From the NCBI RefSeq assembly GCF_004010195.1, contig NC_057719.1:888832-939221 (forward strand): a stretch of 50,390 nucleotides of DNA, in the 5' to 3' direction. The stretch comes from Chiloscyllium plagiosum. Its lineage: Eukaryota. Positions 1-50,390 of this stretch are shown here, one piece after another (positions within the stretch are counted from its first letter, which is position 1; each line of letters begins with the position of its first letter). The position numbers and the translations under genes were made by a program. The notes under the pieces were generated by a model. The model was not told the DNA's origin. It did not search any database and saw only the letters and a program-made list of their open reading frames with translations.

Positions 1-577
1 AACTCCATTTGCCACCTCTCAGCCCAATCCTGCAGTTTATCCAAGTTTCCCTGCAACCTGCAACATTCTTCCCAACTGTCCACTACTCCACCGACTTTAG
101 TGTTATCTGCAAATTTACTAACCCATCCACCTATGCCTGCGCCTAAGTCATTTAGGGGAGATCTAATAGAAACTTACAAGATAATATATGGCTTGGAGAG
201 GGTGGACGCTAGGAAATTGTTTCCGTTAGGTGAGGAGACTAGGACTTGTGGACACAGCCTTAGAATTAGAGGGGGTCAATTCAGAACAGAAATGCGGAGA
301 CATTTCTTCAGCCAGAGAGTGGTGGGCCTGTGGAATTCATTGCCGCAGAGTGCAGTGCAGGCTGGGACGCTAAATGTCTTCAAGGCAGAAATTGATAAAT
401 TCTTGATGTCACAAGGAATTAAGGGCTTTGATAAATTCTTGATGTCACAAGGAATTAAGGGCTACGGGGAGAATGCGGGTAAGTGGAGTTGAAATGCCCA
501 TCAGCCATGATTGAATGGCGGAGTGGACTCGATGGGCCGAATGGCCTTACTTCCACTCCTACGTCTTATGGTCTTAT
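1..577. mobile_element. CR1/HER1-type LINE pieces: RT fragment on minus (1-~150) abutting ORF2 C-terminus and 3' UTR on plus (~151-577)
   Basis: RGDLIETYKI...GHSLRIRG...FFSQRVVGLWNSLP is the CR1 ORF2 C-terminal signature; 36-bp tandem duplication at 392-463. Confidence 0.9.
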
Positions 578-1160
578 GACTCTATCTCCAACCAATGGAA
601 ATAGTTTCCCTTTATCTGCAGTGCCTTTTCCTGTTAATATCTTGAAGACTTCAATCAGATCACCCCTTAACCTTCAAAATTCTCGAGAAAACAGGACTAA
701 TTTGTATAATCTCTCCTCATATCTTAACCACTGAAGTCCAGGTATCATTCTTGCAAACCAATGCTGTACTCCTTCCAAGCCGATCTATCCTTCTTACAGA
801 GTGGTGCCCAGATTTACTCTCCGTCTCCCAAGTGGAGTCTAACCAGGGCTTTGTATAACTGCAGCACAAACTCTGAATCCCTGAACTCCAGGTATGAAGG
901 GCAACGTTCCACTGAGCCTGCACTCTCCTCCATCTTCCAATCAGAATGTATCACTTCACACACCTTGGTGTTAAGATGCTCTCTGCCTCTTGTCCCACCT
1001 TCAAAACACTGAAAGTTAGATACAGTTCTTCAAGCTAAAGGGGTCAAGGATTACAGGGGGGAGGCAGGAACAGGGTACCGAGTTGGATGATATTGAATGG
1101 GGCAGCACACTCAAAGGGCTGATTGGCATCCTGCTGATCCCAGTTTCGATGGTTCTATCT
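578..1160. mobile_element. Degenerate CR1 fragments (minus ~578-990, plus 3' tail ~1005-1160)
   Basis: Degenerate matches to CR1 3' motifs seen elsewhere in the window. Confidence 0.65.
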
Positions 1161-1949
1161 GTTTCGGTCTCACAAGCGCTGGCCGCATTCTCTGTAGACC
1201 ATGACCACCCTCCTCCCTATTTACCACATCACTCAGCTCCGGGTCACCCGGGAAATTCGAGACAACTCTCTGCAAAACCCGGCTGGGACATCAACATCAA
1301 TTCTCTGTTTTGCTTCAGAGTGGTCTCCCTCAGCAATCACCACTGCCACATCGCAGAACAATAAACAATCTGACTGAAAAAGTTGAAATTTATGGTCCTT
1401 TAAATGTGCATTTCTACAAAGCACTTAGTTCCCCTTTTTCAATCTGTCTCATGTCTTGGCCAAATAAAACCACAAGCATACTCAAAAATAATCAATTGTC
1501 TTAAATGTTCCATTTTCTAGAAAGCTCCTTCCCCTCGTATTGTAAACCCATTAAAATAGCACAGCTGACAATGTCTCTGCAGATGTTCGGACATCTCTTT
1601 AATGGGATCTTTGGAAAACATTCTGAATTTATGGTACATGAGACTAGCAAGGCCAAAGATTCTGTTGACAACTTTCCAAAGTGCCTTTGGTACAGACCAA
1701 TGAAACAATCCCTTAGCTGGACACTGTTCCCTTCTATTCAGCTTCACTTCACAGATCACACACACTACTTCACAGCAGGATAGCCAGACTCTTGCTCTGT
1801 CCACCACACAGACACAGGTCGTGCCCTCTCACCCCTGTTCCACAAACTCACTCCTGCTCCGTCCATCTCTGTCCCAGATGCCAATTTGAAAAACTGAGCC
1901 TCTCCCACTTGTATTTTCAAACTCTTACAAAACTCATAAACTTTCCTCA

Positions 1950-2085
1950 GATCCGAGCCCATAATCCAGGCTGATACATCAAACACAGGACCAAGGGAGT
2001 GCCGCACTGTCAGAGGGTCAGTGCTGAGGGAGCGCCGCACTGTCAGAGGGGTCAGTGCTGAGGGAGTGCCGCACTGTCAGAGGGA
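1950..2085 (+). repeat. ~33-bp tandem repeat (3 units, cagtgctgagggagtgccgcactgtcagagggt), probably DeuSINE/SacSINE1-derived
   Basis: Tandem units seen directly; SINE origin from recalled similarity. Confidence 0.6.
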
Positions 2086-2869
2086 TATTTGTCTCACTGC
2101 AAGCAGCATCTGAAAGGTGAACTGAGAAGGGGTTGGGATCTGTCCTGTCTCGGGCAGTGGTGCTGTATAGTGTGTCCTTCATCAAATTTCACCCTCCAGT
2201 AAACATCGTTTTATAAATGCATAAACATATGTCTCATTGCTGTGTCAAATGTGGCTCCTTCCATTCCCATAATGAAATAGGGTCAACATGCCAACAAACA
2301 TCATTCGAATGGATCTGAAACTCTTTAATATGCTGAGGCGCTTTCTAAATGAAATTTTTGTGCCTTTTGTTGTGTGGGATCATCAATCTCACTGACTCCT
2401 CACCAGAGGAATCCTCAGAAACGTCAACCAGCTCCTCCTAAAACCCAAACAACCAGAGATTCCACCCAGAGTTGGCTTCAGGCAAACTACAGTCAGGAAG
2501 AAAATGAAGACTACCTCTGAGGTTGTTGTAGTCTCTGGCATCGCTCTAACACCCTGTGACTGGAGCTGACTCTGGGCAGGAGATTAGTTTGCACTGTGAT
2601 GATCATACTGTCTTTGTGTCAGCTCCTCGTCCCTCTGGCACCCTCTGCTCCACATTTAATCTCTGAGTCAGGCTCACGCCTCTCATTGAACACCCCCGTG
2701 TTACTGTCACAGCAAAGAAAAGAAAACTGTACATTTATGTAGTGCCTTTCATGACCGCTAGATACCTCCAACCATCTTACAGTCGGTTAAGAGTATCTTG
2801 GGAGTTGGAGTAAAGTAGGAAATGTGGCAGCCATCAGATCGGGCGTGCGACACGGACCTGATCTGATCA

Positions 2870-3400
2870 ACTGCTGCTACATGGACAACAGGAGAGGCGT
2901 TGGCCATTCAGCCCATCAAGCCTGCTCCACCAATCAACATGACCATTGCTGATCACCCAACTGATTCTGTTCCTGCTCTGGCCTTTATCCTTGAGGACAA
3001 CCTCTGACTCCTGCATGACAACATCCCACTGCTTTTCCTGTGCAGAGAATTCCACAGGGTCCCCACTCCCTGCGTGAAGACATTCCTCCCTCATGAATCC
3101 TTCGGCTGTGACCCCTGCATCTGGAGTGCCTGGTCACTGGGAACATCCTTCCTGTGTTTTACCCTGTCACATCCTGTTAGAATTCTGTCGGTGTCTATGA
3201 GATTCCCCTGATTACTCCAGTGAATACAGTCCTAACAGTTCCAGCCTCTCCTTCCACATCAGTTCCGCTATCCCAGCAATCAGTCTGGGAAAGCTTCACC
3301 GCTCTCCCTCCACCCCCCCCAGGAGCATCCTTCCTCAGATAAGGAGACCCAAACTGCACACAGTATTCCAGGAGTGGCCTCAGAAAGGTCCCTATACGAT
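2870..3400 (-). mobile_element. Degenerate CR1 3' end
   Basis: ggccattcagcccatcaag tail motif; agagaattccacag and aaactgcacacagtattcca motifs. Confidence 0.75.
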
Positions 3401-3599
3401 TGTAGGATTAAATGGGTGGGTAGAGTCAGTGATTGGCGGCGGGGGGGTGGGGAGGTTTCTGGGTCAGCAGATTTTGTGAACTATTAATGTCACAACGAGC
3501 TTCACTGGAATTCCACATCATGGACCTGAGCCACATCATCCACCATCATCACTCAGACAGAGCAACCTGGCGGCTGACAGTGGGATCTTGATGTGCACA

Positions 3600-3880
3600 A
3601 AAGAGGAGGAGACTCCACAATTATCCCCGTGCTCAGTGAGGGAAAAGCCCACCACATCAGTGGGAAAAATAAGGCTGAAGCTTTTCCAGCAATCTTCAGT
3701 CAGACATGCCGAGTGGATAATCCATCATGGCCTGCTCCAGGAGACCCCCAGCGTCACAGATACCAGGCTCCAGCCAATTCCATTGACTCCACATGATATC
3801 AAGAGACTCGAGTCATTGGATACGGCAAAGGCTATGGGCCCTAACAACATTCCAGCAGTAGCACTGAAGACTTGTCCACG
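3600..3880 (+). mobile_element. Fragment of the second LINE family (CR1/L2 group), pre-RT region
   Basis: LQPIPLTPHDIKRLESLDTAKAMGPNNIPAVALKTC, homologous to 46047-46571. Confidence 0.85.
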
Positions 3881-3913
3881 TTCACACATCACTGAAGGTG
3901 GCAGTGCCGGGAG

Positions 3914-4413
3914 NNNNNNNNNNNNNNNNNNNNNNNNNNNNNNNNNNNNNNNNNNNNNNNNNNNNNNNNNNNNNNNNNNNNNNNNNNNNNNNNNNNNNNN
4001 NNNNNNNNNNNNNNNNNNNNNNNNNNNNNNNNNNNNNNNNNNNNNNNNNNNNNNNNNNNNNNNNNNNNNNNNNNNNNNNNNNNNNNNNNNNNNNNNNNNN
4101 NNNNNNNNNNNNNNNNNNNNNNNNNNNNNNNNNNNNNNNNNNNNNNNNNNNNNNNNNNNNNNNNNNNNNNNNNNNNNNNNNNNNNNNNNNNNNNNNNNNN
4201 NNNNNNNNNNNNNNNNNNNNNNNNNNNNNNNNNNNNNNNNNNNNNNNNNNNNNNNNNNNNNNNNNNNNNNNNNNNNNNNNNNNNNNNNNNNNNNNNNNNN
4301 NNNNNNNNNNNNNNNNNNNNNNNNNNNNNNNNNNNNNNNNNNNNNNNNNNNNNNNNNNNNNNNNNNNNNNNNNNNNNNNNNNNNNNNNNNNNNNNNNNNN
4401 NNNNNNNNNNNNN
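3914..4413. other. Assembly gap (500 N)
   Basis: Run of N. Confidence 1.
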
Positions 4414-4649
4414 GAGAATTCCCCAGGCTCCCCACGCTCTGGGTGAAGACATTTCCCCACCCCATATCTTTAGACTGTGACCCCCCGGTTCTGGAATCTC
4501 CCTAGTCATCAGGAACATCCATCCTGCATTTACCTTCTCCAGTCCAAGGATACATTAATCCAGCACCAATGTGGGAAAGACAAGTGGTGTTTGATAGAAT
4601 GAACACTGAAACAGCAGCCGATGAGATGGATATACGTTGAGGCAGTAGA

Positions 4650-5790
4650 CATGTGTATATGTGTGCATGTGTGTGTGTGTCTCTGTGTTGGCGTGTGTGA
4701 ATGTGTGTTCATGCATGTGTGCGTGTCTGTGTGCGCATGTGTGTGTGCGTGTGTGTGTGCTTGCATGTGTGTGTGTGCGAGCATGTGTGTGTGTGCATGC
4801 ATGTGTGTGTGTCTGTGTGTGCACGTGTGTGTGTGCATCTGTGTGTGCATGAGTGTGTGCACGTGCTTGTGTGTACGTGTGCATGCATGCGTGTGTGTAT
4901 GTGTGTGAATGTGTGTGTGCATGCGTGTGTGTATGTGCGTGTGTGTGTATGCATGCATGTGTGTGTGCGCATGCGTGTGTGCACATGTGTGTGTATGCAT
5001 GGATGTGTGTGCATGCATGTGTATGCGTGCATGCATGCATGTGTGCATATGTGTGCATGCATGTGTGTGGGCATGTGTGTGTGCATGTGTGAATGCATGT
5101 GTGCATGTGTGTGTGCATGTGTGTGCGTGCATGCATGTGTGTGTGCATGCATGCATGCGTGTGTCTGTGCATGTGTGTGTGCATGCATGTTTGTGTGTGT
5201 GCATGCATGCATGTGTAAGCGTGCGCACGTGTGTGTGCATGTGTGCGTGCGTGTGTGCATGTGTGCGTGTGCATGCATGTGTGCGTGCATTCATGTGTGC
5301 ATGTGCTTGTGTGTGCATGTGTGTGTGTGCGTGCATGCATGTGTGTGTGCATGCATGTGTGCGTGCATGCGTGTGTACATGCATGTGTGTGTGCACGTGT
5401 GTGTGCATGTGTGCGTACATGTGTGTGTACACGAGTGTGTGCGTGCATGTGTGTGCATGTGTGTGTGCATGCGTGTGTGTGCGTGTGTGCATGTGTGTGT
5501 GTGCATGTGCGTGTGCATGCGCGTGTGTGTGCATACGTGTGTGCATGCGTGTGTGTGTGCATGTGTGTGTGCATGCATGTGTGCGTGCGTGTGTGTGCAT
5601 ACGTGTGTACATGTGTGTGTGCATGCAAGTGTGTGTGCATGCATGTTTGTGCATGTGTGTGTTTGCATGTGTGTTTGTGTGCACACGTGTGTGTGTGTGC
5701 ACGTGTGTGTGTGCATGTGTGTGTGCATGTGCATGCGTGTGTGTGTGTGTGAGTACATGCATGCATGTGTGTGTGTGTTTGTGTGTGTAC
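4650..5790. repeat. ~1.1-kb imperfect (TG)n/(TGCA)n alternating purine-pyrimidine microsatellite
   Basis: Direct reading; explains the His/Thr and Cys/Val pseudo-ORFs. Confidence 0.98.
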
Positions 5791-6489
5791 ATGGTCAGAA
5801 AATATTCAACAAGAGTCTTTGGAGAGGTTGACCGAGGTCTTGGCTAATACAATAAAGGAGAACAAATAAAGAAAGTACTCAATCCCCACCTTGGTGAGTT
5901 TTTTTATATAAAAATAAGTACAGTAGATAAATGATCAAAATCAAGAAATCTCTAAGATGTCAATATACTAGTTGCATTTTAATATGTCTAATGGCATTTG
6001 GAATAAAATTAGGAAAAGTAAGTATTCAAGTATTGCTAATGCAAAACAAAATACTGCAGGTGCTGGAAATAGGATTAAAACATCAGAAAATGCTGGAAAA
6101 GAAGCAGGTCAGGCAGTTACATGTGAAGATCAAAACAGGGTTAACGTTACAGTCTCATCAGAATTGGGAAAGGTTTTTGCTGTGACAGATTTTAAGTCAG
6201 TTGAAAGACTGAAAGAAAGAATGGGAAAGAGAAAAACAAGACCTTTTGTCAGAGAGAAGAGCAGAACAAGATGAGCATTCTAGGAAGAGGAGCATTAGTG
6301 AATTAAATAGGAATATAAAAGCTTCTGTATTTGCTCAGTAGGTGTGATTGTGGATCAGTGATGGTAAACACTTCAGGAAATATTTCAAATGACTTAAAAA
6401 TGTACGTTTCAATTAAAAAGTCCACAGGAAAGTGTTCCGTATGTAGATAACTAAAGAACTTAAAATATTATTAGAAAAGAGCTTTATAA

Positions 6490-7270
6490 TATTGCCAAGA
6501 AGTCTTCATCTGGAAAAGACAGAGTAGGTAAAGACACTGTTTCCACAGTTTGGGGGTTTCTGGATGTAGGGGGCATGGTCTGAAAACAGGGCCAGGCTGT
6601 TCAGGAGAGATGTTAGGAAGCTCTTCGATAAACCAAAGATGGAAGATGTTTGGAACTTTTTGCACAAATGGCAGTGGATGCTGAATCAGTTGTCAATTTT
6701 AAATCTGAGTTAGATCCCTTTTGTAAAGCAACAGGATTAAGGGATACAGGCCAAAGTCAGGTATATGGAGTTAGGCTACAGATCAGCCATGGTCTCACTG
6801 ATTGGTGGAACAGACACAAGGTGCTTAAAGGTCTAATTGTGTTTCAGTGTTCCTCATGGTAAGCTTGAGGACTAGGACAGTTTTATAAATTAGCAAATAA
6901 AGACCAAATAATTAATATTATAGAACATAGAACATAGAACATTACAGCGCAGTACAGGCCCTTCAGCCCTCGATGTTGCGCTGACCTGTCATACCAATCT
7001 GAAGCCCATCCCACCTACACTATTCCATATGCTTGTCCAATGACGACTTAAATGTACTTAAAGTTGTCAAATCTACTACCGTCGCAGGCAAAGCATTCCA
7101 TACCCTTACTACCTCTGAGTAAAGAAACTACCTCTGACATCTGTCTTATATCTATCACCCCTCAATTTAAAGTTGTCCCCTCATGTTCACCGTCCCCATA
7201 CTTGGAAAAAGGCTCTCCCTGTCCACCCTACCTAACCCTCTGATTATCTTCTATGGCTCTATTAAGTCAC
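6490..7270. mobile_element. Two tail-to-tail CR1 3' ends (old plus copy ~6490-6860; younger minus copy ~6918-7270)
   Basis: CR1 3' motifs; atagaac tail repeats at ~6919-6940; homologous to 35813-36170. Confidence 0.85.
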
Positions 7271-7619
7271 AATGAGAAAGTATAACATTCATTCATTCAT
7301 TGTAAAGATGAAAATAGATTGTCAGACTTTGTAGAAGTAGGAAAGAAATGAAAACCTTTAGAGCTTAAAAGGAGAAATTATGACAAGGAGTAAGAAAATG
7401 ACTCAGATGTCAATATTTTGTGTTGGCCTTCATAGTTGACAACTGAAAACATTAAGAATTGAGTTAAAAGTATTGAGTTAAGGCATGTTAGAGAGGGAAG
7501 GCATTGTTGTGTCTTGTTCTGACTATTTTTGAGAGGAGCTGCTGGCTAGATCTGAGAGTGACATTTGCACCCTATTCCCAACCCCGCCCACCCCCCCGCA
7601 CTGCCAACTGTACTAGTGG

Positions 7620-8439
7620 TTAAAGGGACAGTGAGTGGAGTGATATGTTCCTCCTGTCAGATATGGGAGCAGTTGTGTTTCCTTGGTGACAATGTCTGCA
7701 TGAAGTGTGTCAGGCTCCAGCTCCTCTCAGAGCATATGGATTGGTTGGACTGGCAGTAGGAAGCATTGAGATGTATACAGGAAGCAGAGACACACACACA
7801 CTCCTACACATGCGCACACACAAACACGCACTCACAAACACACACACACGCGCACACAAACACACACGCGCAGACACACACACACACACGTGTGTGTGTT
7901 AAGGGCAAAAGAGTAATTAAGGAGACAATAGGGCCCCTTAAAGATCAACAAGGCCATCTGTGTGTGGAATGACAGGAGATGGGTGAGATCCTAAATGAAT
8001 ATTTTGTTTCAGAATTTACCATCTTGAAAGACATGGAAGTTCAGGAACTCGGGGAAATAATTAGTGATGTTTGAAGAGAGTACACATTTCAGCAGAGGAA
8101 GTGCTGGAGGTCTTAAAACTCATAAAGGTAGATAACTCCCCAAGACCTGGTCAATTAGATGGAAAAGGATAGATCAGAACTAAAAGTTGAAATTCTAAAT
8201 TGGAGGAAGGTTCATTTTAACGGTATCAGGAAAGAACTCTCAAAAGCTGATTGGGGGCAGATGTTCACAGGTAAAGGGACGGCTGGAAAATGGGAAGCCT
8301 TCAGAAATGAGATAACGAGAATCCAGAGAGAGTATATTCCTGTCAGGGTGAAAGGGAAGGGTGGTAGGTATAGGGAATGCTGGATGACTAAAGAACTTGA
8401 GGGTTTCGTTAAGAAAAAGAAGGAAGCATATGTCAGGTA
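7620..8439 (+). mobile_element. Rearranged CR1 ORF1/ORF2 fragments with a (CA)n tract at ~7790-7900
   Basis: VICSSCQIWE...CMKCVRLQLL (ORF1 Cys motif); IGPLKDQQGHLCVE and ILNWRKVHFNGIRKELSKADW (ORF2). Confidence 0.85.
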
Positions 8440-9316
8440 NNNNNNNNNNNNNNNNNNNNNNNNNNNNNNNNNNNNNNNNNNNNNNNNNNNNNNNNNNNNN
8501 NNNNNNNNNNNNNNNNNNNNNNNNNNNNNNNNNNNNNNNNNNNNNNNNNNNNNNNNNNNNNNNNNNNNNNNNNNNNNNNNNNNNNNNNNNNNNNNNNNNN
8601 NNNNNNNNNNNNNNNNNNNNNNNNNNNNNNNNNNNNNNNNNNNNNNNNNNNNNNNNNNNNNNNNNNNNNNNNNNNNNNNNNNNNNNNNNNNNNNNNNNNN
8701 NNNNNNNNNNNNNNNNNNNNNNNNNNNNNNNNNNNNNNNNNNNNNNNNNNNNNNNNNNNNNNNNNNNNNNNNNNNNNNNNNNNNNNNNNNNNNNNNNNNN
8801 NNNNNNNNNNNNNNNNNNNNNNNNNNNNNNNNNNNNNNNNNNNNNNNNNNNNNNNNNNNNNNNNNNNNNNNNNNNNNNNNNNNNNNNNNNNNNNNNNNNN
8901 NNNNNNNNNNNNNNNNNNNNNNNNNNNNNNNNNNNNNNNNNNNNNNNNNNNNNNNNNNNNNNNNNNNNNNNNNNNNNNNNNNNNNNNNNNNNNNNNNNNN
9001 NNNNNNNNNNNNNNNNNNNNNNNNNNNNNNNNNNNNNNNNNNNNNNNNNNNNNNNNNNNNNNNNNNNNNNNNNNNNNNNNNNNNNNNNNNNNNNNNNNNN
9101 NNNNNNNNNNNNNNNNNNNNNNNNNNNNNNNNNNNNNNNNNNNNNNNNNNNNNNNNNNNNNNNNNNNNNNNNNNNNNNNNNNNNNNNNNNNNNNNNNNNN
9201 NNNNNNNNNNNNNNNNNNNNNNNNNNNNNNNNNNNNNNNNNNNNNNNNNNNNNNNNNNNNNNNNNNNNNNNNNNNNNNNNNNNNNNNNNNNNNNNNNNNN
9301 NNNNNNNNNNNNNNNN
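8440..9316. other. Assembly gap (877 N)
   Basis: Run of N. Confidence 1.
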
Positions 9317-9586
9317 GTTTGGAGGTGGCGGAAATGATGGCGGATGATACACTGTATATGGAGGTTGGTGGGGTGGTAGGTGAGGACCAGAGGAGTTCTG
9401 TCCTGGTGGCGGTTGGAGGGGCGGGGTTCAAGGGCAGAGGAACGGGAAGTGGAGGAGATGCGGTGGAGGGCTTATGCCTGAAACATCGATTCTCCTGCTC
9501 CTTGGATGCTACCTGACCTGCTGCGCTTTTCCAGCAACACATTTTCAGCTCTGATCTCCAGCATCTGCAGTCCTCACTTTCTCCCC
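9317..9586. mobile_element. Penelope-like ORF fragment (minus, ~9317-9468) joined to an oppositely oriented family-B terminal repeat (~9469-9586)
   Basis: Minus strand reads PLVLTYHPTNLHIQCIIRHHFRHLQ, recalled as a Penelope pre-GIY-YIG region; followed by gcctgaaacatcgattctcctgctcc. Confidence 0.75.
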
Positions 9587-9587
9587 T

Positions 9588-9830
9588 AAATAGATGGTGA
9601 CATCTTGTAAAATGTCTTGAAACACATAAAAGTGGATAAATCCCCAGGAACTGATCAGGTGCACCCTAGAACTCTGTGGTAAGCGAGAGAAGTGATTGCT
9701 GGGCCTCTTGCTGAGATATTTGCTTCATCGATAGTCACAGGTGAGGTGCCAAAAGACTGGAGGTTGGCAAACGTGGTGCCACTGTTTAAGAAGGGCGGTA
9801 TGGACAAGCCAGGGGACTATAGACCGGTGA
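9588..9830 (+). mobile_element. CR1 ORF2 fragment
   Basis: KVDKSPGTDQVHPRTL...DWRLANVVPLFKKG. Confidence 0.9.
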
Positions 9831-10074
9831 TGTACGTTCGAAGCCCAGTCACAGGTTTACGTTAGGAACAATGCCTTGTGTTTATATCATGTTCTTCCCA
9901 ACCATTGAAAATGCTTCACAACAAACAGAGTATTTTTAAAGTGAGGCAACTGTTGGAATGGACCAATCACAGCAACCAACTTATATGCAGCAAGCTCCCA
10001 CTAACAGGATTGGTATAAACGACAAATAATGAGAAGGAACACAAAAGGCTTCAGGAAGGTAGGCAGGCAAATTA

Positions 10075-10217
10075 AAGCAAAATCTGAAGATCTGGAAGGG
10101 GAAACAGAAATTGTTGGATAAGCTCAGCAGGTCTGGCAGCATCTGTGGAGAGAAACAAAGTTAACATTTCAATGTCAATATTAAAGTGAAGAAGAAGGAC
10201 TGGTCTCGAAACGTTAA

Positions 10218-10252
<35 letters not shown>

Positions 10253-10292
10253 CAGATACTGCCAGACCTGCAGAGTTTCTGCAGCAACTTTG
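10075..10292. mobile_element. Older inverted-repeat element related to the Penelope terminal-repeat families, with a (TC)n tract
   Basis: caggtctggcagcatctgtggagaga is the inverted counterpart of tctccacagatactgccagacctg; degenerate tgaagaag...cgaaacgtta motif. Confidence 0.6.
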
Positions 10293-10589
10293 ATATTTCT
10301 TTCAGCAATTATCTTCCTTCACTGGAACTTCAGACACTGAGGTGAATGAATCTCAGAATGTGACTTCAAATCCACTCAAGGCAGCTTGAGAACTTCCGAA
10401 TGTGGAAGGGAAGGGCTGGCACCAGCAGAAGGGCCATGAGCTGTCAGATTGTTGGAAAACATTAAGCCAATGCACTAATGCCCTTTACGGTTGGAAACTT
10501 GTCAACCTTGGGTCGGTAAAGGAGTCCAATTCCACATCAAACAGGTTGTTAATTTCCCTCTGAAGTGGCTGAACAAGTCACTTAGTAAT

Positions 10590-11045
10590 ATCACAATGAG
10601 GAAGAGCATGCAGGTACAGCAGGTAGTGAAGAAGGCTAATAGCATGCTGGCCTTCATAACAAGAGGAATTGAGTATAGGAGCAAAGAGCTCCTTCTGCAG
10701 CTGTACAGGGCCCTGGTGAGACCACACCTGGAGTACTGTGTGCAGTTCTGGTCTCCAAATTTGAGGAAGGACATTCTGGATATTGAGGGAGTGCAGCTTG
10801 GGTTCACGAGGTCAATTCCCAAAATGGCAGGACTATCATATGTTGAAATATTGGAGCGACTGGGCTTGTATATCTGGATTCATTTAAGAAAGAGTTGGAT
10901 AGAGCCCTCAAGGATAGTGGAATCAAGGGTTATGGAGATAAGGCAGGAACAGGATACTGATTGAGGATGATCAGCCATGATTATATTGAATGGTGGTGCA
11001 GGCTCGAAGGGCAGAATGGCCTACTCCTGCACCTATTGTCTATTG
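10590..11045 (+). mobile_element. CR1 3' fragment with internal deletion
   Basis: LQLYRALVRPHLEYCVQFWSP. Confidence 0.92.
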
Positions 11046-11234
11046 TTTATTGAAACATTGAAAATGAATCAAAGCACATTAATACCAATCTACCAATCAG
11101 GGGTAGGCCATTCAGCCCCTGTTTCTCCATTCAAAAAGATTTTGTTTGTGTTTCCAAAATAACTTTGCTATATACCTCCTGATCACTTTTAAGTCCCTGC
11201 TTACTGAGAGTCAATCCAACACCACCTTAACAAT

Positions 11235-13440
11235 AAAAGACCATAAGACATAGAAGCAGAATTCAGACCATTCAGCCCATCATGTCTGTTCTGCCATTCA
11301 ATCATGGCTGATAAGTTTCTCCCCCTTTCTCCCGTAACCCTTGATCCCCTTGATACTCAAGAACCTATCTGTTCAGTGGTTAGCACTGCTGCCTCACAGT
11401 GCCAGAGACCCGGGTTCAACTCCAGCCTTGGGCGACTGTCTGTGTGGAGTTTGCACATTCTCCCCGTGTCTGTGTGGGTTTCCTCCGGGTGCTCCGGTTT
11501 CCTCCCACAGTCCAAAAATGTGCAGGTTAGGTGAATTGGCCACGCTAAATCGCCTGTAGTGTTCAGGGATGCATAGGCTAGATGCATTAGTCAGGGTTAA
11601 ATTGAGGGAAATGGGTCTGGGTGGGTTACTCTTCGGCGGATCGGAATGGAATTGTTGGGCTGAAGGGCCTGTTTCCATACTGTAGGGAATCTATGAAAAA
11701 TACACTCAATGACGTCTTCTCCACAGCCTTCTGTGGTAATAAATTCCATAGATGCCCCACTCTCTAGCTGAAGAAGTTTCTCCTTATCTTCACTCTAAAA
11801 ATATTCATTCACTCTAGCTCCACCAACGTTTGAGGAAAAGAATGTCAAAGTTACACAACCCTCTGAGACAAAATATTTCTCCACATCTTTGTCCTGAAAG
11901 GGTGACCTCAATTTTAGAATGTGCCCTCTAGTTCTGAACCAATCCACAAGAGGAAACATCATTCCACGTTCACTTTGTTAGCACCATTCAGGAAGTTATA
12001 CAGTTCAATCAAGTCAACTCTCACTCTTCTGAAATTCAGTGTAAGCAAGCTCCGTCTGTCCTAAGAGAACCCACTCATTTCAGGTATTGATCCAGTAAAC
12101 CTCCTTTGAACCATCTCCAATGCATTTTCATCGTTCTGTAAATAAGGAGAGTGAAACTGCACACAGTTCAGGTATTTGAGATATGCTGTCTCCAATGCCC
12201 TGTGAATGAAGCATAACAAACTTACTTTCATGTTCAATTACTCCTGTAATAAAGGGTAGGATCCCAGAGCTGCCTTCATTATGTGCTGGACCTACATCCT
12301 AACTTTTTATATCTTGTGCACCAGAACACCAAATTCCCAACTTCCGCAGCCATTCTCTGTATAATTAATACTGTACTCTGCTTTTTTAAAAAATTCTTTC
12401 TGCCAAAGTGAACAATTTCACATTTTCCCATATTATCATATTCACATTAAAGTCACTGATGTAGAATGTAATAATCACAGACCGCTGTGAAACTCCACAC
12501 ACCACATCGTATCATTCAACAAAGAGCCATTTACTCAGGCTCTCTGTTTTCTGACAGCCAACCAATCTTCTATCCGTGCCATCTTTACCCCGTAAACCAT
12601 GAGCTCCTAATTTCTGTAATCACCCGAGATGTAGCATCTTATCAAAGTGATACAACAAGGTTTCCCTTTGCTGAAACCGTGCTGGCGCTTTCTGACTCCA
12701 TGTACCTGTACGGCTGTAATCCCTTTAACGATCTATTCCAACACCTCCCCCATGACTGATGTCAGGTCAACTAGCCTGAAGTTTCTTGTTTCCTCCATCC
12801 CTCTTTTTTTTTGGAAAGGAGAAGTTATATTCCCTACTTTCCAATCTGCTGAAGTTTTTCCAGAATCGTTGGAGAATTATCACCAATGCATCTCCTACCT
12901 GCTTAGCCGCCTCTTTTAAGACCCAAGGATGATGATCAGGACTGGAGCCTTGTCAGATCCCAGCTCCAATAGTTTGTCCAGCCCCACTTCCCCATTTAGT
13001 ATCTCCCCCTTCTCCTGCGGCTCCACACAAAGGCAGCCTTGCTGATCTTTGAGGGGCCCTATTCTCTCTCTAGTTACCCTTTTGTCCTTAATGTATTTGT
13101 AATCTCACTGAGTTCCTCTCTCCTTTTCCAGCTCCTGATTTATAGCCATTACTGGGATGGTTTGGGTATCCTCTATGGCGGAAACTATTAGTTTATTTCA
13201 TCCACCATTTCCTTATTATCTACTATTAAATACCAGTTCTCCCTCTCTCGAGAACCAAAACCCTCCTTGCTTACTCTTTTCCTTTATAAATATTTGTTCA
13301 TTCATTTCTAGCTAGCTTCCTCTCACAATGTAATGTCTTTCTCCTGATTAACGTTTTTAGTCATTCCCTGATGTTCTTTATATTCTGACCAATCATCTGA
13401 CCTGCCACTGATATGGATTTTTTTTCCTTAAGTTTGATAT
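11235..13440 (-). mobile_element. Stack of degenerate minus-strand CR1 fragments
   Basis: Tail motifs (agaccataagacatag), aaactgcacacag and RT-region remnants. Confidence 0.7.
11372..11695 (+). mobile_element. HE1-type V-SINE nested in a minus-strand CR1 tail
   Basis: tRNA-like head (cagtggttagcactgctgcctcacag...gggttcaactc), central gtggagtttgcacattctccccgtgtctg domain, CR1-like tail. Confidence 0.92.
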
Positions 13441-14077
13441 TTGAATTATGCTTTCGAGTTGGTGGAACAGGCTTTGGGGAGTCAGGAGGTGAATACCTCC
13501 TTGCAAGATTCCCAACCTCTGACCTGCTCTTGTAGCTGCAGTATTTATGTGGCTACTCCTATTAATTTTCTGGTCGATGGTAACCCCAGGATGTTAATCG
13601 TGGGGAGTCCAGCAACGGTAATACATTTGGAAAAATGGTTAGAGAAGGTGCAAAAAAGATAGACAGGAAGGATGCTGGTTTTGAAAGGTTATACCTTTCA
13701 GAGAAAGTTCATTCGAGTTGGTTTTATCATCCTGGAGGTTATAGAATGAAGTGTGGCATAGCAAGATGTCTTTAAGATATAAAAGGATCTGACAAGGTAG
13801 ATGGAGTAAAGTTTTTCCTCTTGTACAAGGCAGATTTTAAAATGTATGACTGTCACTAATAAGCGAATAAGGAACTCTGAGAATTCTTTATCCACAGTGT
13901 GGTGAGATTGGGACCCTTGGAGAATTTCTGTGCTGATTGAATGACCTGGAAAGGGAGAATAGATACATGGTGAAGAGGCCAGTAGAAGGCGATGTTGAGG
14001 GGGTGGACTGTAATGGGTTGATGGAGACTGGATGTGTGCAGGCCTGTTTGCTGAGTGGCCTGTTGCTGTTGCTTTAC

Positions 14078-14263
14078 CTTTCTGATAGTCTTCACATCCT
14101 GACTGCTCAAGGCTGCCTCCTGCTGGGCCTTGCCGGCATCAGACACCAGCTTCATCAGGGTCTGGCGACTGGCCCTGAACTCCAGCTCCTGATTGGTCAG
14201 GGTTTCCTCCAGTGTCGCTATCTTGGTCTCCCATTGGGCATGTTCCTGAACCAGCTCCGAAAC
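14078..14263 (-). CDS. CCDC170-like: CCDC170-like gene, exon F (186 nt; VSELVQEHAQWETKIATLEETLTNQELEFRASRQTLMKLVSDAGKAQQEAALSSQDVKTIRK)
   Basis: ttttgcctccag|GTTTCG...AGAAAG|gtaaag. LEETLTNQELEFRASRQTLMKLVSD closely resembles recalled CCDC170 LEETINVHEMEAKASRETIMRLASE. Confidence 0.92.
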
Positions 14264-14329
14264 CTGGAGGCAAAATACATCGACTCACCGTCCAATCGAA
14301 ACAAGGAACTTTCAGCATAGACCCAGATC

Positions 14330-16004
14330 ATTCACGTGTGTGAACAAAGAACCTTCCAGCACAGGAACAGGCCCTTCGGCCCTCCAAGCCTGCACCAGTC
14401 CAGATCTTCTATCTAAACCTGCTGGCTATTTTCTAAGGATCTGTATCCCTCTGCTCCCTGCCCATTCATGTATCTGTCTAGATACATCTTAAATTGCGCT
14501 ATCATGCCCACCTTCCAGGCACCCACCACCCTCGGTATTAAGAACTTTCCACACATATCTCCCCTCAACCTTTCCCCCTCACTTTGAACTCGTGACCCCT
14601 AGTAACTGACTCCCCGACTCTGGGAAAATGTTCCTTGCTATCTATCGTGTCTATACCTCTCATGATTCTGTAGACCTCAACCAGGTCCCCCCTCAACCTC
14701 CATCTTTCTAATGAAAATAATCCTAACCTACTCAACCTCTCCTCGTAGCTAGTACCCTCCATACCAGGCAACATCCTGGTGAACCTCCAAATCATCCACA
14801 TCCTTTTGGTAATATTCCAAATGTGGCCGAACTAAAGTCCAATACAACCGTAACATGACCTGCCAGCTCTTGAATGAAAATAATCCTAACCTACTCAACC
14901 TCTCCTCGTAGCTAGTACCCTCCATACCAGGCAACATCCTGGTGAACCTCCAAATCATCCACATCCTTTTGGTAATGTGGCGACCAGAACTGTACGCAAT
15001 ATTCCAAATGTGGCCGAACTAAAGTCCAATACAACTGTAACATGACCTGCCAGCTCTTGTACTCAATACCCAATCCAATAAAGGAAAACATGCTGGATGC
15101 CTTCTTGACCACTCTATCGACCTGTGTTGCCACCTTCAGATCTCTTTGTACATCAGTTTTCCCCAGGGCTTTTCCATTCACTGTATAGTTCGCTCTTGAG
15201 TTTGATCTTCCAAAATGCATCACCTCGCATTTGCCCGGATTAAACTCCATCTGCCATTTCTCTGCCCATCTCTCCAATCTATCTATATTCTGCTGTATTC
15301 TCTGACAGTCCCCTTCACTATCTGCTACTCCACCAATCTTAGGGTCATCTGTAAACTTGCTAATCAGACCACCTATACCTTCCTCCAGATCATTTATGTG
15401 TATCACAAACAACAGAGGTCCCAGCACGGATCCCTGTGGGACACCACTGGCCTCCATTTTGAGAAACTCCCTTCCACTACTACTCTCTGTCTCCTGGTGC
15501 CCAGCCAGTTCTCTATCCATCTATGTAGTACACCCTGGACCCCATATGACTTCACTTTGTCCATCAGCCTGCCATGTGGAATCTTATCAAACGCCTTACT
15601 AAAGTCCATGTACATGACATCTACAGCCCTTTCCTCATCAATCAATTTTGTCACTTCCTCAAAGAATTCTGGTTAGTTGGTAAGACATGGCCTTCCATGC
15701 ACAATACCATGCTGCCTATCTCTGATAAGCCCATTTTCTTCCAAATGTAAATAGATCCTATCCCTTACTATCTTCTCCAGCAGCTTCCCTACCACCGATG
15801 TCAGGCTCACCGGTCTGTAATTACCTGGATTATCCATGTTACCCTTCTTAAACAAGGGGACAATGTTACCAATTCTCCAGGTCCTCACCCATGTTTAAGG
15901 ATGCTGCAAAGTTATCTGGTAAGGACCCATCTAATACCTCTCTCATTTCCCTCAGTAAACTGGGATAGATTACATCTGGACCTGGGGACTTGTCAACCTT
16001 AAGG
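14330..16004 (-). mobile_element. 5'-truncated CR1 LINE (RT to 3' UTR) with internal ~160-bp duplication
   Basis: [44 protein letters not shown]; frameshifted. Confidence 0.95.
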
Positions 16005-16400
16005 TAAAGAGAGGGGGAGGGGGAGAGAGGGGTAGAGAGAGAGAGAGAGAATGTATGTGTGTGTGTGCGCATATGAGTCCATGTGCATGTGTACGTGCCT
16101 GTGCATGTGCATATGAGTCCTTGTGTACGTGCCTGAGTGTGTGTGCATGAGTCTGTGTGAGCATGCATGTGTGTGCGTGTACATATGAGTCAGTATGGGT
16201 GTGTGTGTATATGAGTCAGTGTGCGTATATATGAGTCAGTGTGCGTGTGTGTGTGTATATGAGTCAGTGTGCGTGTGTATATATGAGTCAGTGTGCGTGT
16301 GTGTGTGTATATGAGTCAGTGTGCATGTGTATATATGAGTCAGTGTGCGTGTGTGTGTGTATATGAGTCAGTGTGTGTGTGTGTGTATCTCTGTATGTGT
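16005..16400. repeat. (GA)n plus (TG)n microsatellite with periodic ATATGAGTCA units
   Basis: Direct reading. Confidence 0.95.
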
Positions 16401-16670
16401 GGGGGTTCCATTCCCCACCCTGGGGATGTGTGGGGAAGGGGTTCCATTCCCCACCCTGGAGGTGCATGAGGTAGATCTTTGAATGGAAAGACCGATGACA
16501 TCCCAACCCCAGGAAGCAGCATGCAAGCATGGAGATCCCGACAGGAGCATTGCTGCTCCCATTGGCCCATTAGCAAGAAGCCATTGTCTTCTTCCCAAAC
16601 ATTGTCATCACCTCCGTTCAGCTGCTGGCTTTCCTCAGGCTATCCCAGTCAGGGGGCTGAATGGCCTCAC

Positions 16671-16815
16671 CTTGCTGGTCAGGTACTCAAGTGGATCCCG
16701 TTGGCCCCCAGGCTCCGTGTTCAGGCTCAGGGCGAGTTTCTCGATGCCTGTGGCCAGTCTCCTCTCCAGAATCACCACCTTCTGCTCACTGAGCTCCCTC
16801 TCTCGTAAGTGCAGC
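16671..16815 (-). CDS. CCDC170-like: CCDC170-like gene, exon E (145 nt; (R)LHLRERELSEQKVVILERRLATGIEKLALSLNTEPGGQRDPLEYLTSK)
   Basis: cccccgacag|GCTGCAC...AGCAAG|gtgagg. 1+144 nt, phase-compatible with both neighbours. Confidence 0.9.
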
Positions 16816-17117
16816 CTGTCGGGGGTGGGGGGCAGACAGTAATGGTGTCACATCAAAGGGCAGCACCCACACAGCCGTCTCTGCCCACACCCTCCCTCCC
16901 CACCACGCCCCTTCGCCCACACTGCTACAACTCCTCTCCCAAACAGGAAACTCACCAACAACAACACCTTGAACATGACATGAGAGACGGCACCAGTCCA
17001 CAGGGAGCAGAGACAGGGCATCACACTCAGGACAATGGGCAGGGAAAGGCAGGAGGGAGTTCCCCCTCCCAAAGGGAAAGGGTCTTCACAGGAGCCCTCC
17101 ATCAGGGTCAACAATCT

Positions 17118-17725
17118 GTATCCCAGTGAGAGTCAGCCCCTTCGGGAGAGAGAGGGGGACCCCATACCCCAGTGAGAGTCAGCCCCTTCAGGAGAGGGAG
17201 GGGGACCCCATACCCCATTGAGGGTCAGCCCCTTCAGGAGAGGGAGGGGGACCCCGTACCCCAGTGAGAGTCAGCCCCTTCAGGAGAGGGCGGGGGACCC
17301 TATCCCCCAGTGAGGGTCAGCCCCTTCAGGAGAGGGAGGGGGACCCCGTACCCCAGTGAGAGTCAGCCCCCCCGTACCCCAGTGAAGGGCAGCCCCTTCA
17401 GGAGAGGGAGGGAGACCCCGTACCCCAGTGAGGGGCAGCCCCTTCAGGAGAGGGAGGGAGACCCCGTATTCCAGTGAGGGTCAGCCCCTTCAGGAGAGGG
17501 AGGGGGACCCCGTACCCCAGTGAGAGTCAGCCCCTTCAGGAGAGGGAGGGAGACCCTGTACCCCAGTGAGAGTCAGCCCCTTCAGGAGAGGGAGGGGGAC
17601 CCTATCCCCAGTGAGGGTCAGCCCCTTCAGGAGAGGGAGGGGGACCCCTTACCCCATTGAGAGTCAGCCCCTTCAGGAGAGGGAAGGGGACCCCGTACCC
17701 CAGTGAGAGTCAGCCCCTTCACGAG
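17118..17725. repeat. GC-rich minisatellite, ~46-bp unit (ccccagtgagagtcagccccttcaggagagggagggggaccccgta), ~13 copies
   Basis: Direct reading; lies in intron D-E. Confidence 0.97.
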
Positions 17726-17880
17726 AGGTGAATTCCTGCAGTGCATCTTGTAGATGGTACACACTGCTGGTACCAAGTGTGGAGGGAGTGGATGTTTGTG
17801 GATGTGGTGCCGATCAGGAGGGCACTGAGGAGAAGCAAATAGTGACTAATTTGGAATGTTTCGGGCTCTCCGATGATTAC

Positions 17881-18122
17881 CTGAGCCGTTCCTCCAGTTC
17901 GGAGATTCTCTCCCTCAGCGCCTGGTTCTCACTCTGTAGGCTGGCGTTTGTGTGATTCTGCACACTGGCTGCGGTTGCTGGGAATTCCTGGCCGTGTCCT
18001 GTGCTCAGGACCGGGATGAGTGAGGTTTGTCGAACATCACTGTCCTTGTACCTGGCCAGGTCTCCCCTCAGTTGCAGTGATGAAAGCTCCTTTGCTGGCT
18101 GTCTCTCTCGATACTCTGCCAC
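17881..18122 (-). CDS. CCDC170-like: CCDC170-like gene, exon D (242 nt; VAEYRERQPAKELSSLQLRGDLARYKDSDVRQTSLI...SENQALRERISELEERL)
   Basis: tggtgcag|GTGGCA...CTCAG|gtaatc. Resembles the recalled CCDC170 segment SKEVSCQELKAEMESYKENNARKSSLL...KENQELKKKVVELNEKL. Phase-2 end. Confidence 0.9.
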
Positions 18123-18269
18123 CTGCACCAAACATTCAACACAATTAAACCCTGGCCTCAGAATCATCCAGCTTCCTACACTAACAGCAGAGCCCACACC
18201 TCCCAAAAATACTGTCTCCCAGAGAAAACGACAGACCTCTCACTGTGACATCGATAGTGGGAAAACTGG

Positions 18270-20095
18270 TGGGGGGTTTAATATGGGATAAGGGAAACAT
18301 ACACTTATAGAAAAATAAATTCATACTAGCCAGTCAGTGTTGGCTTAGTCAGGGACAGGTCATGGCTGACAAAAGTCATTGAGTTCTTTGACGAGGTGAC
18401 CCAGGCAGTGGGTGAGGGTGGTGCTGTGGATGTTGTATACTTGGACTTTCAGGAAGCAACCGAGAGAGGGTCATGTGTCAGGTTGGTGAACACAGGAATG
18501 GTTTGGGATTGCTGGGTCCTTGGCAGCAAGGATTGGAGGCTCAAAGATAGGATCCAGATGGTGGGTAGAGGTGGGCATTTCTCAGATTGGGGATGAGTTG
18601 ATTGTGGTGTTTTCCAGGGACCCTTGCTTTTTCTGATTTACCTCAAGGATTTGGAGTTGGGGGTTGAGGGTAAAATCTCTAACGTTGCAGATGGCACTAG
18701 GCTGGGGAGAATAGTGAGGATGATGCTGAGGGACTTCAGAGGGACATGGACCAATTGGCCAATGGGCAGACACCTGTCAGATGGATTTCAATGCAGAGAA
18801 ACGGGAGGGGATGGTTAAAAAAACACACACACAGAGACAATACAGGCCTCAATGGGACAACTCTGGGGGGAGTAGAGGATCAGATGGACCTCGGGGATCA
18901 TGTACATGATTCTCTGAAGGTGACCAAGCAAGTTGTAGCAGATGTTAAGTTGGTTTATAGGATCCTTGTGTTTATACACACGGGCATAGAGTAGAAAGGA
19001 AGGAAGTGACGCTACACCTTGACAAATCATTGGGTCAGACCACATTTGGAGCATTGCGTTCAGTTCTGGGCACCTTATTTAAGGAAGGATGTTACTCCCC
19101 ACTTGCCCTGGATGGGGGCAGCTCCAACAACACTCAAGAAGCTTGACACCATCCAGGACAAAGCAGCCGCTTGATTGGCCCCACATCCACAAACACCCAC
19201 TCCCTCCCCCACCGACACTCAGTAACAGCAGTGTGTACCACCTACAAGACCCACTGCAGAAACTCACCAAAGATCCTCAGGCAGCACCTTCCAAACCCAC
19301 GGCCACTTCCATCTGGAAGGATAAGGGGCAGCAGATACATGGGAACACCACCTCCTGCAAGTTCCCCTCCGAGCAACTCATCCTGACTTGGAAATATATC
19401 GCCGTTCCTTCGGTGTCACTGGGTCAGAATCCTGGAATTCCCTCCCTCAGGGCATTGTGGGACAACTGACAGAACACGGTTCAAGTAGGCAGCTCACTCG
19501 ACCTTCTCAAGGGGCAACTAGAGATGGGCAGTAAATGCTAGGCCCAGCCAGCAACACCCACATCCCATGGAGTGAGTTAATTAATTTTAAAAAGCCCTGG
19601 AAAGAGTGCTAAGGGTATTCACTTGAGTGATACCAGCAATGAGGGATTTTAGTACAAGGAACAATTAGAGAGATTGGGCTGATCCTCCTTGGAACAGAGA
19701 CAGTTTAGAAGTGACCTTATTGAGGTGTCCAAAATAATGCACAGTTCTGACAGGGTACAGAAGGATATTCTGTTCCCATTAGGGAGTATGTCAGTAACTA
19801 GGGGTCACGGTTTTGAGATTGTCAGCAAGAGAGCCAGGAGTGAGGTGAGGAGAAACCTCTTCACTCCGAGAGTTGTTCGGTTTTGGGATGCGCTGCCTGG
19901 GAGAGTGAGGAAGGAGGATTCTATCAGAGGTTTCAGAAGAGAGCTGGGTATATGTTGGAAAGGGATGGAGTCAGAGGGTTACGGAGACAGGGATGGGGAG
20001 TGGGACTGGCTGGGTAGACATTTCAGGAGCTGGTACAGGCATGATGGGTCGAATAGCCTCTCCTGTACTGTAACACTCAATGATTCTACAATTCT
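18270..20095 (+). mobile_element. Old CR1 (RT to tail) interrupted at ~19093-19590 by the 3' end of the second LINE family
   Basis: VDVVYLDFQ, FRSDLIEVSKIM, FTPRVVRFWDALP; the insert ends aggggcaactagagatgggcagtaaatgct. Confidence 0.85.
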
Positions 20096-20599
20096 ATTAA
20101 CTGAGAAACACTTATGATCTCCAAACGTGCTACAGATACACAACATCTCTTTTTATTTGGTAAACTACAGTTTTCATCACTAAATGAAGAAGATTTTCCA
20201 GTCATTTGTCTATCGTAGATTTATCGTATAAATCATACATCACTTGGATGTATGATCTAGGACAGGAGGAGGTGTTTCAGCCCCTCAAGTCTGCTCATGG
20301 CTGCTCTGATTGTAATCTCCTATCTTTGTTCCCGTCTTAACCTTTCACCCTCTTGCTCAACAAGAGCCTCACCACTTCAGCCTTAAAACTATTTGAAGAC
20401 CTTCCTTCCATCACTTTTTTCAGGGAAAGTGTTCCAAAGACTAGCAGCCTTCAGGTACAGAGTTATTCTCTCTTCCTTGTTTTCAGTAATAACTTCCAGT
20501 TTGAGATTCTCCGACAACAGGAAAGGTCCTTCCCCCCCCAGCACCACCACCCAGTCAAGACCCTTCAACATCATCTATACTTCAGCCAGAGAGCAATGG

Positions 20600-20830
20600 G
20601 AAATGATGCCCCCCACCCCGACCCAGGTAATGTCCTTGGGACATGCGTTCGAATTCTGCTGCAGCAGATGGTGGAATCTGAATTTAATAAACATCAAAGT
20701 CTAATGTTGGGGGGAAACTATCTGGTTACTAATGTTCTTTCAGGTACGAATCTGCTGTCCTTACATGTAGTTGGTCTACATGTAGTTAACTGTCAGCTGT
20801 GATCAGGGATAATAAATGTGATGTCTGCAT
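20600..20830 (+). mobile_element. Degenerate tRNA-head SINE (family of 40875-41225)
   Basis: gacccaggtaatgtc...gttcgaat...gcagatggtggaat...aataaatg. Confidence 0.65.
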
Positions 20831-21259
20831 AGAGGTGTATGGTACAGGAACAGACCCTTCAGTCCAACTCATCCATGCCAACCAGACATCCTAAATTAAT
20901 CTTGGCCCATATCCCTCTAAACCCTTCCTCCTCATATACCCACCCAGATGCCTTTTTAAATGTTGTAATCATACCAGCCTCCACCACTTCCTCTGGCAGC
21001 TCGTTCCATGCACGTACCACCCTCTGTGTGAAAAAGTTGCCCCTGAGGTCTCTTTTATATCTTTCCCCTCTCACCCTAAACCTATACCGTCTAGTTCTGG
21101 ACTTCCCCACCTCAGGGAAAAGACCTTGTCTATCCTATCCATGACCCTCACGATTTTATAAACCCCTATAAGGTCACCCCTCAGTCTCCGACGCTCCAGG
21201 GAAAACAGCCCCAGTCTATTCGGCCACTCCCTATAGTTCAAACCCTCCAACCCTGGCAA

Positions 21260-21455
21260 TGGTAAAAATCACACCACACCAGGTTATAGTCCAACAGGTT
21301 TATTTGGAAGCACTAGCTTTCGGAGCACTGCTCCTTCATCAGGTGGTGGTGGGCTCTGAAGGCTAGTGCTTCCAATTCGACCTGTTGGACTATAACCTGG
21401 TGTTGTGTGATTTTTTAGCTTTGTCCACCCCAGTCCTACACCGGCCCCTCCGAAT
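21260..21455. mobile_element. Family-A short inverted-repeat element (Penelope-terminal-repeat-like) with ~12-bp target-site duplication
   Basis: Arms caccaggttatagtccaacagg / cctgttggactataacctggtg; TSD caaccctggcaa (21248-21259) / caactctggcaa (21456-21467). Confidence 0.85.
21311..21345 (-). ncRNA. Minimal type I hammerhead ribozyme motif (family A)
   Basis: CAC-CUGAUGA-A-GGAGC(AGU)GCUCC-GAA-AGCU-A-GUG: intact core, 5-bp helix II, palindromic AGCU, CAC/GUG helix I. Confidence 0.8.
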
Positions 21456-21664
21456 CAACTCTGGCAACAGCCTTGTAAATCTTCTCTGAACCCTCTCAAG
21501 TTTCACAAATTCTTTCCGATAGGAGGGAGACCAGAATTGCATGTAGTATTCCAAAACTGGCCTAGCCAACGTCTTGTACAGCCACAACATGACCTCCCAA
21601 CTCCTATACTCAATACACCAACCAATGAATTAACCACTTTCTTCACTATCCTATCTACCTGTGA

Positions 21665-21960
21665 CTTGAATTAAATCAAATTCTACCAACTGCCCTTTGA
21701 ACCCAGGTCTCCAGAACCTTACCTGGGTTTCTGGATGCATAGACCAGCCTTGATATCACCACTCGGCCATTGATTTGCTTTCTTGACCCGCTGCAGTCCA
21801 TGTGCTGTGGGTTGACCCACAATGCCCTTAGGGAGGGAATTCCACGATTCTGACCCAGTGACACTGAAGAAACGGTGATATATTTCCAAGTCAGGATGGT
21901 GAGGGGCTTAGAGGAGAACTTGCAGGGGGTGGTGTTCCCATGTATCCGCTGCTCTTATCA
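21665..21960 (-). mobile_element. tRNA-SINE head fragment plus second-LINE 3' fragment
   Basis: Reverse complements of the 40875-40990 and 45330-45540 motifs. Confidence 0.75.
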
Positions 21961-22074
21961 CAGAATTATAGAGTGTAGACAGATGAGGCCCTTCAGCCCA
22001 TCAAAACTGCACTGCTACCTTCACCAGTCCTACGTTCCTGCACGATGCACATAGCCTTGAATATTGTGATATTT

Positions 22075-22417
22075 CATAGAACATAGAACATGGAAAAATA
22101 CAGCGCAGTACAGGCCCTTTGGCCCTCGATGTCGCGCCGATCCAAGCCCACCTAACCTTCTTTTCTCTAATGAAAACAACCCCAAGTGCCTCAGCCTTTC
22201 CTCATACGATCTTTCTACCATACCAGGCAACATCCTGGTAAACCTCCTCTGCACCCGTTCCAGTGCCTCCACATCCTTCCTATAGTATGGCGACCAAAAC
22301 TGCACACAATACTCCAGATGCGGCCGCACCAGAGTCTTATACAACTGCAACATGATCTCAGGACTCCGGAACTCAATTCCTCTACCAATAAAAGCCAGTA
22401 CGCCATATGCCTTCTTC
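22075..22417 (-). mobile_element. Young CR1 3' fragment with internal deletion
   Basis: LQLYKTLVRPHLEYCVQFWSPYYRKDV; atagaac tail. Confidence 0.93.
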
Positions 22418-22594
22418 AGGATGGACTCTCCTCCTAGATGGTGACAGCCCTGGGTTTGGAAGGTGATCATCTCTCAGGATCTTTGGTAGGTCCTGGCAGG
22501 GTTGATGGGGCTGTAGGCTGTTATGGCAACACAATCAGCGCTGACGGTCAACCCATTTTCAACATATTTCTGATCCTGTGTCATGTTTGGTACA

Positions 22595-22880
22595 AGTGAG
22601 CGGCCAGGCCATTGCAGGGAGCAGGGGAGAGTCAGCCATATTGGTCTGGAGTCACAGGGAAACTGATTGGGGGTGGCAGAGTTTCCTCCCCAAAGGAGAT
22701 TAGTGAACCAGATGGGGTTTTTAATGAAGATTAGCATGGACATCATTGGACTTTTTAATTCCAGATTTTTATTGAATTTAAATTCTGTCATTTGCGAAGG
22801 TAGGATTTGAACCCAGATTACCAGAATATTTCCTGAGTCCGTGTAACGCCTTCAGCAGCAATAACACAATGCTTCCTGAG
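22595..22880 (-). mobile_element. tRNA-head SINE (family of 40875-41225)
   Basis: Reverse complement of the shared central motif (attagtgaaccagatggg, ggatttgaaccc). Confidence 0.75.
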
Positions 22881-22959
22881 GACTTCCTCCATCTAAATAA
22901 CATACACCTCCTCTATTCCTCCTGCCAAAGTGCATCACCTCGCATGCTTTACACACTAT

Positions 22960-23520
22960 ATTCCATTTGTCAGACTTTGGCCAAATGGAATGTTATTTAT
23001 TGCAAGAGGAATGCAATAAAACATAGGAATGTCCAGCTGCAGTTCTCCAAAGTGTTGGTGAGACCACATTTGGAACAGTGTACAGTATTGCTCTTCAGAA
23101 AGGATCTAAACACGTTTGAGATCATTCAGAGAAAGTTCACTTGACTGACAGCATGCATGGGGAGAGATTATCTCCAAAGAAAAGACTGTGCCTGTGCCCA
23201 CTGGAGTTTAGAAAACTGGGAGGTGGTTTTCACTGAAGGTGACACACAGAGTGGGAGATTTCACAACAAGAAAATTTCCCATTAAATTCCAGGTTCTGCC
23301 GTAAGTGGAGATGAGGAGGATTACTTTCTCCCTGCAAGAACTCTGTGATATCGAGACTGGTGGAGGCAGGGTCACCAAAAACCTTAAAAGCAGATAGATT
23401 CTTCTATAGTGAGGAAGTCAAAGGATATTGGGGTTGGTGAGAGTGGAGGTCACAATCAGACTAGACGTGACTCTCACTGAGCAGACTCGAGAGACTGAAT
23501 GGCCTACTCCTGGCCCTAAT
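22960..23520 (+). mobile_element. Old degenerate CR1 3' end
   Basis: KVLVRPHLEQC; tgaatggcctactcct tail. Confidence 0.75.
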
Positions 23521-23587
23521 TCATCTGCTCGCACATAGATGTACTCACGTTACCAACTCCACCTGCACCACACTCATATCCAAACCA

Positions 23588-24050
23588 GTGCTGCCCCTGT
23601 CCTGGGACTGTTTGATAGAGGACAGTGTAGAGGGAGCTTTACTCCATATTCAATCCCGTGCTGTCCCTGTCCTGGGCATGTTTGATGGGGGACAATGTAG
23701 AGGAAGCTTTATTCTGTATCTAACCCCATGCTGTCCCTGTCCTGGGAGTGTTTGATGGGGGGACAGTGTAGAGGGACCTTTACTCTGTATCTAACCCTGT
23801 GCTGTCCCTGTCCTGGGAGTGTTTGATAGAGGGACAGTGTAGAGGGAGCTGTACTCTGTATTTAACCCTGTGCTGTCACTGTCCTGGGAGTGTTTGATGG
23901 GGACAATGCAGAGGGAGCTTTACTCTGTATCTAACCCTGTGTTGTCCCTGTCCTGGGAGTGTTTGATAGAGGGACAGTGTAAAGGGAGCTTTACTCTGTA
24001 TTTAACCCTGTGCTGTCCCCGTCCTGGGAGTTTTCGATGGGGACAGAGTG
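23588..24050. repeat. ~69-70-bp tandem repeat, ~6.5 copies (tgctgtccctgtcctgggagtgtttgatggggacagtgtagagggagctttactctgtatctaaccc)
   Basis: Direct reading. Confidence 0.95.
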
Positions 24051-25319
24051 GGGTCTCCTGATTGCGGGGCGAGTGTGGCTTCAGTGGTGAAGAGATGGTG
24101 AGTCCTAAGTTGGTGGGTCTGGAGCAGACGGTGGCGAGGGGAGGGGAGTCCTCCTTGAGTCTTGGTTCTGTCATGGACTTGGTTGAAAAGAATTCTGAAG
24201 TTTTCATTTCTTTATTTCCTAATTTATTCCTACGATCAGTAAATGCTGGACTTCTTATTGCTTTATTTTCCTAACTTTTATCCCCAAAGAATTTGTTCTT
24301 TAGAATCTGTTCCTAGGGACCTTTGTACCTAAGATGGTGCAGTATTGTAAAGTTTTGACTGTATCTATTTGACAAAAAAATCTAATTCTAACCAGACAGT
24401 ATAGAGAGAGCTTCGTTTTCCATTTAAAAGAGTAGAAGAGTACAATTTTAATGAAATTGGCCCAATAATGATTTGTGTTTAGAGTTGAGTAGTGAATAAT
24501 CTCTGAGAATTCAGGCCAGAAGAAATGAGAAACAACTTGGAAAATGAGAATTGCTCTGGATTTCTGGGGTAATGGTGCCCCCTGGTGTTGAAAGTGGGAG
24601 GCAAAATTGTTCAAAATTCATTCAATTTCCTCTCGATCAATGAGCACCGGTCTCTCAAATCTGGGTTTCCCTCCGGCCAACAAAAGCTTTGCAAGATCTG
24701 GCCATCCAGAATGACCAGTGGATCTTGAACTGGAAGCCCACGCAGTGGATCCCCAGCAGCCGATTGCAAACTGGGATCCCAGGAAACAGAATGGATTCGA
24801 GGTGATTTGTGATCCTGATGTCTCACTCGGGTGACATTGCGCACCTTCTGGTTGGTTTGATCTGAGGAGGTTAATCCCACAAACGTGGCAGGATTTCATC
24901 GGCTGCATTGGGGTCGGCTGTCACCCTGGGCTTGGTGGGACTCATTTCTCTGAGTGGCAGAGAGCGAGAGGGTCTGAATCTCACGGCCTTGACAGCTCAA
25001 CGTTACTGGTGGGCCGCTGCTACACCCATTCAAACAGAGCTGCCATGGGAAAGGGCAGGTTCTGATAATGAACCATTTCACCCAGTGACTGGGCTGTGCT
25101 CCTGGTCCAGCAGGCTGGATCACTCTCACATCTCATCATTACCCTCTTCCCCCTTGGTCTCAGGGTGTGCGCTGTGCGGCTCCCAGCTGCTGGGAGGGAG
25201 CTCTGTACAGACTCCCAGTCAGGGCACACACACTACAGACAGGGAGTCAGATAGAGTCCCAACATCAGCTTTGGGAAGAGCCACACCCAGATTTGGAATT
25301 TATGCTGCAAGGAGAACTA

Positions 25320-25450
25320 TAACGGCAGGAATAGCAACAGGAATGGGAGCAGGAATGGGAACAGGAACAGGAGCAAGAATGGGAGGAGGATTGGGAATAG
25401 GGATAGGAGCAGGAATGGGAACAGGAATGGGAGCAGGAATACAAAACAGA
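25320..25450. repeat. Purine-rich hexamer repeat (GGAATG/GGAACA/GGAGCA)
   Basis: Direct reading. Confidence 0.9.
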
Positions 25451-25459
25451 GTCTTGGGA

Positions 25460-26690
25460 TAAGGAGGGAGCATTTTCAGGATGGGAACCTGTAACTAGTG
25501 GAGCGTCACATGGGTCAGTGCTGTAATTATTTCCATTAATGCCTTGGATGAGGAAAGTGAGTGTGCTATAGCCAAGTTTGGGAATGACACAAAAGTAGTT
25601 GGGAAGGCAATTGGTGAAGATAATACAGAGAGTCTGCAGAGGGATACAGACAGGTTAATGGAGGGGGAAAAAACCTCACATGTGGAATCTAATGTGGGGA
25701 AATGTGAAATTACACACTTTGGCAGTGACACAAAAGTAGTTGGGAAGGCAATTGGTGAAGATAATACAGAGAGTCTGCAGAGGGATACAGACAGGTTAAT
25801 GGAGGGGGAAAAACCTCACAAGTGGAATCTAATGTGGGGAAATGTGAAATTACACACTTTGGCAGGAAGAATAGAGGAGCTGAATATTGTTTAAATGGAA
25901 AAAGTCTGCAGAAAACTGCAGCAGCGAGAGATTTGGGAATCTTGGTGCATTAATCACAAAAACACCAGCAACCAAGTTCAGTGGGTGATAGGGAAGGCAA
26001 ATGGAATGTTGGCCTTTATTTCAGAGAGAATGGAAAATAAAAATAGCAAAGTTTTGCTTATACTGTACAAGGCTCAGGTCAGAGCACAGCTGGAATACTG
26101 CGAACAGTATGGGCCCTGTATCTAAGGAAAGATAGACTCACATTGGAGGCAATCCAGAGAAGGGTCCCTAGGCTGTTACTGGTACAGAGGGATATAGTTT
26201 TTAATTCCCATATCACTGGGTAGTCCAGCGTTTATTGTCCATCCTTAGTTGCCCTGAGGAGACAGAGGTTGAGGAGGTTGGGGCCTGTACTCACTGCAGT
26301 TTAGAAGAATGAGTGGTGACCTTACTGAAACAAACTGACAAGATTCTTAGGGGACGTGACAGGGGAGATGTGGAGAGGATGTCTCCCCTTGTGGGGGAGA
26401 GTCTAGGACCAGAGGGTATCATCTCAGAATAGGGGGTCACACATCTCATATGGAGAGGAGGAAGAATTTCTCCTCTCTGAGGGGAGTGAATCTGTGGAAT
26501 TCTTTCCCACAGTGAGCCATCGAGGCTGGGGCATTCAGGATATTCAAGGCTGAGAGAGACGGATTTTTAATCAGTAATAGGATCAAGGGTTAAGGGGGAA
26601 AGGCAGGAAAGTGGAGTTGAGGATGATCAGATCATGGTGGAGCAGACTCGATGGGCTGAATGGCCTACTGCTGCTCCTTTGTGTTATGAT
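25460..26690 (+). mobile_element. CR1 RT-to-tail fragment with ~140-bp tandem duplication (~25585-25865)
   Basis: IAKFGNDTKV, NVGKCEITHFG, LYKAQVRAQLEYC; tail gatgggctgaatggcctact. Confidence 0.88.
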
Positions 26691-27329
26691 CTTTCAGCCT
26701 GCTCCACCTGATCGATAGGATCACACCTGACCCCCTTGATCAATGCCATTGCCCACCATATCCTCATGTCCATCAATTCCCAAAAACCCATCCACAGCGA
26801 CTGACCAGCCACAGCTCTCTGGGCTACCAAATTCCAACAAATGGCAACACTCCGAGTGAAAAGATTTCTCCTCCCCTCAGCCCTAAATGGCTGACCCATT
26901 ATTCCATGGCCGATGTTTCTGGGCTCTCAGCATTTCAGCATCTACCGTGTCACCCAGGAGATGTCCGGAATTTTCAATAAGATCCTGTATCCCAGAGAAT
27001 ATTAAGCCAAACTGGGTGGAATGTCGAGCTGAAAGAATATAGTCTCAAGGACATGGCAACGTTTGTTTGGCAGGAGGAGCTGGGAGGGTTGGGGAACCCA
27101 ATGTTGGAGATCCTTGTGATGGACGTAAGCCCATGGAGGGGTTGAAGTGCCCCCGAGGCAGGGAGCTGTCCTCAAGGAAGGGCAACAGAATATGTTAAGA
27201 GGGAGTGGAATTTCAGACAAGGCTAGAAGGCCATGGTGTTGGTTTCCTCAATGTTCAGCTACAGAAAGATCATACTTTCCAAATTCTCTGCACCTCACAA
27301 GTGTTCCAATACGCACAACTTTTATAGAG

Positions 27330-27835
27330 ACATCGATTGGCATGACGGCGAATACCCTTGCCAACTTTTATAGGTGCGCCATTGAGAGCATTCTGTCTGA
27401 ATGTATCACTCCCTGGTATGGTAACTGTACCGTTCAAGATCGGAGACAGTTACAGAGAGCGATGAACTCGGCCCGGGCAATCACGAAGGCCAACCTCCCA
27501 TCTGTAGAATCCATCTACCAGGCCCCGCTGTCAAGGAAAGGCCGCCAGCATTCTCAAAGATCCATCCCACCCTGGGAATGTTTATCTACAACCTCTACCA
27601 TCGGGGAGAAGGTACAGAAGCCTGAACACACGCACCAGCTGGTTTCGGAACAGTTTCTACCGGAATGTTGTTAGAATACGGAATGGACTTTCAAACTCTT
27701 AACATTTGTTTTTGCCGCTGTTTGCCTATTATTTACTATCTATGCTACTTAACTCTGGAATCTGCCTGTGTGGCTCACAAGACAAAGATTTTCACTGTGC
27801 CTCAGTACACGTGACAATAAATTCAATTCAATTCA
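27330..27835 (+). mobile_element. Rex1/Babar-type LINE 3' end
   Basis: TLANFYRCAIESILSECITPWYGNC; tail ttttcactgtgcctcagtacacgtgacaataaattcaattcaattc. Confidence 0.85.
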
Positions 27836-28935
27836 ATCATACAGCACAGAAACAGGCCCTTCGGTCCACCTCTCCATACTGACCAGGTATCCCAAACAAA
27901 ACTGTCCAATTCACCTGCATTTGGCCCATATCCCTCCAAACCTTTCTTAACCATGTACCTATCCAACTGTCTTTTAAATGCTATAACTGTACCAGTCTCC
28001 ACCACTTCCTCTGGCAGCTCATTCCATACATGTATCACCCTCTGTGTGAAAAAGTTACCCCTTAGGGCTCTTTTATAACTTTCTGTCTCTCACCCTAAAC
28101 CTATGCCCTCTAGTTCTGAATTCCTCTAGCCTGGGAAATAGATCTTGGTTGTTCACCCTATCCATGCTTCTCATGATCTTAAAAACCTCTACAAGGTCAC
28201 CCCTCAGGCTCCGATGCTCCAGGGAAAAAGTCCCAGCCTATCCAGCCTCTCCTTGTAACTCAAACCTTCCAGCCCCAGTAACATCCTAGTAAATCTTTTC
28301 TCTCCAATTTAATAATATCCTTCCTGCAGCAGGGCAACCAGAATTGAACACAATATCCCAAAAGTGGCCTCACCAATATCCTACGCAGCTGCAACATGAT
28401 GTCCCAACTCCTGTACTCAATGCACTGACCAATAAAGGAAAACATGCCAAACACCTTCATCACCACCTTGACTACCTGCAACTCCACTTTCAAGGAACTA
28501 TAAACCTAAGCCCCTGGTCTCTCTGTTCAACAGCACTCCCCAGGGCCCTCCCATTGACTGTGTGAGTCCTGCCCTGGTTTGTCTTACCAAAATGTAACAC
28601 CTGGCATTTGTCTAAATTAAACTCCATCAGCTACCCCTCAACCCATCAGCCCATCAGATCAAAATCCCATTGTACCTTGAGATAACCTTCTTTACTGTTC
28701 ACCACGCCTCCAAGTTTGATATTATCCACAAACTTACTCACCATGCTTCCCATATTCTCACACAAGTCATTTTTCTAAATGACAATTAACAATGGACCCA
28801 GCACCAATCCTTGAGGCGCACCACTAGTCACAGGCCTCCATCCTGAACGATAACCCTCCAGCACCACTCTCTGCCTTCTATCATCAAGTCAATTTTGTGT
28901 TCATTTGGCTCACTCTCCCTGGATCCCATGTGATT
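27835..28935 (-). mobile_element. CR1 RT-to-tail fragment
   Basis: VWNELPEEVVE; ILVRPLLGYCVQFW. Confidence 0.9.
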
Positions 28936-29154
28936 GAACTTCCTGTCATTCACTCTGAAGTATTGTGTGGGGGAAAAAAACAGACTCATATTTATACAGC
29001 ACCTTCTGCAGTATGGGGCATGTTAACTGTGTAGGTGGACTGGGAAAATCAGGATGGTGGGGGATCCCAAGAAAAGGGAATTGATGGAATGTCTACACAA
29101 TGGTTTTTTAGAGCAGTTTGTGGTTGAGGCCACTAGGGAACAGGCAATTCTGGA

Positions 29155-29465
29155 TTTGATTAGATTCCCTACAGTGTGGAAACAGGCCCTTCGGCCCAAC
29201 AAGTCCACATCAACCCTCCGAAGAGCAATCCACCCAGACCTATTTCCCTCTGACTAATGCACTGAACACTATGGGCAGTTTATCATGGCCAATTCACCTG
29301 ACCTGCACATCTTTGGACTGTGGGAGGAAACCGGAGCACCCGGAGGAAACCCACGCAGACACGGGTAGAACGTGCAAACTCCACACAGTCAGTCGCCTGA
29401 GGCGGGAATCAAACCCGGGTCCCTGGTGCTGCGAGGCAGCAGCGCTAACCACTGTGCCACCGTAC
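29155..29465 (-). mobile_element. HE1-type SINE nested in a CR1 endonuclease region
   Basis: Reverse complement of the HE1-type sequence at 11372. Confidence 0.93.
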
Positions 29466-30014
29466 CACCAGTGCCAATTTGGAGATGTGTAGCATGGCAG
29501 ACTTGATTAGGGAGCTAAAGGTGAAGGAACCTCTAGGGGGCAGTGACCATAATATGATAGACTCCACTCTGCAGTTTGAGAGGGAGAAGCTGGAATCCGA
29601 TGTAACATTATTATTACTGAGTAAGGGAACTACAATGGCATGAGGGAGGAGCTGGCCAGGGTTGATTGGAAGGGGAGCCGAGCAGGAAAGATGGTGGAGC
29701 AGCAATGGCAGGAGTTTCTGGGGATAAATCGGGAGGCACAACAGAAATTTGTCCTAAGGAAGGTTTGGAGGGATATGGGCCAGGAGCAGGCAAATGCGGC
29801 TAGTTTAGTTTGGGAACGTGGTCAGCACGGTCTGGTTGGACCAAAGGGTCTGTTTCTGTGCTGTGTGACTTTCTGACTCCATCTTTCTTGTGAACCTCCT
29901 CTGGACTCACTCCAACACCAACACATCCTTCCTTAGATATGGGACCTAAAACTGCTCACAATATTCCAAATGTGGTCTAACTAGAGCCTTATACAGCCTC
30001 AGCAGTGTATAGAC

Positions 30015-30315
30015 ACATAGAATCCCTATGGTGTGGAAGCAGACACTCAGCCCATCAAGTCCACGCTGACCCTCTGAGCACCGTCCCATCTGGCTATCCT
30101 ATTCCAATAGCCGTGCATTTCTCCATGGCTAATCCACCCAGCCTGCACATTTCTGGGTACTATGGGCAATTTCCCGTGGCCAACCTGCACATCTTTGGAC
30201 TGTGGGAGGAAACCGGAGCACCCAGAGGAAGCCCAGACAGTCACCCAAGGCTGGAACCAAACCCAGGTCCCTAATGCTGTGAGGCATCAGTGCTAAGCAT
30301 TGAGCCACCATGCCA
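30015..30315 (-). mobile_element. HE1-related SINE variant
   Basis: ctgcacatctttggactgtgggaggaaaccggagcacc core. Confidence 0.85.
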
Positions 30316-30928
30316 TTCCTCTGCAATATCTGCTGCTCTTGTACTCTGGTCCTCTTGAAATGACTTGTAAATAACCCAGGGATGAAGGCCTTGTCATATG
30401 AGGGGTGGTTGAGGATCCTGGGTCTGTACTCGATGGAGTTCAGAAGGATGAGGGGTGTCTGATTGAAATGTACAGAATACTGAGAGGCCTGGATAGAGTG
30501 GACATGGAGAAGATGTTTCCACTGATGGGAGAGACTGGGAGCCGAGGGCACAGCCTCAGGGTGAAGGGACAACCCTTTGGAACTGAGAGCAAGAGGAATT
30601 TCTTCCGTCAGAGGGTGGGGAATCAGTGGAACTCAGAGGGCTGTGGAGACCAAGTCATTGAGTGTATTTAAGACAGAGGTAGGTCGGTTCCTGATTGGTA
30701 AGGGTGTCAAGAGTTACAGGGAGAAGGCAGGAGAATGGGTTGCAGAAACATATCACGCCATGATCGGATGGTGGGGCAGAGTCAATGGGCAGAATAGCCT
30801 AATTCTGTTCCTATACTTTATGATCTCATGTCTTGTCACGCCCCTCAAAAAAGGTTCAGTGAGCTCAGACACAAGTTATCAGTGACTTGAAAGTGGAGTC
30901 GCAGGTAGATAGGATAGCCTTTCATCCA

Positions 30929-31050
30929 CGGCTTTTGCCCGAGACGTCGATTTTCCTGCTCCTCGGATGCTGCCTGACCTGCTGTGCTTTCCCAGCACCA
31001 CTCTGATCTAAACTCTGGTTTCCAGCATCTGCAGTCCTCACTTTTGCCTC
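30929..31050 (+). mobile_element. Family-B Penelope-terminal-repeat fragment
   Basis: ggcttttgcccgagacgtcgattttcctgctcctcggatgctgcc. Confidence 0.8.
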
Positions 31051-31407
31051 AGAGGGATATGGGCCGGGTGCTGGCAGGTGGGACTAGATTGGGTTGGGAT
31101 ATCCGGTCGGCACAGACGAGTTGGACCAAGGGGTCTGTTTCCGTGCTGTACATCTCTATGACTCTGTGACTGTTAGGATCCAAAGCAGGGGACCTAGGGA
31201 ACAGGAACCACTGCCTCTGCCTCACATTCTGTACTTTTCTCACTGTCCGTTCAATCGTTCATGTAAAGGGCTTGATTTGAGGATCACACACTCTCCTGCA
31301 GTTTAATAATATTCTTGTGCCATTTAAAAGTAACCCAAATGCGGTACACGAATTCTGTTAACTTGAAGATCTAGTGTTGGGTTTATGTACAGCTAAACTC
31401 ATTTATA

Positions 31408-31618
31408 GATTAGAGTAAAGAGTGTGGTGCTGGAAAAGCGCAGCTGGTCAGACAGCGTCTGAGGAGCAGGAGAATCAACGTTTCGGGCAAAAGCCCTTCA
31501 TCAGGAATGTCTGATTTTGCCCGAAATGTGATTTTCTTGCTCCTTGGATGCTGCTGTGCTTATCCAACACCACAATGTCAAACCTGATCTCCAGCATCTG
31601 CAGTCCTCACTTTCACCT
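31408..31618. mobile_element. Family-B inverted-repeat element with flanking ctcatttataga duplication
   Basis: Minus arm ~31411-31507, plus arm ~31511-31617; ctcatttatagatt is present on both sides (~31399 and ~31617). Confidence 0.85.
31473..31508 (-). ncRNA. Minimal hammerhead ribozyme motif (family B)
   Basis: AUUC-CUGAUGA-A-GGGC(UUUU)GCCC-GAA-ACGU-U-GAUU. Confidence 0.75.
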
Positions 31619-32012
31619 CATTTATAGATTGTGTACAATATGCATACACAGCCTGTTCCTGGAGGATGACAGTGCAGAGAGCCTGGGGCCTGTGAGTTAC
31701 TATTATGTTGAATCCTTAAAGGGACATTGCACCAAAGGTGGGTGCAGGATGACACCTGGAAATGGAGCTAAATCACAAAATGAGCTGAGGGAACACAGGA
31801 GAAGGAGTCTCAGACTGAAGGTATGTTTTATTCCTGTGCTGATTTGGCAATCGATCAGTGCAGATGGCTAAAGTGACATCTCAAGCCATGGATCCAATCT
31901 GTATACGAGCTGACCTCATTTCTGGGGCTACATTGTAGTACCCCCATTCTGCCCCAAACTCTCTCATATGGAATGATGTGGAGTCCTGCCCTGTGGGTGG
32001 AGGGACACATAC

Positions 32013-32064
32013 CTTTGAAAGACCTGGGTTCTTTGTAACGCTTGACGTTGAACCATCAATTCTC
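32013..32064 (-). CDS. CCDC170-like gene, exon C (52 nt; (R)RIDGSTSSVTKNPGLSK)
   Basis: tctctctgtctcttcacag|GAGAATT...TCAAAG|gtatgt. The first base completes the AG codon from exon B; ends in phase 0. Confidence 0.8.
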
Positions 32065-32309
32065 CTGTGAAGAGACAGAGAGAACATGAATGAGGTGGAG
32101 AGAGCTGGAGAAGGATGTATCAGTGGCGCTATCAGTGTAGGCTCTCCCACCACTCAGCCTCCTCCCTCCAATGCACCAATCTTTTCTTTCTCAGAACACC
32201 AGGTTAAAGGTCACGGACCTGAAATGTTAACTCTGTTTCTTGCTCCCCAAATCCTGTCAGACCTGCTGAGCATTTCCAGCATTTTCTGTTTTTCCTTCTT
32301 TCCTCGTCA

Positions 32310-32975
32310 ATCTTCCCTCCATCATAAGGTCAGAGGTGGGAGTGTTCACTGATGATTGCACAATGTTCAGCACGATTCATGACTCCTCAGGTACTGAAGC
32401 AGTCCATGTTCAAATGCAACAAAATCTGGACAATATCCAGGCTTGGGCTGACAAGTGGCAAGTAACATTTGTACCACACAAATGCCAAATAGTGACCATT
32501 TCAACAAGAGACAATCTAATGGCACAGTGGCTCAGTGGTTAACACTGCTGCCTTGCGGCACCAGGGACCCAGGTTGGATTCCAGCCTTGGGAAACTGTCT
32601 ATCTGGAGTTTGCACACTCTCCCCGTATCTGCGTGGGTTTCCTCCGGGTGCTCTGGTTTCCTCCCATATTCCAAAAATGTGCAGGTTAAGGTGGATTGCC
32701 CATGCTAAATTACCCATAGTGTTAGATGCGTTAGTCGGAGGGAAAATGGGTCTGGGTGGGTTACTGTTCGGAGGGTTGGTGGGAACTTGCTGGGCTGAAG
32801 GGCCTGTTTCCACACTGTAGAGAATCTATTCTAACCATCGCCCTTTGACCTTCAATGGCGCTATTATCACTGAATCCCCCGCTATCATAATCTGGGGTTT
32901 ACTATTAAACAGAAGCTCAACAGGACCAGCCGTATCCAGGACTATATGAACAGGTCAGAGGCTGGGAATCATATG
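32310..32975 (+). mobile_element. Second-LINE RT fragment interrupted by an HE1-type SINE (~32519-32830, +)
   Basis: VFTDDCTMFSTI...NIQAWADKWQVTF; the SINE is flanked by tctaa-like ends. Confidence 0.88.
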
Positions 32976-33235
32976 GTGAGTGAGCTTGGCCAGTGTCTAG
33001 GAGCTGAGGCTGGGTGAGCTGTGCACTTGCACAAAGACAGATGCATGATCTCAGTGAGGATGAGCATGGAACCTCAGATGCACACATCAGGGGCTACGAT
33101 CCCAGAAACCACAGCCTCTAACTGGCAGACAACTGGTGGCAGGAAGGGGTTTTGCTGCCTCATTGGGGGAGGAGGTTGGGGGTGGGGTGGGGTGGGGGGT
33201 TATATATTTGGACTTGAGCTTGCTCCAGTTCTCAC

Positions 33236-33312
33236 CTCAGTCGGGTCAGAGTCCTGATAACCTCATCCTTCTTCTCCAGTTCCTCATGGTAGATCTTCAG
33301 TTGCTCCTCTAG
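33236..33312 (-). CDS. CCDC170-like gene, exon B (77 nt; LEEQLKIYHEELEKKDEVIRTLTRL+AG), coiled-coil
   Basis: tttattccattcacag|CTAGAG...CTGAG|gtgaga. Open frame with heptad-like composition; the phase-2 end fits the next exon. Confidence 0.85.
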
Positions 33313-33514
33313 CTGTGAATGGAATAAAGATAAATTCAGCTGCTGGTCTGGTGTGTCGTACAACACCCGGGATCTCCCCATGTACCATCTCCTCACAGCC
33401 TGAGGTCTTCCTAGGTCACTCGCAGTGTGTCACTAAACAAGGAATTTTGAAGAGGTTAATGGACACGCAGAAGCTTTGCTCATTGTGTGATGGGGAGGTA
33501 CTGTTAGCACTTAC

Positions 33515-33571
33515 ATCCAGCTGTTTTGAATAATCCGGTTGTCTATAGCTGTATGACATTCTTGGTTTCAC
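33515..33571 (-). CDS. CCDC170-like gene, exon A (57 nt; VKPR-MSYSYRQPDYSKQLD; candidate start ATG at 33559)
   Basis: Minus strand: ttattaaag|GTGAAACC...CTGGAT|gtaagt. Strong donor, phase 0, splices in frame over a 202-nt intron into LEEQLKIY. The start codon is inferred. Confidence 0.75.
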
Positions 33572-34254
33572 CTTTAATAAGTACCAAAAGTCCTTAAAGG
33601 TGCATTTTGTTGCTCCTGCTGTCGTTAGTAACTGACCTCCAATGTTACTAAATACCCACTACCCTTCCTGGCACACCCCCCACACTGCCCCTTCTCCTGT
33701 ACCCCAGTCTCGCCCACCGGTCCCAGGTGGGGAGATTACAGTGGGCTGTCTGTGCTGTCAGTCACAGAGTCTCTGTGTTGAGGCTTGTGGAAGGTGTTAG
33801 GAATGAGTGTTGCTGAGACAGAAAGAGGGAATGTTTGGTCAGGTCGCTACAGAAACTGCACAAACAGACTGTCACTAGAGAGCTGGGCAATTATCCTGAT
33901 AATGGGCACGGTCGCCACCCACACCTCTCAAGGGCAAGCCATTGCTCCAGTGACATTTAACAAAGATTAGTCAGGTTACACCTTCACTCCCTCCACCTCA
34001 AGCAGCAAATTGAACGTTGCTACGTGAATGCGATTCCGTCCCCAATAGGCTCAGACAGTTCCAAAGAGGCGTTTCAGCCAAAAACATATGAATACCTGAA
34101 ATAACTCCACAGAGGCCAGTATCCCATCACCTAGTCACTGTTTATGTACAGGTGGGAAACACGCTGGATTTTCAATGAGGTGTGACAAATGACAATGTAA
34201 CTACATTATTTAAATTCAGTCATGGGATGAGGGCATCGCTGGCGAGGCCATAGC

Positions 34255-34337
34255 TACCTGATGGAGGAGCAGCACTCCCAAAGCTTGGACTTCCAAATGA
34301 ACCTGTTGGACTATAACTTAGTATTGTGTGATTTTAA
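34255..34337 (+). mobile_element. Family-A single arm with degenerate hammerhead motif
   Basis: cctgatggaggagcagcactcccaaagct...cctgttggactataac. Confidence 0.75.
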
Positions 34338-34604
34338 ATGAGGTTAACTACTGAACACATTCACACGAGTCTGCTAAAACAATCATTAAACTGGAAAAAC
34401 ATCTATAATGTCGCAGGAGACAAAAAAAATTGGAAAGATTTCAGTACAAACATTAGAAAAGTATTCAAACTATTCATTTTATCTCACATTATCCTCAGGA
34501 ACATTGAAGATTTCAGTGATGTTTTCCCTCTAGCTCAACACCAACTCCCCCTTGCTCAGACATGCACAGCAGCAATCAGCTTCCTTACCGTCAGTTTCTG
34601 CACT

Positions 34605-35250
34605 TTCATTTCTCTTTATTCACTCACAGGATGAGGCTGTCATTGGCCAGGCCAGCATTTATTACCCATCCCTAATTACCCAGAGTGCAGTTAAAATTCA
34701 ACCACATTGCTGTGGGTCTGGAGTCACGTGTAGGCCAGCCCGGGTAGGGATGGCAGTTTCCTTCCCTAAAGGACATTAGTGACCCAGATGGGTTTTCCCA
34801 AAAATCAACAATGGATTCATGGTCATCATTGGGCCAGCACAGTGGTTAGCACTGCTGCCTCACAGCGCCAGGGACCCAGGTTCAATTCCAGCCTCGGGTG
34901 ACTGTCTGTGTGAAGTTTGCACACTCTCCCCGTGTCTGCGTGGGTTTCCTCCGGGTGCTCCGGTTTCCTCCCACAGTCCAAACATGTGCAGGTCAGGTGA
35001 ATTGGCCATGCTAAAATTTCCCATAACGTTAGGTGCATTAGTCAGAGGGAAATGGGTCTGGGTGGGTTACTCTTCGGAGGGTCGGTGTGGGCTTGTTGGG
35101 CTGAAGGGCCTGTTTCCACACTGTAGGGAATCTAATCTAATCATTGATTACAAATTTTAATCATCTGGCATGGCAGGATTGAACCCAGGCCCCTAGAACA
35201 TTAGCTGCATTAACAGTGCAGCAACAACACCATGAGGCCAGCACCTCCAC
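34605..35250. mobile_element. Minus-strand tRNA-SINE interrupted by a plus-strand HE1-type SINE (~34832-35140), tcatt-like TSD
   Basis: Reverse complement of 40875-41225 on both sides of the HE1 copy. Confidence 0.88.
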
Positions 35251-35812
35251 ATCCTTTGTTGAGCTCTCTTGTGCTGCGGTGGTAGGATCCCTACCCTTGG
35301 ACAAGAAGGCCTGAGTTTAAGTCCCACCTGCTCCAGAGGTAATAACATCTCTGACCAGGTTGATTTGGAAAAATAGGCGAAACAAAACGTGAGTGGCTTT
35401 TTTTCAGCTGTTGCCACTCCCTGAGGCACCTAAAACACAAACTGCAAACTAAACTCCCTCTCACTTTAACCTCAGAGCAAGCAACGCATTGTCCCAGCTC
35501 AGGTTTCAACAGCCTTTTCCTGGGACACACCTTCTCATGCAGACTTCTCAATGTTTCTGTCCCTCTGTCTTCCTGAACCTCTGTCACTGCGCCACACCAC
35601 AGCCTTTTCTTTTTTTCTGAAATGCACTAAACTTCTGACCTCTCCCCTCCAGCCTCCATTTATTGACATCAAACGTGTATAGCCTCATTGAAATGCAGGT
35701 GAACCGATAGACCACCAGAGTCATTGGCACCAAGCCCACAAGAATGTTCTAAAATGACATGAAATTGTGTTCTTTTTTAGTACACAAAATACAATGCACC
35801 ACGATCACTAGT

Positions 35813-38800
35813 ATAGAACATAAAACATTCCAGCTCAGTACAGGCCCTTCGGCCCTCGATGTTGTGCCAACCTGTGGAACCAATCTGAAGCCCATTTATC
35901 CAACACTATTCCATTTTCATCCATATGCCTATCCAATGACCACTTAAATGCCCTTAAAGTTGGTGAGTCTACCACTGTTGCAGGCAGTGCTTTCCACGCT
36001 TCTGCTACTCTGAGTAAAGATACTATCTCTGACATCTGTCCAATGTCTATCACCCCTCAATGTAAAGCTACGTCCCATCGTGCTAGCCATCACCATCAGA
36101 GGGAAAAGGCTCTCCCTGTCCACCCTATCTAACCCTCTGATTATCTTATATGTCTCAAGAAGTCACCTCTCAACCTTCTTCTATCTAACGAAAACAGTCT
36201 CAAGTCCCTCAGCCTTTCCTCATAAGACCTTCCCTCCATAACAAGTAACATCCTAGTAAATCTCCTCTGAACCCTTTCCAAAGCTTCCACATCCTTCCTA
36301 TGATGCGGTGACCAGAACTGTACACAATACTCCAAGTGCAACCACACCAGAGTTTTGTACAGTTGCAGCATGACCTCATGGCTCTGAAACTCAGTCCCTC
36401 TACCAATAAAAGCTAACACGCCGTACGCCTTCCTAATAACCCTATCAACCTGGATGGCAACTTTCAGGGATCTATGTACATGGACACCGAGATCTCTCTG
36501 CTCATCTACACTACCAAGAATCTTATCATTAGCCCAGTATTCTGTATTCCTGTTACTTCTTCCAAAGTGAATCACCTCACACTTTTCCACATTAAACTCC
36601 ATTTGCTACCTCTAAGCCCAGCTCTGCAGCTTATCTATGTCCCTCTGTAACCTGCAACATCCTTCGGCACTGTCCACAACTCCACTGACCTTAGTGTCAT
36701 CTGCAAATTTACTAATCCATCCTTTTACGCCATAAGCCAGGTCATTTATAAAAATGACAAACAGCAGTGGCCCCAAAACAGATCCTAGCAGCACATCACT
36801 AGTAACTGAACTCCAGGATGAACATTTCCCATCAACCACCACCCTCTGTCTTCTTTCAGCTAGCCAATTTCTGATCCCAGCCACTAAATCACCCTCAATT
36901 CCATACCTCTGTATTTTCTGCAATAGCTTACCATGGGGAACCTTATAAAACCCCTTACTGAAATCCATATACACCACATCAACCACTTTACCCTCATCCA
37001 CCTGTTTGGTCACCACCTCAAAGAACTTAATAAGGTTTGTGAGGCACATCCCACCTTACACAAAACTGTGTTGACTATCCCTAATTAAATTATTCTTTTC
37101 TAGATTATTATAAATCCTCTCTCTTATAACTCTTTCCAACACTTTACCCACAACTGAAGTAAGTCTCACTGGTCTATAATTATCAGGGTTGTCTCTACTT
37201 TCTTTCTTGAACAAGGAAACCACATTTGCTATCCTCCAGTCTTCTGGTACTATTCCTGTTGACAATGATGACATAAAGATCAAAGCCACAGGCTCGGCAA
37301 TCCCCTCCCTGGCTTTCCAGAGAATCCTAGGATAAATCCCATCTGGCTCAGAGGACTTAACTATTTTCACACTTTCCAAAATTGCTAACACCTCCTCCTT
37401 GTGAACCTCACTCCCATCTTCCTCGACAACATTGTCTTTTTCCTGTGTGAATACTGATGAAAAATATTCGTTTAGCACCTCTCCTATCTCACCAGACTCC
37501 ACACACAACCTCCCACTACTGTCCCTGACTGGCCCTAATCTTACCCTAGTCATCCTTTTATTCCTGATATACCTATAGAAAGCCTTAGGGCTTTCCTTGA
37601 TCCTATCTGCCAAAGAGTTTTCTCGTCCCCTCCTGGCTCTTCTTAGCTCTCTCTTTAGGTCCTGCCTGGCTAACTTGTAACTCTCAAGCGCCCAAGCTGA
37701 ACCTTCACATCTTATCCGAACATAAGCCGCTTTTTTCCTCTTGACAAGAGATTCAACTTCTTTAGTAAACCATGGCTCCCTTACTTGACCATTTCCTCCC
37801 TGCCTGACAGGTACATACTTATCAAGGACACACAGTAGCTATTCCTTGAATAAGCTCCACATTTCAATTGTACCCATTCCTTGCAGTTTCCTTCTGCATC
37901 CTATACATCCTAAACTTTGCCTAATCACCTCATAATTGCCTTTTCCCATTATAACTCTTGCCCTGTGTTATATATCTATTCCTTTCCATCGCTAAAGTAA
38001 ACGTAACTGAATTGTGGTCACTATCACCAAAGTGCTCACCTCCCTCCAAGTCTAACACCTTGCTGGGTTCATTACCCAGTACCAAATCTAATGTGGCCTG
38101 CCCCTTGTTGGCCTGTCTACATACTGTGTCAGGAAACCCTCCTGCACACATTGGACAAAGACTGACTCATCTAAAGTACTCAAACTATTGCATTTCCAGT
38201 CAATACTTGAAAAGTTAAAGCCCCTCATAACAACTACCCTATTACTCTCGCTTCTATCCAGAATCATCTTTGCTATCCTTTCTTCTACATCTCTGGTACA
38301 ACTTGGAGGCTTACAGAAAACTCCCAACAGGGTGACCTCTCCTTTCCTGTTTCTAACCCCAGCCCATACTACCTCAGTAGAGGAGTCCTCAAACGTCCTT
38401 TCTGCCACCGTAATACTGCCTTCGACAAGCAATGTCACACCTCCCCCTCTTTTACCATCTTCTCTGTTCTTACTGAAACATCTAAATCACGGAACCTGCA
38501 ACAACCATTCCTGTCCCTGCTCTGTCCATGTCTCCGAAATGGCCACAACATCGAAATCCCAGGTACCAACCCATGCTGCAAGTTCACCACCTTATTCCAG
38601 ATGCTCCTGGCACTGAAGTAGATGCACTTCAAACCACCTTCCTGCCAGTCGGTACACTCCTGTGACCTTGAAACCATCTTTCTGACCTCACTACTCTCAA
38701 CCTCCTGTACACTGGAGCTACAATTCAGGTTCCCATCCCCCTGCTGAATTAGTTTAAACCCAATGAAGAGCATTAGCAAATTTCCTCCAAGATATTGGTA

Positions 38801-40050
38801 CCCCTCTGGTTCAGGTGAAGACCATCCTGTTTGTAGCGGTCCCACCTACCCTACAATGAGCCCTAATTATCCAGGAAACAAAAACTCTCCCTCCTGCGCC
38901 ATCCCTGTAGCCACGTATTCAACTCCTCTCTCTCCCTATTCCTTGTCTCGCTAGCACGTGGCACGGGTAACAAATCAGAGATAACAACTCTGTCTGTCCT
39001 CGCTCTAAGCTTCCATCCTAGCTTCCTGAATTTCTGCCTTAAATCTCCATCTCTCTTCCTACCTATATCATTGGTGCCTATGTGGACCACAACCTGGGGG
39101 CTGCTCCCCCTCCCCCTCAAGGACCCCGTAAACATGATCCAAGACATCACGAACCCTGGCAACTAGGAGGCAACACACCAACCATGAGTCTCGCTCCTTC
39201 TCACAGAACCTGGTATCTGTCCCCCTAACTATGGAGACCCCAAAGACTACTGCTCTGCTCCTCTTCCCCCTTCCCTTCTGAGCAACAGGGACAGGGACAG
39301 ACTCTGTGCCAGAGCCCTGTGCCCCATTGCTTTCCCCTGGTAAGTCATCCGCCACAACAATATCCAAAAAGGTCTACGCCATAGGGCATCCCTGCACTGC
39401 CTGCTGGTTCCCTTTCCGTCCCCTGACTATAGCTGAAAAATGTGTTGCTGGAAAAGCACAGCAGGTCAGGCAGCATCCAAGGAGCAGGAGAATTGATGTT
39501 TCGGGCACTATCCCCTGACTATAACCCATCTACCTTTTTTCCTGTACCTGAGGTTACCTCCCTGTAACTCCTCCCAATAACCCCCTCCGCCTCCCGAATA
39601 ATCCGAAATTCATCCAGCTCCAGCTCCAGTTCCCTAACGCGGTTTCCGAGGAGCTGGAGTTGGGTGCACTTCCCGCAGATGCAGTCAGCAGGGACACTCA
39701 TGGTGACCCTTACCTCCTACAATCTGCAGGAGGAACGTTCAACTGTCCTAACCTCCATTCCCACTGTTCTGAATTCCCAAACAGACTATATTAAAAAAAA
39801 CTAGCAACCTTACCAAATCGGCGTTCTGGACCTTGTTTTTTTTTTGGTTAGGGGAGGAGGATGGGTGGGAGACACTACCTAAGTAGTGTTTCGGGTAAAG
39901 CAACTGGCCAAATATATAACCTCACTTACACAGCTGTCCCATGCCCGCTCCTGTTTAGCGTGCACTCCACCTATACGTGAGGTAAGCTTTTAAACAATTA
40001 TTTTACCTTCCCGGCAGCTCCCTGGTCCTTGCTCTCGCTGCTCCCTCTGC
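35813..40050 (-). mobile_element. Near-full-length, disabled CR1/HER1-type LINE: 5' UTR, ORF1 (Cys motif, leucine zipper, SGNH esterase-like), ORF2 (APE endonuclease + RT), 3' UTR
   Basis: CICGKCTQLQLL..RVRELELELD; VVFGVSIVRG and [47 protein letters not shown]. Many stops and frameshifts. Confidence 0.95.
39432..39510 (-). mobile_element. Family-B insertion in CR1 ORF1 with perfect 13-bp TSD
   Basis: tcccctgactata at 39419-39431 and 39511-39523. Confidence 0.9.
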
Positions 40051-40059
40051 TGCGGCTAC

Positions 40060-40730
40060 TTACACACAGACAAAGAAGGACACCACTTCCACTGGGACAA
40101 CATATCCATCCTCCGGCAAGCCAAACAGAGACACCGCACGAGAATTCGTGGAGGCCTGGCATTCAAACCAGAACTCAATTAACAAACATATTGATTAGAT
40201 TAGGTTACTTAGTGTGGAAACAGGCCCTTCGGCCCAACAAGTCCACACCGCCCCGCCGAAGCGCAACCCACCCATACCCCTACATTTACCCCTTACCTAA
40301 CACTACGGGCAATTTAGCATGGCCAATTCACCTAACCTGCACATCTTTGGATTGTGGGAGGAAACCGGAGCACCCGGAGGAAACCCACGCAGACACGGGG
40401 AGAATGTGCAAACTCCACACAGACAGTCGCCTGAGGCAGGATTTGAACCCGAGTCTCTGGCGCTGTGAGGCAGCAGTGCTAACTGCTGTGCCACCGGGCC
40501 ATCCACTTTGGACCCCATTTACCAATCCCCCAGAAACAGAACCAGAAACGATATCACCCACCACAACAGACCAAGAGAGATATTTAGCAAGCGGGACAGA
40601 ACACCAACAGTTCATCACTGATGATGTTACCCAGCATGGTGACGAATCGTCTGAGAACAAACCTACCAGCTCAGCGAGCTAACGTGCATCCTGAACCTCA
40701 ACCTGAGCTACAAATCTCCTCAAAAATTGC
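40060..40730 (+). mobile_element. Penelope-like element 3' end and terminal repeat (family C), interrupted by an HE1-type SINE (~40193-40500, minus)
   Basis: Homologous to 42620-42925 (GHHFHWDNISILRQAKQRHRTRI..EAWHS); hammerhead-like motif at 40615-40655. Confidence 0.85.
40615..40655 (+). ncRNA. Hammerhead-like motif (family C), core variant GAAU
   Basis: UCA-CUGAUGA-U-GUUACC(CAGCAU)GGUGAC-GAAUCGUC-UGA. Confidence 0.6.
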
Positions 40731-40874
40731 AAACAATGTACTGTATTAATTAAACTTAATGCAGTGCTTTAATTTCAATATTCCTAACAATATTGAGACT
40801 GTCCCTGTACATTCCCCCCTTGAGCAATCCAAGTAAATGTATCTGCTTACTCCATACTCATTCACCTCATCCCA

Positions 40875-41225
40875 GGGAGGTGATGATCTCATGGTGCTAT
40901 TGCTGGATTGTTAACTCATAGACCCAGGTAATGTCCTGGGAGCCTGGATTCAAATCCTGCCACGGCAGATGGTGGAATTTGGATTTAATGAAAATCTGGA
41001 ATGAAGAGTCTAATGATGATCATGAGTCCATTGTTGACTGTTGGAAAAACCCATCTGGATCATTAATGTCCTTTAGGGAAGGAAACTGCCATCCTTACCT
41101 GGGCTGGCCTACATGTGACTCCAGACCCACAACAATATGGTTGACTCTTAACAGCCCTCTGGGCAATTAGGGATGGGCAATAAATGCTGGCTTACCCGGT
41201 GACATCCTCATCCTGTGAATGAATC
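40875..41225 (+). mobile_element. Full-length tRNA-head SINE sharing its 3' tail with the second LINE family
   Basis: B-box-like ggattcaaatcc; tail gggcaattagggatgggcaataaatgctgg matches the LINE tails at ~19510, ~43550 and ~45560. Confidence 0.82.
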
Positions 41226-41773
41226 AAAGCAGTGGACCCAGCACCAATCCTTGTGGCACACGGCGGTCACAGGCCTCCAGTCTGAGTTAGGGAAATATCT
41301 CAAGGGTCAAGTTCTAAATTGGGGCAAGGTGATTATTGGTGGAATTAGACAGGAGCTTTCTGGGGTTGATTGGAATAGTCTGTTTGGAGGCAAAGGGACC
41401 TCCGGCAAGTGGAAGGCCTTTAAAAGTAGTGATGCCAGTATTCCTTTGCCCAGGTTGATGTGCATCGATGTGAAAAGGGCTGTAATGTCAAAGGAGACCA
41501 TTATTTCATCCTCTTTTATCTGGGCGTCTTTGATGGTCTTCAGGAATTAACATCGACCTGGCCAAAGAAACACTGGCATCGCTACAAGGAAAACCAGGAC
41601 CACAAATACCAGACAGCACCAACTTCATCAGCAAAGACAACATCCTCAAGCTAGTGGACCTGTGCCTCACCACCCACTTCACATTCAATAACAAAACCTA
41701 CAAACAAGTCAACAGAACACCTATGGGATCACCAATATCAGGGCTCATAGTGGAACCAGTAACGCAGAGACTT

Positions 41774-41897
41774 GAAGGGCTTTTGCCCGAAACGTCGATT
41801 TTGCTGAAGCTCCTCGGATGCTGCCTGAAATGCTGTGCTCTTCCTGCACCATTGATCCAGAATCTGGTTTCCAGCATCTGCAGTCATTGTTTTTACC
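41774..41897 (+). mobile_element. Family-B fragment inserted inside the Penelope RT
   Basis: gaagggcttttgcccgaaacgtcgatttt...gtcattgtttttacc. Confidence 0.85.
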
Positions 41898-42845
41898 AAG
41901 CTGTCCACCCGTCAATCCAATTGGGTCCGCTACGTAGATGACACATTTGTCATCACAAAACGGTACAAATTCGAGGAAACATACAACACCATCAACAATA
42001 TCCTGACAGGCGTAAAATTCACAAAAGAGGAGGAGTAAGACAACAGACTCCCATTCCTAGAGTGACATTTGAACATAAGGTTAACAGAGAGCTTTAAACC
42101 AGCATCTACAGAAAAACAACAAACACAGACCAAATAGTTACCTTCACAAGCAATCATCCCAACACCCACAAACGGAGCCAAATCACACTGCAACACCCAA
42201 GAACGACAAAAAAACAGAAGAAAATTATCTATACAGCGTTTTCCAGAAAAACGGGTACCCAATAAACACAATCTGCCGATTCCTCAGAAACAAACCCAAG
42301 CAAACAGACACAACACAACTGAAAGCTATAGCCACATTACCTTACATCAAAGGCATATCAGAAATAACTTCCAGACTACTCAGACCCCTTGGCATCATGG
42401 TAGCCCACAAACCCACCAACACACTTAAACAGCGACTAATGAACCTAAAGAATCCATTAGATATTACCAACAAAACTAACATCATTTACAAAATACCATG
42501 CGAGAACTGTAAAAAACACAACATTGGACAAACTAGCAAGAAACTAGCCACCAGGATACATGAACACCAAGACTAGCCACCAAAAAGACGCAACCCATTA
42601 TCACTAGTTTCTATGCATACAAAGAAGGATACCACTTTGACTGGGATAACACACACACATCCTAGGACAGGCTAAACAAAGACACAAATCAGAATTCTTA
42701 GAGGCATGGCATTCTAACCAGAAGTCCATCAATAAACACATTGGTTTAGATCCTATCGACCTCCCCTGAAAAAAAAAGAAATGACATCACCCACCTTAAG
42801 AAACCAAGCGAGATGGGACATTCCACCAGTGCTTCACCAGGGACT

Positions 42846-42888
42846 CTCACTGATGATGTTGCCTAGTGGTGGTGACGAAACATCTGAA
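42846..42888 (+). ncRNA. Hammerhead-like motif (family C) in the Penelope terminal repeat
   Basis: CUCA-CUGAUGA-U-GUUGCC(UAGUGGU)GGUGAC-GAAACAUC-UGA. Confidence 0.7.
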
Positions 42889-43074
42889 CAGGAACCTTCC
42901 AGCTCAGCGAGCTAACTTACATAGTTACGAGAGAATTAGCTTCCAACAACATTTCAGTGTTTTCTACAATTTACCTTAACCTACCCTGGTCACAAAGGAA
43001 ACAATGTCAGCAGGGAACATCTACATAATGAGAGTACTAATCAAAACATACAGCGAGACCTGGTTTTATCTGAG

Positions 43075-44580
43075 ACCGTAAGAAATGGGAATAGGAGTAG
43101 GCCATTCGGCCCCTCAAGTCTGCTCCACTATTCTACAGGATCACAGCTGATCTGACATTCCTCACTTCCACTTTTTTGCCCTTTCCCCATAACCCTTGAT
43201 TCCCTGTCTCATCAAGAATCTATCTCAACCTTAAATACACACAAGGAAGAAGTGGCAAAGAAGATAGATGAAGGAAGAGCAATGGACATGCTCTAAATGG
43301 ACTTCAGAAGGCTTTCGACAAACATCCACTCCCTCCACCACCGATGACAAGGGCAGCAGGTACATGGGAACACCACCCCTTTCAAGTTCCCCTCCAAGCC
43401 ACTCACCATTCCAACCTGGAAATATATCACTGTTCCTTTGGTGTCGCTGGGTCAAAATCCTGGAATTCCCTCCCTAAGGGCATTGTTAGTCAACCTATAG
43501 CATATGGACTGCAGCGGTTCAGGAAAACAGCTCACCCCTACCTTCTCAAGGGGAAACTAGGGACAGGCGATAAATGCTGGGCCCAGCTAGCGACACCCAT
43601 GGCCCACAAAATTATTTATTTAAAATGCCTCCACCTGATAGACTGGTTAGCAAGATTAGATCACACCCACTCCAGAGACCTAGCTATTTGGAATTAAAAT
43701 TAGCTTGTCACTAAGAGACAGAGGGTGGTGGTGGAGGGTTGTTTTTCAGACTGGAGGCCTGTGACCAGTGGAATGCCACAAGGATCGGTGCTGGGTCCTC
43801 TACTTTTTGTCATTTTTATAAATGATTTGGATGCGAGCATAATAGATACAGTTAGTAAGTTTGCAGATTACACNNNNNNNNNNNNNNNNNNNNNNNNNNN
43901 NNNNNNNNNNNNNNNNNNNNNNNNNNNNNNNNNNNNNNNNNNNNNNNNNNNNNNNNNNNNNNNNNNNNNNNNNNNNNNNNNNNNNNNNNNNNNNNNNNNN
44001 NNNNNNNNNNNNNNNNNNNNNNNNNNNNNNNNNNNNNNNNNNNNNNNNNNNNNNNNNNNNNNNNNNNNNNNNNNNNNNNNNNNNNNNNNNNNNNNNNNNN
44101 NNNNNNNNNNNNNNNNNNNNNNNNNNNNNNNNNNNNNNNNNNNNNNNNNNNNNNNNNNNNNNNNNNNNGGGCTGTTTTCCCTGGAGCGTCAGAGACTGAG
44201 GGGTGACCTTATAGAGGTTTACAAAATTATGAGGGGCATGGATAGGATAAATAGACAAGGTCTTTTCCCTGGGGTGGGGGAGTCCAGAACTAGAGGGCAT
44301 AGGTTTAGGGTGAGAGGGGAAAGATATAGAAGAAACCTAAGGGGGAACTATTTCACACAGAGGGTGGTACGTGTATGGAATGAGCTGCCAGAGGAAGTGG
44401 TGGAGGCTGGTACAATTACAACATTTAAGAGGCATCTGGATGGGTATATGAATAGAAAGGGTTTGGAGGGATATGGGCCTAGTGCTGGCAAATGGAACTG
44501 GATTAATTTAGGAAATCTGGTCGGCGTGGACAAGTTGGACTAAAGCGTCTATTCCTGTGCTGTACATCTCTATAACTCTG
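43075..44580. mobile_element. CR1 tail (minus ~43075-43240), second-LINE tail (~43320-43610) and CR1 RT-to-tail (plus, ~43640-44580) spanning a gap
   Basis: [13 protein letters not shown]...KFAD; RGDLIEVYKIM; FTQRVVRVWNELP. Confidence 0.9.
43874..44168. other. Assembly gap (295 N)
   Basis: Run of N. Confidence 1.
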
Positions 44581-45312
44581 CCCTCACAGCAGCCTCAGAT
44601 TTACAAATATTGCTGTTAGTTTGCATTTAATAAAAAGAAGTACTGTGCAATATACTTCTTATGTCAGTGTCAGGGTGTGGGGTGTGTTACTGTTAATTTT
44701 GGAATGTGAGTTATATACAATGCTTGGATGAAGTCAATAGCCTCAAATTCTACAGTGCAGTTAAACTGGGACATTTTATTACCTTTTGGAACGTGTTTTA
44801 ATCGAGCGTTTCCAGCCAATGTTTGTGTCTCATGAAAGGTTACAGGGTTTTTAAAATTTAAGATTAGCAAGAGATAAGACTTGACAGAACTCCAATCAAC
44901 ATTCCTGACTTTGTGTATTAGTTGTCCAATCACAGACACAGCGTGTTCATTTCGGAAAAGAAATCTTGCAGAATCTCTAAACCCACACACTAATGCTGCC
45001 CTGTGTCAGATTTAGTCGTAACTCAGACACTGTTGGATTATCCAATCTAAGTAAACAAGTTTAATTTTCGAGTCCTTCAGCAGGGTTAAGGGTGATGCAA
45101 TAAAGGCCTGGGATCAAGGTCCAGTGTAAATCACTCCCCAGAGATTGGACACTTACCAACCAGAGAGATGATACATTTCTTGGCACGATCATAGACATTT
45201 ACAACACAAAGGGGGCTATTTAACTCATCTGACCTCTCCCTGCCAAATTACTGCTATCGGCTCTCATTCCAGCTCTTAATCTGTAGGCTACAGGTCATAA
45301 TACTTCAAGTCT

Positions 45313-46600
45313 CCTCAGACAGCACCTTCCAAACCCACAACCCCTTCCATCTAGAAGGATAAGAGCAGCAGATACATGGGAACACCACCCCCTGCAAGTT
45401 CCCCTCCAAACCACTCACTATCCTGAGTTGGAAATATATCACCGTTCCTTCAGTGTCACTGGGTCAAAATCCTGGAATTCCCTCCCTAAGGGTATTGTGG
45501 GTCAACCTACAGCACATGGACGGCAGCGGTTCAAGAAGGCAAATCACCCCCTCCTTCTCAAGGGGCAACTAGGGACAGAAAATAAATAGTGGCTGAGCTA
45601 ACAACACCCACATCAAGTCAATGAGTGAAAAAATCGTGGATGTCAATGTATTTTTTTCAAAATAATGAGATTTCTTGACTGAACTCCAGGAAGAGTTAAC
45701 TCTCGAGTTAAAAAAGAATTGTTATTGTCCAGATCTTGTTACTTTTGAACTCGGATTACTTCAGTACCTGAGGAGTCATGAATGGTGCTGAACATTATGC
45801 AATCATCAGCGAATATCCCCATTTCTGACCTTATGTTGGAGGGAAGATCATTGATGAAGCAGCTGAAGATGGTTGGGTCTAGGACACTACCCTGAGGAAC
45901 TCCTGCAGAGCGTCCTCGAGCTGAAATGACTGACATTGAACAATCACAACCATCTTCCGATGTGCCAGGTATGGCGCCAACCAGCAGAGACTTTGTCCCC
46001 TGACTCCCATTGATTCCAGTTTTGCCGGGGCTCCTTGATGCCACACTCAGGTGAATGTGGCCTTGATGTCAAGGGCTGTCCCTCTCCCCTCCCCTCTGGA
46101 ATCCAGCTCTTTTGTCCATGTTTGAACCAAGGTTGTAATGAGGTCAGGAGCTGAGTGGCCCTGGGGGAACCCAAACTGGGCGTCACTGAGCAGGTTATAA
46201 CTGAGCAGGTGCTGCTTGATAGCACTGTTAATGACCCCTTCCATCACTTTCCTGATGACCGAGAGTAGATTGATTTGGCGGTAATTGGCCGGGTTGGATT
46301 TGTCCAGGACAGGAAATACCTGGACAATTTTCCACATTGTCGGGTAGGTGCCAGTGTTGTAACTGTACTGGGACAGCTTGGCGAGGGGAGCGGCAAGGTC
46401 TGGAGCACAGGCCTTCAGTACTATGGCTGGAACGTTGTCAGGGCCCAAGGTCTTTTCAGTATCTAGTACCTCCAACCATTTCCTGATGTCACATGGAGTG
46501 AATTGAATTGGCTGAAGACTGGTATCTGTAACGCTGGGGACCACTGGAGGAGGCCGAGATGGATCACCCACTCAGCACTTCCGGCTGAAGACTGCTTTGT
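45313..46600. mobile_element. Second-LINE family: 3' end on plus (~45313-45630) and RT region on minus (~45738-46600)
   Basis: SNPANYRQINLLS, QFGFPQGHS, ALDIKATF, GVPQGSVLDPTIF, IFADD. Confidence 0.92.
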
Positions 46601-47027
46601 GGGTTTATGATCTGAATGTTACAATACAATGATCAGTGTTACCCAAAATTGGTTGTCATGCATTTGATCCACTTCACTCCTAAATTACCTACATCAGTTT
46701 TGTCCCTGTCTTACTTCCTCTTTGTTAATTACTCAAAAAACAAGTCTCACACTCCTGCACTGACCATGATTGGAGCCTCATATAGAGAGAGAGACTGAGT
46801 ACATAAGAGGGCAAGAGTGACCTTGGTGTAATGTCAAAGTCAGAACCTGTCACACTGCCTCTCTCTCACAGCACTGCCACAGAAATGTTATCCTCAATTT
46901 GTGTTGAAGTGTTTGGACTGGGACCTGAAGGAAATGATGATTAAGAATGTCCCTGTGACAGTGAAAAGTGAGCACCAGACTCTGAAGATGACAGGCTGTA
47001 CCAAAAGCTAACGGCACTATCACACTG

Positions 47028-47148
47028 GAAGGGCTTTTGCCCGAAACGTCGATTTCGCTGCTCCTTGGATGCTGCCTGAACTGCTGTGCTCTTCCAGCAC
47101 CACGAATCCAGAATCTGGTTTCCAGCATCTGCTGTCATTGTTTTTACC
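47028..47148 (+). mobile_element. Family-B fragment (helix II + GAAACGUC; 5' core missing)
   Basis: gaagggcttttgcccgaaacgtcgatttcgctgctcc. Confidence 0.85.
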
Positions 47149-47339
47149 AAACAGAAAGACAACTTATCCAGCCTTAGCTACAAGAAAAGTGAGGAAAGGT
47201 TACTGGAGTACCTGATGAATCAGATCTGAAGATGTCACATGCAAGCTGCACCAAAGCCAACAATCAGCAACAGTGTACCATGACATGACAGAAGTTTTCG
47301 TGGTGAGGAAAGCAAGAAAGAATGAGAGGTCAGTAGCAA

Positions 47340-47536
47340 TTTGGAGGGGCCGGTGTTGGACTGGGATGGACAAAGTTAAAAATCACACAACACCAGGTTA
47401 TAGTCCAACAGGTTTAATTGGAGGCACTAGCTTTCAGAGCACCTAACCCTAACTACCTGATGAAGAAGCAGCACTCCAAAAGCTAGTGCTTTCTAATAAA
47501 CCTGTTGGACTATAACCTGGTGTTGTGTGATTTTTA
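47340..47536. mobile_element. Family-A inverted-repeat element, opposite orientation to the 21260 copy
   Basis: Same arms; degenerate hammerhead cctgatgaagaagcagcactccaaaagctagtg at ~47456-47488; gaggtcagt on both flanks. Confidence 0.85.
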
Positions 47537-47774
47537 ATGAGGTCAGTTACAGCAAACTCACTTGAATACCCTGCCAGTGATTTGTAGCAGCATGAAACAG
47601 CTCCTGGGGCTCAGTCATAACAGCATTAGTTCACAAAGAAATTATTTCAACAGCGGATCGTATAAAGATTGGTATTTCTCTCCCTCGAGACAGGAGTGAA
47701 TCTCACACCAAACCTAGGGGTTACTAACATGTAACACACAGCTTTACCTGTCCTGGTCACCCTGATGCAGAGAG

Positions 47775-48093
47775 ATTAGATTAGATTCCCTACAGTGTGG
47801 AAACAGGCCCTTCAGCCCAACAAGTCCACACCGACCCTCTGAAGAGCAACCCACCCAGACCCATTCCCCTACATTTACTACTGACCAATCTACCTAACAC
47901 TACGGGCAATTTAGCATGGCCAATTCACCTGACCTGCACATCTTTGGACTATGGGAGGAAACCCAGAGGAAACCCACACAGATATGGGGAGAATGTGCAA
48001 ACTCCACACAGACAGTTGCCTGAGGTGGGAATTGAACCCGGGTCACTAGCGCTGTGAAGCAGCAGTGCTAACCACTGTGCCACCGTGCCACCC
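47775..48093 (-). mobile_element. HE1-type SINE
   Basis: Consensus match; (attag)n tail. Confidence 0.93.
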
Positions 48094-48213
48094 CAGTTGC
48101 TCAGGCTGGTCCAGGAACCAATACACTAACATGGACAACAGACATTGAGACCAACACAATACAAAGTGTGAAGAATACAAAGAAGACCTACTTCAGGATT
48201 CTCTTCAGGTTAA

Positions 48214-48545
48214 GGGCGGCACGGTGGCTCAGTGGTTAGCACTGCTATCTCACAGCGCCAGGGACCCGGGTTTGATTCCAGCCTCGGGTGACTGTCTGTG
48301 TGGAGTTTGCACATTTTCCCCGTGTCTGCGTGGATGTGCTCTGGTTTCCTCCCACAGTCCAAAGATGTGTAGGTCAGGGTGGATTGGCTATGCTAAATTG
48401 TCCATACTGTTCAGGGATGTGTGAGTTAGATGTATTAGTCAGGGGTAAATATAGGGTAGGGGATTTGGGTCTGGGTGGGTTACTCTTCCGAGGGTTGGTG
48501 TGGACTTGTTGGGCCAAAGGGCCTGTTTCCGCACTGTAGGGATGC
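48214..48545 (+). mobile_element. HE1-type SINE
   Basis: gggcggcacggtggctcagtggttagcactgc head with A/B-box-like motifs. Confidence 0.93.
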
Positions 48546-48649
48546 TTTAAAAAAAAGTTAACATGCAAATGCAATCTTAGCATTCATTTCAAGAAGGCTT
48601 GATTGAACTGTCAATTACAAAGGGACATAATTTTAAAGTGAAAACAAGA

Positions 48650-49570
48650 CCATAAGATATAAAGGCAGAATTAAGCTATTCAATCCATTGAATCAATCAG
48701 ATTCCCCTCATCCTGCTAAACCCCATCGAGTACAGACCCAGAGTCCTCAACCACCCCTCATCTGACAAACCCTTCAGCTCTGGGAGCCTTTCTTGTGAAC
48801 CTCTTCTGGGTCCCCTCTAATACCAAAACATCCTTCTTTAGATATGGGACACAAAACTGTTTGCAATATTCCAAATGTAGTCTGACCAGAGCTTTATCCA
48901 GCCTCAGCAGTACATCTCACCCTCTTGAGATGAATGCTAACATTTCATTTGCCTTCCTAACTGCCAACTGAACCTCCATGTTAACTTGAAGACAATCCTG
49001 AACTAGAACTCCCAAGTCCCTTTGTGTTTCAGATAACCGAATGCCTCTAATCTTCCTACCAAAGTGCATAACCTCACAGTTTCCCACATTGTATTCTATC
49101 TGCTAATTGTTTGCCCACTCTCTAGCCTGTCTAAGTCCTACTGCAGCCTCCCTGTTTCCTCAACATTACCTGTCCCCATCTTTACATCATCTGTAAACTT
49201 AGTAACAATGCCCTCAGTTCTTTTGTGCAGATCATTAATGTATAATGTGAGTAACTGTGGTCCCAACACTGATCCCCATGGAGCTCCACTAGCCACGGCT
49301 GACATCCTGAAAAAGACATTGTTATCCCCACTCTCTGCCTTCTGTCAGTCAGCCAATCCTCTATCCATGCTGAAAAATGTGTTGCTGGAAACGCGCAGCA
49401 GGTCAGGCAGCATCCAAGGAGCAGGAGAATCGACGTTTTGGTCATGAGCCCTTCTTCAGGAATCCTCTATCCATGCCAGTACCTTGTCTCAGAACACTAT
49501 GGGCTTTTATCTTATTCAGCAGCCTCCTGTGCAGCACCTTGTTAAAGGCCTTCTGGAAATCCAAATAGGT
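48650..49570 (-). mobile_element. Degenerate CR1, interrupted by a family-B insertion (49371-49460) with perfect 16-bp TSD
   Basis: YLDFQKAFNKVLH; aatcctctatccatgc at 49355-49370 and 49461-49476. Confidence 0.88.
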
Positions 49571-49571
49571 C

Positions 49572-50390
49572 ATGTGAATCCAAGGAAAGTGATGGGACCA
49601 GACGGAGTACCAGGCCGTGCACTCAGAGCATGTGCAGATCAACTGGCAGAGGTCTTCTCAGACATCTTCAACCTCTCCCTGCAGCTGGCCACTGTCCCGG
49701 CCTGTTTCAGGAGGGCCATCATCATCCCTGTGCCTAAGAAGGCTCATGCAGCATGTCTCAATGACTACCGTCCAGTGGTCCTAACTTCGGTGGTCAGGAA
49801 GTGTTTTGAAAGGCTGGTCATGGCATTAATCAACTCCAGCCTCCCCACTACTCTTGACCCACCCCAAGTTGCCTATCGGACCAACAGATCTATGTCAGAT
49901 GCCATATCACTTGCCCATCACTCCTCCCTAGAACATCTTGACACCAAGAACAGCTATGTAAGAATCCTACCCATTAACTACAGTTCAGCCTCCAATACTA
50001 TTATCCCCTCGAGACTGATTACAAAACTTAGTGATCTCGGACTAAGCCCCACTCTCTGCAACTGGATCTATAGTTTCCTGACCCACAGGCGACAATCAGT
50101 GAAGATTGGGGACAATATTTCATCCTCACTAACATTTAACAATAGAGCCCCCCAGGGGTGTGTACTCAGCCCCTTACTGTACTCACTGTATATACATGAC
50201 TGCATCGCCAAATACCAGACTAATGCCATTTACAAGTTCACTGATGACACCACCATAGTCGGTTGAATCTCAGATGGTGACGAAACAGACTACAGACAGG
50301 AGGTGGAAGACCTGGAAAAATGGTGCACTGAGAACAACCTAGCTCTTAATGCTGGCAAAACCAAGGGACTCATTATTGACTTTCGGTGGG
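49572..50390 (+). mobile_element. Rex1/Babar-type LINE reverse transcriptase, runs off the window edge, premature stop at 50266
   Basis: VNPRKVMGPDGVPGRALRACADQL, LNDYRPVVLTS, APQGCVLSPLLYSLY, KFTDDTT. Confidence 0.92.

Follow-up and report, generated by a model that had tools for sequence, protein, structure and literature searches.

The window, a 50,390-nt stretch of the Chiloscyllium plagiosum genome, contains a 196-bp insertion at 21260-21455 that is bracketed by 12-bp direct repeats (21248-21259 and 21456-21467 on the plus strand), which are 11/12 identical and form the target site duplication (TSD). The left TSD lies within an older interspersed repeat, and the first 2 nt of the right TSD also equal the last bases of the tail of the insertion. 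A paralogous copy of the host repeat provides empty-site evidence: window positions 20844-21253 and 21466-21629 align to 27846-28275 and 28280-28436, where the flanks are contiguous. The insertion is built of inverted arms that share 63 nt (21264-21326 and 21353-21415) at 90% complementarity, which bears out the original prediction of a ~195-bp insertion with a 12-bp TSD and two inverted arms. The hairpin fold has a z-score of -11.3, and 0/200 shuffles were equally stable.

Positions within the repeat are numbered from the hammerhead core nucleotide C3 as position 0 (window 21342, minus strand), so that +29 is the first base past the predicted cut. The minus-strand arm (21263-21352) extends from ~5-10 nt before C3 to ~+80 and lacks the upstream TATA box. 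The plus-strand arm (21353-21455) begins at +16, within the 3' strand of hammerhead helix II, and continues through the end of a ~40-nt tail; its hammerhead is incomplete because the arm begins there. The arms are therefore asymmetric, with the tail present only in the plus-strand arm and the 5' half of the hammerhead only in the minus-strand arm. In full-length copies of the family (family A), the tail ends at an ORF start codon. A fold-back DNA transposon (MITE) was rejected as an identity for the insertion: its inverted repeats do not extend to both ends, one side having the ~40-nt tail beyond them.

The insertion is located in an intron of a CCDC170-like gene (18132-33234, minus strand; placed between mapped exons, ends approximate). 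The flanking exons map to 33381-33235 and 18131-17880 on the minus strand, and one window exon matches a protein of Chiloscyllium punctatum at 94% identity and a CCDC170-like protein of Stegostoma at 82%. The exons lie on the minus strand on both sides of the insertion, so the hammerhead-bearing arm is sense to the host pre-mRNA. Of the claim that a hammerhead lies sense to this intron, the orientation holds, and the ribozyme fold is not predicted to form in the window copy. A weak tblastn match (51%), made only by the Chiloscyllium protein, at 32007-32123 on the minus strand, may be an extra exon or an artefact.

The minus strand reads CAC-CUGAUGA-A-GGAGC(AGU)GCUCC-GAA-AGCU-A-GUG exactly as claimed, and its read-out gives a minimal type I hammerhead at 21345-21311. 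Helix I pairs 21345-21343 with 21313-21311, the core occupies 21342-21336 and is followed by an extra A at 21335, helix II spans 21334-21322, and the GAA is at 21321-21319. The palindromic helix III strand (21318-21315) is followed by A17 (21314), and the predicted cut falls after CUA, between 21314 and 21313. The features of minimal type I hammerheads of Penelope-like elements (PLEs) are all present (core, extra nucleotide after A9, G10.1-C11.1, palindromic helix III, short helix I), in agreement with the original classification; the portion of the metazoan PLE survey covered here differs in having C17 rather than the A17 found in this motif (PMC4209133). The bare core pattern occurs at chance level in the window (3 found vs 1.79 expected). 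The full descriptor, consisting of a helix II of at least 4 bp, a palindromic helix III and helix I, had 0 matches in 50 shuffled windows, and a 25-nt motif including the core has 9,570 exact genomic matches vs 0 for the reversed control. An Infernal-type check was negative: no hammerhead model in Rfam matched the insertion at E up to 10. A microRNA precursor was discarded, since the match to Rfam MIR860 scored 57.8 bits vs a gathering score of 89 and reflects a generic long hairpin.

Within family A, the hammerhead core and stems are invariant at the lineage level, with variation located on loop II and unpaired sites. Neighboring bases outside the hammerhead are equally invariant, so the invariance of the stems is no proof of selection. 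The proposed covariation of helix II had a divided outcome: no compensatory change was found within family A, and a second family, family B, has a different helix II and a different helix III palindrome with pairing kept, so that covariation is between families only. The family B hammerhead repeat at 31481-31504 (minus strand) has a GGGC/GCCC helix II and an ACGU palindrome and represents a second Penelope-type family. Related pieces lie near 9464-9580, 30930-31051, 39431-39507, 41770-41899, 47024-47150 and 49369-49463, and a family B ORF fragment is located beside a gap at about 9340-9470.

Genomic copies were used to identify the source of the family A repeat. In 30 loci picked by the hammerhead motif, the sequence extends upstream of the motif by as much as 700 nt, where it reaches the end of an ORF. 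With the endonuclease-like ORF end as query, 18/20 loci have a hammerhead arm 343-1243 nt downstream on the same strand; one of the remaining loci has the tail only and one has neither hammerhead arm nor tail. At the other end of the ORF, 4/30 loci picked by the N-terminal part have the hammerhead unit immediately before the ORF, and its tail stops at the ATG. The ORF is thus flanked on both sides by the hammerhead repeat with the tail running into the ATG, which identifies the repeat as the terminal repeat (pLTR) plus tail of a coding PLE. A reverse transcriptase (RT) domain is recognized by PF00078 (E=2.1e-10 on L071 and 6.9e-06 on L091). The lead to a GIY-YIG endonuclease came from ESM Atlas matches at 0.96 to clusters with 31-34% PF01541, and the CCHH motif of a C-terminal GIY-YIG-like endonuclease is seen by eye in the translations. 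Pfam gave no match on the isolated endonuclease piece or on two window fragments, and a PDB sequence search on the endonuclease domain returned nothing useful. Most translated copies have a CX4CxxC linker before the endonuclease, and a CX2-5CxxC linker marks Neptune and Nematis elements in the part of the PLE literature covered (PMC8557442).

The layout found here, with a hammerhead-bearing pLTR on both sides of the ORF, a 30-40-nt tail and an inverted 5' copy, is that of endonuclease-bearing (EN+) PLEs. The insertion is almost certainly the pLTR stub of a coding PLE. Mobilization by a Penelope-like element, and the link to a Penelope terminal repeat on which that proposal depended, are both upheld by the RT and GIY-YIG-like ORF and by the hammerhead arms found downstream of it. 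The parent appears to be of Neptune type judging from its linker and domain features. The open-access papers listed on Penelope hammerheads in sharks and on Penelope/Neptune elements in Chiloscyllium included no description of family A. Elsewhere in the window, decayed Penelope-like ORF fragments at 41534-42880 (RT-like and GIY-YIG-like by eye, with no Pfam match) are followed by a hammerhead-like motif at 42850-42880 that possibly belongs to a Poseidon-type family.

A survey of the first 90 of 11,388 exact tail matches, chosen regardless of upstream sequence, was used to define the geometry of insertion; all lie in the first 33 Mb of one contig, and the sample is biased to young copies. Outer arm ends may be off by one base owing to mixed reference origin, and inner ends were recomputed. 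An adjacent inverted arm was present in 65/90 loci (3 more with outer ends far upstream were excluded), and 58/65 of these arms have an outer end at +75 to +92, and so lack the tail. A permissive search run with no control found a TSD in 56/90 loci, with a mode of 12-13 bp. Arm lengths are continuous from <40 to >800 nt, the longest reaching into the 3' UTR. Mini fold-backs like the window copy account for 49/58, and these 49 show 45 distinct pairs of inner ends; two same-strand hammerhead cores within 1.2 kb occur in 1/90 loci. The tail-less arm extends at least 8 nt further 5' than the tail-bearing arm in 30/58 fold-backs, as it does in the window copy, while the tail is in the other arm only, which means that neither arm was simply copied from its partner. 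A GT-length variant agrees between the arms in 28/33 pairs and differs in 5/33, as if most insertions came from one source RNA and some perhaps from two; agreement in loop II was set aside, since the helix II palindrome makes it hard to assign loop II to an arm. The window holds a second family A mini fold-back at 47339-47536 (locus L006), which is 88% identical, oppositely oriented and has its own junction, and a solo tail-less arm with a decayed hammerhead core at 34256-34344 (plus strand).

The arms terminate in a narrow zone just 5' to the hammerhead. Of 75 arms that reach -4, 47 stop by -12 (0.108 per nt; 2.0 expected), and the stop rate from -13 to -200 is 0.0046 per nt, ~23-fold lower. 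Before this peak the rate is already climbing, at 0.013 per nt in helix II and 0.036 per nt in the core. Inverted arms end most often at -9 (10 arms) and not at -8, and the tail-less arm of the window copy ends between -5 and -10, within the stop peak. A TATAAAT begins 30 nt (43 contexts) or 32 nt (28 contexts) upstream of -8 in 71/74 contexts. An extra G precedes 6/9 of the arms that end at -8, a weak signal (p=0.04) of the kind that copying of a cap would leave. Splicing to an acceptor at the 5' border of helix I was excluded as the source of these ends because there is no AG at -4 to -12. Truncation at the hammerhead cut site was likewise rejected: only 1/155 arms ends at +27 to +31, vs 3.2 expected. 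That hardly any arms end at the cut site indicates that the templates were mostly uncleaved. At several junctions (L109, L126, L156, L162, L169 and window 21345-21352), the filler often repeats the last template bases (GAT, GGT and CCA runs), as though the enzyme had stepped back at the end of the RNA and copied the same bases twice.

Raw reads from a poly(A) single-cell run, ~2% sampled and 3'-biased, were aligned to a full-length copy. Of 2,423 aligned reads, 339 have a poly(A) loose end at +57 and 418 have one at +60, mostly sense, 12-15 nt past an A(A/U)UAAA signal. Only 2 genomic matches have an A-run at the poly(A) position, and the read ends are likely real tails, although a small number of loci, or host genes, may be their source. 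In the window copy the AAUAAA signal occupies minus-strand positions 21299-21304, in the same sense as the host gene, and the poly(A) sites, seen for the family and not tied to this copy, are equivalent to window 21287 and 21284. The family signal is heavily used in the poly(A) reads (L188:680-683 equivalent), and thousands of copies could supply host 3' ends. Within the ~2% of the 3'-biased run sampled, no reads were tied to the junction or flanks of the window copy or to the nearby CCDC170-like exon. Nor did these 3'-biased poly(A) reads show a pile-up of read starts or ends, so the matching RNA ends anticipated by the original prediction were not recovered from them. The poly(A) site precedes both points at which the arms start (~+85 and ~+121), so a polyadenylated mRNA would hold these start points only in its 5' pLTR. 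No matching account of Penelope pLTR polyadenylation, transcription start or strong-stop was evident among the papers listed, and parts of the model outlined below may already be foreshadowed by Drosophila studies of pLTR promoters and poly(A) sites.

These features are probably best explained by a mechanism in which both strands of a staggered cut prime on uncleaved element RNA and both cDNAs run off its 5' end. A 12-nt staggered cut would allow each target strand to prime reverse transcription on the 5' pLTR of an uncleaved Penelope RNA, one beginning at the tail end (~+120, the start codon) and the other at ~+78 to +90, and both cDNAs would run off a likely capped 5' end. Transcription would start near -8, a position deduced from DNA through the pile-up of arm ends and the TATA box, and the pLTR would be laid out like U3-R-U5. 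The resulting strong-stop-like cDNAs of ~95 and ~130 nt would match the stub lengths, and their 3' ends would be joined with microhomology or short filler. A Poseidon element provides an in vitro analogy from another clade: in the portion of that study covered, two internal RT starts bracket the tail, both strands are cut and extended, and unprocessed RNA is used (PMC11167929). Some caveats attach to the run-off model. The start site comes from DNA only, the 3'-biased reads having given no start pile-up; the rise in stop rate through helix II and the core fits some stalling; a tail at the 3' pLTR could come from read-through transcripts; and the agreement of 28/33 pairs in the GT variant, together with an insertion with U6 sequence in both arms (L218, described below), also fits copying of one arm from the other.

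Stalling of RT, or its falling off, at a folded hammerhead or hammerhead dimer on a long RNA of the same Penelope origin would also pile up ends in this region. The climb of the stop rate over helix II and the core before the peak favors this reading, some junctions lie inside the helix II palindrome (L100, L104 and L128), and the 3'-biased reads gave no direct RNA sign of a transcription start near -8. However, the peak comes after the whole motif has been passed, the stop rate falls ~23-fold beyond -12, the peak lies 30-32 nt behind the TATA box, and 6/9 of the arms ending at -8 have the extra G. Stalling as the main cause of the pile-up is therefore considered unlikely.

Self-priming, in which a single cDNA folds back or an antisense template is used to make the inverted arm, was proposed for rotifer Penelope elements (PMC3846280, in the part covered). 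The 28/33 arm pairs that agree in the GT-length variant exceed the about 19 expected, both arms of L218 carry U6, and palindromic junctions occur, all of which are compatible with this route from the same Penelope origin. It does not account for the sequence that each arm has and the other lacks in 30/58 fold-backs, the 5/33 pairs that differ in the GT variant, the fixed outer end of the tail-less arm near +78 to +90, or the U6 chimeras, which are sense-strand products. As a general source of the inverted arm, self-priming is judged improbable.

The original reading, a non-autonomous retrozyme-like fold-back family that is transcribed, self-cleaved as a dimer, circularized and re-inserted by Penelope proteins, draws on the many ~195-210 bp copies with similar outer ends and an intact hammerhead and on the reported derivation of non-LTR retrozymes from pLTRs (bioRxiv 10.64898/2026.07.22.740005, in the portion covered), but it is largely refuted and retains very little probability, because the arms are the terminal repeat of a coding element, the 45 distinct end pairs in 49 mini fold-backs argue against a master copy, arms vary continuously in length and reach as far as 800 nt into the 3' UTR, same-strand tandems occur in 1/90 loci, ends lie off the cut site (1/155), the stub lacks a promoter, and its hammerhead is predicted to be sequestered by the other arm.

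Evidence bearing on ribozyme activity came from chimeras between U6 RNA and the pLTR. A gapped pattern that allowed joins from ~+4 to +34 found one locus, L217, in which the 3' half of U6 is joined exactly at +29; this U6 half matches Rfam at E=3.1e-08, below the gathering score. A DNA search with the L217 chimera as query, which is biased to the same join, added 19 more loci entries. Among these, L218/L219 (G000:C30:18156162-18156279) is a single insertion with both arms joined to U6 at +29. L222/L223 (G000:C31:9507363-9507616) and L226 were found via U6 alone and are joined just past the family B cut site, as judged by eye. The other U6 copies among those shown are not joined to hammerhead repeats, and a second U6 pattern search found no further chimera. 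All the chimeric loci seen (4/4) are joined at the predicted scissile bond, which supports the CUA cut predicted from the motif. In L218/L219 and in L222/L223 each of the two arms is a U6-pLTR chimera, which suggests that one RNA molecule can yield both arms. On the inverted side of L217 (1060-1200), a piece spans the tail and the first ORF codons, pointing to priming downstream of the tail as well, and L135 has a complex arm similar to it.

Hammerhead cleavage leaves a 5'-OH. In the portion of the U6/LINE-1 work covered, RtcB joins the 2',3'-cyclic phosphate ends of U6 to RNA with a 5'-OH (PMC6789731). Since U6 is joined exactly at the predicted scissile bond and RtcB needs a 5'-OH, the ribozyme of the parent element likely cuts its own RNA after CUA in vivo; the evidence is specific, though indirect, and the number of chimeras is small. 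The U6/LINE-1 chimeras made by RtcB are alike in that the 3' end of U6 is joined to a retroelement RNA that is then retrotransposed; they differ in having variable L1 join sites, whereas the 4 chimeric loci here share one predicted bond (PMC6789731, as far as that account was covered). The covered part of the PLE hammerhead paper offers no evidence for in vivo cleavage (PMC4209133), and the U6 chimeras point to such cleavage here.

A role for the hammerhead can be suggested only tentatively, and it is somewhat doubtful: it may excise a dead end, with the cleaved mRNA being circularized so that RT can pass the 5' end. A capped mRNA would run from 8 nt before the 5' hammerhead to the poly(A) site ~30 nt past the 3' cut. 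RT could begin only near the mRNA 5' end, and linear uncleaved RNA would give mini hairpins. Cuts in both pLTRs would leave a 5'-OH and a 2',3'-cyclic phosphate for a host RtcB-type ligase to close into a circle, and the enzyme would pass the circle junction and write more-than-unit copies, with the U6 chimeras as a mis-ligated intermediate. The ~37% of arms that pass the stop (28/75) might then derive from circles, from template jumps across R, or from read-through RNA. This circularization reading extends a proposal found in the covered part of PMC4209133.

The window copy was analyzed by fold prediction. Helix II has a predicted pairing probability of 0.006 and helix I one of about 0, and in the predicted fold of the insertion the 3' half of the hammerhead is paired to the other arm. 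A hammerhead-competent fold costs +20.5 kcal/mol in the whole insertion vs +4.5 for the arm alone, and helix III needs a second hammerhead copy. In the host pre-mRNA the antisense arm would be made first and would mask the ribozyme. The stub lacks the TATA box, which makes it a likely dead end as a source, and the folding model indicates that the window copy is likely inert both as a ribozyme and as a source element. The AAUAAA is partly unpaired in the fold model, which makes intronic polyadenylation a more plausible host effect of the sense arm than ribozyme cleavage, with the window copy as a candidate.

The insertion is a minimal Neptune-type Penelope insertion with a known layout. EN+ PLE insertion units consist of a 5'-truncated inverted copy plus a one-sided 30-40-bp tail (PMC8557442 and PMC3846280, in the portions covered), and they share with the insertion the head-to-head inverted pLTR, the one-sided tail into the ORF start, a TSD of ~9-13 bp and the pLTR hammerhead. 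The arms described here differ from the units in those portions in being cut down to the pLTR, with 5' ends piled behind a TATA box; neither a pile-up of arm ends nor a poly(A) site internal to the pLTR is described in the portions covered. The model for the Poseidon element PAc of the green anole is alike in having two RT starts that bracket the tail, the use of both strands and an uncleaved RNA, but PAc belongs to another clade and its ORF starts inside the hammerhead, whereas the ORF here starts at the tail end; the part of the paper covered reports no RNA-seq ends at the hammerhead cut site and does not address run-off at the RNA start (PMC11167929). Non-LTR retrozymes, as presented in the portions covered, are head-to-tail tandem repeats with at least two complete hammerheads that are expressed as circles (PMC7229834; bioRxiv 10.64898/2026.07.22.740005). 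They resemble the insertion in being short, non-coding and pLTR-related with a type I hammerhead, but the insertion is head-to-head, has one complete hammerhead and has no shared master junction.

Minus-strand strong-stop DNA of retroviruses and LTR elements is primed just inside the 5' end of the RNA and runs off at the cap, in a U3-R-U5 layout whose repeat spans transcription start to poly(A) site. The mechanism proposed for family A would work likewise and differs from retroviral strong-stop in implying no tRNA primer, integrase or RNase H; the cut target DNA would act as primer and the stubs would integrate directly.

The value of the insertion is that of a fossil record, the element itself being likely inert. 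It touches the questions of how PLEs make inverted and tandem copies and what the hammerhead does in vivo, which stand open in the covered portions of PMC8557442, PMC4209133 and PMC11167929. The coordinates that family A offers for a start site, a poly(A) site, two RT starts and a cut site are exact and can be tested, and the family also bears genomic signs of ribozyme cutting in cells. On the host side, its sense arms bring a ready-made poly(A) signal that is used in RNA by copies of the family.

What the first reader, a model, noticed from the sequence alone, without database searches (positions are those of the whole stretch)
31408..31618. Second, sequence-unrelated hammerhead family (B) with the same inverted architecture
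Seen: minus-strand CUGAUGA-A-GGGC(UUUU)GCCC-GAA-ACGU-U with a partly deleted mirror copy and a flanking duplication. The family recurs at ~9469, 30929, 39432, 41774, 47028 and 49371. The copy at 9469 abuts a Penelope-like ORF fragment in inverted orientation. This copy is also sense to the host intron, ~500 nt downstream of exon C.
Basis: partly seen in the sequence, partly recalled or inferred. Interest (0 to 1): 0.7.

Follow-up and report, generated by a model that had tools for sequence, protein, structure and literature searches.

The report
Head-to-head Penelope stub in shark intron
This 205-base near-palindrome is one old stub of a very abundant Penelope-type jumping gene, carrying a small hammerhead ribozyme motif that such elements are known to carry; it was likely written by two copying starts, one from each cut DNA strand, and likely does nothing in the host intron.

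Summary
Real, but a known kind. The insert (31412-31616) has two oppositely oriented copies of a Penelope-like element (PLE) 3' end, a 14-bp target-site duplication (TSD), a minimal hammerhead core on the minus strand, and a 29-nt tail on one arm only. The mirror arm's core is broken. The parent was found: genomic copies join this end to RT and GIY-YIG domains through a Neptune-type cysteine linker. The family has about 180 arms per Mb. In 1.58 Mb of the genome, 49 of 53 close head-to-head pairs have exactly one tail, 38 of 53 have TSDs (mode 14), and either arm can be longer. This favours priming from both target nicks over fold-back. Arm 5' ends pile up just before the core (82 of 273), not at the cut site (3 of 273), about 30 nt after a TATA-like motif: a likely RNA start, untested. 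The sense-strand copy is predicted to be locked in a hairpin. The architecture is published, and this scan has already reported the same two mechanistic readings many times on other shark DNA.

The parts
31398..31411 (+). Left target-site duplication, 14 bp; its last 3 bases also fit the tail-less arm's end
31412..31508 (-). Tail-less arm: PLE 3' end (pLTR), beginning 4-5 nt before the hammerhead core; subfamily B2
31477..31504 (-). Minimal type I hammerhead core: CUGAUGA, extra A, 4-bp stem II with UUUU loop, GAAA, palindromic ACGU, H17 = U. Predicted cut between 31477 and 31476; weak stem I from 31505-31508 with 31473-31476
   Evidence: cut site by hammerhead numbering (inferred)
31509..31617 (+). 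Junction plus tailed arm; hammerhead core destroyed by deletions
31589..31617 (+). 29-nt tail, present on this arm only; in tandem parent copies the ORF-bearing body follows it directly
31617..31630 (+). Right target-site duplication; first C shared with the tail end
9317..9471 (-). Inverted PLE ORF fragment (RT thumb to linker), the long arm of the 9467 insertion; it runs into an 877-N gap, about the distance to the parent's 3' end; 5-nt overlap with the short arm
9467..9584 (+). Short tailed B1 arm, starting just before stem II (no CUGANGA)
30930..31048 (+). Solo tailed B3 arm, no core; antisense in the same intron
39431..39507 (-). Solo tail-less B1 arm, no core, with an 11-nt flanking repeat
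41774..41897 (+). Solo tailed B4 arm, starting inside the core
47028..47148 (+). Solo tailed B4 arm, starting inside the core
49369..49463 (-). Solo tail-less B1 arm starting at -4; core broken; 16-nt flanking repeat
32013..32064 (-).

Best explanation
The element is a single, decayed insertion of the hammerhead-bearing 3' end of an autonomous Neptune-type Penelope-like retrotransposon, likely made when both target nicks primed reverse transcription. Shown: parent with RT, cysteine linker and GIY-YIG; TSDs near 14 bp; head-to-head arms; one tail per pair; either arm longer; the tail end is internal to the tandem element. Inferred step 1: the endonuclease nicks the two strands about 14 nt apart. 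Inferred step 2: each 3'-OH primes on sense RNA at one of two internal start sites about 30 nt apart (tail end, tail start). Inferred step 3: both cDNAs often stop 0-8 nt before the hammerhead core, probably the RNA's 5' end (TATA-like motif at -34 to -36, initiator-like TCATTCC; about even odds). Inferred step 4: the cDNA ends anneal through short self-complementary patches and are repaired; later mutation destroyed one core. The ribozyme would act only as a dimer or with protein help, in the parent's tandem transcript, and is likely inert in this host pre-mRNA.
For: Parent: RVT_1 E 5.8e-9 and GIY-YIG E 2.8e-4 (just under its cutoff) in copies that end in B. In 7 of 29 N-terminal loci, B lies directly upstream of the ORF. 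Within 30 nt, 51 neighbour pairs are head-to-head and 0 are in other orientations. One tail in 49 of 53 close pairs (expected 0.5; P 4e-11). TSD in 38 of 53 against 5 of 400 control pairings; mode 14. The tail-less arm reaches further 5' in 33 pairs, the tailed arm in 10, level in 6. In 29 loci picked by the ORF fragment, the ORF-bearing arm is tail-less with a tailed partner in 6 and tailed with a tail-less partner in 3. TSD-bounded solo arms of both kinds occur, some with 13-32-nt partner stubs. The base after the tail is T in 64 of 86, as in the template. 5' ends: 82 of 273 at -8 to 0, 3 at the cut site; 23 of 30 TSD-bounded solos at -8 to 0. Unrelated family A repeats the pattern: 20 close head-to-head pairs against 1 other, and 17 of 20 with one tail. 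In vitro, the Anolis PLE nicks and extends both strands and starts internally at two sites (PMC11167929).
Against: The same paper saw no strand difference in start-site use, so it does not explain why one end is tailed and the other is not. The tail-less arm is longer three times as often as the tailed one, and central deletions after insertion blur the junctions. Only 1 of 7 upstream pLTRs in tandem copies begins near the proposed RNA start; 3 extend far upstream and 3 begin further down. A subfamily test of the promoter-distance idea was inconclusive (5 informative B4 arms). RNA reads showed no pile-up of molecule starts (2% of one poly(A) single-cell run, unsuited to this). Arms within a pair are more alike than random arms (6.2% against 11.2%), which fits copy-back as well.
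Confidence: 0.68

Rival explanations
1. Same PLE, but the mirror arm comes from self-priming: a fold-back on the first cDNA or on an antisense RNA, as proposed in PMC3846280.
For: Junctions often overlap at palindromic patches (gaps of -1 to -18 in many pairs). Arms within a pair are more similar than random arms, and 31 of 34 classifiable pairs share a subfamily. The tail-less arm is longer in 33 of 49.
Against: Fold-back nests one arm in the other in one fixed direction. Both directions occur, also at kilobase scale (6 against 3). A tail cannot be copied from a tail-less arm. Solo arms of both kinds carry TSDs.
Confidence: 0.2
2. The 5' pile-up just before the core is an RT stall or template switch at the folded or protein-bound ribozyme region, not the RNA's capped start. 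This changes only step 3.
For: Ends track the core in two unrelated families. Most tandem 5' pLTRs do not start there. A shoulder of ends runs from +1 to +12 (56 of 273).
Against: Both families have a TATA-like motif about 30 nt upstream. Few ends fall just upstream (14 of 273 in -30 to -9). RT would already have unwound stem I by then (inference).
Confidence: 0.3
3. A non-autonomous hairpin element or retrozyme that moves as a fixed 200-nt unit.
For: Many copies of similar size, about 200 nt.
Against: Centres differ from copy to copy, sizes run continuously up to kilobases of ORF, and no same-strand tandem monomers lie within 30 nt (0). Retrozymes are defined as tandem repeats (bioRxiv 2026.07.22.740005).
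Confidence: 0.05
4. A co-opted intronic ribozyme that cuts the host pre-mRNA.
For: The intact core is sense in an intron; the family A core in the same intron is also sense.
Against: About 20% diverged from its closest relatives. Weak stem I, no stem III loop, and predicted full pairing with the mirror arm. Single minimal PLE hammerheads showed no cleavage in vitro (PMC4209133). With about 49 intact B cores per Mb (78 in 1.585 Mb), sense intronic copies are expected by chance.
Confidence: 0.04

Closest known systems
EN+ PLE insertions with inverted pLTR, one-sided 30-40-bp tail and TSD (Pen2a_Av, PMC3846280; general scheme in PMC8557442; passages read)
   Same: Head-to-head inverted ends, tail on one side, TSD, partial tandems, TATA/Inr-like motif in the pLTR
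   Different: Both arms are cut down to about 100 nt; TSD about 14 bp rather than 8-10; very high copy number allows counts
Minimal type I hammerheads of metazoan PLEs (Cervera and De la Pena 2014, PMC4209133; parts 1-2 of 4 read)
   Same: Extra base before stem II, G10.1-C11.1 pair, palindromic 15.2-16.2 with no loop 3, short stem I; opposite-strand pairs were noted in Schistosoma
   Different: Stem II only 4 bp; stem I is 2 bp plus U-U and A-U in most subfamilies (a perfect 4 bp in one); sharks are not named in the parts I read (supplements not seen)
PAc, the Poseidon element of Anolis (Frangieh et al. 2024, PMC11167929; parts 1-2 of 4 read)
   Same: Two internal RT start sites bounding the tail, downstream of the hammerhead at the pLTR-ORF junction; copies do not begin at the ribozyme cut
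   Different: PAc's start codon lies in the core, whereas here the ORF begins after the tail and there is a Neptune-type linker; that paper does not treat the one-tail-per-pair rule in the parts read
L1 twin priming (recalled, no call)
   Same: Second-strand nick primes an inverted cDNA
   Different: L1 inversions copy non-overlapping parts of one RNA; here both arms contain the same 3' end

Membership tests
EN+ Penelope-like element | RT domain followed by C-terminal GIY-YIG endonuclease in the parent | tested here: met
   RVT_1 E 5.8e-9 (L034); GIY-YIG E 2.8e-4, 21.6 bits against cutoff 22.6, with LYIGETG motif (L047, L052)
EN+ Penelope-like element | pLTR formed by partial tandems; inverted truncated copy; 30-40-nt one-sided tail; TSD | tested here: met
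   7 of 29 tandem junctions; 49 of 53 pairs with one tail, TSD 38 of 53; tail 29-36 nt
Neptune clade | CX2-5CXXC linker between RT and EN | tested here: met
   C-x4-C-x2-C in L052 and other parent copies; criterion from PMC8557442; Nematis also has such a linker
Neptune clade | RT phylogeny groups with Neptune | not tested
   No reference PLE proteins were at hand
Minimal type I hammerhead | CUGANGA, GAAA, NUH, G10.1-C11.1, palindromic 15.2-16.2 | tested here: met
   variation confined to N7 and loop II; C-G in B against G-C in family A at 15.2/16.2
Minimal type I hammerhead | Stem I of about 4-5 bp | tested here: inconclusive
   Pairs 1, 2 and 4 form (C-G 41, U-A 46, A-U 42 of 51); pair 3 is U-U in 32 and U-A in 8
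Minimal type I hammerhead | Self-cleavage | not testable with these tools
   No excess of genomic 5' ends at the cut site (8 of 273 in +26 to +30, at background level)
Non-LTR retrozyme | Tandem direct repeats, each with a hammerhead | tested here: not met
   0 same-strand neighbours within 30 nt against 51 head-to-head

The most novel reading that the evidence does not exclude
The stubs record the PLE integration reaction: an asymmetric RT-endonuclease dimer nicks 14 nt apart and assigns one internal start site to each nick (hence exactly one tail), and both cDNAs run off the capped start of an uncut RNA that begins at the ribozyme's first stem. Hundreds of thousands of copies would map the transcription start and show that the hammerhead is normally uncut in the template.
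Probability: 0.35. Interest if true: 0.6.

Novelty: new member of a known kind. Interest (0 to 1): 0.25.

Why it matters
As a locus it does not matter: it is one of an estimated several hundred thousand stubs (182 arms per Mb in 1.585 Mb, extrapolated to 3.56 Gb; the sample was chosen arbitrarily). As a family it gives counts that bear on an open question, how PLEs make head-to-head inverted ends with a single tail. The counts favour double priming over the published self-priming idea and give precise predictions (14-nt stagger, two start sites, RNA start at about -4) for the existing in vitro PLE assay. It also implies on the order of 10^5 minimal hammerhead cores in one shark genome that Rfam does not detect at gathering score.

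Tried and rejected
Rfam at gathering score: no match in the window. ESM Atlas search with the 48-aa host exon: no usable hit. Pfam on the host protein: only sub-threshold coiled-coil families. No RNA holder was listed for window 29500-33500, and expression of this locus was not tested with reads. Reads laid on a parent pLTR-ORF junction: run X15 covers B on both strands, depth collapses after the tail, and 5 of the 6 listed joints are opposite-strand (so hairpin copies exist in reads and are not assembly artefacts). No start or end pile-up was listed, 126 loose ends were not shown, and X16 gave no reads; this is no test of the RNA start or of cleavage. Rejected: arms beginning at the ribozyme cut; an intron acceptor at -4 as in D. 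virilis (no conserved AG there); an ORF starting at the AUG in CUGAUGA (B1 has CUGAAGA, and the B frame stops after about 17 codons by reading the sequence). The promoter-distance test by subfamily was inconclusive. Eleven of 299 BLAST arms were dropped as family C, and 15 of 288 were dropped from the 5'-end counts for adjacent Ns. Pairs up to 4 kb apart (75 of 87 with one tail) include chance neighbours and were not relied on. Paper searches: Penelope + shark + Neptune + inverted gave 0; Penelope + twin priming gave 3, none on PLE mechanism by title or abstract start; one search added nothing beyond PMC11167929. These cover open-licence papers only; Repbase, Dfam and subscription papers were not searched.

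Full report
Observation. The minus strand at 31504-31477 carries a complete minimal hammerhead core: CUGAUGA, one extra A, a 4-bp stem II with a UUUU loop, GAAA, CGU and U as the cleavage-site base. It sits in the left arm of a near-palindrome, 31412-31616, bounded by an exact 14-bp duplication. The right arm is the same sequence on the plus strand with its core destroyed, and it alone carries a 29-nt tail. Only this locus has an intact core, and only this one and 9467 are two-armed. Rfam reports nothing. A strict descriptor finds 81 cores of at least four families in 1.585 Mb and none in a shuffled copy.

Host. Exons predicted on the minus strand match a Chiloscyllium punctatum hypothetical coiled-coil protein at 92-100% over the longer exons, so this is a bamboo-shark-like genome. 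The protein resembles CCDC170 (recalled, no call). The element lies in the roughly 13.9-kb intron after exon 32064-32013, with the core sense and 509 nt from the donor.

Parent. The inverted fragment at 9317-9471 matches 40 other places at 93-96% (capped list). In most of the 29 fetched loci a B end follows it on the same strand 0.1-1.2 kb downstream (26 of 29). These copies translate to an RT (Pfam RVT_1, E 5.8e-9), a C-x4-C-x2-C linker and a GIY-YIG domain (E 2.8e-4, just below cutoff). In 7 of 29 loci picked by the ORF's N-terminal part, B lies directly upstream, and the ORF-bearing body follows the tail end at once. B is therefore the pLTR of an autonomous, Neptune-type PLE, and the tail end is an internal position of the tandem element. 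At least five subfamilies differ in N7, loop II and flanks while keeping stem II. Older subfamilies also have endonuclease remnants upstream.

Family survey. I took the window, 200 kb around it and 1.4 Mb from arbitrary places on large contigs. This gave 299 arms, 288 after dropping family C. The 3' ends are bimodal, tailed or about 30-40 nt short. Neighbours within 30 nt are head-to-head in 51 cases and in no other orientation. Of 53 close pairs, 49 have exactly one tail and 38 have a TSD (controls 5 of 400; mode 14). The tail-less arm reaches further 5' in 33 pairs, the tailed arm in 10, and 6 are level. Both asymmetries also occur with kilobase arms (6 and 3). Thirty of 114 solo arms have a TSD; they are of both kinds, and some carry tiny partner stubs. 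The base after the tail is T in 64 of 86, and the target base before it is C in 12 of 19, matching the template. Family A, unrelated outside the core, repeats this pattern: 20 close head-to-head pairs against 1 other, 17 with one tail.

5' ends. Relative to the core's first C, 82 of 273 arms start at -8 to 0, 56 at +1 to +12, 14 at -30 to -9 and 50 beyond -60. Only 3 start at the predicted cut (+28). The pile-up is not an alignment artefact: 23 of 30 TSD-bounded solos and 36 of 106 inner ends of close pairs fall there. Long B arms carry a TTATCT-type motif at -34 to -36 in 31 of 38 cases and an initiator-like sequence at -4. Family A has TATAAAT at -40, and 17 of 40 inner ends lie at -10 to +1. 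An RNA start there is my preferred reading, at about even odds. Against it, only 1 of 7 upstream pLTRs starts there, and the subfamily test was inconclusive.

Mechanism. Nicks about 14 nt apart leave two 3' ends, and each primes on sense RNA, one at the tail end and one at the tail start. The cDNAs stop, often at the RNA's probable start, and are joined head to head through short complementary patches. The parts and counts are shown; the steps are inferred. Fold-back (PMC3846280, passages) predicts nesting in one direction and is the main rival. The in vitro work on the Anolis element (PMC11167929, parts 1-2 of 4) shows extension of both strands and two internal starts, but no strand asymmetry, so the one-tail rule is unexplained there.

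Ribozyme. The motif meets the sequence features of the PLE minimal hammerheads, whose tested monomer did not cleave (PMC4209133, parts 1-2 of 4). In the intron RNA the arm is predicted to pair with its mirror (-88.6 kcal/mol). Alone it folds stem II but not the catalytic form (-8.7 for the alternative fold against -5.8). Activity at this locus is unlikely. No assay was possible.

Literature seen. PMC8557442, PMC3846280 and PMC2377424 as passages. bioRxiv 2026.07.22.740005 as part 1 of 5 and passages; it sampled one chondrichthyan, and its supplements are closed. The supplements of PMC4209133 were not opened and may list shark motifs. Searches found no paper on double priming in PLEs or on this shark family, within open-licence papers only.

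Earlier scan notes. I wrote both mechanistic readings down before seeing that the scan holds 525 notes with these words and several with the RNA-start reading, some in this genome. They are repeats, not independent support.

Verdict. A real, ordinary PLE stub; new member of a known kind; interest 0.25.

Noticed in passing
window 21263-21457: Family A two-armed PLE stub with an intact core on the minus strand (CUA triplet, AGCU palindrome), one tail, in the same host intron; its parent has a TATAAAT box 40 nt before the core.
   Followed up: partly
window 32207-32290 and about 10195-10290: Decayed copies of a third hammerhead-PLE family (C) that shares B's downstream sequence.
   Followed up: partly
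window 42850-42892: Fourth hammerhead-like family (D) with a longer stem II; relatives with intact cores occur in the genome sample.
   Followed up: no
sample (B161 19805, B136 34215, B181 22589): A few family A arms begin within 1 nt of the predicted ribozyme cut; too few to call an excess.
   Followed up: partly
L061 minus strand, upstream of the RT: The parent ORF has a low-complexity Pro/Thr-rich repeat region between its N-terminal domain and the RT.
   Followed up: no
L091:1391-1650: An older relative with two tailed arms whose flanks continue the palindrome for about 24 nt, unlike the one-tail rule.
   Followed up: no
genome sample B146 10686 and 32105; 3851 and 24668: Near-identical insertions 21 kb apart, suggesting a local segmental duplication; these count twice in the tallies.
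   Followed up: no
window 17026-17792, 23575-24050, 25303-25464: Tandem arrays of 46-, about 71- and 12-nt units inside the host gene's introns.
   Followed up: no
window 33381-13859, minus strand: Host gene fragment, a coiled-coil protein resembling CCDC170 (recalled); at least five exons matched.
   Followed up: partly
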